Of a stretch of 64,000 bases of DNA, positions 1 to 64,000 are shown piece after piece (the stretch's first letter is position 1; each line of letters begins with the position of its first letter). Origin of the DNA: Parcubacteria group bacterium Gr01-1014_31 (GTDB lineage Bacteria > Patescibacteriota > Patescibacteriia > Buchananbacterales > GWA2-38-13). The notes beneath the pieces are model-generated. The model made no database searches, had not been told where the DNA came from, and saw only the letters and a program-made list of their open reading frames with translations. The position numbers and the translations under genes are program-made. The stretch covers positions 24,287 through 88,286 of the forward strand of contig VMFR01000007.1 in the NCBI GenBank assembly GCA_007376135.1, read 5' to 3'.

Positions 1-1425
1 CTTGCGGCATTCGCCCGGTCCTACGTTGCCAGTATGTGGGGTATCAAGGCGCCCTTGGTCACCCTGCTACCTTTTCCAGGGTATTTTCTGTTTGGTACCT
101 CATTCCATATTGCGCTGTACTCATTCGTTCCGTTGTGGGCAGTCTTTAACTACGCATTTTATTACCTCGTGTGGCGTCTCACCTCGCTCAGGTCCGTCAC
201 GCTGCTGGCCGTCGTCGTCGCCGATACCATGCCGCTGATGTTCGGGTTATCGCGGCAGTACTTTGTTGAATTTCCATTAGCCGTTCTCGTGGTGGTCTGG
301 CTGGCCTGGTGGTGGCACGCCGTCCGCTGCTCGCGCTGGCGCTGCGTGGTCGGGGTGGGGGTGTTGTCTGGCCTGGGGCTGCTCCTGAAGGTCACTTTTC
401 CCATTTACGTTGCTCTCCCTGCGGTGGTTATGGCCTGGCAGAGCCGCCGCTCCTCCACCTGGCTCATGGGTCGAGGGTTCGCAGTGCTGTTCCTGGCCAT
501 CGCGATCGCCAGTACTTGGTATGGGCCGAATTTTTCAACCGCGATGGATTTTGCCTTCAGCACCAGCTATGGAACTATCGCCAGCGACTTTTCACTTGGT
601 CCGGTCTTTTCTCCCTCGACGATCGTTGCCTACTGGTTGCAGGTATTGCATCAAGGGATATCCGGGTACTATGGCCTTATCGGCGTTATTACGCTGCTGT
701 TCTGGCTGCCGCGATTCTCTTCCGTGCGGACCTCGCGGCCGCATGGCCGAGCCATGATGGTACTCGTGGCGTGGATAGCCGCGCCGTTGTTGGTGTTCAC
801 ATTCGGGGTGAATAAAGAGATCCGGTACATTCTGCCCGCCCTCCCCGCGCTTGCCGCGCTGCTCGCCCTGCTTCTCGATGATGTTGCAGGGAAAAAATTC
901 GGCGTATTTTCTGTTGCGGTCGGCATGCTTGGTGTTGCCGCGTACGTTGGTGTTTCGTTTTGGCCACGGCTGTTTCCACCGGCATTACCGGTGTCTGCCC
1001 TTGATTGGCGCGCGCAGCGCTATTCCTTTGCGCCTGACCCCACCCGTTGGCCCATCCCCGAACTGCACGCGCTCCTGGAATCCGACCGTCAGCGTCGCGG
1101 AGTTGCAGCTCCAGTTACGGCCCTAGTCCTGGCGAGCACGCCTGCCTTCAACCTCTATACCTTGAATTACTATGCCGAGTTAGCCAGCCCGCGGCACATC
1201 GAATACCTGGAAATCCTCTCCCAGGATGAGCAGTATGCCAATCAACTTCTCCAGGCTGCAGCGTATGTGATTGTGAAGAGTGGCGACGATGTCGGTAGCA
1301 CGGCGTTCAACCCTTTCGGTGTGGCATTGCGGGAAAAAATCCGTCACGACGATTCACTTTTCACGTTCATGGCCGAACTTTTTCTCCCGGATGGTTCGGT
1401 TGCGGCGGTGTATCGGCGGCGATGA
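1..1425 (+). CDS. Polytopic integral membrane protein, GT-C-type (ArnT/PMT-like) glycosyltransferase architecture. The 5' end is probably outside the window.
   Basis: The reading frame is open back to position 1 (first ATG at 34). It has more than 10 hydrophobic helices with aromatic-rich loops and ends with a soluble C-terminal region. Family assignment rests on architecture only. Confidence 0.4.
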   Translation, partial: LAAFARSYVASMWGIKAPLVTLLPFPGYFLFGTSFHIALYSFVPLWAVFNYAFYYLVWRLTSLRSVTLLAVVVADTMPLMFGLSRQYFVEFPLAVLVVVWLAWWWHAVRCSRWRCVVGVGVLSGLGLLLKVTFPIYVALPAVVMAWQSRRSSTWLMGRGFAVLFLAIAIASTWYGPNFSTAMDFAFSTSYGTIASDFSLGPVFSPSTIVAYWLQVLHQGISGYYGLIGVITLLFWLPRFSSVRTSRPHGRAMMVLVAWIAAPLLVFTFGVNKEIRYILPALPALAALLALLLDDVAGKKFGVFSVAVGMLGVAAYVGVSFWPRLFPPALPVSALDWRAQRYSFAPDPTRWPIPELHALLESDRQRRGVAAPVTALVLASTPAFNLYTLNYYAELASPRHIEYLEILSQDEQYANQLLQAAAYVIVKSGDDVGSTAFNPFGVALREKIRHDDSLFTFMAELFLPDGSVAAVYRRR

Positions 1426-1489
1426 GGGTGCCGGGCATTGATTGTCGCGGTTTGCGACCTGTGCTACTAATATATTGAAAGGTATCAAT

Positions 1490-1879
1490 ATGAAAGTCGT
1501 GCAGCAAAAAAAAGTGCTCATCGTTGAGGACGAGCCAAGTTTGCTGGAGCTGTACCGGTTGGCGTTGGAGCAGGCGGGGTTTTCGCTGTTCACGGCCGTC
1601 AACGGCGACGCCGGCTACTTATTGGCCAAGGGTAATCCCGTGGATCTGATCCTGCTAGATATTCTCATGCCCAAGGTGGACGGCTACGCAGCCCTGCGGC
1701 ACCTGAAAAATGACCCGGACACCAAGGAAATTCCGGTCATCATTTTTTCCAATTTGAGCCAGAAAGAGGAGATCGAAAAGGGGTTAAAACTCGGGGCCAA
1801 GGATTTCGTCGTGAAAACCAGCGTGACCCCCAAGGCGTTGGTGGAAAAGGTAAAACAGTGGGTCAGTGGCGACGTTTGA
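1490..1879 (+). CDS. Stand-alone response regulator receiver (CheY-like), ~130 aa, no output domain
   Basis: MKVVQQKKVLIVEDEP...DLILLDILMP...KD at the end. This is the classic receiver acidic pocket, phospho-Asp and conserved Lys pattern. The internal ATG at 1490 has a better context than the ORF-track start at 1442. Confidence 0.8.
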   Translation: MKVVQQKKVLIVEDEPSLLELYRLALEQAGFSLFTAVNGDAGYLLAKGNPVDLILLDILMPKVDGYAALRHLKNDPDTKEIPVIIFSNLSQKEEIEKGLKLGAKDFVVKTSVTPKALVEKVKQWVSGDV

Positions 1880-1913
1880 CCGGGGCAGGGTTCCGTCCTA
1901 CAATATTTCCATT

Positions 1914-2129
1914 ATGAAAAAGCCCGTCGTGGACCGCGCCAAGTGCATCGGGGCCGCCGCTTGCGAGTCGGTCTGTCCCGAAGTATTCAAAGTGGATACC
2001 GAAGGCAAGGCCACCGTCATGGACGGCATAGACTACGAAAAGTATAAGGATAAGATCGCCGATGCCATTGAAATGTGCCCGGTCGCCGCGATCGCCTGGG
2101 AAGAGCATGAAGAAAATCCGGGGAACTAG
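1914..2129 (+). CDS. Small single-cluster ferredoxin (~71 aa)
   Basis: CIGAAACESVCP ... MCP cysteine motif of short [4Fe-4S]/[3Fe-4S] ferredoxins. Start taken at internal MKKPVV (1914). Confidence 0.65.
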   Translation: MKKPVVDRAKCIGAAACESVCPEVFKVDTEGKATVMDGIDYEKYKDKIADAIEMCPVAAIAWEEHEENPGN

Positions 2130-2221
2130 CCGCCATTCCGGGTTCGGGAAAACCGCCTAACGGCGGTTTTTTGGTTGACGTCGCGTCAAAATCGGTGCTA
2201 ACGTAAGCAAATAGTACGCGT

Positions 2222-5200
2222 ATGGAAACGGAAGAACCCCGGCAGAAAAAATCTTGGCCCGCGGAAGAGGAAATAATTCTTGCCCGCTGGCAGAAGGGAA
2301 AAATCTTTTCCAAAACTTTGGCGCGTAAATCGCCAAAAGGGAATTTTGTGTTCTACGAAGGGCCGCCGACGGCGAACGCCGCCCCCGGGGTGCACCATGT
2401 GTTGGCGCGTGTCTTCAAGGACATTATCGTCCGCTTCCGCACGATGCAGGGCTACCACGTGGAACGAAAGGCCGGCTGGGACACTCACGGCTTGCCGGTG
2501 GAGCTGCAGGTGGAAAAAAAGCTGGGTCTGAAGTCCAAACCCGAGATCGAAACGTACGGCATTGCCAAGTTCAACGCCGAATGCCGAGAGCTCGTCTGGC
2601 AATTCAAGGACGACTGGGAAAAATTGACCGAGCGTATCGGGTTTTGGCTGGACCTGAAACGTCCGTACGTCACGTATGAGAACGACTACATTGAGAGCGT
2701 GTGGTCGGTCATCGCGAAGGCGCACGCGCGCGAGCTGTTGTACCAAGGCCACAAGGTGGTGCCGTACTGCCCGCGCTGTGGCACTTCCCTGTCATCTCAT
2801 GAAGTGGCGCTTGGGTACCGAAAGATCAAGGAAGACTCCGTCTACGTCAAATGCCGCGTCACCGTTGGCAACCAGTTCGTGCAGAAGGGCGATTTCATCC
2901 TGACCTGGACGACCACGCCGTGGACGCTGCCGGGTAACGTCGCGTTGGCAGTCGGGCCGGATATTGATTATGTATTGGTAGAATTCTCCGATCAGAAAAG
3001 AGATGAAGAAGGAAATGTTGGGCATTTCAGAGCGGTAGTGGCGAAAAGTATTTTTGAATTATGGAAAAATCATCACGATTTGCCACACGATAGTCCACAC
3101 TTCCAATTCATTAGAGAAGGGGGCATTGAATATTTTTCTGGCATCTTAACAGATAAAGGAGAGGGTGCCGGTGGTAACCGCCCTCCGAAGGTCATTCACG
3201 AATTTCGGGGGAAAGATTTGGTTGGCGTTGAATATAAACCATTGTTTCCGGGAGCAGTAGAAAAAGGCAATGCAAAAGTTACTTGGCAAGTTGTACCAGC
3301 AGATTTTGTCACAACCACCGACGGCACGGGCGTCGTGCACACCGCAGTGATGTACGGCGAGGATGACTACCGGCTGGGTGAACAGGTTGGGCTGCCCAAA
3401 CAGCATACCGTCGGGCTGGACGGAAAATTTTTACCGCGCGTTACCGGTTTGGCCGGAAAATACGTGAAGGCCAAAGACACGCAGGAACTCATCTACGACC
3501 ATCTCAAGCGCAATGGCGCTTTCATGCAGACCGCACTTTACGAACACGACTATCCGTTCTGCTGGCGCTGCGATTCGCCGCTCCTGTACTACGCCAAGGA
3601 TTCGTGGTTTGTAGCGATGACCAAGGTGAAAGATGAGCTGCTCAAGAATGCTGAGCAGATCTCCTGGGAGCCCGCGCATATAAAAGAGGGGCGATTCGGC
3701 GAGTGGATCTCCGGCGTCAAAGACTGGGCCATTTCGCGCGAGCGGTATTGGGGAACGCCGCTTCCGGTCTGGGAATGCCGCGGCGGCAGAAGCAGGAAGC
3801 AGGAAGCAGGAAGCAGGGAATCGGCCGGTGAAGGTTGTGGCCATTGGCAGGTGGTGGGGTCGGTGGCGGAACTCAAAAAGTTGGCCAAAAAGATCCCGAA
3901 GGACTTGCATCGGCCGTTCATCGACGCAGTGACCTTCTCGTGTGCGGCGTGCGGCGGGACCATGCGGCGCGTCCCTGAAGTGATGGACGTGTGGCTGGAT
4001 TCCGGCTCGATGCCGTTCGCGCAGTATCATTATCCCTTCGAGAATGAAGAATTGATCGATGGTAAATTATCAACCACGAAATCCAAAAAAACCTACAAGC
4101 TACCACCTACAAGCTACAAGCTCGGAGCACAGTATCCGGCCGACTACATCTGCGAGGCCATTGACCAGACGCGCGGGTGGTTTTACACCCTGCTGGCCGT
4201 TTCCACCATCATGGGTAAAGGCACCAGTTACCGCAATGTGATTTGCCTGGGCCATATCAACGACGCCAGCGGCCGCAAGATGTCCAAGTCCAAGGGCAAC
4301 ATCGTCAACCCCTGGGATGTCATCAACAAGTTCGGCACCGACCCGCTGCGTTGGTACCTCTACACCATCAACCAGCCGGGCGAGGCCAAGAATTTCGATC
4401 TCAAGCAGATCGACGAGGTCGTCAAAAAAGTATTCCTCATCCTGCAAAACGTCGTGGCGTTCTACCGGCTGTATGTACCCAATCCTAAGGCGCAGGTGGT
4501 TCCCCCGAGAACGGAGCACGTGTTGGACCTATGGATCCTCGCGCGGATTTCCCAGTTGAGCGTGACCGTCACCGAAGCGCTGTCCCGGTATGGGGTTATC
4601 GAAGCGGCGCGGCCGATGAGCGACTTCATCACCGACCTGTCCACGTGGTATGTGCGCCGTTCGCGCGACCGCTTCAAGGCCGGCGACCCCGAGGCGATGG
4701 CCACCCTGGGGTACGTACTGCTGCAGACCGCAAAACTTTTAGCGCCGTTTACGCCGTTCTTTGCTGAATATGTGTACCGGGAAGTCGGCGGCAAGCTCGC
4801 CTCGGTGCATTTGGAAGACTGGCCGAAGCGGGAGTCCGTTGACCCGGTCGCGCTGGAAGCGATGACCAAAGCTCGGGCCGTGGTGACCGAGGGCTTGGCG
4901 CTGCGGATGTCAGCCGGGCTGAAGGTGCGCCAGCCGCTGGCCGCCGTTACCGGCCCCGCGATCGGGGCGGAGCTGCAGGATATTGTCAAAGAAGAATTGA
5001 ACGTGTTAGAGTATCGGACCGGCACGACCGTGGCGCTGGACACCGCGATGACCGACCAGCTGCGGGTTGCCGGGTTGGCGCGGGAATTGGTGCGGTGCAT
5101 CAACAACCTGCGCAAGGCGGCTGCGCTGACGGTTGCCGACCGGATCGCCGTCACCTACGACGGCGCACTCGATGACGTACTGGCGTCGCACCGCGACGAG

Positions 5201-5302
5201 GTGCTGCGCAAGACCAATGCCCTCACGATTACCACCGGAACGGGAGGAGAGCCGGTGACGCTGAACGACCGCGCAATTCTGCTGCGGATATCCAAGGTAT
5301 AA
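2222..5302 (+). CDS. ileS: Isoleucyl-tRNA synthetase
   Basis: 1026 aa. HIGH-region PPTANAAPGVHH, WTTTPWTLPGN (IleS CP1 signature), KMSKS, zinc-knuckle Cys pairs, and a C-terminal anticodon-binding region. Confidence 0.9.
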   Translation: METEEPRQKKSWPAEEEIILARWQKGKIFSKTLARKSPKGNFVFYEGPPTANAAPGVHHVLARVFKDIIVRFRTMQGYHVERKAGWDTHGLPVELQVEKKLGLKSKPEIETYGIAKFNAECRELVWQFKDDWEKLTERIGFWLDLKRPYVTYENDYIESVWSVIAKAHARELLYQGHKVVPYCPRCGTSLSSHEVALGYRKIKEDSVYVKCRVTVGNQFVQKGDFILTWTTTPWTLPGNVALAVGPDIDYVLVEFSDQKRDEEGNVGHFRAVVAKSIFELWKNHHDLPHDSPHFQFIREGGIEYFSGILTDKGEGAGGNRPPKVIHEFRGKDLVGVEYKPLFPGAVEKGNAKVTWQVVPADFVTTTDGTGVVHTAVMYGEDDYRLGEQVGLPKQHTVGLDGKFLPRVTGLAGKYVKAKDTQELIYDHLKRNGAFMQTALYEHDYPFCWRCDSPLLYYAKDSWFVAMTKVKDELLKNAEQISWEPAHIKEGRFGEWISGVKDWAISRERYWGTPLPVWECRGGRSRKQEAGSRESAGEGCGHWQVVGSVAELKKLAKKIPKDLHRPFIDAVTFSCAACGGTMRRVPEVMDVWLDSGSMPFAQYHYPFENEELIDGKLSTTKSKKTYKLPPTSYKLGAQYPADYICEAIDQTRGWFYTLLAVSTIMGKGTSYRNVICLGHINDASGRKMSKSKGNIVNPWDVINKFGTDPLRWYLYTINQPGEAKNFDLKQIDEVVKKVFLILQNVVAFYRLYVPNPKAQVVPPRTEHVLDLWILARISQLSVTVTEALSRYGVIEAARPMSDFITDLSTWYVRRSRDRFKAGDPEAMATLGYVLLQTAKLLAPFTPFFAEYVYREVGGKLASVHLEDWPKRESVDPVALEAMTKARAVVTEGLALRMSAGLKVRQPLAAVTGPAIGAELQDIVKEELNVLEYRTGTTVALDTAMTDQLRVAGLARELVRCINNLRKAAALTVADRIAVTYDGALDDVLASHRDEVLRKTNALTITTGTGGEPVTLNDRAILLRISKV
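3790..3817 (+). repeat. Heptanucleotide tandem repeat (aagcagg)x4 inside ileS
   Basis: Direct reading of ...cagaagcaggaagcaggaagcaggaagcaggg... It encodes a low-complexity insert (RSRKQEAGSRESAG) between the zinc-knuckle cysteines. Confidence 0.8.
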
Positions 5303-5305
5303 ATT

Positions 5306-6298
5306 ATGTCCATGACGATCAAGCAAATCTACCAACTCGCCATTCAGCTGGGGAAACTTTCCGATCTGCGCGGCCAAAAATCCGTCGCCAAGGTGCTGGC
5401 CCGTGCCCAGGCGCGGTACGACCACACCCCGGAAAACGACCGCTGGGAACTGGATCCGGAGGCCACGGTGAACCCTTATCTGGATTCGCGCGTGCTCTTC
5501 GACCATGGGCGTCCTGTGCGTAAAGTGTTGGCGGGTATCGATATCACCCCGTCGGATCTCATTATCGCCAAACAGTTGGGCTGCGACCTGGTCATTGCCC
5601 ACCACCCGGCGGGCGAAGGGTTGGCGGATCTGCACGACGTCATGCACCTGCAGGCCGAGGTGATGGCGCTCTACGGCATGCCCATCAACATCGCGGAGTC
5701 CTTGATGCGCGAGCGCATCACAGAGGTGGCTCACGGGGTGTCCGCGTCCAACCACCACCGCACGGTGGATGCCGCCCGGTTGCTGGACATCGGGTTTGCG
5801 TGCACGCACACGTGCACCGACAACCAAGCCGCGAAATTTTTGGATGGCGTCATCCGGCGCGCCAACCCCGAAACGCTGGGGGAGATCATTGCCGCACTCA
5901 AGACCGTGCCGGAGTACCGCGAGGCAATCAAGCGCAAGGCTGGCCCGTTCATCATGGTGGGCACGCCTGAATCGTCGACGGGTAAGATCGTGCTGACCGA
6001 TATCACCGGCGGTACCGAAGGGGCGGTCGGCATTTACGAGAAAATGTCGCAGTACGGGTTTGGCACGATCATCGGGATGCACATGGACAAGGAGCGCAAG
6101 AAAGAGGCGGCGAAGTACCACATCAACGTGGTCATCGCCGGCCATATGTCGTCCGATTCGCTCGGCATGAACCTAATGTTGGACCAGCTGGAACGCCGCG
6201 GTGTGGAAATCATTCCCGCAGCCGGGCTTATCCGCGTCAGCCGCGCCAAGGCCGCCACTCGTACGAAGGCGAGCAAGCCCACGAAGCGTCGTCGTTAA
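5306..6298 (+). CDS. Nif3/YqfO-family dinuclear-metal-centre protein (GTP cyclohydrolase 1 type 2 homologue)
   Basis: 330 aa. Conserved AHHP and metal-ligand His/Glu pattern typical of the NIF3 family. Basic C-terminal tail. Confidence 0.55.
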   Translation: MSMTIKQIYQLAIQLGKLSDLRGQKSVAKVLARAQARYDHTPENDRWELDPEATVNPYLDSRVLFDHGRPVRKVLAGIDITPSDLIIAKQLGCDLVIAHHPAGEGLADLHDVMHLQAEVMALYGMPINIAESLMRERITEVAHGVSASNHHRTVDAARLLDIGFACTHTCTDNQAAKFLDGVIRRANPETLGEIIAALKTVPEYREAIKRKAGPFIMVGTPESSTGKIVLTDITGGTEGAVGIYEKMSQYGFGTIIGMHMDKERKKEAAKYHINVVIAGHMSSDSLGMNLMLDQLERRGVEIIPAAGLIRVSRAKAATRTKASKPTKRRR

Positions 6299-6314
6299 AT
6301 TTTTCGGGGCACAC

Positions 6315-6344
6315 AAAAAAGCACGCCCAACGGCGTGCTTTTTG
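6315..6344 (+). terminator. Rho-independent terminator after the Nif3-like gene
   Basis: aaaaaagcacgcc-caac-ggcgtgcttttt hairpin followed by a T-run. Confidence 0.6.
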
Positions 6345-6401
6345 GACAGAAGAAATGAAGCATTGCCCCGTAAGCGGACGGGTATTCTGGAGGTGGAAAA
6401 T

Positions 6402-6434
6402 AAAAAAAGCGGCAATCGTTGGGAGCGATTGCCG
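6402..6434 (-). terminator. Rho-independent terminator for the minus-strand gene ending at 6461
   Basis: On the minus strand this reads cggcaatcg...cgattgccg stem followed by cttttttt. Confidence 0.5.
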
Positions 6435-6460
6435 TTGTTGGTGAAGAACAGTGAATGCGC

Positions 6461-7600
6461 TTAGAGCGCGGCGCACGCTACGCGAAGGTGGTCGCGGCTC
6501 TTGCGCACGCGGGTGCGGTCGGGTTCTTTCGAACCCAAGGTGGCGATGGTGGCGCGGAATTTTTCCGCGAGCGTGGGAACCACCGGCGTGCGCAGGTGGG
6601 CGTCATCGAGCGTCGCGAGACGAGAGAGCAGGTCCTCCAGGCGTCGCAGGTAGCGGTCGACCTGCAGGTCGCCGTTCAGGGCATCCATCTGGATCTCCAG
6701 CAGCAGGTCGGAAATGTCGGCCTGCAGCCGCTTGAGGCGGATCGCCGTTGCCAGCCGCCGCAGGGCCGCCAGCGCGACGTCGCGGTCATTGGCGTACAAT
6801 GCGTTGATGGTGGCGCGGAAGTCCGCGCTGCAGGCGCGTGCCCAGTTGGTCCAGCCGCCGAACGGCACGAGCTGCTTCACGAAATCGGCATGCGGCCAAA
6901 GTTCGTGCGTGACGGAAAGCAATGTCGCCGAAGCATCGGTGAGGTCTGCCAGGCGGCTGACGGCGCGGTTGATCTCCCGCTCGAGGGTCGGGAGAAACCC
7001 CCCGGCCAGCTGCAGCAGAACCGCGACGTCCTGTTCCCAGTGGGCGTAGTAGCCGAGCCACTCGGCGATGTCGGAGACGCGCTCCACGAACAGCCGGTTT
7101 TTGACCGGCACGAGCCGTGCGGCCAGCGCCCCGGTGTTCAGGCGTCCCTTGGCGTCGCGCAGCGGCACGACCAGCTCGACCTGGACGACGACGTCCTTGA
7201 GGGCGTGGGTGCGGGGCTGCCGCAGCGTGTCCAACACGCGCAGCAGGTCGGTTTTGACCTGGGCGAGTGCCTCGGGGGCGACCCGGCCGGCGCTGAGCGT
7301 GATGTTGGCGCCGCCGCATAGGCTGCGCAGCTCTTCCAGCGTGGGAAGGCGGCGGACGATGGTGCCGTAGTGGGCGAGTTTCAGCCCGCGGTGCAGCGAC
7401 CACACGTCGCGGTACTTCCTCCAGCGGCGCTGCTTCTTATCGCCGCGCCGTTCTCCTTCCTCCCAGTACTGGAGGAAGAATTCGCCCGTACCCTGGGCAA
7501 CGAGGATGCTCTTGGGCAGGTGGGTGATGGGGTGGGTCAGAACGTTTTTGCCGCCGTAAGGCACCCAAACTTTGCGCGGCTCAACCGTAAAGGTCAACAT
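6461..7600 (-). CDS. Hypothetical protein (~379 aa), no recognisable motif
   Basis: Long GC-rich ORF with coding-like composition. Start placed at MLTFTV (7600). No signal peptide, TM segment or catalytic motif was recognised. Confidence 0.45.
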   Translation of the reverse strand: MLTFTVEPRKVWVPYGGKNVLTHPITHLPKSILVAQGTGEFFLQYWEEGERRGDKKQRRWRKYRDVWSLHRGLKLAHYGTIVRRLPTLEELRSLCGGANITLSAGRVAPEALAQVKTDLLRVLDTLRQPRTHALKDVVVQVELVVPLRDAKGRLNTGALAARLVPVKNRLFVERVSDIAEWLGYYAHWEQDVAVLLQLAGGFLPTLEREINRAVSRLADLTDASATLLSVTHELWPHADFVKQLVPFGGWTNWARACSADFRATINALYANDRDVALAALRRLATAIRLKRLQADISDLLLEIQMDALNGDLQVDRYLRRLEDLLSRLATLDDAHLRTPVVPTLAEKFRATIATLGSKEPDRTRVRKSRDHLRVACAAL

Positions 7601-7771
7601 GGAACACGCTCCTTTCGTGGCGTGGGATTGCGGATTGTCGAGGTTCGAAAAACCTTCCCCCAACGCTACTGGGAAAATCGCCGTTTGTCAAGATTTCCCG
7701 TTGCCAAATTGGCTTGCTTTTGCTAACGTTGGGGCACGTCGGCGACATTCTGCCGGCATTCGCTTTCACCT

Positions 7772-8398
7772 ATGATCGCAACGCTGCGTGGCACGGTCAC
7801 CTATGTGCACCCGCCCCTCAAGCGCGGCAACCACCTGGTCGTGGAGGTAGGCGCGGTCGGCTACCGCGTAGAGGTGACCGGCACCTTTGTGCGGCAGACC
7901 AAGGTCGGCGCCCAGTTGCAGCTCTACACGCACCTGGAGGTGCGCGAGGATGCCCAGGAGCTGTTTGGTTTTTCCAGCCGCGACGAGTTGCAGATGTTTG
8001 AGCTGCTTATCACGGTGCAGCGCGTCGGTCCGCGTTCGGCGCTCCATGTGATGGAAGTCGTAACGCCGCTGCAGCTACGCCAGGCCGTGGCCGGCGGCCG
8101 GCCGGAATACCTGGTGGAGCACGCCGGGGTCAGCCAGCGTCTGGCGGAGACGTTGGTTGCCGGATTGCGCGGCAAGCTGGAAGAACTGGCCGCCGGTTCC
8201 GGCGCGGCGCACGGCGCACGGGGCGGCCATGCCGAAGCCAGCGAAGCCCTTCAGGCGCTTGGGTTCTCCGTTCAAGACGTGCAGCGTGCGCTCGTGCAAA
8301 TCCCGCTCGACGACGATTCCAGCGAGGCAGTCATCCGCGCGGCGTTGAAATTACTGGGAGAGCGTTCCACCAAACCGGGGTCGCCCCCCGGCCGTTGA
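7772..8398 (+). CDS. ruvA: Holliday-junction DNA helicase subunit RuvA
   Basis: MIATLRGTV...VGYRV (OB-fold domain I), HhH domain II, flexible linker and C-terminal RuvB-contact domain. Confidence 0.85.
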   Translation: MIATLRGTVTYVHPPLKRGNHLVVEVGAVGYRVEVTGTFVRQTKVGAQLQLYTHLEVREDAQELFGFSSRDELQMFELLITVQRVGPRSALHVMEVVTPLQLRQAVAGGRPEYLVEHAGVSQRLAETLVAGLRGKLEELAAGSGAAHGARGGHAEASEALQALGFSVQDVQRALVQIPLDDDSSEAVIRAALKLLGERSTKPGSPPGR

Positions 8399-8585
8399 AC
8401 CGCCGTTTTTTTTCCGAACATCGCGCCCTTTCCAGACCGGTTTGTCGGCACACCTTTCCCCGCCCCCTCGTAGCTTCCGCCCGAGGCGGATCCGCCTGGG
8501 GCGGACAATGGATACCTACCCCCCAGTTGTCGGGTTTATGGTGAGAAGAAATTGATATTGTTGTTTTGCATGGTTCTTTGCCTTT

Positions 8586-8657
8586 GCGCCCATAGCTCAA
8601 TGGATAGAGCACCGGCCTCCGGAGCCGGTGATCGAGGTTCGAATCCTCGTGGGCGCA
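8586..8657 (+). tRNA. tRNA-Arg (anticodon CCG)
   Basis: Cloverleaf folded by hand. Acceptor GCGCCCA/UGGGCGC, D-arm GCUCAAUGGAUAGAGC, anticodon stem CCGGC/GCCGG with loop CUCCGGA, T-arm CGAGGUUCGAAUCCUCG, discriminator A. CCA is not encoded. Confidence 0.85.
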
Positions 8658-8687
8658 GTGGCAAAGAACTCAGCAGAGGCAGGCGGG

Positions 8688-8767
8688 GAGCACCGGCCTC
8701 CGGCTCGTCCGCCGGAGTCCTGTGAAGGTGGAAGCCGGTGGTCGAGGTTCGAGTCCTTGTGGGCGCA
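8688..8767 (+). pseudogene. Partial tRNA-Arg copy (D-stem 3' side through discriminator) carrying a 29-nt insertion between positions 37 and 38
   Basis: gagcaccggcctccgg[ctcgtccgccggagtcctgtgaaggtgga]agccggtggtcgaggttcgagtccttgtgggcgca. No matching 5' acceptor or D-arm lies upstream. Confidence 0.55.
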
Positions 8768-8932
8768 GTGGTAGGAGGCTGATTTTTTGTTTCCCAAAAT
8801 GTACTTTTCGTAATTGAGGTTATACACACCCCAGCATCTATTTCTATTGATATTTATAAGTAATGAATTTGGTACGATTTTATTTTCGCGAATAAAATTG
8901 TCTTATTTTAGCAAAATATTTATGTTATCCTC

Positions 8933-8961
8933 TTGCCAATTATGGCTTGTCGTGATATAAT
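8933..8961 (+). promoter_or_regulatory. Sigma70-like promoter (TTGCCA-17-TATAAT) inside the AT-rich spacer upstream of the dockerin-module gene
   Basis: Hexamers and a 17-nt spacer read directly from the sequence. Located ~75 nt upstream of the ATG at 9036. Confidence 0.4.
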
Positions 8962-9035
8962 TAATAAGTATTCACATTTCGTCCTAAATTTACTTATTTA
9001 CCCCGCGCCTCATGAGGGCCGGGATTTCGATAGTT

Positions 9036-11659
9036 ATGAAACAGGCTCAGACGATTTCGCGGGTGACCGCGTTCCTGGTGAGCGCTTTCTGTTTTACGGT
9101 GGCGCTCGGTCTGTTCGTGTATGCCGGCTCGGTCGTAGCGGCAAACTCGAACGGAAATACTAACAGCTCTCCGACGCCGACCCCCTCGGCCACGGCGACA
9201 CCAACACCGACGCCGACAGCCACGCCGACTCCGACGCCAACCGCTACCCCGACGCCGACGATTACCGTCACTTCCCCTAATGGCGGTGAGCAGTGGTTTC
9301 GTGGCAGCACGTACCGCATCACCTGGCAAATCAGTGGCAACGTACAGAGTGTGATTGTGCGGTATCTGAACACAGCCGGCAATTCCTGGGTTATCGCGCA
9401 GCTGGACGCGGCGCTGGGCGGCCACGACTGGACGGTGACAGAGGGTGTACCGACCGGCCTCTACCGCATCGAGGTGGCCGATGCCGTGTACAGCTCGCCG
9501 GTGAAAGACGCCAGTGATACTACGTTCAGTATTGTCGCGCCACCGGCGCCGAGTCCGTCACCTTCACCGACCGCGACGGCAACGCCCACGCCGACCCCGT
9601 CGCCTACGCCGACGCCAACCCCGACGGCGAGCCCGGCCTCTTCACCGGTTCCGACCGTATCGGCAACGCCGACCCCAGTTTCCAGTCCTACCCCGGGCGC
9701 CTCTGCGACCCCAACCCCAACCGCTACCCCCTGGCCAACGGTAACGCCATCGCCGCAACCATCGGCAACGCCGAGTCCGTCAACCAGCCCTCAGCCGACC
9801 GCTTCCGCGACGCCGACGATGACTCCTTCGCCGACCCTGATCCCGTTGTCCCCAACAGCCGGGTTCATTCGCGGCGATGCGAATGGCAATGGCGTCATTG
9901 ATATTTCCGATACGGTCCGCATTTTGGACTACAATGCGGGGCGTGCCACGCTGTCGTGCCTAGACGCCGCCGACGTCAATGACGACGGCACAATTTCCGG
10001 AGTCGACGCCGATGCGCTCCAGGGTTACTTATTCCTCGGCACGCACCCGGCGCCCCGTGCGCCGTTCCCGACCCGCGGTGCCGACCCCACAGCGGACCGC
10101 CTGGGTTGCAGCCAGGTGCCAAGCCGATTCACCCCCCTCGCTGGCGTGACTTTCTTGCGCGGTGACGCTGATGGTAACGGCCGCGTGGACCAGTCCGATA
10201 CCGTCCGGATCCTGGGCTACTTCAATGGTACCGGCCCGGCCCCGACCTGCCTGGACGCCGCCGACGTGGACGATGACGGCTGGGTCAGCCCGTTCGATGC
10301 CGCGCGCCTGCAGCGGTGGCTGTTCTTGGGCGGTGCGGCACCTGCAGCGCGACGCCGCGGCCTTCCGTTGCTCCGACTCCGACGAGTTCCCCTCGTCCGT
10401 TGCCCACCCCCGCCGCAGCGCCGACGATCACGCAGGTCGGACAGTTCCTCCGCGGTGATGCCAATGGCGATGGCAAGCTGGATATCTCCGATGCGGTCAC
10501 CATCAATACCATGATCCATCTGGGAGGTACAATCGCCTGTCTGGATGCGGCGGACGCGAATGACAATGGCGGCGTAACTTCGGCTGATGCCGACTATGTG
10601 CTCGCCTATCTGTTCCGCGGCGGGCCAGCGCCGGCCGCACCTTACCCCGCCAAGGGGAACGATTCGACCGCTGATAGTCTGAACTGCGGCGAACAGGGCG
10701 GTGGTGCTTCCGGCATCTCCTTCTTGCGCGGAGACGCGAACGCCGATGGCCGCGTGGACCAGTCCGATACGGTACGTATCAACGAGTACCTGAATGATCG
10801 CGGCAGCATCAGTTGTCTGGATGCCGCCGATACGAACGACGATGGCGTGGTCAGCACGATGGACGCCCGCGCGCTGCAGGGGTTCCTGTTCCTCGGCAGC
10901 TACCCGTCGCCGCGCCAGCCCTATCCGACGGTCGGTTTGGACACGACGACTGACGGCTTGGGATGCGCCGCGTACCGCGGCAGCGTCGCGCCAACACCAA
11001 GCGTAAGCCCTTCCCCCAGCGCATCACCGACGGTAAGCCCGACACCGAGCGGTTCGCCACAACCGTCCACGAGCCCGACGTCCAGCGCCTCGCCTGCGGT
11101 TTCGCCGACGCCCGCCCAGTCGCCGGTTCCTCCGGGCGCAACGGCGCTCTACATCCGCGGTGACGCCAACGGCAGCGGCGGATTGGATATCTCCGACACC
11201 GCCCGCATCTTGGATTACCTGGTTGGTCGCGCGTCGATCGCCTGCTTGGATGCCGCCGACGTCAATGATGACGGGCAGATCACCGACGCTGACGCCGATG
11301 CGATCCAGGGCTACCTGTTCCTCGGTACGCATCCGGCGCCCCGTGCGCCGTTCCCAACCCGAGGTGCCGACCCGACAGCGGATCAGCTTGGCTGCACGCA
11401 CGTGCCGTTCCGGCTGACCCCGCCAGCCGTGACCTTCCTGCGCGGCGATGCCGACGGCAGCGGCCGCATTGACCAGGCCGACACCCTGCGCATTTTGAAC
11501 TACTTCAACGGCATCGGCCCGGCCCCGACCTGTCTGGACGCCGCCGACGTGGACGATGACGGCTGGGTCAGCCCGTTCGATGCCGCGCGCCTGCAGCGGT
11601 GGCTGTTCTTGGGCGGTGCGGCACCTGCAGCGAGGACACCACTTTCTATCTTTCTATGA
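9036..11659 (+). CDS. Secreted multi-dockerin-like protein: signal peptide, Thr/Pro-linkers, a small beta-sandwich domain and six dockerin-type EF-hand-pair modules. The reading frame is broken by a 1-nt frameshift near 10347.
   Basis: Signal peptide [20 protein letters not shown]. Six repeats of GDANG.G..D.SD...IL.Y...G...[11 protein letters not shown]....D...L..YLF.G. The frame 0 to frame 2 switch is exactly where the second terminal module reads AAPAARTP. The 3' end overlaps the next gene by ATGA. Confidence 0.6.
10231..10350 (+). repeat. 120-bp near-identical intragenic repeat (copy 1 of 2; partner at 11513-11632)
   Basis: Direct comparison shows one mismatch over ~120 nt. The frameshift lies at the 3' edge of this copy. 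Confidence 0.8.
11513..11632 (+). repeat. 120-bp near-identical intragenic repeat (copy 2)
   Basis: See copy 1. Confidence 0.8.
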
Positions 11660-12987
11660 TGAGACGATTGCTCCGCCATCGTATTCCGAATTTTATCGTT
11701 GGTTGGTACCACTGGGGTTTGGCGCATTGGGCGAACATTTGGTACCGCCGGCCGTCGGAACGCCTGATGGTCATCGGTATCACGGGTACGTCAGGGAAGT
11801 CGACGGTCGCGGCGATGACCGTCGGCATTCTGGAAGACGCCGGGTATACGGTCGGCTTGGCGTCGACCATCAGTTTCAAAGTGGGAACGATCGAGCGTCC
11901 GAACGACACCAAAATGACGATGGTCGGGCGTTTCCAACTCCAGAAGTTGCTGGCGCAAATGGTGAAAGCCGGCTGTGATTTCGCGATCATTGAAACGACA
12001 TCGCTTGGCATTGCCCAGTCGCGGCATGTGGGCATTCACTACGACACGGCGGTGCTGACCAATCTGTACCCCGAGCATATTGATGCGCACGGGGGGTTTG
12101 AAAAATACGTCGCGGCCAAGCGCGAGCTGTTTTCTCACCTCCAGCGCTTGCCGCACAAGACGATCGCCGGTATGCGGATCCCCAAGACCATCATCGTCAA
12201 CCTTGATGTGGCGCGATCATCTGAGTTTCTTGCATCCCTCGTGGATAAAAAGATCGGCGTGACGACGAAGGCGCGCTACGATATTTCCGGCGTCGAGGAG
12301 CTGCGCGGGGAGGTTTTACACAATGCGGGCCGCGTGGGTGTGCGGGTGCTGGGCGAGGATCTGTGGCTTGCTCTGCACGGCGAGCATAACGCGGAAAACG
12401 CCCTGCTCGCTGCGGCGATCGCCCGCGCTCATGGGGTGTCCTGGACGCACGTGCGCAGCGGTCTAGCCAGTCTGGCTGCACTGCCGGGACGCATCGAACG
12501 CGTGGATGCCGGCCAGCCCTTTACCGTCATTGTCGACTATGCGTTCGAACCGGTCGCGATGGAAAAATTGTATACGGTCGTTTCCGCGTTGCCGCATCGG
12601 CGGGTGTTGCAGGTGCTCGGAACGACCGGCGGCGGACGCGACCGCGATCGTGGCGAGGTGCTCGGCCGGATGGCCGGACGTTTCGCCGATTACGTCGTTG
12701 CCACCAACGAAGACCCCTACGATGATGATCCCGCAATGCTGGCAAGCCGCGTGGTGCGCGGCGCCCAGGCCGAGGGGAAGACGCTCGGGAAGGACCTGCT
12801 CTTTGAACTTGATCGTCGTCGTGCGATCCGTCTGGCCCTGCGGGAAGCAAAAGCTGCTGACGTCGTGCTGGTGACTGGAAAGGGAAGTGAACAGGCCATG
12901 GTGGTGGTGGGGAATAAGAAGGTACCGTGGGATGACCGCGCAGTTATTCGGGAGGAAATTTCCACCCTCATTTCACAAGCTCGATAG
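11656..12987 (+). CDS. Mur-ligase-family protein, MurE-like (UDP-MurNAc-tripeptide synthetase-like) with a short N-terminal domain
   Basis: P-loop VIGITGTSGKST, TNLYPEHIDAHGG (cf. MurE TNLSRDHLDYHG), DYAFEP (cf. DYAHTP), and a C-terminal Mur-ligase domain. Start MMRRLL overlaps the upstream stop. Confidence 0.7.
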   Translation: MMRRLLRHRIPNFIVGWYHWGLAHWANIWYRRPSERLMVIGITGTSGKSTVAAMTVGILEDAGYTVGLASTISFKVGTIERPNDTKMTMVGRFQLQKLLAQMVKAGCDFAIIETTSLGIAQSRHVGIHYDTAVLTNLYPEHIDAHGGFEKYVAAKRELFSHLQRLPHKTIAGMRIPKTIIVNLDVARSSEFLASLVDKKIGVTTKARYDISGVEELRGEVLHNAGRVGVRVLGEDLWLALHGEHNAENALLAAAIARAHGVSWTHVRSGLASLAALPGRIERVDAGQPFTVIVDYAFEPVAMEKLYTVVSALPHRRVLQVLGTTGGGRDRDRGEVLGRMAGRFADYVVATNEDPYDDDPAMLASRVVRGAQAEGKTLGKDLLFELDRRRAIRLALREAKAADVVLVTGKGSEQAMVVVGNKKVPWDDRAVIREEISTLISQAR

Positions 12988-13088
12988 CGTGCCGCGGTGT
13001 GGATAACCATAGAGGTGAGGTATATTTTGTTTTCGTTGAGCAAAAAAACGTTTTTTTGTTTTCCACAGTGTTTATGGTCTCCCGGGAT

Positions 13089-13117
13089 TTGACAAATTTT
13101 TGTGATTGTGATAGATT
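13089..13117 (+). promoter_or_regulatory. Candidate sigma70-like promoter (TTGACA-17-TAGATT) that would give a ~350-nt rpoB leader
   Basis: Read directly from the sequence. Only intergenic candidate upstream of rpoB. Confidence 0.35.
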
Positions 13118-13469
13118 TTTGCCACTACTGAATGCTCTACCGTGATGGGTTTTGGCCTTTTGCGGTTGGAGCAGCGGCGGCGACCATGGAATTTCGCCGC
13201 TGTCGGCCTGGGGTTTTACCGCCGGGCAAAATAAAACGCGAGGATCTCACCTGCAGAACCTTGGACTGTAGGTTTTGAGTCTGTAATCCCTCAACCGACA
13301 CCTTCGGCGCGCGGTAATTTTTGCCCCATCGCGGGGCGCGCAGCCAGGGTTTCCGCCACGGGATTAACCACCCCCACCGTGGGTAGCGTTGCGCCACACC
13401 AATAACTTCATATCATTTTTTACCCTCGTCTCCACCGGGAGAGGAGATCTTTTTGTTTGTCCGCTGCCT

Positions 13470-16859
<3,390 letters not shown>

Positions 16860-16864
16860 GCAGT

Positions 16865-19800
16865 TTGCCCTCTATGTTCCACGAAATGGAAACCAAGACC
16901 TTGGACTTCGACGCGTTGCGGCTGCGGCTCGCGTCGCCCGAGCGCATGCGCGAGTGGTCGCACGGCGAGGTGACCAAGGCCGAGACCGTGAACTATCGGA
17001 CGCAGAAGCCCGAGAAGGACGGGTTGTTCGACGAGCGCATCTTCGGGCCGTCCAAAGATTGGGAGTGCTACTGCGGAAAGTATAAAAAGGTGCGGTATAA
17101 GGGGATCGTCTGCGACAAGTGCGGCGTCGAGGTGACGCGGTCGGTGGTGCGCCGCGAGCGGATGGGCCACATTGAGCTGGCGTCGCCCGTGTCTCACATC
17201 TGGTTCTTGCGCGGCGTGCCGTCGCGCATCGGTTTGCTGCTGGATCTGTCGCTGCAAAACCTGGAAAAGGTGGTCTACTTCGCCAGCTTTATCGTCACGC
17301 GCGTCGACGAGGATTCCAAAAAGTCGACTCTGGAGCAGATCCGTCAAGAGTACAAAGCCAAGAAGAAGAAATTCGACGAAGATTTCAACCGCCAAGCCGC
17401 GCTCGTACGTCAGCAGATCAGCAAGGCCCGCCCGTCTTTGCAAGGCGAAGCGCTGGCAGCCAAGGTCGAGGAAGAGCTGCATCGCGTGCAGAAAGCGAAG
17501 GAGGAGCGGACGTCAGAGTTGGATGGCGTGCTGCACCTGGCCGAAGCCGAACTCAAGGACCTCAAGCCGTTGAAGATCTTGTCCGAGCACCAGTACCAGG
17601 ACCTATCGTTGAAATACGGCCATCTGTTCGAGGCCGGCATCGGCGCCGAAGCCGTCCGGCAGCTGCTGGAGGATATCGACCTGGAAAAAGTGGTGGACGG
17701 GTTGAACACGAAACTGGAATCGGCCCATGGGCCGATGCGCGAGAAGCTGACCAAGCGGCTGCGCCTGTGCTCGGACCTGATGCGCAACAAGATCCGCCCC
17801 GAGTGGATGGTGCTGACGACCATCCCGGTCATCCCGCCCGACCTGCGGCCGATGGTACCGTTGGACGGGGGACGGTTCGCCACCTCCGATCTCAACGACC
17901 TCTACCGGCGCATCATTAATCGCAACAACCGGCTCAAGCAGCTGGTTGAACTGAACGCCCCGGAAGTCATCTGCCGCAACGAAAAGCGCATGCTGCAGGA
18001 GGCGGTCGACGCGCTGATCGACAACAACGCGCGCCATGGCAAGACGGTGGTCGCATCCACCGGCCAAAAGCGCATGCTCAAATCGCTGGCCGACATCCTG
18101 CGCGGCAAGCAGGGCCGTTTCCGGCAGAACCTGCTGGGCAAACGCATCGACTACTCGGGCCGCAGCGTCATCGTCGTGGGGCCCAAGCTCAAGCTCGACC
18201 AGTGCGGGCTGCCGAAGAAAATGGCGCTCGAACTGTTCAAACCGTTCATCATTTCCCGCATCATCAAGGCCGAGTACGTGCACAATGTCCGCTCGGCGTC
18301 GCGATTCATCGACAGCGGGCGGCCCGAAGTGTGGGACATTCTCGAGGATATCGTCAAAGGCTCGTACGTCCTGCTGAACCGCGCTCCAACCTTGCACCGG
18401 CTCGGCATCCAGGCCTTTAAACCGACGCTCATCGAGGGCAAGGCCATCCAAGTCCACCCGCTGGTGTGTTCTGCTTTCAACGCGGACTTCGACGGCGACC
18501 AGATGGCCGTGCATGTGCCGTTGACCGAAGAGGCCAAGCGCGAGGCGGCCGAGATCATGCTGTCTACTCGGAATTTATTGAAACCCGCGACCGGCGCGCC
18601 CATCACCAACCCGACCATGGACATGGTGTGGGGCTGCTACTACATGACGATGGTGACCGAGCCCAAGCACGGCAAGCCAAAGATCTTCTCGACGGTCGCC
18701 GAGGCCAACTGCGCCTACCAGCTGCGGCATATCAAATTGCAGGAAAAGCTCCAGCTACCCGCTGGCGTCATTCCGCGGCCGGTGCTTGACGACGAGGGCA
18801 AGAAGCTGGGCAAATCGGCGCTGGTGACCACGTCGATGGGGCGCGTCCTGTTCAACGACGTGCTGCCACCGGATTACCCGTTCGTCAATAGCCTGATGGA
18901 CAAAAAGTCGCTGGCTAAGATCGTTGCGCGGCTCTTGGAGCGGTACTCGTTCGAGGAAGCCGCGACGTTGCTGGATAAGATCAAGGAGTTCGGCTTCAAG
19001 TACCTTACTCGCTCGGGTTTCTCGTGGGGAATGGATGACATCCCGGCGTTGGCGGAAAAGCACGTCATGGTCGAGCAGGGCGACCGCGAGGTAGCCGAGA
19101 TCAACGACCAGTTCGAAATGGGTTTGCTGACCGATTCCGAGCGCCATACCAAGGTTATTGAGACGTGGATGAAGATCAAGGACAGCATCGTCGGCATTTC
19201 CCGCAAGGCGTTGGATCCGACGGGACCGGTGTACACGATGGTGGAATCCGGCGCCCGCGGGTCGTGGTCCCAGTTGATCCAGATCATGGGTATGAAGGGC
19301 CTGGTGACCAACCCCGCCGGTGATATCATCGAGCTGCCGGTGAAGGGCAATTTCAAGGAAGGGTTCGACGTGCTGGAGTATTTCATTTCGACGCACGGCG
19401 CGCGCAAGGGGTTGTCCGACACCGCGCTGCGCACAGCCAACGCCGGCTACCTGACGCGCCGTCTGGTGGACGTGGCCCAGGATCTGGTCATCTCGAGCGA
19501 GGACTGCGGCGACACCGAAGGCTTCACGTTCAACCGCGCCGACAGCGAGTCGGTTGGGCTGCACCTGGTCGACCGCGTCATTAACCGCTTCAGCCTCCAG
19601 GAGGTTATCCCGCCCCGGGCGCGCAAGCCCTTGCTGCATGTGGACGAGCTCATTACGCCCGCGCTGGCCGAAAGTCTGCGCAAGCTTGATCTGCCGGAGT
19701 TGTGGGTGCGGTCCGTTCTGTCGTGCAAGAACCGGCGCGGCATCTGCCAAAAGTGTTACGGCCAGGATTTGGGATATAATAAGCTGGTCAAGATGGGGAC

Positions 19801-20851
19801 CGCGGTCGGCATCATCGCCGCCCAGTCCATCGGGGAGCCTGGTACGCAGCTGACCATGCGGACGTTCCATACCGGGGGCGTGGCCGGCTTGGACATTACC
19901 CAGGGTCTACCGCGGGTGGAAGAGATCTTCGAGGCGCGCAGCCCGAAGGTCAAGGCATTCGTTTCGGAAGTCGCCGGCAAGGTGACGGTCAGACCGGTCT
20001 CGGCCGGTTCGCGCCAGAAGATGGTGGAGGTCGCGTACCGCGAAATGGGCCGTGATATCTATCCGATCGTCCCCGTCACCAAAGGCAAGGGAAAAAAGAA
20101 AGCCGCGGTCGGCGGCGCCATCGAAGTAAAAGAGGGCCAGAAAGTGAACGACGAAGAATTGTTAGGGGTGAACGCCGCTGGCGAGAAGGTGCTGGCCAAG
20201 CGCGGCGGCACCGTCCACGTGGAGGATGGGGCGGTCGTCATCGTCGCCGAACAGGACAAGACCAAAGAGTATGTCATTCCGACCGAGTTCACCATCATCG
20301 TGAAGAGCGGGGACCTCGTGGGTCCGGGTGACCGGTTGACGGATGGCAGCCTTGATCTGCGCCAGCTGTACCGTCTCAAGGGCATGGCCGACACCCAGCG
20401 GTATGTGCTGCGCGAGATCCAGACCATTTATACCAGCCAGGGCCAGCAGCTCAATGATAAGCACGTCGAGCTGATCATCCGGCAGATGTTTTCCCGGGTT
20501 CAGGTCAAGGATTCCGGCGACACTCCGCTGCTGGCAAGCAGTCGTCTGGAGTGGACGGAATTCGTCGCTCTTAACCAGCAGCAGAAGGATGGCAAGCGCC
20601 CGGCGGACGGCGAGCGGCTGCTCCTGGGTATCACGAAGGTCAGCCTGTCCACGTCCAGCTTCCTGTCGGCCGCGTCCTTCCAGGAAACTTCGCGGGTCCT
20701 CATCAACGCCGCCGTGCAGGGGAGAATTGATTTCCTGGAGGGCTTGAAGGAGAACGTCATCATCGGCCGCCTTATTCCGGCGGGCACGGGGTTCCGCATC
20801 ATTGCTCCCGTGCTGGTCGGTGCGACTCCCATCACCGAGGATAGTGAGTAA
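16865..20851 (+). CDS. rpoC: DNA-directed RNA polymerase beta-prime subunit
   Basis: 1328 aa. Zinc-finger CYCGKYKKVRYKGIVCDKCG and catalytic NADFDGDQMAVH. The start may be 16874 or 16886 instead. Confidence 0.95.
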   Translation: MPSMFHEMETKTLDFDALRLRLASPERMREWSHGEVTKAETVNYRTQKPEKDGLFDERIFGPSKDWECYCGKYKKVRYKGIVCDKCGVEVTRSVVRRERMGHIELASPVSHIWFLRGVPSRIGLLLDLSLQNLEKVVYFASFIVTRVDEDSKKSTLEQIRQEYKAKKKKFDEDFNRQAALVRQQISKARPSLQGEALAAKVEEELHRVQKAKEERTSELDGVLHLAEAELKDLKPLKILSEHQYQDLSLKYGHLFEAGIGAEAVRQLLEDIDLEKVVDGLNTKLESAHGPMREKLTKRLRLCSDLMRNKIRPEWMVLTTIPVIPPDLRPMVPLDGGRFATSDLNDLYRRIINRNNRLKQLVELNAPEVICRNEKRMLQEAVDALIDNNARHGKTVVASTGQKRMLKSLADILRGKQGRFRQNLLGKRIDYSGRSVIVVGPKLKLDQCGLPKKMALELFKPFIISRIIKAEYVHNVRSASRFIDSGRPEVWDILEDIVKGSYVLLNRAPTLHRLGIQAFKPTLIEGKAIQVHPLVCSAFNADFDGDQMAVHVPLTEEAKREAAEIMLSTRNLLKPATGAPITNPTMDMVWGCYYMTMVTEPKHGKPKIFSTVAEANCAYQLRHIKLQEKLQLPAGVIPRPVLDDEGKKLGKSALVTTSMGRVLFNDVLPPDYPFVNSLMDKKSLAKIVARLLERYSFEEAATLLDKIKEFGFKYLTRSGFSWGMDDIPALAEKHVMVEQGDREVAEINDQFEMGLLTDSERHTKVIETWMKIKDSIVGISRKALDPTGPVYTMVESGARGSWSQLIQIMGMKGLVTNPAGDIIELPVKGNFKEGFDVLEYFISTHGARKGLSDTALRTANAGYLTRRLVDVAQDLVISSEDCGDTEGFTFNRADSESVGLHLVDRVINRFSLQEVIPPRARKPLLHVDELITPALAESLRKLDLPELWVRSVLSCKNRRGICQKCYGQDLGYNKLVKMGTAVGIIAAQSIGEPGTQLTMRTFHTGGVAGLDITQGLPRVEEIFEARSPKVKAFVSEVAGKVTVRPVSAGSRQKMVEVAYREMGRDIYPIVPVTKGKGKKKAAVGGAIEVKEGQKVNDEELLGVNAAGEKVLAKRGGTVHVEDGAVVIVAEQDKTKEYVIPTEFTIIVKSGDLVGPGDRLTDGSLDLRQLYRLKGMADTQRYVLREIQTIYTSQGQQLNDKHVELIIRQMFSRVQVKDSGDTPLLASSRLEWTEFVALNQQQKDGKRPADGERLLLGITKVSLSTSSFLSAASFQETSRVLINAAVQGRIDFLEGLKENVIIGRLIPAGTGFRIIAPVLVGATPITEDSE

Positions 20852-20870
20852 CCGTTCGCTGAGAATAGTA

Positions 20871-20899
20871 AACCGCCGCCCATCCGGGCGGCGGTTTTG
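20871..20899 (+). terminator. Rho-independent terminator after rpoC
   Basis: ccgccgccc-atcc-gggcggcgg followed by tttt. Confidence 0.6.
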
Positions 20900-20933
20900 G
20901 CATTGCTTCAATGTCCGGGCGCTCATACTATCA

Positions 20934-20958
20934 ACCATAAAGTATTACTTTACGGTTA
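20934..20958. repeat. 25-bp near-perfect palindrome AACCATAAAGTATTACTTTACGGTT (copy 1)
   Basis: Half-sites AACC(A/G)TAAAGTA in inverted orientation around a central T. Second copy at 22104-22128 differs at 1 nt. Confidence 0.7.
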
Positions 20959-20977
20959 ATAATACCGGCCAATGCTT

Positions 20978-22108
20978 CTACCCGCCCCCGAATTGCTGTT
21001 CGATGCGGCGGTAGGTGAAGGCGGAAATATCGCGTATGATCTTCACGAGTGCATCAAAGTCGCTTCCTCGGGTCATGATGCACAGTAGGTATGGGCGTTG
21101 CGGATGGTAGATGATGCCGCAATCGTGGAGCTGTTTATCGGGGCTATCCTTCTGGCCGCGCTCGCCAAATTTGTGCGCGACGGAAACCCCTGGGTCCACG
21201 CCGGCGGGGAGCCCTTTTTTGAAATCAGTTTCGGTCAGGAGACGCAACACCTGCTCCGATTCGTTAATACCGAGATAGGAAGCATTGTAGAGGATACGGA
21301 AGAACGAAGCATACGTTTTGGCCGTGATGAAATAATCCTGGCCCCCAGGCGCCACCAGTCCAAGGTCTTGAAAGGTTTTTTCCAGTTCATCGTCGCCGAC
21401 CGCGTTTTTGAGCAACGTGGCGGCATTGTTGTCGGAGTATTTTACCATCATCATCGCCAACTCTTCTACCGTGAACGAGGCTCCCGGCGTCTGCTCCGGC
21501 GACTGGATGTGCTGGGTAAAGGCGCTGGGGCCGGCATCGCGGTAGGGTATCACGCTCCGCAATAATTCTGGATTATCGCGGCTCAGCCGGTAGACGGTCA
21601 TGAGGATGGGTACCTTCAATAGGCTGGCGGGGATGAAGTCGTCCTGTTCATGAATGCCAAACCACGGGCCGTTGTTCAGGTCGCGGAAATAAACGGAAAT
21701 TTTTGATGCCCGGCCATCGTCGACCATATCGTCGACCAGTTGCACCATATCGTAGCGGAAGGGGCGCAGATGTTGGGCTAAATATTCCTGGCCTTGGTCG
21801 CACTCCAGGAGCGGGTTGACCAGAGTATATTTCCCACGCCGGACTTCGCGCAGGCTGTCCGGCGTCAGTGGGGAGAGGGAGGAGAGCATGGTTCCGGCGA
21901 TGCCCAGCCCCACGCCAAGGAGAAGTATGAAGAACGCGGCGATTCCCGTTTTCGCCCGTCGATGGCTCGGCGACCGTGCTGCGTCGAACGGTTGCATAGT
22001 ATTGCCGTTATCGTACGGCATCATATTCGCCGCGTCCAGTTTCACATCCGCCGCGGTTGCGGCTTGATCGATCGTTCGTCTCAGGGCCGGGAGAATTACA
22101 TAAACCAT
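20978..22108 (-). CDS. Class-A beta-lactamase-fold serine hydrolase-like membrane-anchored protein. The true start is probably internal, between 21997 and 22024.
   Basis: SxxK (SLLK), SDN (YSDNN) and KTG-variant (HKFG) motifs. N-terminal TM helix IAAFFILLLGVGLGIAG. The ORF-track start codon lies inside the palindromic repeat. Confidence 0.6.
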   Translation of the reverse strand: MVYVILPALRRTIDQAATAADVKLDAANMMPYDNGNTMQPFDAARSPSHRRAKTGIAAFFILLLGVGLGIAGTMLSSLSPLTPDSLREVRRGKYTLVNPLLECDQGQEYLAQHLRPFRYDMVQLVDDMVDDGRASKISVYFRDLNNGPWFGIHEQDDFIPASLLKVPILMTVYRLSRDNPELLRSVIPYRDAGPSAFTQHIQSPEQTPGASFTVEELAMMMVKYSDNNAATLLKNAVGDDELEKTFQDLGLVAPGGQDYFITAKTYASFFRILYNASYLGINESEQVLRLLTETDFKKGLPAGVDPGVSVAHKFGERGQKDSPDKQLHDCGIIYHPQRPYLLCIMTRGSDFDALVKIIRDISAFTYRRIEQQFGGG

Positions 22109-22128
22109 AAAGTATTACTTCACGGTTT
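22104..22128. repeat. 25-bp palindrome copy 2 (AACCATAAAGTATTACTTCACGGTT)
   Basis: Same sequence as 20934-20958, in direct orientation, overlapping the 5' end of the beta-lactamase-like ORF. Confidence 0.7.
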
Positions 22129-22199
22129 GTACATTTTATGGTAGGTTGGGGATAACCCGGACTGTCAGAAGCGGTCCAGGGTTTGCGGCAGCCGTCGCG

Positions 22200-22416
22200 T
22201 ATGCCCGGTAGTACAACGGGCTGGCGCTGAAGGTGGGAGCCGGCGCAATGAAATTACATTGTGTAGCTCGGACCACTCAAACTCGACCGTTGTCCTATCG
22301 GGTTATGCCCCGTAGTACAACGGACTGTCGGTGAATGGGGTATAAGTTCACGAAGAGGGCTAAAATCGTGAGTTTTGCGAGCATACGTCAATGCCGTTGT
22401 CCTACGGGGTATGCCC
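22200..22416. promoter_or_regulatory. Repeat-laden 5' region: four copies in alternating orientation of a ~22-nt element (T)ATGCC(C/G)GTAGTACAACGG. The last copy overlaps the MerR start codon.
   Basis: Copies at 22200-22219 (+), 22281-22309 (-), 22305-22323 (+) and 22394-22416 (-). Copies 2 and 3 form a 37-nt imperfect palindrome. Confidence 0.5.
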
Positions 22417-22656
22417 AAGGAGCTGCTCAAAATCGGCCAACTGGCGAAATTGACGGGGGTACTGCCCTCGACGATTAACTTTTACACCAACACCGGGTTG
22501 CTCACTGCGGCAGACCGCTCCCAGGGCGGTTACCGCCTCTATCCGGCCACGGCGGTGCAACGGGTGAAGCTCATCCGGCGGCTTCAGGAGTTTCGCCGTT
22601 TGACCATCAGCGAGATCCGCCAGAAGTTGCGCGCGCAGTTGGTACCCCGTTCCTAA
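22411..22656 (+). CDS. Short MerR-family HTH transcriptional regulator (82 aa), no effector domain
   Basis: LKIGQLAKLTGVLPSTINFYTNTGLL...GYRLY...RVKLIRRLQ matches the MerR HTH plus start of the dimerisation helix. Confidence 0.65.
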   Translation: MPKELLKIGQLAKLTGVLPSTINFYTNTGLLTAADRSQGGYRLYPATAVQRVKLIRRLQEFRRLTISEIRQKLRAQLVPRS

Positions 22657-22667
22657 ACTATCTTGCT

Positions 22668-24998
22668 ATGTTTCGTGGGCGTCGCCGGGCTAAACACAAG
22701 GAATATCGTTCATCGCGTTCCGCGTATGACCGGTACTACCGCGCGGACAGCGCGCGCCGCCGCCGCACGCTGCGCCAGAAGTTTGCCGACATCCCCGTGC
22801 ATACGAAGCGCGGCATCGCGAGCGTCGTCATTTTGGGGGTGAGCCTGTCGCTGTTGCTAGCGTTGCTCGGGCTGGCGGGGCCGGCCAGCGTCTCCCTGAC
22901 CAAGTGGCTGCGGTCGCTCATGGGCGCGATGCGCTGGTTGTTACCCGGCTGCCTGCTGGTGTTGGGGTATCTGTTGGCGCGCCCAGATACTGAGGGTTGG
23001 CTGCCATTACGATGGCTGGGTGCATTCTTGTTGTTCTCCGGGATGAGCGGTATTGCCCATTTGCCGCAGGCCAGCGGTACCTTTGCCGAAGCGAAATTCG
23101 GCCGGGGCGGCGGCATGCTGGGCTATGCGGTTTCACATTGGCTGACGTCGGCGTCCGGGGTTTGGGTATCGCTCGTCGTGCTGCTGGTGGTGGTGACTAT
23201 CGGCGTCTTTTTGTTCTTCAATACCTCGTTTGCCCATCTGGCGGCAGCGATGACCTGGCTGCAGGGAACGTTTGCCGCCTTGCGCCAGCACCTCATCCGT
23301 CGGCGCGTCAAACAGCTGCAGGCCGAGCGGGAACAACCCGCGTTACCCGTGCCCGTTGAAACGTCAAGTATTTTCCACCCGCAGAAGGTTCCCGCGCCGG
23401 AAGCGGCCGACGAGGATGAGGAGAGAGATAATGAAGAGACATTACCGGCGCCGGTCGAGGGCGACGGAGTTCTCGCGGCCGCCGTAAAAAAGCCGCGCCG
23501 CCGGGCTCCGCGCAAGCTTGACTTGCCCTTGTCGCTTTTGACCGGACAGGCGGGGAAACCGACCAGCGGCGACATTAAGGCCAACCAGTATTTGATCGAA
23601 AAGACCCTCAAGAATTTCGGCATCGAAGCGGAAATGGGTGAAGTGAGCGTTGGGCCGACGGTGACGCAGTATACGTTGAAACCCGCCGACGGGGTCAAAC
23701 TGTCAAAGATCGTCAGCTTGTCGGATAACCTGGCGCTGGCGCTGGCCGCGCATCCTATCCGCATTGAAGCTCCGATCCCCGGCCGCTCGCTGGTGGGCAT
23801 CGAAGTTCCCAACCAGACCACAGCCATCGTGCCGCTGCGGCAGGCGCTGGATTCCGACGAGTTCCGCCAGCGCCGGTCCAACCTGATGGTGGCGCTCGGC
23901 ATGGACGTCAAGGGCAAACCGTGGCTGGCGGACCTCTCCCGCATGCCCCACCTGCTGATCGCGGGGGCCACCGGTTCGGGCAAGAGCGTGTGCATCAATA
24001 CCATCATCGTCTCGCTGCTGTACCAAAACAGCCCCGATGACCTGCATTTCGTGATGGTGGACCCCAAGCGCGTGGAATTGCCCATCTACAACGGCATTCC
24101 GCACCTCGTGGCGCCGGTCATCACCGACGTCAAAAAGACCATCAATGCGCTCCATTGGGCGATCCGTGAGATGGAGCACCGGTTCGATACCCTGGCGGCG
24201 GTACATAAGCGCGACATTGCCTCTTACAACGAGACGGCGGAAGAAAAGATGCCCTACATCGTGCTGGTCATCGACGAACTGGCCGACTTGATGGTGGCCG
24301 CCGGCCCTGACATCGAAGGTTCCATCATCCGCCTGGCCCAAATGTCGCGCGCGGTGGGCATTCACCTGGTGATCGCCACGCAGCGGCCATCGGTGGACGT
24401 CATTACCGGGCTGATCAAGGCCAACATTACGACGCGCATCGCCTTTTCGGTAGCGTCGCTGGTGGACTCGCGCACCATCCTGGACATGTCGGGCGCCGAG
24501 AAGCTGCTGGGGCGCGGCGACATGCTGTTCCTATCGGCCGAGATCTCCAAACCCAAGCGGCTGCAGGGCGCCTATGCCGCCGATGGAGAGATCAAGAGGG
24601 TCATTGACCACCTCAAACAGCAGGGTCTGCCGGAGTACGATCCCGAGGTGACGGAGCCGCCGAGCGGCGGGAGCGGTGTCATCTTCGGCGGCGGTCGGAA
24701 CGGCGGCGGGGACGATGATGGCGACAGCATGCTGGAGGCGGCGACCGACGTCATCCTGCGCTACCACAAGGCGTCCGCTTCGATGCTGCAACGCCGGCTG
24801 CGGATCGGGTATTCCCGCGCGGCGCGAATTTTGGACTTACTGCAAGAGCGGGGGGTGGTCGGCCCCGCAGACGGTTCCAAAGCCCGCGAAGTCCTGTTGC
24901 GGAGGGACCCGGGGGATGCTACCATTGCCCATGAAGAGCCATCTGACACCGACGACGTTGCCGAAGACGACGACGCCGCGGATGTCCCACCAGCGTAA
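22668..24998 (+). CDS. ftsK: DNA translocase FtsK/SpoIIIE
   Basis: N-terminal TM helices, Pro/acidic linker, motor domain with Walker A GATGSGKSV, C-terminal gamma (winged-helix) domain. Confidence 0.9.
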   Translation: MFRGRRRAKHKEYRSSRSAYDRYYRADSARRRRTLRQKFADIPVHTKRGIASVVILGVSLSLLLALLGLAGPASVSLTKWLRSLMGAMRWLLPGCLLVLGYLLARPDTEGWLPLRWLGAFLLFSGMSGIAHLPQASGTFAEAKFGRGGGMLGYAVSHWLTSASGVWVSLVVLLVVVTIGVFLFFNTSFAHLAAAMTWLQGTFAALRQHLIRRRVKQLQAEREQPALPVPVETSSIFHPQKVPAPEAADEDEERDNEETLPAPVEGDGVLAAAVKKPRRRAPRKLDLPLSLLTGQAGKPTSGDIKANQYLIEKTLKNFGIEAEMGEVSVGPTVTQYTLKPADGVKLSKIVSLSDNLALALAAHPIRIEAPIPGRSLVGIEVPNQTTAIVPLRQALDSDEFRQRRSNLMVALGMDVKGKPWLADLSRMPHLLIAGATGSGKSVCINTIIVSLLYQNSPDDLHFVMVDPKRVELPIYNGIPHLVAPVITDVKKTINALHWAIREMEHRFDTLAAVHKRDIASYNETAEEKMPYIVLVIDELADLMVAAGPDIEGSIIRLAQMSRAVGIHLVIATQRPSVDVITGLIKANITTRIAFSVASLVDSRTILDMSGAEKLLGRGDMLFLSAEISKPKRLQGAYAADGEIKRVIDHLKQQGLPEYDPEVTEPPSGGSGVIFGGGRNGGGDDDGDSMLEAATDVILRYHKASASMLQRRLRIGYSRAARILDLLQERGVVGPADGSKAREVLLRRDPGDATIAHEEPSDTDDVAEDDDAADVPPA

Positions 24999-25689
24999 AC
25001 GCATGCGGGAGTTCACTACTCGAACGATTGCCGGTCAGCAGACGCTGGGCGAGCTGTTGGCGCAGCGCCGCGCCGCCATGGCCGTCAGCCTGGCGGAAGC
25101 GGGGCGGCAGCTCAACATCAACCCATCGTACTTGGAAGCGCTGGAAACCGGCGCGCATGGGGGGCTGCCCGGAACCGTGTACGCGGTGGCGTTCTTGAAG
25201 TCGTACGCGCAGCTGCTCAACCTCGACCCCGAAGAGGCCGTCCATCGCTACAAGAGCGAGCTGGCAATCGCCCAGCACGCCCGGGGGGAAAGCACGGAGC
25301 AGTGGCGGCCGGTCGCGCGTGCCGCTTGGTGGCATTTTATGGTGCCCGCCCGATTGCTGCGGACCGCTATGTTGGCGGTGGTCCTGCTATCCGCGCTGAC
25401 CTACCTCGGGTTTAAAGTGGAAGCGATCGTGCAGCCGCCGTTCCTGACGGTCACCAGCCCCGCCGACGAGCTGCTGACCGACTATGCATTGCTGACCGTC
25501 GCCGGTCAGGTCGAAGTTGGCTCGGTCATTACCATTAACGGGCAAGAGGTATTGGCCGACGCGCAAGGGCGATTTTCCACCCCGCTGGACCTGCAAGTCG
25601 GCGTCAATTTGATCAAGATCACCGCCCGCAAGAACCACAGCAAAGAGACGGTCGTGCAGCGGCGGGTAGTGCTGCAGGAGCGGCAGTAA
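24982..25689 (+). CDS. RodZ-like cytoskeleton protein: XRE-type HTH, single TM helix, C-terminal beta domain
   Basis: HTH ...[34 protein letters not shown], RodZ-like segment [41 protein letters not shown]. The start could be 25003. Overlaps the ftsK 3' end. Confidence 0.6.
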
Positions 25690-25700
25690 ATTTTTTACGT

Positions 25701-26735
<1,035 letters not shown>

Positions 26736-26823
26736 GAGCGGAAAATATCGTACCCGACCAGCCGGCTTGTCCAGCTGGTTTTTGGCAGGGGACGCCGGTC
26801 TTCGTGGTATACTGGTCCTATCT

Positions 26824-29520
26824 ATGGAGGGGGAAAGAATACCGACGCGGTCATTTTTGCGATTTTTGTCGCTAGGTGCACTGGCGATCGGTTTTTTGGT
26901 CCATCCTCCATTCCCGGCGAGCGGCCAAACCTGCGTGCCGGATTGGTCGTGTACGGTGTGGTCAGTCTGCAGCGAGGGCACGCAAACGCGCACGTGTTCC
27001 GACCTGAACCTGTGCGGCGCGACGCGCGTGCCGCCCGAACAGCAAGCCTGCGTGGTGGGTCCGGAGATTATCACGGATGTCATTCCGACCGGCGGGGACC
27101 TGTCCGGGAACCCGACTCCAGCTCCCGGACAAGCCGCCGGCTGCAGCCCCAGTTGGTACTGCTCCGCTTGGTCGGCCTGCGAGAGTAACGCGCAGACCCG
27201 TACCTGTATTGATGCGAACGAGTGCAATACGACCGCAGGACAACCGGCGCAGTCGCAGTCGTGCGATGCGGCGGCACCCTGTTTTCCAAGTTGGAGCTGC
27301 AGTTCGTGGTCCACTTGCCAGGATAATCTGCAGACCCGTACCTGCGCGGACGCCAATACCTGCGGCAGCGATGATGGCAAGCCGGCGACAGCGCAGGCCT
27401 GCACCGTCGTGCCGGCGGCAACTCCGACTCCGACGCCGACGCCCGCACCGACGCCCACGCCGGCGGAAGTACTACCACCGGTGAACGGGCCGGATACCGT
27501 CGCGCCGGCGATTTCCGCAGTCGCGGTAAGCGGCGTGACGCAGAATCGCGCGGCCGTGACCTGGACGACGAATGAGCCAGCTGACAGTACCGTCCGCTAC
27601 GGCATCGGCCAGACCAATTTGACCGCAGCCGACAGCGCGCCAGTCACGGTGCACGGCATTGTTTTGAATAATCTTTCCGCCGGCGCGACCTATACGGTCG
27701 GGGTGAGCAGCCGCGATGCGGCCGGCAACACGGGCTACGCCGATGCCTTCAGTTTTACCACCCCGGCAGAGCCGTCCGCTAGCGACACGTTCCCGCCGGC
27801 CATTATTGCCGTCAGCATCAGCGCCGTGACGTCCAGCGGGGCGTCGGTGACCTGGCAGACGGATGAAGCGGCTGTGAGCAGCGTCGCCTTCGGGGTAACG
27901 ACCGGGTACGGCAGTAGCGCGACATCGGCGGGCGGCGCGCGGACCACACAACATGGAGCCACCCTGACCCCGTTGTCGGCTGGCACGCTCTACCACCTGC
28001 GGGTCACCGCGATGGATGCGGCCGGCAACATGGCCATCTCGCCCGACCAGACGTTCGCCACGCCGGCTGCTGCGGCGGACGCCGATGGCGACGGGGTGCT
28101 CAATACCGTTGATTCTGACGATGACAATGACGGGGTATCCGATACCCAAGAGGCAGCGGCGGGCACCAACCCGCTGCAACCGGACACCGACGGCGACGGC
28201 ACATCGGACGCCAGTGATCCGTTCCCACTGCTGACCACCGAGAACGGCGACGCCGACGGCGATGGCATCGGTAATGCGGTTGACCCCGACGATGACAACG
28301 ACGGTTTGCTTGATGCTCACGAGCAAGTCCTGGGGACCAATCCTTTGCGGGCGGACACCGACGGCGACGGTACCCCGGACGCCAGCGATCCGACGCCGCG
28401 CAGCGGCGGTGCGGTGACCGGGAGTGCGAGCGATACCGACGGCGAAGGCTTGTTAGACGCGATCGAGCAAATATTAGGAACCAGCGCCGCAAGTGCCGAC
28501 ACCGACGGCGACGGCGTTTCCGACCGCGACGACCCTTTTCCGCGCGACCCGCAGGAAAGCCGTGACACCGACGGCGACGGCCGCGGCGATAATGCCGATA
28601 CCGACGATGACAATGACGGGCTATCGGACGTCCTGGAGCGGCAACTCGGTACTTCGGGGGTAGCGGCCGATTCGGACGGCGACGGCGTTTCCGACCGCGA
28701 CGATCCGTTCCCGACCATAGCGGCGCTTCCGGCGTGGGCGCAGAGCGCGGAAAACGGAGGCAGTACGGTCTCGGGGACCGCGGCGGTGAGCGTTCCGCCG
28801 CGATTTGCCAGATTGGTCCGCAACCAGAAGGGCGAACTGTTCCTTTTACTTCCCAGCGGGATCCGGCGTCCGTTCCGCCGTCCACAGGACGCATCACGGT
28901 TTGGCTTGCGGGCGGACACCGCCGTGCTGGTCGACGATGCCACATTGGCGAAATATCCGCTCGGGGCCGCGATCGGTCCTGACGAGCAGGGGGTACTGGA
29001 GTGGCTTGATACCGACGGTGACACGCTGTCGGATGCGCGCGAATTAGCGCTGGGCACCAAGCCCTGGCAATCGGATACTGATGGGGATACCTTCAGCGAC
29101 GGCGACGAACAGGCCAAGGGGTTTGACCCTCTCTACCCGCCGCAGCACGCGTCGCCGACCCCCGAGCTGGTGGCACGGGCGCGCGGGCGCGTGATTGCCG
29201 GTGTTGATCATCCCCAGCCGTTGTACTACGTCCTTCCCGCGCGCGGGTGGCGCGTGCCGTTGCCGGACGAGGCGACGTTCTGGACGGTGGCGCGTGCGTT
29301 CCATCTCCCCGTGCCGGCAGGCCGGCTGCAGACGCTGCCAGCAACTGCCGCCGATGGGCAGTTGCTCTTGGATGGGCAGGACGGCCGGCTGTACTACCGT
29401 CGTGCGGGCGTAAACCTCCGCCTGCAGCCGGGACAGGTTCTGACGCAACTGCGTACCTCGGCGCTGACCCTGACCGCTGACGAAGTTGCGTTGCTTCCCT
29501 ACCGTTGGGTGGCGCGTTGA
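26824..29520 (+). CDS. Large secreted Ca-binding protein: signal peptide, four Cys-rich QTRTC repeats, two FN3-like domains, at least ten thrombospondin-type-3 repeats, C-terminal domain
   Basis: Signal RSFLRFLSLGALAIGFLV. Repeats C.P.W.C..WS.C....QTRTC.D.N.C occur four times. DTDGDGVSDRDDPFP-type repeats throughout the middle third. Confidence 0.75.
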   Translation: MEGERIPTRSFLRFLSLGALAIGFLVHPPFPASGQTCVPDWSCTVWSVCSEGTQTRTCSDLNLCGATRVPPEQQACVVGPEIITDVIPTGGDLSGNPTPAPGQAAGCSPSWYCSAWSACESNAQTRTCIDANECNTTAGQPAQSQSCDAAAPCFPSWSCSSWSTCQDNLQTRTCADANTCGSDDGKPATAQACTVVPAATPTPTPTPAPTPTPAEVLPPVNGPDTVAPAISAVAVSGVTQNRAAVTWTTNEPADSTVRYGIGQTNLTAADSAPVTVHGIVLNNLSAGATYTVGVSSRDAAGNTGYADAFSFTTPAEPSASDTFPPAIIAVSISAVTSSGASVTWQTDEAAVSSVAFGVTTGYGSSATSAGGARTTQHGATLTPLSAGTLYHLRVTAMDAAGNMAISPDQTFATPAAAADADGDGVLNTVDSDDDNDGVSDTQEAAAGTNPLQPDTDGDGTSDASDPFPLLTTENGDADGDGIGNAVDPDDDNDGLLDAHEQVLGTNPLRADTDGDGTPDASDPTPRSGGAVTGSASDTDGEGLLDAIEQILGTSAASADTDGDGVSDRDDPFPRDPQESRDTDGDGRGDNADTDDDNDGLSDVLERQLGTSGVAADSDGDGVSDRDDPFPTIAALPAWAQSAENGGSTVSGTAAVSVPPRFARLVRNQKGELFLLLPSGIRRPFRRPQDASRFGLRADTAVLVDDATLAKYPLGAAIGPDEQGVLEWLDTDGDTLSDARELALGTKPWQSDTDGDTFSDGDEQAKGFDPLYPPQHASPTPELVARARGRVIAGVDHPQPLYYVLPARGWRVPLPDEATFWTVARAFHLPVPAGRLQTLPATAADGQLLLDGQDGRLYYRRAGVNLRLQPGQVLTQLRTSALTLTADEVALLPYRWVAR

Positions 29521-29535
29521 GAGCATTTGTGAACG

Positions 29536-29566
29536 GCAAAAAAAGACCCCGGTGGGGCCTTTTTTA
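29536..29566. terminator. Candidate bidirectional terminator between convergent genes
   Basis: A-run, ccccggtgggg hairpin, T-run. Confidence 0.4.
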
Positions 29567-29573
29567 TGTTTAG

Positions 29574-30149
29574 CTACTGGTTGACGCGCTCTACGTACTC
29601 TCCGGTTTGGGTGTTGATACGCACCACGTCACCTTCGTTGATGAATAAGGGTACGGCAACCTCAGCGCCCGTTTCGATGGTGGCGACCTTGGTGACGCGC
29701 CCCTGGGCGGAATCGCCTTTGACGGCTTCGGGTGCGGCGGTGATCTTAAAATCCATCTTCGGCGGCAGGTCAATGCCAACGGCTTTGTCGTTGAACGTCC
29801 GCAGTTCCAGGGGCGTCCCTTCCCGCAGAAAGGGCAGTGCGGCGGCTACATCCTCGCGGGATAAACTTACCTGTTCGAACGTCTCGCCGTCCATAAAATA
29901 GGCTTCCGTGTCGGTGGTGTAGAGGAACGTCGCGTCCTTGCGGCCGACCTCGGCTTCCTCGACGCGGTCGCCCGGTTTGAAGGTGATCTCCAATACCTTG
30001 CCGTTGATCAGGTTGCGCAACTTGGTCTGCATCACGGGTTTGCGCTGCTGCATTCGGACGAAGTTCGCATGCAGCACCACGTAGGGCTCGCTGCCGTAGA
30101 CAATGGCAACGCCTTGTTTGATGTCGTTGAGCGATGAGAGAACGGCCAT
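29574..30149 (-). CDS. efp: Translation elongation factor P
   Basis: MAVLSSLNDIKQGVAIVYGSEPYVVL...KPG-loop region and three beta-barrel domains. The ORF-track 5' extension begins with GTG and is probably not used. Confidence 0.9.
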   Translation of the reverse strand: MAVLSSLNDIKQGVAIVYGSEPYVVLHANFVRMQQRKPVMQTKLRNLINGKVLEITFKPGDRVEEAEVGRKDATFLYTTDTEAYFMDGETFEQVSLSREDVAAALPFLREGTPLELRTFNDKAVGIDLPPKMDFKITAAPEAVKGDSAQGRVTKVATIETGAEVAVPLFINEGDVVRINTQTGEYVERVNQ

Positions 30150-30244
30150 AGAGAGTTTAGTTTGTAGGGAGTAGTTGGGTAGAAGTAGATCGAACGGCCG
30201 GTTCACGTTACCTACTATTGACTACTACCTACTACCTCGTTCAC

Positions 30245-30478
30245 TTAGCGGGTAAGGAACGGGAGGAGCGCGATGATGCGGGCGCGTTTGATGGCCGTCG
30301 CCAGCTTGCGCTGGTGTTTGGTGCAGACCCCCGACTTGCGTCGCGGCACGATCTTCCCGTAGGAGGAAATGTAGCGGCGCAGCGTCATGATGTCCTTGTA
30401 GTCCACGACCGGGATGTTGTGGACGCAGAAGTGGCAATAGCGGTCTTTGGCGAGCGGGTTGTTCTTGGGTCGAATCAT
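30245..30478 (-). CDS. rpsR: 30S ribosomal protein S18
   Basis: 77 aa. Conserved [32 protein letters not shown]. Confidence 0.9.
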
Positions 30479-30577
30479 AGAAAGTAGTAGTGCACAGTGC
30501 TCAGTTCCCCGTGCTCAGTGCTTCGGATTTTTCGTTCGATCGGCGGTGCGGAGCACTGGGTACAGTGTACGGAGCAC

Positions 30578-31024
30578 TTAAAATGGGATATCTTCAACCT
30601 TGATCTCCTCGCTGTCGGCCGCCGGCGCTGCGGGCGCGGCAGGAGCAGGCGTCGGGGCCGGTTGCGATGGCGCACTCGCCGGCTGTCCCGCGTTGGCGCG
30701 GCCATCCAGCATGATCATGCTTTCCGCAACTATTTCGGTGCGGTTGCGGTTGCTTCCGTCCTGCGCCTGCCATTGGCGGGTCTGCAGCCGGCCCTCAATG
30801 TAGATGCGGCTGCCCTTGCGGAGGTACTGGGCGATAGTTTCCCCCAGCTTGCGCCAAGCAACGACGTTATGGAACTCTACCTTCTCCTGTTTTTTTCCCG
30901 TCGTGTCGGTCCACACCAGGTTCGTGGCGACCGAGAACGTGGTGACCGTCGCGCCATTCGGCGTGGTGCGCGTCTCGGGGTCGCGCGTCAGGCGGCCGAT
31001 GATCATCGCTTTGTTGAGGTCCAT
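30578..31024 (-). CDS. ssb: Single-stranded DNA-binding protein
   Basis: OB-fold MDLNKAMIIGRLTRDPE..., Pro/Ala-rich tail ending in the acidic DIPF motif. Confidence 0.9.
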   Translation of the reverse strand: MDLNKAMIIGRLTRDPETRTTPNGATVTTFSVATNLVWTDTTGKKQEKVEFHNVVAWRKLGETIAQYLRKGSRIYIEGRLQTRQWQAQDGSNRNRTEIVAESMIMLDGRANAGQPASAPSQPAPTPAPAAPAAPAADSEEIKVEDIPF

Positions 31025-31109
31025 AGAGAAAGCGTAAAGTGTAAAGCGCAAAGCGAAAAATATATCGGCCGATTGTTTTGCGTTTTTCGCTTTTCGTTTT
31101 GCGTTTATC

Positions 31110-31535
31110 TTAGATGATATCCTTGGTCAGTAGTTCGTCGAGCTTGCGGTCCAGGTCGGCAAGTTTGGCCTGCTGCCGGTCCTCTTGTTTGCTCTCTTCG
31201 GTCGCCGCCGCCGTTGGCGCCGTCGGTGCGGGCGCGGCTTTTCGGGTGACCTCGCTGCGCTTGACCAGCAGGTGGCGTACGACATCGTTGTGCAGGCGCA
31301 GATCCTGGTCGAGCGCGCGCACGGTGCCCGCTTCGGCGTCGAAGTGCGACAGCAGGTAGTAGCAGGTCGTTGCCCCCTTGATGGGGTAGGCGAGCCGCTT
31401 TTTGCCGAGGCTATCTTCGAAGGTGACCTTGCCGCCGTGCTTGATCACCAGGTCGCGCACCTGGCCGATGACGCCGCCCAGTTCATCTTCGGCGTACTTG
31501 GTTGGCACGAGGTACATCAGTTCGTATCGGGTCAT
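31110..31535 (-). CDS. rpsF: 30S ribosomal protein S6 with C-terminal extension
   Basis: MTRYELMYLV...; gene order S6-SSB-S18 is conserved. Confidence 0.85.
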   Translation of the reverse strand: MTRYELMYLVPTKYAEDELGGVIGQVRDLVIKHGGKVTFEDSLGKKRLAYPIKGATTCYYLLSHFDAEAGTVRALDQDLRLHNDVVRHLLVKRSEVTRKAAPAPTAPTAAATEESKQEDRQQAKLADLDRKLDELLTKDII

Positions 31536-31727
31536 AGTGTAAACGATAAACCCGGGGTTTTCCCGGGTACAAAGTCGCCAGCGTCCGTTCCTGGAACGGG
31601 CCGCGGCACCTTTGTCCGGGGGCTTTGCCCTGGGACGAGTCCGAATTTCTCGGACCCATGGGAAAGGTAATGATTCTATTGTAGGATTATGCTAGCAAAT
31701 GATCCGTTGTTCGTCAAGGATACGGCT

Positions 31728-32858
31728 ATGCCCCATCCAGCTACCGTTTTTTTGCTTGGGAGAACCCCCGAGATTGCCGCGGCGGAACTGGCCGCGGTTT
31801 TGCCGCAGGAGGAATTATTTCCTCTGACGCCGCAGGTACTCCGTTGTCCTACCGCCGTACCGGACGCGCCTGCTCTGCTGTCCCGCTTGGGCGGCACGGT
31901 CAAGATCGGCGAAGTCATCGCCAATAAATTCACTCCTGCGGCCGTTGCCGATGCGATCGCGCACCAGCATTCCGGCGGCAAGGCGCTGTTTGCCATCAGC
32001 TGGGTCAATGGGCAGAAGAACGCGGCAACGCTCGCCGCCGGCCTGAACGTCAAAACCCTGCTCAAACAACGCGGCATTAACGCCCGGCTGGTAACCTCGC
32101 GTGCGCCGCAACTGCCGGCCGCAGCCATCAACCGGCACGGCGCGCGGGAATTTACGGTGCTGTCGGACGGGAGCGTCGCGCGCATCATCGCGGCCCAGGA
32201 CGTGGACGACTTCACGCGGCGCGACGTGGGCCGGCCGCATCGCGACGTGAAGTCCGGCACGCTCCCGCCGAAACTCGCGCGGATGATGGTGAACCTCGCG
32301 CAGGTGCCGGCGAACGGAACGCTGCTGGACCCGTTCTGCGGGTCGGGCACGGTGCTCTCCGAAGCGATGCTGTCCGGTGTTGCGTCCGTGCTCGGTTCCG
32401 ACGTTTCCGCAAAAGCGGTCGGCGAAAGCCAGGCAAATCTCCGCTGGCTGCAACAGCAGTACCCGGAAACTGCGGCCGCCCACTGGCAGGTCTTTGTCGC
32501 CGATGTGCGGCAGTTGGAAAAAACGCTGGGTCGCCAGAAAGTCGCAGCGGTCGTTACCGAGCCATTCTTGGGTCCGCCCCGCCGGGGGCGGGAGACTCGC
32601 GCTCAACTGCAGGCCGTGATACAAGAGCTGACCGCGCTGTATACCGATGCGTTCGCACAGTTCGCGAAGGTGGTGGCAGACGGCGGACGGGTCGTATTTG
32701 CCCAACCTTCATTTACCCACGGCGGCGAAGTACTGACGCTGGAGCTGGATGCTGCCGTCACGCAGCTCGGGTTCACCCGGAGTGGCGGACCCTACCCGTA
32801 CCACCGCCCCGATCAGCACGTCCTGCGAAGCATTTCAGTGTGGGAAAAAAATATGTGA
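31728..32858 (+). CDS. THUMP-domain RNA (guanine-N2-type) methyltransferase, Trm14/TrmN/RlmL-like
   Basis: N-terminal THUMP-like region, then PPKLARMMVNLA and SAM motif I LLDPFCGSGT, then DPPY-equivalent region. Confidence 0.6.
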   Translation: MPHPATVFLLGRTPEIAAAELAAVLPQEELFPLTPQVLRCPTAVPDAPALLSRLGGTVKIGEVIANKFTPAAVADAIAHQHSGGKALFAISWVNGQKNAATLAAGLNVKTLLKQRGINARLVTSRAPQLPAAAINRHGAREFTVLSDGSVARIIAAQDVDDFTRRDVGRPHRDVKSGTLPPKLARMMVNLAQVPANGTLLDPFCGSGTVLSEAMLSGVASVLGSDVSAKAVGESQANLRWLQQQYPETAAAHWQVFVADVRQLEKTLGRQKVAAVVTEPFLGPPRRGRETRAQLQAVIQELTALYTDAFAQFAKVVADGGRVVFAQPSFTHGGEVLTLELDAAVTQLGFTRSGGPYPYHRPDQHVLRSISVWEKNM

Positions 32859-32969
32859 GTGCCGATGGCAACCCCCCAAGGTTAAATTAAAAGACCCTGC
32901 TCCGACTGCGGTTGCGGTTATCCACCGGCAAGATGTCAATTTCGACACCCCGGTGTATAGTGTGAGCAC

Positions 32970-35957
32970 ATGGAGCCGCAAATCAGGACTCTCGTGAAAG
33001 CTTCCGTGGCTACCACCGCTTCTGCTGCGGCAATGTTGACCGTCAGCGCGGTGGCTTTATTTGTGTCGTGGGGATCAATGATGGTTGCCGTTGGCGGGTC
33101 GCTGGGAATTCAGCAAGCCAGATCAACTATCCCAACATCAGGTCTCAGCCTGTCTAAGAGCGAGAGCATTACGTGCCCGAAGATTTTGTATAGAACTTTT
33201 GATTTTGCTACATCGAAGGCCGCCGATAGTATTGCCGAAAGCAAGGTGTTGCAGCTCAAGGAAGATATAGCCCGTCAGGCCAGAATTCGTCAGGTTGAGC
33301 GCTCATTACGAAGGGTGGTTGAGGGGAAAAAGAGCATTACCGATCTTGGGGAGCAGCTTGTTCAGTATCAAAATGCCTTTATTAACCTGATGCGGTCAGA
33401 ACCAACAGCGGCGCTTCGGTATCTCCCTGATCAGGACATGCTCGATTCATTCGGAGAAACAACAGAAAACTGCTTACCCAAGGAAACCCATGAAACCGGC
33501 AGTATGCTGGTGGTACATGCGGATGATTTTGAGAACGAAACGAGTAAAACCGAATATTCCATAAAAACCGAATTTGGGAAGAAATTAATCCTCCATTTCA
33601 CAAAGCAGGATAAATTCATGGAGTCGCGCACAAAGATCAAAATCGCCAAGGGGTATGAGATAAATGGAGAGCTATTGGTAGAGGATTATGAAGTACTATC
33701 GCAACCCGGCAATCCTCCGGCCCTTGGCCCCCAGAAGACCATCGTGGTCGAGATTCGGCCAAGAATTATCGTCTCTGGCGGCAGTTCTGCCGCCGTCGGC
33801 GATGCCTTTCTCACCCCAGAGGAGATACGGCAAGACGTTTTCACCTCAATCGCCCAATTTTATTCCCAGAATTCCTATAACCAACTTCAAATTGTGGGTC
33901 AGGATGGGTTGTCCGGAAATACCGATGATGTTATTGGGCCCGTTCCAATGGATATCACCATTCCAAAATTTTGGTGCAGTTTAGGCGGCACAGAACAGGC
34001 TTGCGAGCCAACCAATCCTCTTAATTGTGCGCGCGGTGATGGCGCCGGGTGTACGCCGAGGAACCAAAATTTATGCCAGCAGGGTGAAGTAAACGGAAGC
34101 TGTGTCCCGGAGTGCTCATTCGATGAACTGCAACAAAAACTCGTTGCCGCGATTGATCCCGTGATCACATTTCAGAATAACGAGCGCATCATTGGCGTTC
34201 TGCCGGAAATACTTTATTGCGGCTGGACCGGTATTGCCAATATAGGTTTAGCGGACACAAAAATCGCGGATGACCCAAATCCCATCCCGCTTTCTTTCAC
34301 TTTTGCCATTCCTCGCATTGGGAAGACGCGTGAAGAGAACAGATACTATGGGGTAAGAACCTTGGCGCACGAAATGGGGCACAATTATGGGAATTTACAT
34401 GCCACGATGTGGGCCTGCTCCAATACGAAGGACCAGGTGCAAAGCTGGGAGGGGCAATCACCGTGTTTCTATGAATACGGAGATCATTTTGATGTCATGG
34501 GGCGGGGTTATCTGCCGAACAGCAATGCCGTCTTAAAAGAAAATCTTGGATGGCTTCCGTCGCAGGACAATAACCATGAGATGCTTATACTTGGGGTAAC
34601 CGATGGCGGGACCTATACTCTTCAACCTATGGGAAGCGGTGGCGTGGAAGCAATAAAAATTCCGCGTAATATGCAAAATACTGATTTTCCAAATCTCTAT
34701 ATTGAATATCGGCGCCCCGAAGGACTGGACAGCAAACTTCCTGATTTTTTTGTAAAACAAGGGCTTGCTTCGGATGTCTTTGAGGGTGCCACGATCCATT
34801 TGGGTAATGCCATGGGCCAGTCATTTCTCATTGATGCCAAACCGCCATACACCACGTCTCTTATGACCGCCTTGCCTTTTGGTGGGAGCTATTATGATCC
34901 GTATTCGGGAGTGAGGATAACCTTAGGGAATGATTCGCCAGGCGGATTGCCCGTCACCATAGTATTTGAAGATATTGATAATGAAGGACCTTTCGTTTCA
35001 GGGTTGCAGAAAATCAGTTCACAAGACTGCGTGGTTGTTTATGAAGCCGCGGCACAAGACCCGAGCGGGATATCCAAGGTGGTGTTCAACCCCGCTCTTC
35101 CAGACCTTGCCCAAGAAGTGGCTGGTCCGCCATACCGTTGGGAAGTGAATTTGATGGATTATCCCGAACAGTATTTGTCCTTTCGGGCATACGACAATAG
35201 CCTGTTGAGGAATTATTCCGACAGCGAAAAAATGGATTTATGGGCGGATGAACCTTTGTGCGCGCATAACATAAAAGTGAAATTCTACTCTCCGTTGGAA
35301 AATTCAGTGCAGAGCAATACAGTAGCGTTTCGTTTCGACGTTTATTCACCGAGTGGGTTAATGCAGGTATTGTCCGACGTAACAGATGGATATGGCCAAC
35401 GTACGCGTATTATTGAAAATTGGATAACCGAACTCGGCCCTTCGGTGATGGAACGGTCATACCACGTTGAGGAAAATCTTATCGGCGGAAGATACCGTTT
35501 CGGCCTGGAAATTATCAATATGGAAGGGCGCACGTTGCGTTTTTTCCACTATTTTGATGTTCGTAATGCCTGCAACGACGGAATAGACAATGATCATGAT
35601 GGAACGATCGATTACGGGGGTGGAGGATCGGGCGGAGACCTCGGATGTGAGAGTGTTGATGATAATAGCGAGGAATCGACTTTTTATCGTTCTGACGTCG
35701 ACATGAGCGGGGGAGCAAATATGACGGATGCCATAATTATTTTGCGCCATTTATTTTTTAGTGACCCTGTCGCTCTTTCCTGCCAGGATGCCGCAGATGT
35801 TGACGATAGCGGGTTTGTGAATATCACCGATCCCATTTATCTACTAAAGTATCTGTTCGCTACTGATAATCCACCGCCGCCCGCGCCCTATAACCAATGT
35901 GGGCTTGATATGACCAGTGATACCATCGGCTGCCGCAGTTTCCCTTCCTGCGAGTAG
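32970..35957 (+). CDS. Secreted zinc metalloprotease (HEMGHNYGNLH zincin motif) with a C-terminal dockerin-like module. The gene is conspicuously AT-rich.
   Basis: HExxH...H motif at ~34370. C-terminal segment MTDAIIILRHLFF...LSCQDAADVDDSGFVNITDPIYLLKYLFATDNPPPPAPYNQCG matches the module of the 9036-11659 protein. Confidence 0.7.
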   Translation: MEPQIRTLVKASVATTASAAAMLTVSAVALFVSWGSMMVAVGGSLGIQQARSTIPTSGLSLSKSESITCPKILYRTFDFATSKAADSIAESKVLQLKEDIARQARIRQVERSLRRVVEGKKSITDLGEQLVQYQNAFINLMRSEPTAALRYLPDQDMLDSFGETTENCLPKETHETGSMLVVHADDFENETSKTEYSIKTEFGKKLILHFTKQDKFMESRTKIKIAKGYEINGELLVEDYEVLSQPGNPPALGPQKTIVVEIRPRIIVSGGSSAAVGDAFLTPEEIRQDVFTSIAQFYSQNSYNQLQIVGQDGLSGNTDDVIGPVPMDITIPKFWCSLGGTEQACEPTNPLNCARGDGAGCTPRNQNLCQQGEVNGSCVPECSFDELQQKLVAAIDPVITFQNNERIIGVLPEILYCGWTGIANIGLADTKIADDPNPIPLSFTFAIPRIGKTREENRYYGVRTLAHEMGHNYGNLHATMWACSNTKDQVQSWEGQSPCFYEYGDHFDVMGRGYLPNSNAVLKENLGWLPSQDNNHEMLILGVTDGGTYTLQPMGSGGVEAIKIPRNMQNTDFPNLYIEYRRPEGLDSKLPDFFVKQGLASDVFEGATIHLGNAMGQSFLIDAKPPYTTSLMTALPFGGSYYDPYSGVRITLGNDSPGGLPVTIVFEDIDNEGPFVSGLQKISSQDCVVVYEAAAQDPSGISKVVFNPALPDLAQEVAGPPYRWEVNLMDYPEQYLSFRAYDNSLLRNYSDSEKMDLWADEPLCAHNIKVKFYSPLENSVQSNTVAFRFDVYSPSGLMQVLSDVTDGYGQRTRIIENWITELGPSVMERSYHVEENLIGGRYRFGLEIINMEGRTLRFFHYFDVRNACNDGIDNDHDGTIDYGGGGSGGDLGCESVDDNSEESTFYRSDVDMSGGANMTDAIIILRHLFFSDPVALSCQDAADVDDSGFVNITDPIYLLKYLFATDNPPPPAPYNQCGLDMTSDTIGCRSFPSCE

Positions 35958-35968
35958 CGCGTGATACC

Positions 35969-35998
35969 ACAAGGACAGGATTCCCATCCTGTCCTTGG
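35969..35998. terminator. Hairpin between convergent genes (candidate bidirectional terminator)
   Basis: caaggacagga-ttccca-tcctgtccttg perfect 11-bp stem. Confidence 0.45.
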
Positions 35999-36022
35999 TT
36001 GTGCTTATGGTAGGGTCGCGGT

Positions 36023-37075
36023 CTAGACGTTGAACCGGAACACCACCACGTCGCCGTCCTGCACGAGGTAGGTTTTGCCTTCCTGGCGGACGAGGCCCCT
36101 GGCCTTGGCGTTCGTTTCGCCGCCGCAGTCCAGCAGCGTTTTCCAGTTGATGACCTCGGCGCAGATAAAGCCGCGTTCAAAATCGGAATGGATTTTGCCG
36201 GCGGCTTCCGGCGCGGCCGCACCCTTGCGCACGGTCCACGCGCGGGTTTCCTTCGGTCCGGACGTGAGAAAAGTGATGAGCCCCAGGGCCTCGTACGCGG
36301 CGCGAATCAGGCGGTCCAGCCCACTGGCGGAAAGGCCGAGTTCTTTGAGGTAGGCGGTGCGTTCGGCATCCTCCAACTCGGCCAACTCCGCCTCGATCTT
36401 GGCGCAGATAGTGACGGTACCGGGGAGGTCGGTGCCGGCCTGGGCTTCATCCACGTTGCTGATCTCAAGGATGGGTTTGAGCGTCAGCAGGTTGAACGAT
36501 TTGACGACGGCAAGCTCTTCCGTCGAGAGGGGAAGTTCGCGCGCCAGTTTTCCCTGGTCGAGATGGGCCTTGAGTTTCGCCAGCACCGTGGCGGCCGCCT
36601 GGGCGTCCTTATCCTGCCCCTTGGCTTTTCGCAGCTCTTCGTTCAACCGTTTTTCCACGGTCTGCAGGTCGGCGTAGATAAGCTCCAATTTGATGGTTTC
36701 GCGGTCTGCCGCCGGGTTGACGACGCCGCTGACGTGGATGATGTTGGGGTCACTGAAGCTGCGCACCACATGCGCGATGGCGTCCACCTCCCGAATGTGG
36801 GAGAGGAATTTATTGCCCAAACCCTCGCCTTTGTGGGCGCCCTTCACGAGGCCGGCGATGTCCACGAACTCCACGGCCGTCGGAATGACTTTCGCCGACT
36901 GGTTGAGTTGGGCCAGCTGCGCCAAGCGTTCGTCGGGGACCGTGACGACGCCGACATTCGGCGCGATGGTGCAGAACGGGTAGTTGGCGATATCGACGGT
37001 TTTTTTGGTCAGCGCCTTGAAGAGCGTGCTTTTACCGACGTTGGGCAGCCCGACGATGCCGATGGCAAATGACAT
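36023..37075 (-). CDS. ychF: Ribosome-binding ATPase YchF (Obg-family GTPase)
   Basis: G1 GIVGLPNVGKST, NYPFCTI, G4 and TGS domain at the C-terminus. Start at MSFAIG. Confidence 0.9.
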   Translation of the reverse strand: MSFAIGIVGLPNVGKSTLFKALTKKTVDIANYPFCTIAPNVGVVTVPDERLAQLAQLNQSAKVIPTAVEFVDIAGLVKGAHKGEGLGNKFLSHIREVDAIAHVVRSFSDPNIIHVSGVVNPAADRETIKLELIYADLQTVEKRLNEELRKAKGQDKDAQAAATVLAKLKAHLDQGKLARELPLSTEELAVVKSFNLLTLKPILEISNVDEAQAGTDLPGTVTICAKIEAELAELEDAERTAYLKELGLSASGLDRLIRAAYEALGLITFLTSGPKETRAWTVRKGAAAPEAAGKIHSDFERGFICAEVINWKTLLDCGGETNAKARGLVRQEGKTYLVQDGDVVVFRFNV

Positions 37076-37230
37076 AGAGATGAAAATGGCTGACGAGGGC
37101 GCAGGATGTGAGTACTTCGTCCTTTGGCGAATGGTGGTTATTGTGGTATACTCAAGCCACTTCGTCAAGCATGCTGGAGGCGCAAGTGCGGTTTTTGGTA
37201 GCATCCAGCTCCATCAATAGGAGGCATTAC

Positions 37231-40200
37231 ATGGCAGACGGCAACGGCGGCAGGGGCGCCGTGCGACGGTTCCGTTCCGCGCAGTCAGCGCGAAGATTTG
37301 GGCTGGCCTGGCTGGCTGGTTTTTTTATTGCCACCGTCGCGCTGGCGCAAACGGGGACAATGAACTCCACTGCACCGGTAGTCGCTTTTGTCCGGCCGCC
37401 GAGCAGTCCTGTTGCCGCCAGCACGTTCCTGTTCGCGAGCGTCAGCACACCTCTCTCCGGTCTCAAGCAGGTGGAATTTTCGGTTCACAGCGCTACCCAG
37501 ACGTGGAAGTTTCCTGCTGATTATGTTCCCGACCTTAATTTGTGGAAATTCTACTGGGAGTTGAAGGATCTGCCCGACGACGCGTACGTGGTGACGGCCT
37601 ATGCCGCCACGACCGATGACCAGTACGGAAAGGCGGATCTGTATCTCACGGTGGCGCGGGGGAGTGGAAGTGAGAGTGGCGGTTCCGGCAGCACGACGGA
37701 TACCTCAACATCGGGAACCGCGGAAGTACCGACGGCTTCTGGCGGCACAACATCATCGGATACCAGCAGCGGCGGTGGTGGAACCGCGGCGCCGTACGTG
37801 TATATCTCCTCGCCGTCCAGCGGCACCACCGTCGGGTCGGTACTCAAGCTGCAGGCCCATGCTTCTGCCGATATTGGCGCTGTCACATTTTCACTTGATA
37901 CTACCGCGACTGCGGTTTCACCAGATGCCATCGGCAGTGCGGTCAGCTTAGGCAACGGGTTGTGGGAGTACGCCGTGGCGGCGTCGTCTGTTCCCGCCGG
38001 TCAATATACGGTTGCCGTGAGCGGCCAAGCCAAAGAGACGGCCGTAAAAGGAAGTAACAGCATCACCATCATCGTGCCGGCCCCGACCACGACGCTGGCA
38101 CCGTTCGGGGTTGCTTTCCGCAACCCGCCCGTCGGGCCAATCAGCAGCGACAAGTACCTGTTCGTGCAGTCGACCGCGTCCACGGTCACCCTGCAGCGGG
38201 TGAATTTCCGCGTCGAAGGCGTTGGCATTAACCGCGGATACGACGGCGCGCCCGTGCCTGACCTTGGGTTGTTCCAGCTCTACTGGGAGCTGAAAGACTT
38301 TCCCGATGGCAGTTACCGCATCACCGCCGATGCCCAAAGCGCTGATGGCCGGCAGGCCGCGACCGAGTTGTACCTCGTGGTCACCCGTACCGGCACCACA
38401 TCTGCTCCTCCAGTTCTCCAGTTCACTTGGCTGGAGCCGAAGGTTAGTTTACTGCAGGGGAAGGTGACGGTGGTCGTTTCCACCGATCCGGCGGTCGGGG
38501 TGTTGCAGTTGCGCTTTTTGGGCCCGGTGAACGGCAGCCTGCAGCCGGCATTGGTCAGCGGAAGATGGGTGGCAACGTGGGATACGACGAATTTGCCGGC
38601 GGGCGCCTACCAGTTGGTTGCCGTCGTGATCCAAAGCGGGGTGGCGACGGAAAGCAAACCGTGGGCGGTGCATGTCGCCTCCGCGGTCGAACCGACGATT
38701 GCCGAAGATGATTCAGACCTGCTGGTATTGACCCCAAAATCGCAGTCCGTGCTGCAGAAAGAAGCGATCTTTTCCGGCACTGCGGCCGGCGCAACGAATG
38801 TCCGGCTCACCCTGAAGAACGAGCTGCGCGCGTATGCGCTGCCGGGCGCGTTGGTACGCCCAGATGGTGGGTGGGAGCTGCTCTGGGATACGCGCAAGGC
38901 CGTGAATGGCGCGTATACGCTGCTCGCGGCTGCGGAATTCCCCGATGGGGCCGTTGTGGGCCCGTCGATACCCGTGGAGGTCAACAACGAAACGATTACC
39001 GCCGCCCCCGCTGAAGCGGTGAACGATAACCAACCGCCGTCGGTGTGGCTTGGGCCCGACCGCACCGTCACCACGCCGGTTGTTGCGCTCCATGGCGCCG
39101 TTAAAGACGACGGAAAGCCGGTTCCTCCAGGGCGTTTGACCCATCGGTGGTCGTCCCCCGAGGGAGGCGTCGCTTTTTCCCCCCCGGACGCGCTGGATAC
39201 CAAGGCCCAGTTTTCCAGCTCGGGAAAATATACGATCCGTTTGGAGGTCAGCGACGGTGTTCGTGCCGGACGCGATGAGCTGGTGGTCATTGTCGCGCTG
39301 CCTCAGGCGGAGGACAAGGAGCAGGTAGCACCGCCCCCGCTGGCGCAACTGGTCACGCCGGTTATCGTATTGCCCCAGGAGTGCCGCGCGGTGGGGATAA
39401 CGAATGCCGATGCCTGCAAGCGGTGGATGTTCGAGCATGTGCGCGAGCAAAACTGCCCCTCGGGAGGCGCGGCAAAGTCTGCCTGCGTGGACCAGCAGCG
39501 CCGCGAGTCGCTGCCCGCGGAGTGTATTCGCGAGGGTATCGCGGATGTGGCTGCGTGCCAGAACTATTTGGACCGTCGGACCCTGCCGGAAGTCTGCTGG
39601 AAGGCAGGCAAGGGCACGCGAACGGAGTGCGAGCGCTGGCTGCGGGAGCAATTGTTCGAGCCCGCTTGTCAGCAGGTCGGCATCACGGAAACGATCGCTT
39701 GTGAACAGTATTTGAAAGAACGGCTTTCCCCAACGCTGGCGTGCCGGTTGTCTGCGGCGGCGACGTGTGGACCCGTGGTGGACCGTCAATTGCCTACGAT
39801 CGTGGCCGGTGAGCAACGCTTGGAGGAACTGAATAACGCGGTGGGTGAACGGCTGAAAACGCCCATTACCCTTGACCCCGAACAGCAGCGGGTGCTGCCG
39901 ACCGCCGGAGCTCGGCCGACGGTGGAGCAGGTGGTTCCCTTCGCGCTCATCGCTCCCCTGCCGGTACAGTTCGTTCCTTCCCAGGGGGCGGTGGTCGTCC
40001 GCAAGGATGAGAGTATCACCGTGGCGGGACCGGCCGTGGTGGTGCTGGATGCCGACGGCGACGGCCTGCCGGACGACGTGGAGGAACGGCTTGGGTCGAA
40101 TCCCGCGGCTGCCGACACCGACGGTGATGGCTTCTCTGACCGCGAGGAGGTGGCGAACGGGTACAGTCCTACAGTCGCCGGAAGCATCCCCGCCGCGGTG

Positions 40201-40707
40201 GCGCCGGTCGAGCGGGCATTGGCGGCCCAGCGGCCCTTGCAACAGCCCTTGTTCATCACCGAAGCGTCGGACCGGCTGGCCGTCGACACCGTACGCACGC
40301 CGCCGGAGGTTCCCGGCGGGGGAAGCGCGCTGCAGTTCCAGGGCCGTGGCACGCCTGACGAGGTGGTAACGCTGTTCATCTATAGTTCGTTGCCGCTGGT
40401 GGTGACCACGCGCGTCAATGCGGATGGCAACTGGACCTACAGCCTGCGCCAGTCGTTGCTGGATGGCGCCCATGAGGTCTACGTCACGGTCAATGATGAC
40501 ACCGGCAGCGTTGTTTCTCGCAGCGCGCCGTTGTCGTTCTTCATCCGTGAGGCGCGTGCCGTTTCCCCGCGCGACGTGTTCAGTCCCCCGCCCGCACCCG
40601 CGGCGTACCGTCCCGCCAAGCTGTACCTGCCGATCGCGGGGTTAGTGGTTTTTGCGGGTGTTTTCCTTTTCATCGCACTCTACGGCGCGTTGCGGCGCCA
40701 CGCGTAG
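37231..40707 (+). CDS. Large C-terminally anchored surface protein: signal peptide, several Ig-like beta-sandwich domains, a Cys-rich region, TSP3 repeats, C-terminal TM anchor
   Basis: AGGAGG lies 6 nt upstream of the ATG. Cys-rich segment ~39370-39790. DADGDGLPDD/DTDGDGFSDREE repeats. C-terminal LPIAGLVVFAGVFLFIALYGALRRHA. Confidence 0.7.
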   Translation: MADGNGGRGAVRRFRSAQSARRFGLAWLAGFFIATVALAQTGTMNSTAPVVAFVRPPSSPVAASTFLFASVSTPLSGLKQVEFSVHSATQTWKFPADYVPDLNLWKFYWELKDLPDDAYVVTAYAATTDDQYGKADLYLTVARGSGSESGGSGSTTDTSTSGTAEVPTASGGTTSSDTSSGGGGTAAPYVYISSPSSGTTVGSVLKLQAHASADIGAVTFSLDTTATAVSPDAIGSAVSLGNGLWEYAVAASSVPAGQYTVAVSGQAKETAVKGSNSITIIVPAPTTTLAPFGVAFRNPPVGPISSDKYLFVQSTASTVTLQRVNFRVEGVGINRGYDGAPVPDLGLFQLYWELKDFPDGSYRITADAQSADGRQAATELYLVVTRTGTTSAPPVLQFTWLEPKVSLLQGKVTVVVSTDPAVGVLQLRFLGPVNGSLQPALVSGRWVATWDTTNLPAGAYQLVAVVIQSGVATESKPWAVHVASAVEPTIAEDDSDLLVLTPKSQSVLQKEAIFSGTAAGATNVRLTLKNELRAYALPGALVRPDGGWELLWDTRKAVNGAYTLLAAAEFPDGAVVGPSIPVEVNNETITAAPAEAVNDNQPPSVWLGPDRTVTTPVVALHGAVKDDGKPVPPGRLTHRWSSPEGGVAFSPPDALDTKAQFSSSGKYTIRLEVSDGVRAGRDELVVIVALPQAEDKEQVAPPPLAQLVTPVIVLPQECRAVGITNADACKRWMFEHVREQNCPSGGAAKSACVDQQRRESLPAECIREGIADVAACQNYLDRRTLPEVCWKAGKGTRTECERWLREQLFEPACQQVGITETIACEQYLKERLSPTLACRLSAAATCGPVVDRQLPTIVAGEQRLEELNNAVGERLKTPITLDPEQQRVLPTAGARPTVEQVVPFALIAPLPVQFVPSQGAVVVRKDESITVAGPAVVVLDADGDGLPDDVEERLGSNPAAADTDGDGFSDREEVANGYSPTVAGSIPAAVAPVERALAAQRPLQQPLFITEASDRLAVDTVRTPPEVPGGGSALQFQGRGTPDEVVTLFIYSSLPLVVTTRVNADGNWTYSLRQSLLDGAHEVYVTVNDDTGSVVSRSAPLSFFIREARAVSPRDVFSPPPAPAAYRPAKLYLPIAGLVVFAGVFLFIALYGALRRHA

Positions 40708-40717
40708 TTCTGCCGCC

Positions 40718-40827
40718 TATGCCCGGTAGTACAACCGACCAATCTATCTTTAGCGCCCACCGCCGTTCTTCCGCGTCACCGATTCCCCCCTTTTTCTACA
40801 CTCGACCGTTGTACTACCGGGTATGCC
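40718..40827. promoter_or_regulatory. Inverted pair of the ~22-nt ATGCCCGGTAGTACAACCG element flanking a 60-nt spacer. The 3' copy overlaps the histidine-kinase start codon.
   Basis: Forward copy 40718-40740, reverse copy 40800-40827. The two can form a ~18-bp helix that includes the AUG at 40823. Confidence 0.5.
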
Positions 40828-42223
40828 TCGCCCATCGGTGTTGAAACGAATGTTTGCCGATGAGCGGGTGCAGATCGGCTACGGCTTGTTGTTGATCCTC
40901 TTGATACCGAGCGCGATCATCGTCGCGACCGTTGCCACCATCGCCCGCTACAGCCAGACCATCGATATTACCCTGCAGCGGCAAGCATTGCTGGTGGGGA
41001 GGGTGTTCGGGGCGACGGTATGGGAGCAAGGGATCGCTCCCGTGACGTTGCAGCGCCGCGTGGAAGCGGTCGCCGCCGCCAACGCCGATATTCTGGGGTT
41101 GCAGGTGTTCACGCCCCATCGGGACGGTTTTGAGATCATCGCGAGTGTCGTGCCCGAGCAGGTCGGGACTGTGGCGGCGTCGGCCTACTATACCTACGCC
41201 TGGCAGCAAGCGGAGCGCGAAGGTTTGGCCACCGATTACCTCGGCGAGCCGTTGTTGGGCAGCCGTGCCGGCGCCAGCACGGGGGATCGTTACTGGCTGG
41301 TAACGCTGCCGCTGTTCGCCGACGTCGAGGGGGACGGCCACCGCGAGCGCGTCGCGCTGCTATCATTGCAGCTGTCGTCGGGCATCGTCGACGAGCAAGC
41401 GGCGGCCAGCTGGCGGTCGGCGGTCATCGGCCTGACGTTCACGGTCCTGCTGACCGTGCTGTTCTTGGCGGCGGCCACGCGGTTGTGGAGTTACGCCACC
41501 CTCTATCGTAAGATCAAGGAGGTCGACCAGATGAAGGACGAGTTCATTTCCATCGCCAGCCACGAGCTGCGCACGCCCATTACTGCCATCCGCGGCTATG
41601 TGTCGATGGCCATCGACGGTGATTTCGGTTCGGTCCCCGAGAAACTCCGGACGGGATTGGAGCGCATCAACGGCGCCGGCAAACGTCTCGGCGACCTGGT
41701 CGAGGACCTTCTGAATGTCTCGCGCATCGAGCAGGGACGCCTCAGCGTGTCGTTCCAGCCGCTGGATCTGGGTGAGGTGACTGGCGGCGTCATCGAAGAG
41801 CTGCGGCCTACCGCCGTGCAGAAACAATTGACGTGCGAGTATGTCGCGCCGACGTCTCCGGTCAAGGTGATGGCCGACCCCGACCGGCTCAAGCAGGTGT
41901 TGTTCAATCTGGTCGGCAATGCCATCAAGTATACGCCCAAGGGCAGCGTGACGGTCACCGTTAGCCTGCAGGAGCACGGCGGCTGCGTGCGGGTCAAAGA
42001 TACGGGACTGGGGATCTCGGCGGCCGACCAGGCGCGCTTGTTCACGAAATTCTATCGCGTGGCGAGCGACCAGACCCGGGCCATTTCCGGAACCGGCCTG
42101 GGCTTGTGGATCACTCGTCAGCTGGTTTCCCTGATGCGCGGGGAAATCACGCTCGAAAGCATCGAGGGTACGGGCACCCAGGTGACCGTCGTGTTGCCAA
42201 CACCGAAGTCCGCCGCCACATAG
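40823..42223 (+). CDS. Sensor histidine kinase with two TM helices and a periplasmic sensor
   Basis: HisKA H-box SHELRTPITAIRGY; N, G1 and G2 boxes of HATPase_c. No cognate response regulator is adjacent. Confidence 0.85.
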   Translation: MPRPSVLKRMFADERVQIGYGLLLILLIPSAIIVATVATIARYSQTIDITLQRQALLVGRVFGATVWEQGIAPVTLQRRVEAVAAANADILGLQVFTPHRDGFEIIASVVPEQVGTVAASAYYTYAWQQAEREGLATDYLGEPLLGSRAGASTGDRYWLVTLPLFADVEGDGHRERVALLSLQLSSGIVDEQAAASWRSAVIGLTFTVLLTVLFLAAATRLWSYATLYRKIKEVDQMKDEFISIASHELRTPITAIRGYVSMAIDGDFGSVPEKLRTGLERINGAGKRLGDLVEDLLNVSRIEQGRLSVSFQPLDLGEVTGGVIEELRPTAVQKQLTCEYVAPTSPVKVMADPDRLKQVLFNLVGNAIKYTPKGSVTVTVSLQEHGGCVRVKDTGLGISAADQARLFTKFYRVASDQTRAISGTGLGLWITRQLVSLMRGEITLESIEGTGTQVTVVLPTPKSAAT

Positions 42224-42225
42224 GT

Positions 42226-42600
42226 ATGCAACAAATACTCGTTCTTACGCTGGCAGCGGTGGTTCTGGCCGCCGGGTGCGCGCGCGGCGGCGGTGCCGTG
42301 GATGCGGCGAGCGGCGTTGGCGCGGCGCGGACCAAGCTGGAGCGAGTGGACCCGCAAATGGCCGCCGTTCAGTGTCAGCAGCTCTGCCGGCAGCAAGCCA
42401 GCCTTGGCGCCGATCTGACGGTCGGTCCGTGCCTCGGTGATCCGGTCCCCGGTCTTGAAAATTGGGTCTGCGACGTTGCAAGCCAGCCACGGCAGGCCGC
42501 AGACAATGATCCCGCGAATCAGTGCAAAGCGTTCCGAGCCGGCAGTGCACCACATTTTGTCGAGGTCGATAAGGATTGCAATGTTATCAAAATTCGCTAA
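42226..42600 (+). CDS. Small lipoprotein (lipobox LAAGC), four Cys in the mature part
   Basis: MQQILVLTLAAVVLAAGC signal-II type N-terminus. Starts 3 nt after the kinase stop. Confidence 0.5.
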   Translation: MQQILVLTLAAVVLAAGCARGGGAVDAASGVGAARTKLERVDPQMAAVQCQQLCRQQASLGADLTVGPCLGDPVPGLENWVCDVASQPRQAADNDPANQCKAFRAGSAPHFVEVDKDCNVIKIR

Positions 42601-42601
42601 G

Positions 42602-42784
42602 ATGGAAACACCAATCCTTTCTATGCCCTACGTTTCTCCCCTGGACCAGCATAAGCTGGTTGCCGTCGACACCAAGGCTCGAGTGCGCACCACCATGACC
42701 ACCGTTTTCTTGGCAGTGACGATCGTGACGGCGGTGGCGGCGGTCGCGGCTGCGGTGGCGACCATCTTGCAGCCGGTTACTTAG
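42602..42784 (+). CDS. Small protein with C-terminal TM helix (60 aa)
   Basis: METPILSM...TVFLAVTIVTAVAAVAAAVATIL. Weak call on coding potential only. Confidence 0.3.
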   Translation: METPILSMPYVSPLDQHKLVAVDTKARVRTTMTTVFLAVTIVTAVAAVAAAVATILQPVT

Positions 42785-42803
42785 CGGCAACATAAAAATA
42801 AAT

Positions 42804-42833
42804 AAAAAACCGGGCTGTCCGCCCGGTTTTTTT
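42804..42833. terminator. Bidirectional Rho-independent terminator
   Basis: aaaaaaccgggc-tgtcc-gcccggttttttt. Confidence 0.7.
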
Positions 42834-42844
42834 ATCGCCGTTCG

Positions 42845-43519
42845 CTATCGCAACGATTCGAACACCCGTTGGAAACTTTCACGGTCAACGGCCCCGGATG
42901 CCGCAGAATGCACCTGGCACGATCGGTACCAATTGGCGCTGTCGTTATTCTCCCACAGGTCGGTACCGGGGTGGGCGAGGATCAGCGCGAACTGGCCAGC
43001 GGTCGGGAATTCTTCCGTAGGTTCGCCGAAATGGAACGTCGCCGTGTAGGTCTCGCCGTCGCGTTCAAAGGTTCGTTTCTCGGTCGTGAAATTCCAGGCT
43101 TCGTAGCCGGTCTCCAGTACCGGACACAGCATGACCGCCCGCGGGGTTCCCGCGGTATCCACGAAGGTCACGTTTTCACTGCCGAGTCCGGTCACCGTTC
43201 CGCCGCCCTTTTCCACGATGAAATCCACTTTTTTGGTTTGGGGTTCATCCGTCACCCGCCAGTTGCCGGGGTTGTCGAATGTAAAACCACTGAATTGGAA
43301 ATTGGTGAATGGTTGCGGCGGGACCGTTGCCGCGACGCTGCTGCCTTGCCATGTCGGCAACGAGGGCGTTTGCCACGAGATGACGACTTTCCGCGCGTTC
43401 AGACTGATGCTCAGGGTCGTCACCGCCAGCAGGGCGAAGAACGCCGCCATGCCGATACCGACGGCCGTCATCCAAAAAATAAAAGAGCCGGCCCAGCTCT
43501 TCCGCCTTGCTTTTGGCAT
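42845..43519 (-). CDS. Hypothetical membrane-anchored or secreted protein
   Basis: N-terminal TM helix SFIFWMTAVGIGMAAFFALLAV, then a soluble domain with no recognised motif. Confidence 0.45.
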   Translation of the reverse strand: MPKARRKSWAGSFIFWMTAVGIGMAAFFALLAVTTLSISLNARKVVISWQTPSLPTWQGSSVAATVPPQPFTNFQFSGFTFDNPGNWRVTDEPQTKKVDFIVEKGGGTVTGLGSENVTFVDTAGTPRAVMLCPVLETGYEAWNFTTEKRTFERDGETYTATFHFGEPTEEFPTAGQFALILAHPGTDLWENNDSANWYRSCQVHSAASGAVDRESFQRVFESLR

Positions 43520-43564
43520 ACCCCTCCTACGGTTAATAGTTATCCACTGATATTGTAGCACGAT

Positions 43565-44431
43565 TTACCGTAGCTGTTGAGCGCTCAATTCCTCCAGTCG
43601 CGTCACGTTTTCCAGCAGCATGGCGACGGTCAGCGGGCCGACGCCGCCGGGGGTCGGGGTGAAAGCGGCGGCGACCTTTTCCACCGATGCTGCATCCACA
43701 TCTCCGGCGAACGTGCCGTCCGGCTGCCGCGTGATGCCGATGTCCACCACGACCGCGCCGGGTTTCAGCAGTGCGCCGGTGATGACCCCGGGCTTGCCGA
43801 CCGCAGTGATGACAATGTCGGCGGAACGCAAGGTCGGGATAAAATCTTTGGCATCGTTGGTGGTCGCCGTGACGTGCGCTCCGTTATCCACCAACACCTT
43901 GCCCAAGGTTTTCCGCAGCACCCCGTCCTTGGCGACGATTGCGATGACGGCGCCAGCGAGCGGCGCGTCGGATTCCCGCAGCAGCCGCAGCACGGCGGCG
44001 ATCAACGGCGGGGTGAGCGTCGCGCGGCCGGCAAGGAACGCCTCAATGTTGCGTGGATGAAAACCGTCCACGTCTTTGGCCGGGTCCACGGCGGCAACGA
44101 GAACGTCAGCATGGAATCCTTTCGGGGGCGGCAGCTGCACAATGATACCGGAAACCTCGGGGTCGAGATTGAGAAAGCCGATCGCCTCCAACAGCTGTGT
44201 TTCATCGGCGTTCGGCAGAAACTGGTCGTTGCTGAGGTATTTGTGAAAGGCGATGCCGACCTTGTGGCAGGCTCTTTCCTTATTTCGGACGTACAGTATG
44301 GACGCCGGGTCGTTTCCGATGAGGATGACGGCCAGCCCCGGCGCGTGGGTGAGCTTGCGCACGCGCACCGCCACGTCGGCCAAAATTTTTTCGGCCAGGG
44401 CTTTACCGTCGAGGCGTTGAGCAGTTGTCAT
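43565..44431 (-). CDS. folD: Bifunctional methylene-THF dehydrogenase/methenyl-THF cyclohydrolase
   Basis: MTTAQRLDGKALAEKI, YVRNKERAC, GIIVQLPPPKG, VTAVGKPGVI. Confidence 0.9.
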   Translation of the reverse strand: MTTAQRLDGKALAEKILADVAVRVRKLTHAPGLAVILIGNDPASILYVRNKERACHKVGIAFHKYLSNDQFLPNADETQLLEAIGFLNLDPEVSGIIVQLPPPKGFHADVLVAAVDPAKDVDGFHPRNIEAFLAGRATLTPPLIAAVLRLLRESDAPLAGAVIAIVAKDGVLRKTLGKVLVDNGAHVTATTNDAKDFIPTLRSADIVITAVGKPGVITGALLKPGAVVVDIGITRQPDGTFAGDVDAASVEKVAAAFTPTPGGVGPLTVAMLLENVTRLEELSAQQLR

Positions 44432-44513
44432 ATCGTCTTTGGTCATTGCGAGTGCCACGCGAAGCAATCTCGTCAGAAGGTTGCTTCGTCACTTCGTTCC
44501 TCGCAATGACGGC

Positions 44514-45767
44514 TTATGCCGTCAGTTCAGGGTAGATCGGGAAGTGCGCGGTGAGCTCGGCGACGGTCGTTTTCGCGTTCGCGAGGACCGCCGCGTCGGT
44601 CGGCGCTTTCAGCACACTGGCGATGGTTTTTCCGACGAGTTTCATTTCTCGCTCTTTCATCCCGCGGGTGGTCAGCGCCGGGGTACCCAGCCGGATGCCG
44701 GTCGGTTCGAATGCCGAGCCCGGGTCGTACGGAATCGTGTTGCGGTTGCCGTAGATGCCGCAGTCCGCGAGAGCGTCGGAGCCCTGGCGGCCAGTGATAT
44801 GCAGCGGGCCGCAGTCGACCAGCAGCAGGTGGTTGTCCGTTCCTCCGGATACCAGCCGCAACCCTTCGGCCTGCAGAGTATCGGAGAGCGTTTTCGCGTT
44901 CACCGCGATCTGGTGGCCGTAGGTTTTGAATTCGGGCTGGAGCGCCTCGGCAAAGCAGACCGCCTTGGCGGCGATGATATGTTCCATCGGGCCGCCCTGC
45001 GTGCCGGGAAATACCGCGCGGTCAATGGCTTTGGCGTGGCGTTGCCTGCAGTAGATGACGGCACTGCGCGGGCCGCGGAGGGTCTTGTGGGTCGTGGTCA
45101 TCACGACATCCGCGCACGGCCATGGGTTCTGGTGGTCGCCCGACAGGCACAGGCCAACGATGTGGGAAACGTCGCACAGCAGCAGCGCGCCGATCTCGTC
45201 ACAGATAGCGCGGAATTTAGCGAAATCCAACGCGCGTGGGTAGGCCGTCGCTCCCGTGACGATCATTTTCGGCTTTTCCTTCTTTGCCAGCGCGAGCACT
45301 TCATCGTAATCAATGCGCTCGGTGTCCTTGCGCACGCCGTACTGGACGAAATGGTACAGCTGCCCCGAGACGTTGACCGGGTGCCCGTGTGTGAGGTGGC
45401 CGCCCTGGTCGAGTTTCATCCCCAGCACCGTGTCACCGGGTTTTAGCAGCCCCAGGTACACGGCGAGGTTGGCGCCGCTGCCGGCGTTCGGCTGGACGTT
45501 GATGTGGTCGCAGCCAAACAGCTTTTTGCCACGTTTGATGGCGAGGTCTTCGATCTCATCGATGAACTGGTTGCCGGTGTAGTAGCGCTTGTGCGGGTAG
45601 CCCTCGGCGTACTTGTTGGACAGCACCGTGCCCATGGCCTCCAGCACGGAAAGCGACGCGTAGTTTTCCGACGGGATCATGGCCAGGCTGTTTTGCTGGC
45701 GGGCAATTTCTTTGGCAACGATGCTCGCGACATCGGCGTCCGAGCGTTTGAGGTTGGAGTAGTCCAT
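44514..45767 (-). CDS. glyA: Serine hydroxymethyltransferase
   Basis: SENYAS, PLP-lysine region TTHKTLRGPR, full-length 417 aa. Confidence 0.95.
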   Translation of the reverse strand: MDYSNLKRSDADVASIVAKEIARQQNSLAMIPSENYASLSVLEAMGTVLSNKYAEGYPHKRYYTGNQFIDEIEDLAIKRGKKLFGCDHINVQPNAGSGANLAVYLGLLKPGDTVLGMKLDQGGHLTHGHPVNVSGQLYHFVQYGVRKDTERIDYDEVLALAKKEKPKMIVTGATAYPRALDFAKFRAICDEIGALLLCDVSHIVGLCLSGDHQNPWPCADVVMTTTHKTLRGPRSAVIYCRQRHAKAIDRAVFPGTQGGPMEHIIAAKAVCFAEALQPEFKTYGHQIAVNAKTLSDTLQAEGLRLVSGGTDNHLLLVDCGPLHITGRQGSDALADCGIYGNRNTIPYDPGSAFEPTGIRLGTPALTTRGMKEREMKLVGKTIASVLKAPTDAAVLANAKTTVAELTAHFPIYPELTA

Positions 45768-45899
45768 AGCGGGAGAATCAGGAAGCAAGAATCAAGAATT
45801 AGGGAATCGGTTCGTCGGTTCCACTAATTCCTTTACTCGCGCAGTTCGAGGCAGGAGAAGATCATGTTACTTTGATTGAAACTCGTACCTTTCCACTTT

Positions 45900-46298
45900 T
45901 CACCGCCTTTGAGCAGCCTCGCTCCAGAAATCGGCTGTATCTTCCTGCCCAGTAATAGAAGCCAATGCGTAAAGGCCAAAAATAATCACCATCAGTAAGA
46001 TGCCTATTGCTATGGTTTTGGTCGTGGGGCCCATCAAAATTTTGTCTTTCTTCCCTCGGGCAGAAAGATATTTACTAATTCCATAAATCGTCAAAAATAA
46101 TCCCAGAAAGAATATGAGTATCGTAATAATATTAATACCCAACATCAAATATGTTTTTGCATCCGGCTTCGCCAAGCTAACTACGGTGGCGTATGCACGG
46201 CCGTTGTTGTCATTAATTACGTAATTATTAATTTGCGCCCTTGCAATTAATGGCCACATCAGGAGGCTTGCTATTTTTGCAAAATGACTCGACCTCAC
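45900..46298 (-). CDS. Small membrane protein in an AT-rich islet
   Basis: Signal-like N-terminus plus two TM helices. The surrounding ~420 nt is strikingly AT-rich relative to its neighbours. Confidence 0.4.
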   Translation of the reverse strand: MRSSHFAKIASLLMWPLIARAQINNYVINDNNGRAYATVVSLAKPDAKTYLMLGINIITILIFFLGLFLTIYGISKYLSARGKKDKILMGPTTKTIAIGILLMVIIFGLYALASITGQEDTADFWSEAAQRR

Positions 46299-46324
46299 AA
46301 TTTTAAATGTTTAAAGAGTAAACA

Positions 46325-46903
46325 TTACTTTTCAAATAATTTCCAATTCCAGCAGTTAGCGAAGTCATCCATGGCCGCGACGCGGTCGTAGATGTCCTTG
46401 GCGGCTTTGGTTTTGAAATATTTGGCTTGGCGCGCGAACATTCGCGCAGCCTGGACGTTGCCGGCTTCGGCATGGATCTTTGCCTGCAGCGCGAACTCCA
46501 GAGTGTCAGCGTCTTTGGCTATGCGGCCTTCCGGGGTGTCCGCATGTTCGTGCTGTTGCACGAGTTCGCCGATCTTTTCCGCCAGGTTTTTTGGCAATGT
46601 ACGCAGCTGGTCGGTGAGCGCAGCCAGTTCCCCGTCGGTTTTGTCCAGGTAACGTTTAGCGATCTTGTGGTGGTCGCCAATTCTCGCTTCGCCGTTATCG
46701 TGGAACAGGGCAATGGCCGCGCACCGTTCGCCCGATAACCCTTCCAGTTCGCCCAGCAGGAATGCCAGCTGCGCGGTGATGGCGACGTGGTCGGCCAACG
46801 AATCAGGCAGGACGCCCGCCACGTGCCAGCCCTCGCGCGTGTTGCGCTTGAGCATGTAGATTTCCGCCAGGAATTTGATGAAGTCGCCAGTCCTACGGGG
46901 CAT
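46325..46903 (-). CDS. HD-domain metal-dependent phosphohydrolase (YfbR-like)
   Basis: H...HD...D motif (LADHVAI...LFHDNGEARIGD). Confidence 0.65.
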   Translation of the reverse strand: MPRRTGDFIKFLAEIYMLKRNTREGWHVAGVLPDSLADHVAITAQLAFLLGELEGLSGERCAAIALFHDNGEARIGDHHKIAKRYLDKTDGELAALTDQLRTLPKNLAEKIGELVQQHEHADTPEGRIAKDADTLEFALQAKIHAEAGNVQAARMFARQAKYFKTKAAKDIYDRVAAMDDFANCWNWKLFEK

Positions 46904-47007
46904 AACGGCAGCGTAGCAGGCAGTAAGTTTACTGGCAACGCCATTCGTTTCTTGGCAAAACCAAGCGAATTTGGTAGGCTGGGATGGACTTGGCATTATA
47001 TTTCCCT

Positions 47008-48177
47008 ATGAAGAATTTTTTTGGGCGTCGGTGGGGGTTGGCGGTACTGGCGGCGGTAGTCCTGGCAGTTCCGCTGGCCGCGGGAGCGTTCCTGGCCGCG
47101 GATCGTCCCGGCGTGCCGGCGCAGTTGAACCGCGACCAAATTTTTCAGGGCGACTACATCGCTGTGGGCGACGTCATTGAGATTTCCGGCAACGTGGATG
47201 GCGACGTGATCGTGGCGGCGCAACGATTGGTGGTCAGCGGCGCGGTCAGCGGCGACGTTATCGCGGCAGCATCCAGCATTGAGATCAGCGGGGACGTGGA
47301 AGGGGATGTGCGTGTGGCGGCGATGCAGGTGGATATCAGCGGTACTATCGGCAGGAACGCCAACCTTTGGGGGCAGCAGGTCACCATGACCGATACGGCG
47401 AGCGTGGGACGGAATTTGTACGCCGTCGGGGAGCAGCTCACGCTGCAGGGGACGGTCGGAAGGAATTTGGCGGTACGAGCGTTGAATGTCGCCATCCGCG
47501 GCAGCATCGGCGGTGCCGCGCAGGTTCATGTCGGCGACCGCGGCACGATCGCGCTGCAGTCCGGCACGGATATCAAGAGTTCCTTTACTTACGAAGCAAC
47601 GGCTGCCACGCAGCTCACCCGGGACGAAAGCGCCAAGGTCGGCGGCGAGGTGCGCCACCTGCCGTGGGCGGAGCCGGAGTCGGGGAGCGGCTGGCCGCAC
47701 TTCCTTTTTTTCCGCATTATCGGGCTGTTCGGGATGTTTGTCGTCGGGCTGGTGCTCGTGACGTTCGCTCCCAAAGCCATGGTCGGGATCACCCAGCAGT
47801 CATGGACGCGGCAGCCGTTGCCAGCGCTCGCCTGGGGTTTGGTCGTTACTCTGGTAACGCCCGTGGCGGCGCTGGTGCTGGCATTCACCATCATTGGGCT
47901 GCCCTTGGCGCTTTTGATCTTCGGCGGGTACCTGATGGTGCTCTATCTGGCGCAGATCGTCGCCGGTATCGCGTTGGGAATATTCGTCTTTTCCCGATTG
48001 TCCGCCAACCGCTCACGTGGGTCGCTCGTGCTACCGATGGTGCTGGGGATGACGCTGCTGTTTTTCCTGACTGTGTTTCTCGGGCCGTTCGGCATCCTGG
48101 TCAAGATCTCTGCCGTGCTGTGGGGGGTGGGTGCGCTGTGGCGTTTTAAAACCCAGCAGCTGGCGCAGTGGCGGTGA
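47008..48177 (+). CDS. Membrane protein with bactofilin-like beta-helical repeats followed by four TM helices
   Basis: Repeated GDV.I.G.V.GDV units (polymer-forming cytoskeletal / bactofilin-type). Hydrophobic C-terminal third. Confidence 0.5.
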   Translation: MKNFFGRRWGLAVLAAVVLAVPLAAGAFLAADRPGVPAQLNRDQIFQGDYIAVGDVIEISGNVDGDVIVAAQRLVVSGAVSGDVIAAASSIEISGDVEGDVRVAAMQVDISGTIGRNANLWGQQVTMTDTASVGRNLYAVGEQLTLQGTVGRNLAVRALNVAIRGSIGGAAQVHVGDRGTIALQSGTDIKSSFTYEATAATQLTRDESAKVGGEVRHLPWAEPESGSGWPHFLFFRIIGLFGMFVVGLVLVTFAPKAMVGITQQSWTRQPLPALAWGLVVTLVTPVAALVLAFTIIGLPLALLIFGGYLMVLYLAQIVAGIALGIFVFSRLSANRSRGSLVLPMVLGMTLLFFLTVFLGPFGILVKISAVLWGVGALWRFKTQQLAQWR

Positions 48178-48182
48178 GAGGT

Positions 48183-49544
48183 ATGTCGTATAACCCGGCG
48201 ATCTTCAAGGCGTACGATATTCGCGGGGTGTACCCCACCGAGTTGGATGAGGATCTGGCGCAACGGCTTGGCCGCGCTCTTGTCACCCACTTGCGCGTGC
48301 CCACCGTCGCCGTCGGCTGGGATGTGCGGGAGAGCGGCCCCAAGCTCCGCGATGCGCTGGTGTCGGGTATCACCGCACAGGGCGCCGATGCCATCCTCTT
48401 GGGCGTCTGCAGCACGGACTCGTTCTATTTTGCCGTCACGCGCTATGGGTTTGCGGCCGGCGTGATGGTGTCCGCATCCCATAATCCCGCCCAGTACAAC
48501 GGGTTCAAGATCGTCGGGGCTCGCGCCGCAGCGCTCTCCGGGGATAGCGGGATTCCCGAGCTCAAGCAATTGGTCGCCGCCAACCATTTCCCCGCGGTCC
48601 GTCAGCGCGGTACCGTGCGGGAGCAGCCCGGCGTCATCCCCGGCTTCGCGGCCGCGGTGCGGGCGATGGTGAAGGTTGCCGATATTACGCCGCTCAAGGT
48701 GGTGATGGATACCGGCAACGGTTCGGGCGGTTTGATCGCGCCGTCGGTGTTCGACGGCCTCCCGCTGCGCATCACCCCCCTGTGTTTTGCGCCTGATGGG
48801 CGTTTTCCCAACCACCAGGCCAATCCTTTGCTGCCGGAGAATCGCGTGCATTGGGAGGCGGCGGTCCGTGAGCAGCACGCCGACCTCGGCATTGCTTGGG
48901 ACGCGGACACCGACCGCGTTTTTTTTCTGGATGAGCAGGCGCGTTTCATCCCCGGGGATTTCGTGACGGCACTGTTGGCCGGTGAAACACTGGATGCTAC
49001 CGGCGGCGGACATGTCGTCTATGACCTGCGGGCGTCACGCTGCGTGCCCGATACGGTGCGCGCGCACGGCGGCACGCCCGTCGTGTGCCGCGTCGGCCAT
49101 TCGTTCATTAAGGCTAAGATGCGCGAGTTGGACGGGGTTTTCGGCGGCGAGATCACGGGGCACTACTACTACCGTTTCAGCGGCGCGTACCTGGATAACG
49201 GGTGGATCCCGGCGCTGCAGATGATTACCCTGCGCTCACGCCGGGGCAAGCCATTGAGCGAGATGTTTTCCGAACTGGCGGCGCGTTACCATATCAGCGG
49301 CGAACACAACTACACCGTGGCTGATCCCGATGAAATCCTGGCTAAGCTTGAGGCCCATTACGGTAGAGGCGCGCGGCGGGTCGACCATCTGGACGGGTTG
49401 ACCATCGAGCGGGACGATTTCTGGTTCAATGTCCGCAAGAGTAACACTGAACCGCTGCTGCGATTGAATCTTGAGGCAACGTCCGCCGAGCGTTTGCCCG
49501 GCGCGCTGGCCGAGGTCGCCGAATTCATCCGCCGCGCAGCCTAG
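48183..49544 (+). CDS. Alpha-D-phosphohexomutase (phosphomannomutase/phosphoglucomutase type)
   Basis: Active-site SASHNP, metal-binding DTDRVF-like DADTDR, sugar-binding region. Confidence 0.8.
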   Translation: MSYNPAIFKAYDIRGVYPTELDEDLAQRLGRALVTHLRVPTVAVGWDVRESGPKLRDALVSGITAQGADAILLGVCSTDSFYFAVTRYGFAAGVMVSASHNPAQYNGFKIVGARAAALSGDSGIPELKQLVAANHFPAVRQRGTVREQPGVIPGFAAAVRAMVKVADITPLKVVMDTGNGSGGLIAPSVFDGLPLRITPLCFAPDGRFPNHQANPLLPENRVHWEAAVREQHADLGIAWDADTDRVFFLDEQARFIPGDFVTALLAGETLDATGGGHVVYDLRASRCVPDTVRAHGGTPVVCRVGHSFIKAKMRELDGVFGGEITGHYYYRFSGAYLDNGWIPALQMITLRSRRGKPLSEMFSELAARYHISGEHNYTVADPDEILAKLEAHYGRGARRVDHLDGLTIERDDFWFNVRKSNTEPLLRLNLEATSAERLPGALAEVAEFIRRAA

Positions 49545-49572
49545 CACACAGGCGGATGGCAAGCTTTCTTCC

Positions 49573-50403
49573 ATGAGCGAATTTCTTCCCGGCATGCTTG
49601 GAGTGTTTGATTCAGGATTGGGCGGTTTGACCATTGCCAAGGCCATCCGTCAGCGCTTGCCGGAGTACCAGCTGGCGTACCTCGGCGATACCGCGCGGCT
49701 TCCCTATGGCAACCGGTCGGCTGACCTGGTGTATCGCTTCACGACCGAAGCCGTCGGGTACCTGTTGTCGCAAGGCTGCCCGCTGGTGGTGGTTGCCTGC
49801 AACACGGCGTCGGCGCTGGCGCTGCGGCGGCTGCAGCGCGAGTGGCTGCCCGTCCATTTTCCGGATCGCCGGGTGCTGGGGGTCATTCGCCCGATTTCCG
49901 AGTACGTCGCGGACGCTTCGCGTGGCGGCCGCGTCGGCGTGGTCGGCACCGCCAGCACGGTCGGCTCCGGCGCGTTCGTGCGGGAGATTTCCGGCCGCAA
50001 CCCGCGCATTTCAGTCGTGCAGCAGGCCTGCCCGCTGCTGGTGCCGTTCATCGAGGAGGGCTGGGGCCGCCGGCCGGAAACGGCCAAACTGGTACGCGAT
50101 TACGTCCGGCCGTTGCAAGAGGCGCAGGTTGATACCCTGGTGCTGGGCTGCACCCACTACCCGATGCTGCGGGCCGAGTTTGCCGCCGCCATGGGGGAAC
50201 ATTGTTTTATTCCGGATCCGGCCGCCGTCGTCGCCGAAAAACTGGCCGATTACCTCGCCCGCCACCCGGAGCGGGAATTGCAGATCTCCCGCGGTGCCAA
50301 CCACCGGTATTTGGTGACCGAGCACACCGACCGTTTCGCGCAGTTGGCCGGCGAATGGCTGGGCCACCCGTTGACGCTCGAGGGAGTTGACCTGCAGCCG
50401 TAA
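49573..50403 (+). CDS. murI: Glutamate racemase
   Basis: VFDSGLGGLT and ACNTAS catalytic-Cys motifs, GCTHYP. Confidence 0.85.
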   Translation: MSEFLPGMLGVFDSGLGGLTIAKAIRQRLPEYQLAYLGDTARLPYGNRSADLVYRFTTEAVGYLLSQGCPLVVVACNTASALALRRLQREWLPVHFPDRRVLGVIRPISEYVADASRGGRVGVVGTASTVGSGAFVREISGRNPRISVVQQACPLLVPFIEEGWGRRPETAKLVRDYVRPLQEAQVDTLVLGCTHYPMLRAEFAAAMGEHCFIPDPAAVVAEKLADYLARHPERELQISRGANHRYLVTEHTDRFAQLAGEWLGHPLTLEGVDLQP

Positions 50404-50418
50404 TATTTTTTTTTGAAT

Positions 50419-50456
50419 ATCAAATATACCCGGCCTGCAGGCCGGGTATATTTGAT
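50419..50456. terminator. Bidirectional terminator, 15-bp perfect palindrome
   Basis: atcaaatatacccggcc-tgca-ggccgggtatatttgat between convergent murI and gdh. Confidence 0.7.
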
Positions 50457-50458
50457 GT

Positions 50459-51724
50459 TTAGCTCCGTTTGGTCGTGGCGTCCGCCAGCCGTTTGATCGC
50501 CAAGGTGATAGCTGCCGTCCGCAAGGTAACCCGCTGCACTTTCGCCAGCTCCCACACCGTTGCGAATGCGCGTTCCAGTGTCGTTTGCAGTTTCTGTTTC
50601 ACGTCGGCTTCGGTCCAGCTCTCGTTGGCCCGGTTTTGCTGCCATTCAAAGGTGGATACGATAACGCCGCCGGCGTTGGCCAAAATGTCGGGAATGACCA
50701 TGATGCCTTGTTGCGCCAGCAGCGGGTCGGCCTCCGGAGCGGTGGGGGCGTTGGCGAGCTCCAAGATGAGCTTGGCCTTCACGGACATGGCATTGGCGGC
50801 CGTGATCTGGTTCTCCAATGCCGCCAGCACGAGCAGGTCGCCATCCGCAGTCAGCAGTTCCTGGGGGGTGGCGTGCCGATGGTCGGCGCAGCGGCATTTG
50901 CCCTCGGCGCAGCGGCAAGGGTCCACGGTGCCGCGTTCCAGCTTGGCGTTGCTGATGGCCGAGAAGTCCAACGTTTTGCCCTTGCTCGCCAGGACGGCGA
51001 GTTTCGAATCCGCAACCCCGACCAGCTTGCAGCCGATACGGCTGGCCAATCGGGTGAAGTGGGATCCCGCATTGCCGAACCCCTGAACGATGAAGGACAG
51101 CGATTCCGGTTTGCGTTTCAGCTTTTCCAGCATCTTCTGCAGCACGTAGAAACCTCCGCGCCCGGTCGCCGTTTCCCGCCCGCGGGAACCGCCCTGGTGC
51201 AGCGATTTGCCGGTGATGACCGCGGCTTCGCGGCGGCCCGTCACTTTGGCGTACTCGTCGGCCATCCAATCCATGACCTGTTCGTCGGTGCCGACGTCGG
51301 GCGCCGGCACGTCGCGCTCTGGTCCCAGCACGTCGGCAAAGGCGCGCAGATACGCGCGGCTCAAGCGTTCTTTTTCCTTTTCGGACAGAAGCTTGGGGTC
51401 AATGGCGACGCCCCCCTTGCCCCCGCCGAACGGCAGCTCTACCAGGGCGCATTTGAGCGCCATCCAGAACGCCAGTGCCATGATCTCGCCCAATTCGACG
51501 TTCGGATGGAAGCGGATACCCCCCTTGTAGGGGCCGCGCGCGTTGGAGTACTGCACGCGGTAGGCGGGAACGATCGTACGGCGGCCGTCGTCGCGGGTGA
51601 ACGACAAAACCGCCTGAATGATACGGTTGGGTTGCTGCAGCAGCGCGACCGTTTCGGGCTTCAGCTTGAGCTTTGCGACGGCCGCATCCAAGTGCGTGAG
51701 CGCATTGGCAAAAGCATCCTCCAT
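50459..51724 (-). CDS. gdh: NAD(P)-glutamate dehydrogenase
   Basis: KGGIRFHP, catalytic Lys region GGGKGG, Rossmann GFGNAG. Confidence 0.9.
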   Translation of the reverse strand: MEDAFANALTHLDAAVAKLKLKPETVALLQQPNRIIQAVLSFTRDDGRRTIVPAYRVQYSNARGPYKGGIRFHPNVELGEIMALAFWMALKCALVELPFGGGKGGVAIDPKLLSEKEKERLSRAYLRAFADVLGPERDVPAPDVGTDEQVMDWMADEYAKVTGRREAAVITGKSLHQGGSRGRETATGRGGFYVLQKMLEKLKRKPESLSFIVQGFGNAGSHFTRLASRIGCKLVGVADSKLAVLASKGKTLDFSAISNAKLERGTVDPCRCAEGKCRCADHRHATPQELLTADGDLLVLAALENQITAANAMSVKAKLILELANAPTAPEADPLLAQQGIMVIPDILANAGGVIVSTFEWQQNRANESWTEADVKQKLQTTLERAFATVWELAKVQRVTLRTAAITLAIKRLADATTKRS

Positions 51725-51759
51725 AATGTTGGTGTTGCAATAGTCGGGCCAACCCTGGG

Positions 51760-52746
51760 TCAGTCTCCAGGCCGCAGTCCGATCTTTTGGAATACCGCGG
51801 ACAGCGTTTTTTGGGCAACGCTGTCGGCCCGTACGGCGCCCGCCGCCAGCAATTCCTCGAGGTGATCGGGGTTCGCAAGCAGCGCCGTCTTTTTTTCCTG
51901 TATCGGCTTGAGGTAGTCGGAGATGGCTCTCGCCAAGGTCTGCTTAAGGTCGGCGTAGCGGATGGTTTTTTCTTTGGCCGCCCGCTGGAAACGCTGTGCC
52001 GTGTCGTGATCGGCGAAGTGTTCCAACAGGAGCAGCAGGTTTTTGGCGCCCGCCCCGGTCCCGTCGCCGGTATCGGTGACCGCGCGGGAAAGTTTTTTGG
52101 TAATAACGGCGGGCGGGTCGTCAAGATTCAGGCAGTGGTTGCCGCCCAGGGTCTTGGACATCTTCTTCGTCGGGTCCAGCAGGCTCATCACCCGCGGTGT
52201 TTCCGTGTGCAGCGTTTTGGGGAGGCCGAAGGTCGGGCCGAACCGTTTGTTGAAAAAGCCGGCAATGTCGCGGCTCAGTTCCACGTGCTGGTCCTGGTCA
52301 TCGCCGACCGGCACGAACGTCGGCTGGTAGAGCAAAATGTCGGCGGCCATCAGCACGGGATAGTAGAGCAGGCCGGCGTTGGCGTTTCCCTGCGCCTGCT
52401 TGCCCGCCTTCTCCTTATACTGGGTCATGCGGAACAGGTAACCGACGGGGATGAAGTTTGCCAAAGTAACGGCCAGCTGCGCGTGGGCCGGCAGCCGCGA
52501 CTGTACAAAGATAGTGCTGCGCGAGGGGTCCAGTCCGGCGGCGATAAAGGTAGCCGCCGTATCCAGCACCTGAGCGTACTTTTCTTTCGCGTCGAACTGT
52601 TCGTTCAGCGCATGCAGGTCGGCGATGAAGAAAAAGCACTCATGCCGGTCCTGCAGCTGCACGAAATTTTGTAGCGCGCCCAAATAGTTGCCGACATGCA
52701 GGTTGCCGGTTGGCCGGATGCCGGAGAGAATGGTGGTCGCGGGCAT
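51760..52746 (-). CDS. trpS: Tryptophanyl-tRNA synthetase
   Basis: SGIRPTGNLHVGNYLGA (HIGH-type) and KMSKT. 328 aa from MPATTIL. The ORF-track 5' extension is not used. Confidence 0.9.
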   Translation of the reverse strand: MPATTILSGIRPTGNLHVGNYLGALQNFVQLQDRHECFFFIADLHALNEQFDAKEKYAQVLDTAATFIAAGLDPSRSTIFVQSRLPAHAQLAVTLANFIPVGYLFRMTQYKEKAGKQAQGNANAGLLYYPVLMAADILLYQPTFVPVGDDQDQHVELSRDIAGFFNKRFGPTFGLPKTLHTETPRVMSLLDPTKKMSKTLGGNHCLNLDDPPAVITKKLSRAVTDTGDGTGAGAKNLLLLLEHFADHDTAQRFQRAAKEKTIRYADLKQTLARAISDYLKPIQEKKTALLANPDHLEELLAAGAVRADSVAQKTLSAVFQKIGLRPGD

Positions 52747-52785
52747 AGGTATAAGGTATTGTACGGCGTTTTCCGGATGGTTGTC

Positions 52786-52822
52786 TATAAAAAGCGGGGG
52801 AGGCTGGTAGGTCCTCCCCCGG
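52786..52822 (-). terminator. Rho-independent terminator after the zinc-ribbon gene
   Basis: Minus strand reads ccgggggaggacctaccagcctcccccg followed by ctttttat. Confidence 0.6.
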
Positions 52823-52841
52823 TGTGCGCAGCCACTCAACC

Positions 52842-53075
52842 CTAGGGCTTGCAGTGGGTGCAGGCGTAGCGGTCCCCTTGGGGGGTATCCGTTTTGGCCG
52901 CCGGCCGACCGCAAAGGGCGCACTTCACCGCGGGGCACCCGTGGCAGGTGACGATCTTGTGGCCAAAGAGCGCGACTGCGCCATTCATGCACAGCGTGCT
53001 TTTGCCGCACGTCGGGCAAGTGTCGCCGCCATTGAGGCGGACGGACGGGAAGGTGGAACCAGCCCATCCAGGCAT
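52842..53075 (-). CDS. Small double zinc-ribbon protein (4 x CxxC, ~77 aa)
   Basis: CPTC...CHGC...CALC...CTHC. GGAGGT lies 7 nt upstream of the ATG at 53075. Own terminator downstream. Confidence 0.5.
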   Translation of the reverse strand: MPGWAGSTFPSVRLNGGDTCPTCGKSTLCMNGAVALFGHKIVTCHGCPAVKCALCGRPAAKTDTPQGDRYACTHCKP

Positions 53076-53122
53076 CAGCGTAACCTCCAAAAAGAGCTCC
53101 CAAAGAGCAGTAGTAAGGCAAC

Positions 53123-53172
53123 AAAAAACTTCCCGTCCTCTGCCGACAAAAAATGCCGGAAGGGGACGGGAA
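53123..53172 (-). terminator. Strong Rho-independent terminator (10-bp GC stem followed by U6)
   Basis: Minus strand reads CUUCCCGUCC...GGACGGGAAG UUUUUU. Confidence 0.65.
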
Positions 53173-53450
53173 GCTAGGCTTACCGCGGTACCACCCCATT
53201 GCACCCCCGAAGGGGTCTTACTGGCGCTGTCCGCCGACACTCACCCTCGTACAGAGAGATCGGCGCGATACCAGTTTGCCTATGGTTACGGAGGCTTGCC
53301 GGACTCCCACCTGTGCCGCCATCTTGGCGGTGCAAGCAGGAGCCACCGTGTCCCGCTCTTTCCGCGAAAGGGCGAGGCTGCGTCTGGCCCAACCCTCCGA
53401 CGTACGTCGGAGGACCAGCGCATCGGTGTTGCAGTTTTTAAGGTGTGAAA
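53173..53450 (-). ncRNA. Candidate structured ncRNA (~280 nt), identity unresolved. Some RNase-P-RNA-like words.
   Basis: No credible ORF. GC-rich nested hairpins. Ends in its own terminator. Minus-strand words GGGAGUCCGGC...CCAUAGGCAAAC and GAGGGUGA...GUAAGA resemble the RNase P CR-I and CR-II regions, but the spacing is too short for the canonical type A RNA. Confidence 0.3.
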
Positions 53451-53585
53451 CCAATACTACTGAAGCTTCCATAAGATGTCAAGAGCTTTTTTAGGGTAAA
53501 ATTATTTCCTGTGAATAACTGGTTTTTTTGTTTCAGTTGAGGCTAAAATTGTGGTGTGAAAATGGCAAATACTGGCCTTTTTCCA

Positions 53586-53614
53586 TTGACTGTTTTCCAT
53601 AATTGCGATATAAT
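53586..53614 (+). promoter_or_regulatory. Sigma70 promoter TTGACT-17-TATAAT
   Basis: Near-consensus hexamers. ~210-nt AT-rich leader to the ATG at 53826. Confidence 0.55.
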
Positions 53615-53825
53615 ACCTATAGGCAATATATTCGCATCTTTGACAGGGGAATAGGCAAAAATAAAAACCAAATGAGCCGCGTCTGTTGCGCAGGTTTGCG
53701 CCCAGAAAGATTCGGCGAAGTTTCGTACGGTATTACGGCTTCATTTGGTGAAAGCCGTTTTATTGTGCCTGGCGCTCCCTTTCCACGAAGTAACTATCAT
53801 TATCAAAAAAATAAAAACAAAAAAT

Positions 53826-54641
53826 ATGGATAAGCAGCAGTTCCGGGTTCGCGACCTGACCAAAGCGGTTGACCGCGACAAAACCACCCTGCTGCGGTGG
53901 GAAAAGTTAGGCCTGATCCCGGCCGCCAAACGCGACAGCCGCGGCTGGCGTTACTACACGGCGGATGATTTTACCAGCATCGTACAGCGGGTAAGGGAAT
54001 CCAATTTTTTCCGCCGCGGCGCGGTGCTGCCGATTTTGGCGCTGGTCGCGTCCAGTTTCATGACTGTGGGCCTGCTGAAGTTCACGCGCTACGCGTACGG
54101 CAACGCCGACCTAAACATGAACTTGAACATCGCCGCCGGGACGCTCAGTGTGACGGCATCCACCACGGTGGAAACGTTCGGCACGGTCACCTACAGTTTC
54201 TCCAGTCAGACGACGACTTCCGCCAACGTGGAATCGGTGCGGGTGCAGGATGCCCGCGGCGGCGCCGGGAACTGGACCTTTAACGTCAGCTGCGCCGACA
54301 ACGCTGCGGGGTGTTACTGGTCCGGGTCGACGGAAAAGGACCGGTTCCAGCTGGATTCCGACATGACGTCGTTCGATCCGGCGTCCACCTCGGGCAAACT
54401 GTGCATCAATATGACGGCTGGCGGCGGGTACCGGTGCCTGTCCAACGGCGGCGACGCCTGCACGGAAGTGACCTTGACGACCGCCTACCGCTGCTACAGT
54501 GCGAGCACGGACATTACCGCAGCGACGGGTGCGAGCGCGAATGGCGACTACTATTTGGCAGAATGGGACTGGGACCAGGGTATCCCTGGCCGAGCGTCAG
54601 CATCCGTGTACACGACCATCATCACCTACGACTTGCAATAA
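53826..54641 (+). CDS. Membrane-anchored MerR-type transcriptional regulator with an extracytoplasmic beta-rich domain shared with the giant protein at 56708-63058
   Basis: MerR HTH FRVRDLTKAVDRDKTTLLRWEKLGLIP...RGWRYYTADDF. TM helix AVLPILALVASSFMTVGLL. C-terminus ...GDYYLAEWDWDQGIPGRASASVYTTIITYDLQ. Confidence 0.7.
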   Translation: MDKQQFRVRDLTKAVDRDKTTLLRWEKLGLIPAAKRDSRGWRYYTADDFTSIVQRVRESNFFRRGAVLPILALVASSFMTVGLLKFTRYAYGNADLNMNLNIAAGTLSVTASTTVETFGTVTYSFSSQTTTSANVESVRVQDARGGAGNWTFNVSCADNAAGCYWSGSTEKDRFQLDSDMTSFDPASTSGKLCINMTAGGGYRCLSNGGDACTEVTLTTAYRCYSASTDITAATGASANGDYYLAEWDWDQGIPGRASASVYTTIITYDLQ

Positions 54642-54777
54642 TTAGCCTGATTGAGGCAAAAAAGAACACCGCCGAACGGCGGTGTTCTTTTTTTGTGAGG
54701 GAAAACTATCCCCACCGTTTTTGTTTCCCGCCGGATGGTTTTTTTTGGTATACTGAAGGCGTAGTTTTTTAGTTTTT

Positions 54778-56586
54778 TTGGCTATGCTTTCATCCGCCGG
54801 CCGAAGCGCTCGCCGCACTGTTGGTGGGGTTTTATTTTTTGCCTTGACGGCATGGACGCTGGCGGCGGTGGTCCCGGCCCTGGCGCTCAGTCTCGGCGGG
54901 GTCGGCATCCGGCCGGCGCGGCCAAAGCCGCCGGATGTCGGGTGGTTTATCTATCAGCTCAAGCCCGGTGAAAGCACGACGGACGCGGTGCTCGTTTCCA
55001 ACGAAACGGCTGTTGAGCAGATGCTGCAATTGGCCGCGGTGGACTATGAGCCGACCGACATCGGCGCGTTCGGCCTGAAGGGTTCGACGGATCCGCAAAC
55101 GGACATCGGTAAATGGGTGCAGTTGTCCACGACGACGTTCAGTTTGCCGCCAGGGAAGGTCCGCGAGGTGGATTTTACGCTGACCATCCCGCTTGATGCG
55201 GATGTCGGCGAGCACGCGGGGGCAATCGTGGTGCAGCCGACGGCCGTCGCGCGGTCGTCCCAGGTATCGGGCGCGTACATCACCACGCGCGTCGGAGCGC
55301 GCATCTACAACACGGTGCCCGGTGAGCTGGTGCGCAAGATCAAGCTGCTGGGGTTTCTGATGCATGAGGATAAAAAGACGCAGCACTACGAATTCGTGGT
55401 CCAGGGGAAGAATGAAGGGAATGTGTCGGTATCGCCCCGACTGCGGCTGCATTTGAACGGTTGGGGGCTGGTCAAGGTGCCGCCCGTGGGCGATGCAGAG
55501 CTCGCGGATTTTCCCGGGTTTGCGCTGTTCGGATTCCAGCGTTTTCTGCCGAAGGAGCTGTCCAATAACTGGCAGCTGGCGCGGGGAGCGACCGTGGAGA
55601 CGTATTTCCGTTGGCGCAAGCCGTGGTTAGGCAGGTTTTCCGCCTACTTGACGTTGGAGTACGAGCGCAAGACTGGAGAACCGGAGGTTATCCGCAGCGA
55701 AACGTTCAAATTCATGGTGCTGCCATGGCCGGCAACTGGGTATTTCCTCGGGGCGATGGCGCTCCTTCTCGCGCTCATTACCGTTTGGATCGTCTGGCGC
55801 CGCATTAAGTTCTCCGGCCGTGGATGGCAGAAGTACACGGTCAAAGCCGGCGATACGCTGACGGTCGTGGCCGCGCGCTGCCGCTTGTCCTGGAAGCATC
55901 TGGCCAAGGTGAATAAGTTGAAGAAACCGTACGTCATTTCCGCCGGGGACAGTATTCTGGTGCCGCCGGGGACAAAGCTCGCAACGGAAAAGCCGGGCGA
56001 GAAGCCGGCCGGCAAAGAGGATAGCCCGGCGATGGCAGAAAAAATACCGGCGGTGAAGCGTCCACGGGTTCCCCGCTGGGTAACGCTGACGGCCATCGGG
56101 GTCGTGAGCGCGTTCCTGGTTGCGCTTGCCGGGTTCCTGCTGTTCCGCTCGATGGTGCAGCCGCCGGAAGGGAACCCTCCGCTGACGCCGACTCCGCAAG
56201 AATCACCGAAGGAAAATCTGCCCCCGGCGCAGCCTGCGACCAGCACGCCGTCCGTACCCGCGGCGGCGACCACCACCCCCGCGGTCGGGGCACTGGCCAA
56301 GGATGCGATGATCGTTTCCGTGCTCAATGGCAGCGGCATCGCGGGGCTGGCTGGTGCCGTCGTTGATGAGCTGCGTGCGGCCGGCTACCGCGAGTTGTCC
56401 GCGGGTAATGCCGACGCGTTCAGCTATGAGGGGGCGACCATCCGCTACCGTCCGGGATTACGGGGGGCAGCCGAGGACGTCCAGACCGTGCTGCGGGTGC
56501 GGTACGAGAAATTCACGCTGGAGGAGAAGGCCATGACGACGACCACGGATGTAGTCATCATTCTCGGAAAACCGGTCACACCGTAA
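54778..56586 (+). CDS. Membrane protein with N-terminal extracytoplasmic domain, LysM domain between two TM helices, Pro/Thr linker and C-terminal LytR_C domain
   Basis: Signal or anchor VLFFALTAWTLAAVVPALA. LysM YTVKAGDTLTVVAARCRLSWKHLAKVNKL...ISAGDSILVP. LytR_C VSVLNGSGIAGLAGAVVDELRAAGY...VIILG. The N-terminal domain may be DUF916-like (unverified). Confidence 0.65.
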   Translation: MAMLSSAGRSARRTVGGVLFFALTAWTLAAVVPALALSLGGVGIRPARPKPPDVGWFIYQLKPGESTTDAVLVSNETAVEQMLQLAAVDYEPTDIGAFGLKGSTDPQTDIGKWVQLSTTTFSLPPGKVREVDFTLTIPLDADVGEHAGAIVVQPTAVARSSQVSGAYITTRVGARIYNTVPGELVRKIKLLGFLMHEDKKTQHYEFVVQGKNEGNVSVSPRLRLHLNGWGLVKVPPVGDAELADFPGFALFGFQRFLPKELSNNWQLARGATVETYFRWRKPWLGRFSAYLTLEYERKTGEPEVIRSETFKFMVLPWPATGYFLGAMALLLALITVWIVWRRIKFSGRGWQKYTVKAGDTLTVVAARCRLSWKHLAKVNKLKKPYVISAGDSILVPPGTKLATEKPGEKPAGKEDSPAMAEKIPAVKRPRVPRWVTLTAIGVVSAFLVALAGFLLFRSMVQPPEGNPPLTPTPQESPKENLPPAQPATSTPSVPAAATTTPAVGALAKDAMIVSVLNGSGIAGLAGAVVDELRAAGYRELSAGNADAFSYEGATIRYRPGLRGAAEDVQTVLRVRYEKFTLEEKAMTTTTDVVIILGKPVTP

Positions 56587-56707
56587 TTCGCCAGCCGCCC
56601 ATGGCGCACGGGGTTGGCATGACGATCGGCGCACCGCGACTCGCCGGCTGCCGTTACCGCCTCTAACTTTGCCGGCTGTTTCCCGTTGCGGTTCCCTTTT
56701 TGACCCC

Positions 56708-59700
56708 ATGCATCGGCGCTATCGAACTTTGCTGCTTGGAGTTCTGGGCATCCTCGCCTTGAGCGCGGCGGCGCGGTTTTCCGATTCTCGCCCGCACGCC
56801 ACCCAAGGCGCGGAGGAGCGTGAAGTGGCGACCAGCTACCGGGCCTACCGCGGCAAACTCGTTGCCGCGCAGAACGTTATGCGCGAGCATCCTCGGGCGC
56901 AGGAGGCGGTGTTTCGGGTCGCCAATCGCAATGACGCGGAGGCGCGCGGATTGTTGAACGTGAAAAAGTTCGACCTGGGCGCCGCCCAGAAGCGGTATCT
57001 CTTTTTCCCCGGACACATCAACTACGTTGATGAGCAAGGAACGGTGGTCGAGGCCGATCCGACGTTCATTGTTCGGCCGGACGGCGCCTACGCTATGACC
57101 AAGGCCGGCTATCAGGTTTTAGCACCGCAGTTTGCCGACGGCGTGCTGGAATTCACCGTGGATGGCGCCACAGTGACGTTCCGGGCGCTGGGTCTTGGCA
57201 CCAGCACGCCCGCGACCGTGCCCCACGTGCAGGGCATCCCGCAGGAAAATCGCGTCATTTACCCCGACGCGTTCGGGGTGGGTATTGACTACGTCATCCA
57301 GGCTGAATCTGACGAGCTGAGAAAATTGGTGGTGTTCCGTACGCCGCCGGTGCAGGATTTCGACCTGCGGGTGGAATTTGCAACGTCGCTTGGCGACAGC
57401 GGCACCATTCGCGGCCGCAACACCAAGTTCGGCGCAACCTTCTTCCGCCAGCCGACCATCTGGGACAGCGCGGGTAAACAGCTGCCCATCACCGTGGAGC
57501 TGTCCGGCGGCAAAATGACCAAGGTGCTGCCCGCATCGTTCTTCGCGGCGTCGCCGGAATTCCCGCTCCAGTACCCGGTGATGACCGACGTGACCACCAG
57601 CTACTACGCGGGCGCGGGCGATGGCTACGTCTACTATTCGCTGGAGTTCGAGAGCAACTGGGATACGGCGCACCACGATATCGGTACGAACGCGACGGCC
57701 AACTACACCGGCACCACCGGCCAGATTGCTTCACAGGCCGATTCGGGCGGGTATAAGCCGATGCGCGCCTTTTTTCCCATTGACACCTCCGGTATAGCCA
57801 ACTCGGACGAGATCACCGCCGTCCGGCTGAAGTTGTACGCCACCGCCAAAACGAACAGCGATAACGACGGCAACGACTACATCAACGTCGTGCAAACGAC
57901 CCAGGCGGACACCGCTTCATTGGTCGCCGCCGATTTTGACACCTGCGGTTCGATCCACAGCCCGACGACCGGCGCTACATCGGTGGATATCGGCAATATC
58001 ACGACTACCGCCTATAATACGCTGACGCTCAACTCCACGGGTCAGGGCTGGATCAGCAAGACCGGTACGACGCAGCTGGGCGCGCGCGAGGGGCATGATC
58101 TGGCTGATGACATTCCCGGCAGTACCAACAGCGTGACCTTTAGCACCTCGGAAGAGACCGGCACGAGCCAGGACCCGGTTTTGGAGGTGGACACCACGGC
58201 CGCGACCATCACTTCGGTGTCGCGGAAGAACGACGACGGCCGCGAGGTGTTTGCTACCAGCACCGAGAACATCGATGTTTCCACCATCTTTGTCGGCGAG
58301 ACGGCCGGCAACACCACCATCGAGTACGTCATTTTCATGGACCTGGACGGCGACAACGCGCCGGATACCAACGAGACGTACGTGACCAACAACTGCGCCG
58401 GTTCTGCCGCCTGGAGCACGAACAACTACACCCACCAGACTGCCAATTTCACCATTGCCGATGGGTCCAGCCCCAAGACCGATACGTGGACCTGCAGCAC
58501 CACCAGTTTTCCCGAGGAGAACGGCGTCTACAAGGTCTACGTCAAGTGGTACGACGGCGCCGGCACCATCTCGTCTACCGGCACGCCCAGTTTCCAGTTC
58601 TGCGACCAGCCGACCGGCGAGGGCAGCTGGTGGGATTCCAGCTGGGAGAACAGGACGCTGATTTCCTTCCGCTCCTCCACCTTCAGCGAAGCGCTCGTCA
58701 ATTTTCCGGTGCTGGTGAAAGCGACCTCCACGAATTTCGGGTTTGACGACCCCGACTCCTCGGCGGAAGACGTGCGGTTCACCGACGAGGATGCCAGTAC
58801 CTTGCTGAACTTCGAGCGTGAGTACTACGATGCGACCACGACCAAGGAAGCTTACTTCTGGGTGCAGGTGCCAAAGATCGCGACCTCCACGGACTGCGAT
58901 TACGTCTTCATGTACTACGACAAGGCAGGTGCAACGGATGCCGCCAGCACCACCGCCACCTGGCGGCAGGACTACTATGAAGCCGTCTGGCACTTCGGGG
59001 AGTATGCGACGACCAGTGCAACCACCTACAGTTTTCAGGACGGAGTTTTGCCGGATGCCAGCTACAACGCCACCGAAGACCTGAACCTGGAATCGGGCAC
59101 GCCGACCACCAACCAGAATGCCGACACGACCATCCAGGTGGATGTGCTGTCCTGCGCCGGCGGGGCCGGGGACTGCCACGCGCTGCTGCAGTGGGATATC
59201 AGCAGCATCCCAGCATCCTGCACGGTGTCCAGCGGCAGCATCAACATCAACGTGTCCAACCTATCGGCCGACCGCTACGGCATCTATGGCGTACGGCGCA
59301 ACTGGGGGGAAACCACCGCAACGTGGAACACCTACGACGGCAGCAACAATTGGACGACCGCTGGCGCCATTGATACCACCAACGACCGTTTCGCCACTGA
59401 CTTAATGAATAGCAATGCTGATGGCGGCTGGGGGAGCGGCAGCACCGGTTCCATTACCCACGCTTTTGACTCCGACGGCGTTTCCTTCCTCAACGATCTC
59501 ATTGACGGAGTGACCACCAACAACGGTTTTGTCATCATGGACCACGATTCGACCGACGATGACGGCTACGCGTGGGCCTACGAGGGTAACGCGACGGCCA
59601 CCAACCGCCCCAAGCTGACGGTGGTCTGCGGCGGCGGGACCGAGCCCGTCTACCTGGACTCCACCTCCAACAACCACGATGAGACGAACAGCAGCATCGC

Positions 59701-62700
59701 TTCCCGCCGGGAAAAGGCGCAGAGCAAGTTCGGCTACTCGCCGAAATTCGACGGCTCCACTTCGGTGCTCGGCATCCCCGATTCCAACGGCTTTGACATC
59801 ACCAGCTACACCCTGACGGGGTGGTTCCGTCGGGACGGCACCGGCGACCCAGTCACCATGTCCTTGAGCCAAACCATGGAACCGATCATTGCTAAGGGCT
59901 ACGCCGAGGCCGACACGCAGGCCGCCGACATCCAGTATTCGGCCGGGTTCAACCGCTCCGGCCAGTCGACGCTTGCCGGAAACTGGGAAGACGACCGCCA
60001 TGCGGCAGGCAACGACTGGTCCACCCTTGGCGGTACCACCATTGCCAACAGCGTCTGGCGGCATTTCGCGACGCGCCTGAAGGATAAGGCGATCTTCAAC
60101 CTATACCTGGACGGCTTTGCCAATAACACCACGACCTACCCCATTAACCAGGGCGCCAGCACCGGTGGCACGATGAAGCTGGGCATCGGGACGGCCTACA
60201 ACACCGGCGGCACCTCGGACGGAAAATGGAACGGGTACTTGGATGAACTGCGGGTGTACAAGGTGGCGGTCGCGACCTCAACGGCGTCCAACGAATCGGA
60301 ATGGCTGCGCGCTGAGTGGTACACGGCCGACAATGGCATGGTCGAGTGGGGCACCGAAGCGACAACCACTGCGTCGGTTTCCATTTCGTCGGCGGCCAAC
60401 CAAACGTTCGTGGTAAACCAGTCGACCACGGCCATTTCCACCATCAGCATCACCGAGGGGACGTCCCCCTCAATCACCGACGCCAACAACATCCGCATCC
60501 GCATCCCTTCCACCTTCAACATGGTGTTCTATACATCCGACACGGCCGCTAATATCGGCGGCAGCGATTGGGCGAAAACCGGAGCGATATCGCAAGGAGG
60601 TGAGGTGGCGGTGGCCTATGAGGACAGCAATAAAACCGTCGTGGTGCCGGTCACGTCCAATTTTTCCGCGCAGGACGATATTACCGTCTATGGCTTGTCG
60701 TTCACCAGCTTCACGGCGGTGTCCGGCTCCGACAATTTGGAGCTGGAAGTGGATAACGGAGGCACCATCGCCGATACCGATGACAAGACCATCGAGATCG
60801 TCGCGCCCACACTCTCGTCGTACGCCAGCCAGACGTTCACCGTCAGCCAGGCGATGACCACCAGCTCGCCGATGACCATCACTGACGCCTCCTCGGCCAC
60901 CATCACCAACACCAGCAACATCCGCATTAGGATCCCGACGGGGTTCAATATGGTGTGGGACACCGCTGATACCATCATCAAGGTGGCCCCAACCCTGGCC
61001 GACTACACCAGCTTCTACAGCACCAACGACCTGCCAACCGTGACCATTGACGTTTCCGACGTTACCTATAACACCACGACCGATACCCTTTTTATTGTTA
61101 TCAATGGCACGCCGACCATTTATGAGTACACGTTAGGCGGCAGCCTTAGCCGGACCATCAACATGAACGGGTTCATTGATACCGAAGGTATTGACTGGAT
61201 GTACGGCAACCAGTACGTGCTGACCGAGGAGCGTTCCCCCTACGATGTCATCGTCGTTACGCTGGATAGCTCGACGACCACCTTGGCCAAGAGTGAGGGG
61301 ACCGTGATCGACGTCGGCTTCACCTGTACCACGAACCTGTGCCTGGAGGGCATCCGCTATGACGTGGCGAACGACTGGTTCTACGCTGTTACGGAAAAGC
61401 AGGCCGGCGGCGGCAACGGCGGCCGTGTCTTTCGGATCAACAACGACGCGACGTACACCGAGTTCACGGACCTGGGAACGGCGCTCAGCAATGCGGGCTA
61501 CACGGACTTGGCGTCGCTGGCCTACGACGAGGTGACCAAGGACCTGTTCCTGCTGTCGCAGGAGAACAGCATCATCATCCAGGCGACCACCACCGGGACC
61601 ATCCGGGGCACGCGCGCCGTGGATACCGGTATCTTTACCCAGCCGGAGGGGCTGGAATTTTCCTCGAACTACGACTCGATGTTCATCGTCGGCGAGCCCG
61701 ACGACTACCAGCGGTTGACGCGCGCCAGCAAGATCAACAACACCGCCACGTTCGAGGACTCCAGCAAGACCCTGGTTTTGGATGTTACCAGCGACTTCAC
61801 TGCGAGCGAGACCCGGACCATCGGCTTCGTGTCGTTCAAGAGTTTCACCGCATCCTCTGCCGCGGACAACCTGGAATTGGAGGTAACCAACGACGCCAAT
61901 ATCCAGGACTACGACGACAAAACCATTACCATTACCGGCGGGGCATCGCTGGCGGTGACGGCCTCCACCACGGTGCTGGCGTTCCCGGTAACTTCGTACA
62001 ATTTTTCGTCCCAAACCACGACCGCGACGAACGCCGCGCAGGGGTCGGCCTACATCACCGGCGGCAGCGGTACGTGGACGCTGAACCTGAACTGCAACGC
62101 CAGCGGCCAGGGCTGCTACTGGTACGGGCCCGGGACGCGCAGCTACTCATTCCAGGACGGCGTGTCGCCAACTGCGGGCTACGCGGGTACTGAGGACGTC
62201 AATATCAAGGCTGACGGCGCCAGCACGAACTACAACGGCGATACGGTCAACTGCGTGGACTACAACGGCGACGGCTGCCAGACGCCGGCCACGGGCATCC
62301 ATCGCGTGCTGATGCAGTGGGATATCAGCTCGATCAGCACGGATTGCACGGTTTCCGGCGCCAGCGTTACGGTCAATAACGAGATCACCAACGGCGATTC
62401 TATACACCGTTTCGGCGTCTACGCCTTGCGGCGCAACTGGGGCGAGGGTACGGTCACCTGGAATACCTATGACGGCAGCAACAACTGGTCAACGGCGGGC
62501 GCCGGAGATACTTCCAACGATCGCTACAGTACCGATCTGATGGACGGCAACAGCGACGGCGGCTGGGGCCGCGCTGTCCAGGGCACCCTGACCTTTGATT
62601 TTGACAGCGACGGCGTGGCGCAAGTGCAACAGTGGATCGATGGCACCGTGGTCAATAACGGCATCATTGTTCAGGACAACGATGTCGGCGATACGAATGC

Positions 62701-63058
62701 CTTTATCTGGCAAACGCAGGAGAATGCGACGGCGGCCTTGCGCCCTCGCCTCACGGTCCATTGCAAGAAGAATAGTTTCCGGCTGCGCGGCGGGCTGGTG
62801 CCGGCGGATGTTCCCTCCACGACCGGTATCTTCTGCATCACCGATCCGTTCACCTGTAATGTGCAGGGCGGCGGTTCGTGCACCGGGGTCACCCTGGTCG
62901 GTGCCGGTTGCATCGGCGGTTCCAGTACGAAGACCGTCGCGACCGGTTCTGGCGCCAGCTCGAACTACTGGCTGAAGGAAGCGGACTGGGCGCAGGGGAT
63001 ACCCGGCGGAACTTCGACGGGGGTCTACACCACAGTCATCACGTGGGACCTGCAGTAA
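56708..63058 (+). CDS. Giant (2117 aa) secreted modular surface protein with duplicated beta-sandwich and lectin-like modules. Its C-terminal domain is homologous to the ectodomain of the MerR-TM regulator.
   Basis: Signal MHRRYRTLLLGVLGILALSAAA. A ~230-aa module is duplicated (YSFQDGV...QWDISSI...RRNWGE..TWNTYDGSNNW..AG...RPKLTV). Short repeated NIRIRIP..FNMV modules. C-terminus ...SSNYWLKEADWAQGIPGGTSTGVYTTVITWDLQ. Confidence 0.75.
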   Translation: MHRRYRTLLLGVLGILALSAAARFSDSRPHATQGAEEREVATSYRAYRGKLVAAQNVMREHPRAQEAVFRVANRNDAEARGLLNVKKFDLGAAQKRYLFFPGHINYVDEQGTVVEADPTFIVRPDGAYAMTKAGYQVLAPQFADGVLEFTVDGATVTFRALGLGTSTPATVPHVQGIPQENRVIYPDAFGVGIDYVIQAESDELRKLVVFRTPPVQDFDLRVEFATSLGDSGTIRGRNTKFGATFFRQPTIWDSAGKQLPITVELSGGKMTKVLPASFFAASPEFPLQYPVMTDVTTSYYAGAGDGYVYYSLEFESNWDTAHHDIGTNATANYTGTTGQIASQADSGGYKPMRAFFPIDTSGIANSDEITAVRLKLYATAKTNSDNDGNDYINVVQTTQADTASLVAADFDTCGSIHSPTTGATSVDIGNITTTAYNTLTLNSTGQGWISKTGTTQLGAREGHDLADDIPGSTNSVTFSTSEETGTSQDPVLEVDTTAATITSVSRKNDDGREVFATSTENIDVSTIFVGETAGNTTIEYVIFMDLDGDNAPDTNETYVTNNCAGSAAWSTNNYTHQTANFTIADGSSPKTDTWTCSTTSFPEENGVYKVYVKWYDGAGTISSTGTPSFQFCDQPTGEGSWWDSSWENRTLISFRSSTFSEALVNFPVLVKATSTNFGFDDPDSSAEDVRFTDEDASTLLNFEREYYDATTTKEAYFWVQVPKIATSTDCDYVFMYYDKAGATDAASTTATWRQDYYEAVWHFGEYATTSATTYSFQDGVLPDASYNATEDLNLESGTPTTNQNADTTIQVDVLSCAGGAGDCHALLQWDISSIPASCTVSSGSININVSNLSADRYGIYGVRRNWGETTATWNTYDGSNNWTTAGAIDTTNDRFATDLMNSNADGGWGSGSTGSITHAFDSDGVSFLNDLIDGVTTNNGFVIMDHDSTDDDGYAWAYEGNATATNRPKLTVVCGGGTEPVYLDSTSNNHDETNSSIASRREKAQSKFGYSPKFDGSTSVLGIPDSNGFDITSYTLTGWFRRDGTGDPVTMSLSQTMEPIIAKGYAEADTQAADIQYSAGFNRSGQSTLAGNWEDDRHAAGNDWSTLGGTTIANSVWRHFATRLKDKAIFNLYLDGFANNTTTYPINQGASTGGTMKLGIGTAYNTGGTSDGKWNGYLDELRVYKVAVATSTASNESEWLRAEWYTADNGMVEWGTEATTTASVSISSAANQTFVVNQSTTAISTISITEGTSPSITDANNIRIRIPSTFNMVFYTSDTAANIGGSDWAKTGAISQGGEVAVAYEDSNKTVVVPVTSNFSAQDDITVYGLSFTSFTAVSGSDNLELEVDNGGTIADTDDKTIEIVAPTLSSYASQTFTVSQAMTTSSPMTITDASSATITNTSNIRIRIPTGFNMVWDTADTIIKVAPTLADYTSFYSTNDLPTVTIDVSDVTYNTTTDTLFIVINGTPTIYEYTLGGSLSRTINMNGFIDTEGIDWMYGNQYVLTEERSPYDVIVVTLDSSTTTLAKSEGTVIDVGFTCTTNLCLEGIRYDVANDWFYAVTEKQAGGGNGGRVFRINNDATYTEFTDLGTALSNAGYTDLASLAYDEVTKDLFLLSQENSIIIQATTTGTIRGTRAVDTGIFTQPEGLEFSSNYDSMFIVGEPDDYQRLTRASKINNTATFEDSSKTLVLDVTSDFTASETRTIGFVSFKSFTASSAADNLELEVTNDANIQDYDDKTITITGGASLAVTASTTVLAFPVTSYNFSSQTTTATNAAQGSAYITGGSGTWTLNLNCNASGQGCYWYGPGTRSYSFQDGVSPTAGYAGTEDVNIKADGASTNYNGDTVNCVDYNGDGCQTPATGIHRVLMQWDISSISTDCTVSGASVTVNNEITNGDSIHRFGVYALRRNWGEGTVTWNTYDGSNNWSTAGAGDTSNDRYSTDLMDGNSDGGWGRAVQGTLTFDFDSDGVAQVQQWIDGTVVNNGIIVQDNDVGDTNAFIWQTQENATAALRPRLTVHCKKNSFRLRGGLVPADVPSTTGIFCITDPFTCNVQGGGSCTGVTLVGAGCIGGSSTKTVATGSGASSNYWLKEADWAQGIPGGTSTGVYTTVITWDLQ

Positions 63059-63099
63059 GGAAGTTCAAATGTCAAAGTTCACCTGTCGATGGAGTTTAG

Positions 63100-63148
63100 A
63101 ATTTTCAATTTCAAAATTTTCAATTTTCAATCAATTACCAATTTTCAG
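63100..63148. repeat. Array of AATTTTCAA-type repeats (left arm of an inverted structure flanking the four-helix-bundle gene)
   Basis: gaattttcaatttcaaaattttcaattttcaatcaattaccaattttcag. Confidence 0.6.
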
Positions 63149-63162
63149 TTGTTCGTTGAAGT

Positions 63163-63512
63163 ATGAAGTATGATTTAGAGGAGAGGACTCAAAAGTTCGG
63201 TGAAGATATCATTGAATTTGCAAAAGTCATTCCGAGAAATATCATTACGATTCCTCTCATTAGCCAGCTCGTTAGTGCAGGCATAAGTATCGGGGCGAAC
63301 TATTGTGAAGCAACGGGAGCGAGTTCCAGAAAAGATTTTAGAAACAAGATATTTATTTGCAAAAAGGAAGCTCAAGAAAAAAACACTGGCTAAGAATGGT
63401 GGTTAAAGCCGTTCCTGAAATACGGGATAAAGCTAGAAAGCTTTGGCGGGAAGCGCAAGAGTTGACCCTGATTTTTAATAAGATTACCTCAAGTTCGAAA
63501 AAATTGGATTGA
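63163..63512 (+). pseudogene. Four-helix-bundle protein (rRNA-IVS-type protein family) interrupted by a frameshift in an A7 run at 63377-63383
   Basis: Frame 1 encodes ...ISIGANYCEATGASSRKDFRNKIFICKKEAQEK. Frame 0 continues KHWLRMVVKAVPE...ELTLIFNKIT. The two frames meet at the gaaaaaaac homopolymer. Confidence 0.55.
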
Positions 63513-63518
63513 TTAATT

Positions 63519-63566
63519 AAAATTTGAAAATTATTTGAAAATTGAAAACTGGTAATTGAAAATTTT
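63519..63566. repeat. Array of TTGAAAATT-type repeats (right arm; reverse complement of the left arm)
   Basis: aaatttgaaaattatttgaaaattgaaaactggtaattgaaaattttt. Confidence 0.6.
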
Positions 63567-63782
63567 TAGGATTACCTGCTTCGTATTTTGGATTTTCCTG
63601 CTGCCTATACTCCCTATAGGCATTTTTGTTTTCCACGTTTTTCCTCTGGAGCGTGCGGGCAGGGTAGTGTAGAGTAAGGGTACCGGTGCGCCGTGCGTGC
63701 CGGAAAAAACAAAACACAAAACCAACACGGAAAAACAAAAAGTTCCCGTGAGGTTTTTGTATTGTCGTGATTTTTCGCCTTC

Positions 63783-64000
63783 ATGATTCGACCGATCCAC
63801 CGGGCACAAAAGAAATCGGCCCTTCGTCAGCGGGCGCGATGGTCGCGTCATTTTCACCGATTGCGGGTCTTGGCGGTCGCTATCGCGCTGCTGCAGGTCG
63901 TAACGTTGGCCGGGTCCCTGCTGGTCGGCAAAACGGTGTCGGTCGTGCGCGCCGAAGACATCCAGGTGCAGCTGCAGATCCTGGCGGTGGGTGTTGACCG
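63783..64000 (+). CDS. 5' part of a membrane-anchored protein (runs off the window end)
   Basis: MIRPIHRAQKKSALRQRARWSRHFHRLRVLAVAIALLQVVTLAGSLLVG...; open to the end of the window. The ORF-track alternative in another frame is Gly/Arg-rich and looks like an out-of-frame artefact. Confidence 0.3.
   Translation, partial: MIRPIHRAQKKSALRQRARWSRHFHRLRVLAVAIALLQVVTLAGSLLVGKTVSVVRAEDIQVQLQILAVGVD

Follow-up and report, generated by a model that had tools for sequence, protein, structure and literature searches.

A MerR-type helix-turn-helix fused to the small WxL subunit of a WxL/Csc-like surface protein cluster in Patescibacteria

Most CPR/Patescibacteria are episymbionts that have not been cultivated and in which very few regulators can be recognised, and their giant surface proteins presumably mediate attachment to the host. 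In the window that we analysed (a stretch of 64,000 nucleotides from an ultra-small groundwater member of the Parcubacteria/CPR), three consecutive genes on the + strand are all annotated by NCBI as "hypothetical protein." What do they encode, and does the first of them act as a regulator? We call the genes A, B, and C. The three open reading frames lie where a preliminary description of this DNA had placed them, and their parts are as follows.

53826..54641, + strand: gene A (TSC75651.1, 271 aa), from Pfam, BLASTP, hydropathy, AF2, and family profiles
53844-54011, + strand: MerR-type winged helix-turn-helix (HTH), part of gene A
54018-54083, + strand: transmembrane (TM) helix, part of gene A
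54108-54638, + strand: putative divergent WxL domain (175-aa ectodomain), part of gene A
54784..56586, + strand: gene B (TSC75652.1, 600 aa from the ATG at 54784), from Pfam and hydropathy
Parts of B, + strand, in order: N-terminal signal/TM; WxLIP_PGBD-like domain (54937-55236); a second beta domain; TM (55729-55806); LysM (55834-55965); TM (56068-56160); LytR_C (56314-56571)
56708..63058, + strand: gene C (TSC75653.1, 2116 aa), from Pfam, BLASTP, NCBIfam, and HMM
Parts of C, + strand, in order: signal peptide; DUF2341; DNRLRE copy 1 (59024-59629); SdiA-regulated beta-propeller; putative WxL domain, as N-terminal half (61925-62140), DNRLRE copy 2 (62141-62764), and C-terminal half (62765-63055)

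We propose, with high confidence, that the locus is the Patescibacteria version of the WxL/Csc cell-surface protein cluster of Firmicutes, because A and C share a divergent WxL domain and B is WxLIP-like. We are similarly confident about the three roles. C would be the "large WxL" protein, a giant surface protein that is docked at the cell wall by its C-terminal WxL domain. B would be the WxLIP-like membrane protein of the cluster, extended by LysM and LytR_C domains. A would fill the "small WxL" slot; where a cleavable signal peptide would be expected, it has a membrane anchor and, in the cytoplasm, a MerR-type winged HTH. The matches to open reading frames, domains, homologues, and promoters at this locus are far beyond what chance can account for.

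The similarity between the ectodomain of A and the end of C, which had been noticed from the sequence alone, is significant in formal alignments. With BLASTP, A170-271 is 44% identical to C2020-2116 (E = 1e-19), and A~105-170 matches C~1745-1812 (E = 2e-14). The HMM for the A family matches C in two pieces (HMM positions 6-84 and 76-175). The interruption was also described correctly: the insert is a 208-aa DNRLRE domain (C1812-2019; NCBIfam NF033679, 4.6e-32) that is 51% identical to an earlier copy in the same protein (C773-974, E = 4e-59). A protein of 1,091 aa from locus L004 ends with the unsplit domain. We also modeled the split C terminus of C with AF2, to see if the halves reassemble, but the model was unusable (pLDDT 54).

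Sequence comparisons indicate, with high confidence, that the shared domain is a divergent member of the WxL superfamily and not a canonical one. A itself falls short of the Pfam threshold for WxL (PF13731; E = 0.052, 14 bits vs. 25), but 20 of the 33 members of its family match, at best with 1.2e-5, and a profile of the ectodomain retrieves proteins that pass PF13731. An exhaustive search with this profile yielded 92 representatives, both small proteins (185-285 aa) and large ones (400-2196 aa), and in nearly all of the full-length matches, the domain ends within about 15 residues of the C terminus. Even among the 47 weakest matches, 12 are bona fide WxL proteins (best 6.5e-19). C retains both W-x-L motifs (W1790-T-L and W2113-D-L); those of A are degenerate (W150-T-F and Y268-D-L), and many homologues of A carry WTL...WDL. 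WxL domains bind non-covalently to peptidoglycan. The ectodomain of A had been described as a sensor derived from an adhesin. The paralogy to the end of C holds, but this part of C is not an adhesin tip: it appears to be the module that docks to the wall or to WxLIP.

B does contain the LysM and LytR_C domains that had been reported for the protein between A and C (1.4e-9 and 1.9e-13). Its match to WxLIP_PGBD (DUF916) is below the cutoff (3.2e-5; 24.4 bits vs. 27.3), but 34 of the 43 members of its BLAST family (which we call c2) match this model, at best with 6.7e-10. The HBD (DUF3324) that follows PGBD in WxLIP had no match in B or its relatives. An unassigned region of about 150 aa separates the PGBD-like domain from the TM at aa 318-343; after this TM come LysM, a second TM, and LytR_C, which is atypical.

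How closely does this locus resemble known clusters? In Lactobacillales, Listeria, and Enterococcus, these clusters encode a small WxL protein (CscB/Swp), a large one (CscC/Lwp), and WxLIP (CscA/DUF916-DUF3324) (PMC1534035, PMC9772566, PMC10599100). A WxL gene cluster has been defined by the presence, within four genes, of one or more WxLIP and of two or more WxL proteins, small and large, and contact between WxL and WxLIP is predicted (PMC10599100, PMC9772566). A, B, and C fit this definition as small WxL, WxLIP-like, and large WxL, provided that A is counted as a small WxL protein. As in the known clusters, the genes are adjacent and on one strand; a small and a large protein each end in WxL at the extreme C terminus; the large one strings together beta-rich domains that may serve in binding, and it retains the dual W-x-L motif; and the DUF916/WxLIP_PGBD protein has a TM. 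The differences are that the locus is from Patescibacteria (over 91% of known WxL sequences are from Firmicutes); that all Pfam matches for the window's own cluster-defining proteins are weak or below threshold; that A has a MerR HTH and a TM anchor and no signal peptide; that B is fused to LysM and LytR_C and has no DUF3324 match; that the WxL domain of C is interrupted by DNRLRE; and that the locus lacks an LPXTG (CscD) gene.

The N-terminal part of A is MerR-like, as the preliminary description had it: A matches Pfam MerR at 26.4 bits and, at aa 7-49, MerR_1 at 23.4 bits (cutoff 21.6), and all 33 members of the family match one of these models. The nearest solved sequence to the HTH profile is MerR from B. 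megaterium (4ua1, E = 2.9e-6), and the alignment runs through the helix-turn-helix, the wing, and alpha3. The signature T-L-x-R-W-E...R-D-S-R-G-W-R-Y-Y, including the basic residues of MerR, is invariant in the family, and the HTH is the most conserved part of the protein (mean pairwise identity of 0.61; ectodomain, 0.44; TM, 0.23). A's match to MerR_1 ends at position 43 of the 69 in the model, and the TM begins at aa 63-65. The coiled-coil dimerization helix and the effector-binding region of MerR are absent from A, as judged by coverage of the Pfam model, hydropathy, and AF2.

The single TM was also predicted correctly. A has one hydrophobic segment (aa 65-86, KD 2.2), and AF2 models a continuous helix at 63-90, followed by an ectodomain of moderate confidence (pLDDT 65-89). 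Across 33 homologues, the net charge is +2.3 on the N-terminal side of the TM and +0.4 on the C-terminal side, so the N terminus is probably inside. Hydropathy, the modeled helix, and the positive-inside bias support the prediction that A combines a DNA-binding type of domain, in the cytoplasm, with a TM in one polypeptide. Paralogues in which the homologous ectodomain follows a signal peptide agree with its location outside. Overall, the proposed architecture of A (a cytoplasmic MerR HTH, one TM, and an ectodomain that is paralogous to the end of C) is borne out by Pfam, hydropathy, and BLASTP.

Could the fusion be a mis-called or mis-assembled gene, and the similarity of A to C just a matter of low-complexity, Thr/Ser-rich composition? 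The sequences are rich in Ser, Thr, and Ala, and there are both HTH genes that stand alone and small WxL-like genes that lack an HTH. However, at least 50 protein clusters (at 90% identity) contain the fusion as an uninterrupted open reading frame of 267-298 aa, and they span independent assemblies and several classes of the CPR; this already refutes an assembly or fusion artifact. Similarly, the E value of 1e-19 is from composition-adjusted statistics, and the conserved Cys, Trp, and Gly columns and the clean split of the HMM match indicate true homology. We consider the chance of an artifact to be negligible. These clusters also answer the question of whether MerR-TM proteins with this ectodomain occur in other genomes. 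A MerR-type HTH on the small WxL subunit is a conserved arrangement that has not been described before.

The fusion is also linked to the rest of the cluster: a WxLIP-like gene follows A in 13 of the 13 A-type loci with downstream sequence. Furthermore, the same, nearly invariant HTH, with about 70 aa, turns up at E ≤ 1e-8 in 645 clusters; of the best 120, nearly all are standalone proteins that stop just where the TM would begin (..YFR). WxLIP-like c2 genes lie near the standalone HTH in at least 12 loci (within the sequence that we fetched). A gene of about 365 aa (c1) adjoins it in about 20 of 26 loci; we considered whether c1 proteins are WxL-like, but hhalign gave a probability of 1% and Pfam gave no match.

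The preliminary description had called a membrane-spanning MerR unusual. Such proteins are uncommon but not unprecedented, as a 2023 survey of transmembrane regulators lists 386 with MerR and 350 with MerR_1, or about 1.5% of the total (PMC10269533, supplementary file 4). WxL is absent from the domains listed in that survey (PMC10269533). So, the class of transmembrane MerR proteins is already catalogued, and the fusion of WxL to MerR is new. ToxR, TcpP, CadC, and BcrR have the same plan as A: one polypeptide carries a DNA-binding domain at its cytoplasmic N terminus, then a single TM and an extracytoplasmic domain. The DNA-binding domain of A, however, is a minimal MerR winged HTH instead of an OmpR or XRE type, and what A exposes outside is a structural subunit, a paralogue of the domain that anchors its giant neighbor, rather than a sensor of small molecules or pH. 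A shares the HTH-wing-alpha3 fold and the sequence signature with MerR, CueR, BmrR, and TipA and with the minimal MerR-fold proteins BldC, excisionases/AlpA, RacA, and GlnR/TnrA, but it is tethered to the membrane and has neither the coiled-coil helix nor an effector domain. The standalone 70-aa form resembles minimal proteins of the BldC/Xis type, which bind repeated sites. In L. plantarum, the small HTH-only protein RwpL directly controls a WxL adhesin gene by binding downstream of the transcription start (PMC13522541). However, RwpL is a soluble 19.7-kDa c-di-AMP receptor of the MarR type (PMC13522541); it is neither homologous to the HTH of A nor fused to a WxL domain.

If A is a regulator, then what might it bind? 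The noncoding elements around gene A are as follows.

53586..53614, + strand: promoter P_A, TTGACT-17 nt-TATAAT (11/12 consensus matches)
53615..53649, + strand: start-of-transcript block ACCTATAGGCA, with palindrome CCTATAGG at 53617-53624 and TTGACAG at 53640-53646 (invariant columns, alignment A5)
53654..53679, + strand: A-rich box GGCAAAAATAAAAACCAAATGAGCCG, whose 3' part is the 5' strand of a predicted antiterminator
53735..53765, + strand: leader intrinsic terminator (attenuator), ACGGCTTC-ATTTGGTG-AAAGCCGT plus TTTTATTG (hairpin and T-run, RNAfold)
53804..53825, + strand: A-rich translation-initiation region with the second copy of AAATAAAAAC and no Shine-Dalgarno sequence
54659..54695, + strand: strong intrinsic terminator after A, GC-rich stem of about 14 bp plus T7
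54706..54754, + strand: P_B, with block CTATCCCCACCG at 54706-54717 and extended -10 TGGTATACT at 54746-54754

A is its own transcription unit, as it has its own promoter, a terminator/antiterminator leader, and a strong terminator; B and C have a separate extended -10 promoter, P_B, in which we found no -35 consensus. Thus, the promoter at 53586 is near-consensus, as reported, but it is not simply the promoter of the whole locus. Both boxes of P_A are kept in loci L051, L007, L052, and L053, and these loci have a different GC-rich hairpin with a T-run at the matching place after A. The P_B block and TGGTATACT are kept in L052 and L053, with TGCTATACT in L051. Near-consensus promoters of the same type precede almost all of the homologous HTH genes, with a 17-bp spacer in nearly all. 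MerR-family promoters have spacers of 19-20 bp, and P_B has no -35 box. Together with the missing coiled-coil, the 17-bp spacer of P_A excludes activation by the classic MerR mechanism of spacer distortion.

The leader of A may form a switch. The part CCAAATGA of the A-rich box is complementary to the arm and loop of the terminator (TCATTTGG); complementarity in the leader scores 109 vs. 50 expected (0/1000 shuffled controls), and RNAfold yields both the terminator and the antiterminator states. The hairpin and T-run, with compensatory changes, recur in L051, L007, L052, and L053; over all A-type loci, the count is 12 of 15. No Rfam family covers this leader or the long leaders of the standalone HTH genes. 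We rejected a leader peptide (uORF) in the A-rich box: its ATG is not kept in close relatives (AAAUGA vs. AAAAGGA), and the A/U change in the box covaries with the loop of the hairpin, which RNA pairing accounts for. The conserved attenuator implies that some further factor also controls A, a point against the regulatory model that we favor below.

Several of these elements are candidate DNA sites for A, judging from their sequence: repeats at +1, the A-rich box, and the P_B block. The block at 53615..53649 is a candidate operator or 5' RNA element. Two to five tandem octamers (TATAGYRC) are present at +1 in 26 of 43 HTH promoters vs. 2 of 276 control sites (p = 1.5e-16), although the window's own subfamily has only one weak unit (score 7-8 of 14). 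A-rich 10-mers such as AAAACAAAAA occur within 300 nt upstream of 54% of HTH genes, vs. 5% of controls, and an A-rich stretch abuts the ATG in most of the loci listed; AAATAAAAAC has exactly two copies in the window, both upstream of A. We did not retain TTATCCACA, which is identical to a DnaA box and enriched upstream of HTH genes, as an operator: it is found at other promoters as well, and its copy in the window points toward the trpS promoter. We also set aside the 1-kb gap upstream of A, which holds the T-box leader and Zn-ribbon ORF of the divergent trpS unit.

Our best explanation, to which we give a probability of about one half, is that A is a membrane-tethered regulator that responds to the assembly state of a WxL/Csc-type cluster. 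With moderate confidence, we infer that it is a single-pass transmembrane transcription regulator with logic like that of ToxR, CadC, or BcrR. Outside the cell, its WxL domain would join the same WxLIP/peptidoglycan docking platform as the terminal domain of C. Inside, the HTH of about 62 aa lacks the MerR dimerization helix and might bind DNA stably only if the ectodomains are brought together or released, as driven by assembly of the surface complex. A would then control its own strong promoter (with the operator candidates at +1), the -35-less promoter of B and C, or both, so that production of the surface complex would track its assembly; the terminator/antiterminator leader would add a second layer. 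The docking of A to B, the binding of DNA by A, and the regulated target are all predictions of this model. The feedback or contact-sensing circuit of the preliminary description is plausible and compatible with the sequences, and it is favored by the conservation of the linkage, by the HTH being better conserved than the rest of A, and by the standalone HTH in related clusters.

A rival reading would couple transcription to secretion: the HTH and TM would serve as an over-long signal peptide or anchor, and signal peptidase would cut A after a conserved Ala (A90-Y-G92|N93), which would separate its two halves. The small WxL domain would be freed to the wall, and intramembrane proteolysis of the HTH-TM stub would yield a soluble regulator of about 70-90 aa, so that transcription would report the export flux of WxL and not contact. 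Among 33 homologues, the site after the TM has the form A-x-G/S|N, with a nearly invariant Ala, small residues at -3 and -1, and a conserved N at +1. Small WxL proteins of Firmicutes have cleaved signal peptides (PMC10599100), paralogues that adjoin A in Komeilibacteria-type loci have the same TM and ectodomain without the HTH, and the commonest form of the HTH is the free one that ends where the TM begins. However, the hydrophobic segment has 20-22 residues, a typical length for an anchor that is not cleaved, the residue at -1 is N or E in several members, and we identified no protease gene in the locus. We think this scheme is rather unlikely.

The HTH might also not regulate anything. RodZ has the same three-part topology as A (an XRE-type HTH, a TM, and a periplasmic domain) and is associated with the cell envelope, but it is not homologous, and its HTH binds MreB, not DNA. 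It reminds us that a membrane-anchored HTH is not necessarily a regulator. The MerR-fold domains of CbpM and DafA also bind proteins instead of DNA, which counts against our reading. So, A could be a membrane-anchored small WxL protein whose MerR fold binds a cytoplasmic protein, or the nucleoid non-specifically, and positions the surface complex; RodZ-MreB, RacA anchoring DNA, and CbpM/DafA binding chaperones would be the models. The missing dimerization helix fits this idea, and so do L019, L025, L032, L034, L036, and L040, where the HTH and TM are joined to large extracytoplasmic regions that are quite unlike that of A, as if the HTH were a generic cytoplasmic "handle." But the DNA-contact signature is invariant and aligns to a MerR that binds DNA, and the free form of 70 aa has a strong promoter to itself, with tandem repeats that are specific to such promoters, as would suit a DNA-binding protein that regulates its own gene rather than a tether. 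We judge a purely structural role to be quite improbable.

A bolder version of the assembly-state model strikes us as doubtful. There would be a nearly invariant MerR-like mini-regulator of 65 aa that is dedicated to WxLIP-type clusters of Patescibacteria and that, in several lineages, has been joined through a membrane anchor to the small WxL subunit. Its binding to DNA would be gated directly at the surface, either as the giant protein for host attachment docks or as the cell touches the host's wall, which would make a one-protein sensor of contact or assembly with a new kind of leader and tandem-octamer operators.

The WxL/WxLIP surface complex has so far been treated as a Firmicute trait, and this locus extends it to Patescibacteria. 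A conserved regulator-like module travels with the WxLIP clusters, in some as a free protein and in others as part of the small WxL subunit, and its genes are now annotated as "hypothetical" or generically as "MerR family." The fusion is a Rosetta-stone link, which argues for a joint function of the HTH and the WxL complex, and the consensus promoter, the tandem octamers at +1, and the A-box/terminator switch are cis-elements that can be tested. Should membrane-bound A prove to bind DNA through its HTH, this would be a minimal system for sensing surface assembly or contact, and as only two or three proteins are needed, it could feasibly be reconstituted in another host. The arrangement could let the cell couple the assembly of a giant surface protein to gene expression.

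We propose that protein A would act as a transmembrane one-component regulator, with an outer domain that is itself a subunit of the complex that A would control. A consists of a minimal MerR-type winged helix-turn-helix (HTH), a single transmembrane (TM) helix, and an ectodomain that is a divergent WxL domain. Its gene lies upstream of those for B (a WxLIP-like protein with LysM and LytR_C domains) and C (a giant protein of 2116 amino acids). The three open reading frames lie where the preliminary description had placed them. They are identical to TSC75651.1-TSC75653.1 from the MAG Parcubacteria group bacterium Gr01-1014_31, all of which are currently annotated as "hypothetical protein". The features in and around gene A are:

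12998-13006 and 53510-53518, minus strand: DnaA-box 9-mer TTATCCACA
53482-53454, minus strand: promoter of a putative T-box leader, TTGACA-17-TAGTAT
Within 53500-53530: the sequence TTATTCACA, upstream of the promoter of A
53586-53614, plus strand: promoter of A, TTGACT-17-TATAAT, conserved; followed in order by a conserved block at +1 (ACCTATAGGCA), TTGACAG, an A-rich box, a hairpin with a T-run, and an A-rich stretch abutting the ATG
53654-53679, plus strand: the A-rich box, complementary to the 5' arm and loop of the terminator
53735-53765, plus strand: leader hairpin and T-run
53826-54641: gene A, 271 amino acids, HTH-TM-WxL-like
54659-54695, plus strand: strong terminator after A, kept as a feature in four relatives

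Residues 7-49 of A match MerR_1 from Pfam (23.4 bits, above the cut-off of 21.6), and an HTH profile of A matches MerR from Bacillus megaterium (4ua1, E = 2.9e-6), with an alignment that spans the helix-turn-helix, the wing, and alpha3. Residues 65-86 are the sole hydrophobic segment and form a single long helix in the structure model. A does have a MerR-type HTH and one TM helix, as had been described. The predicted N-in/C-out topology is well supported, because the net charge across 33 homologues is +2.3 in the 12 residues before the TM helix versus +0.4 in the 12 after it, and because the homologous outer domain of paralogues is preceded by signal-peptide-like N-termini. The view that a membrane-spanning MerR is unusual should be toned down, as a survey already counted 386 MerR and 350 MerR_1 transmembrane proteins (PMC10269533). 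What stands is the combination of a MerR-type HTH with a WxL ectodomain, of which we found no description in the literature.

The proposed relationship between the ectodomain of A and the terminal domain of C is confirmed by two collinear BLASTP blocks (E = 1e-19 and 2e-14, composition-corrected). An HMM of the relatives of A also matches C twice, and the two partial matches meet at about position 80 of the model. The domain in C is split, as had been noticed, by a module that is duplicated earlier in the protein: C1812-2019 (208 residues), a DNRLRE domain, is 51% identical to C773-974 (E = 4e-59). In the multiple alignment, the insertion lies between "GCYW.G" and ".K..F.L". A 1091-amino-acid protein from another locus (L004) ends with an uninterrupted version of the domain. 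The predicted structure of the two halves of C reassembling had a pLDDT of 54, which is too low to use.

Several results link this domain to WxL. The Pfam WxL model matches 20 of 33 members of the A family (best 1.2e-5), and a word-seeded search with the ectodomain profile reached proteins annotated with PF13731. HMMER, run exhaustively with the same profile against 1.84 billion representatives, found only 92 relatives; in these, the domain invariably lies at the very C-terminal end of proteins of either ~190-285 or 400-2200 amino acids. Bona fide WxL proteins make up 12 of the 47 weakest matches to the profile (best 6.5e-19). C retains both Trp-x-Leu motifs; in A these are WTF and YDL.

B matches WxLIP_PGBD/DUF916 (3.2e-5), as do 34 of the 43 members of its family (best 6.7e-10). 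A WxL cluster is defined as at least one WxLIP, a small WxL protein, and a large WxL protein, and in the Firmicute model, the beta-hairpin of the WxLIP PGBD is predicted to insert beside the N-terminal strand of the WxL domain (PMC10599100, PMC9772566). The A-B-C trio fits this template, with A as the putative small WxL protein. Firmicutes are the source of over 91% of known WxL sequences; in the literature, we found no publication that connects WxL with Patescibacteria and no description of a WxL/WxLIP cluster in CPR.

We also note some peculiarities around B and C. In B, the segment of amino acids 318-461 (window 55729-56160) consists of a LysM with a predicted TM helix on either side. This LysM would be cytoplasmic if the WxLIP module is extracellular, an odd location for a domain that binds peptidoglycan. 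The equivalent of B in Komeilibacteria (L001) is split into a WxLIP+LysM gene and a TM+LytR_C gene. In two close relatives (L051 7018-7650 and L052 3238-3873), an IS200/IS605-type Y1 transposase gene, absent from the window, separates the homologue of B from the gene for the giant protein. Directly 3' of C is a truncated low-GC reading frame (63163-63393, plus strand, 76 amino acids) that resembles the 23S-rRNA-intervening-sequence four-helix-bundle protein; in L004, a PF05635 gene of 124 amino acids immediately follows the homologous large WxL-like gene.

The HTH-TM-WxL layout (267-298 amino acids) is present in at least 50 clusters at 90% identity, from Parcubacteria, Komeilibacteria, Buchananbacteria, and unclassified Patescibacteria. 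The downstream sequence was long enough to judge in 13 loci, and each of them has a WxLIP-like gene there. Two loci (L003 and L008) have tandem copies of the A-type gene, and Komeilibacteria-type loci have one or two extra paralogues with the TM helix and ectodomain and no HTH. Conservation is highest in the cytoplasmic HTH (mean pairwise identity of 0.61 versus 0.44 for the ectodomain), with its near-invariant string DRDKTTxLRWExxGxIPxAxRDSRGWRYY. We excluded the possibility that the fusion is an artefact.

A might instead be cut by signal peptidase or RIP to release the HTH. There is a conserved A-x-G/S|N junction after the TM helix, which in A itself reads A90-Y-G92|N93; still, we consider release unlikely. 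That A is a non-regulatory tether, for which RodZ, RacA, and CbpM are precedents, seems somewhat less probable again. We prefer the transmembrane one-component regulator.

The promoter at 53586 is a conserved consensus promoter, as proposed, but it does not simply drive the locus: A ends in a terminator, and a separate extended -10 promoter within 54700-54765, with a conserved block upstream of it, serves B. A is therefore a separate and tightly controlled transcription unit. We found evidence for a predicted terminator/antiterminator switch in its leader. The arm of the leader terminator has an exact complement of 8-12 nt located 46-67 nt upstream in 12 of 15 A-type loci, and the box/arm pairs vary by lineage (CCAAATGA/TCATTTGG, CGCCAAAATAAA/TTTATTTTGGCG, AATAAAGCAAA/TTTGCTTTATT). 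The summed complementarity was 109, versus 50 in dinucleotide shuffles, and was reached in 0 of 1000 shuffles. If leaders are cut before the 3' arm, the box:arm helix folds in 10 of 12; full-length leaders are divided between the two states. Rfam has no family for this element, and we found no description of such an attenuator in the literature.

On the other side of the intergenic region, between trpS and A, 53113-53450 (minus strand) is a strongly conserved, GC-rich structured RNA. In this Parcubacterium, it probably serves as a divergent T-box leader. Its T-box core is perfect (AAUGGGGUGGUACCGCG, 53200-53184, minus strand) and it has a terminator; its Rfam T-box match of 20.9 bits (E = 0.023) falls well short of the gathering score, 93. 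The possible specifier is UGG in the window and UGA in relatives. Between this leader and trpS is a Cys-rich Zn-ribbon reading frame (52842-53075, minus strand, 77 amino acids) with a GGAGG ribosome-binding site; a matching start region can be seen in L051, where no gene is called. The exact DnaA-box 9-mer, which in the window is oriented toward the trpS/T-box promoter, has 53 occurrences in the Patescibacteria loci (L003-L053 included), which total 665 kb (~5 expected). Of the 51 matches in the 46 classified loci, 45 are intergenic. The 9-mer usually lies 8-30 nt upstream of a -35 hexamer. It is found in 23 of 38 regions upstream of HTH genes versus 22 of 230, and other operons carry it too. 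DnaA could be acting as a promoter factor, or this could be the site of another abundant regulator.

The HTH of A (~100 bits against our HMM) is found in 645 clusters at E ≤ 1e-8, and of the 120 with the highest scores, nearly all are standalone proteins of 65-73 amino acids. The gene order around these is a giant protein, the HTH, ~365-amino-acid secreted proteins (family c1), and then two or three WxLIP-like proteins. The c1 proteins share a C-terminal region with the neighbouring giant and have no detectable WxL similarity; this domain nevertheless occurs alongside the WxLIP-like and HTH genes, and may be an analogue of WxL. In this second type of CPR cluster (L016-L047), a protein of ~3000 amino acids accompanies two c1 proteins (as at L024:3-9464, 10234-11331, and 11597-12613), and the common domain carries "...AGDYQNTLTYICTP(I/T)(F/Y)" and has no Pfam match.

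In the HTH family at large, 2-5 tandem TATAGYRC octamers stand at +1 to +35 of near-consensus promoters, and these are the best candidate for the operator of the HTH. The 665 kb contain 39 strict tandem motifs where 4 would be expected, and 37 of the 39 are in HTH or c1 promoters; high tandem scores were found for 26 of 43 HTH promoters versus 2 of 276 other sites that resemble promoters (p = 1.5e-16). The window's own subfamily has one unit only. The octamers form GTACTATAGTAC palindromes immediately 3' of near-consensus TTGACC-17-TATAAT promoters in L016-L047 (L017, L024, and L044, for example). The tandems are 300-540 nt upstream of standalone HTH genes and are almost exclusive to these and the adjacent c1 promoters; the intervening leaders have no reading frame and no Rfam match.

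Because the HTH is both a standalone, cluster-associated module and fused to the ectodomain in A, the fusion is a Rosetta-stone link between the mini-HTH, of which we found no description as a cluster-associated protein in the literature, and the WxL complex. In L019, L025, L032, L034, L036, L040, and L050, the same invariant HTH is joined by a long linker and a TM helix to other, unrelated large extracytoplasmic regions. The HTH of L036 is in two tandem copies, and several of these proteins share the motif "(N)LTDADIPD.(I/L)T...Y". This suggests that membrane-tethered MerR-like proteins form a broader family in CPR.
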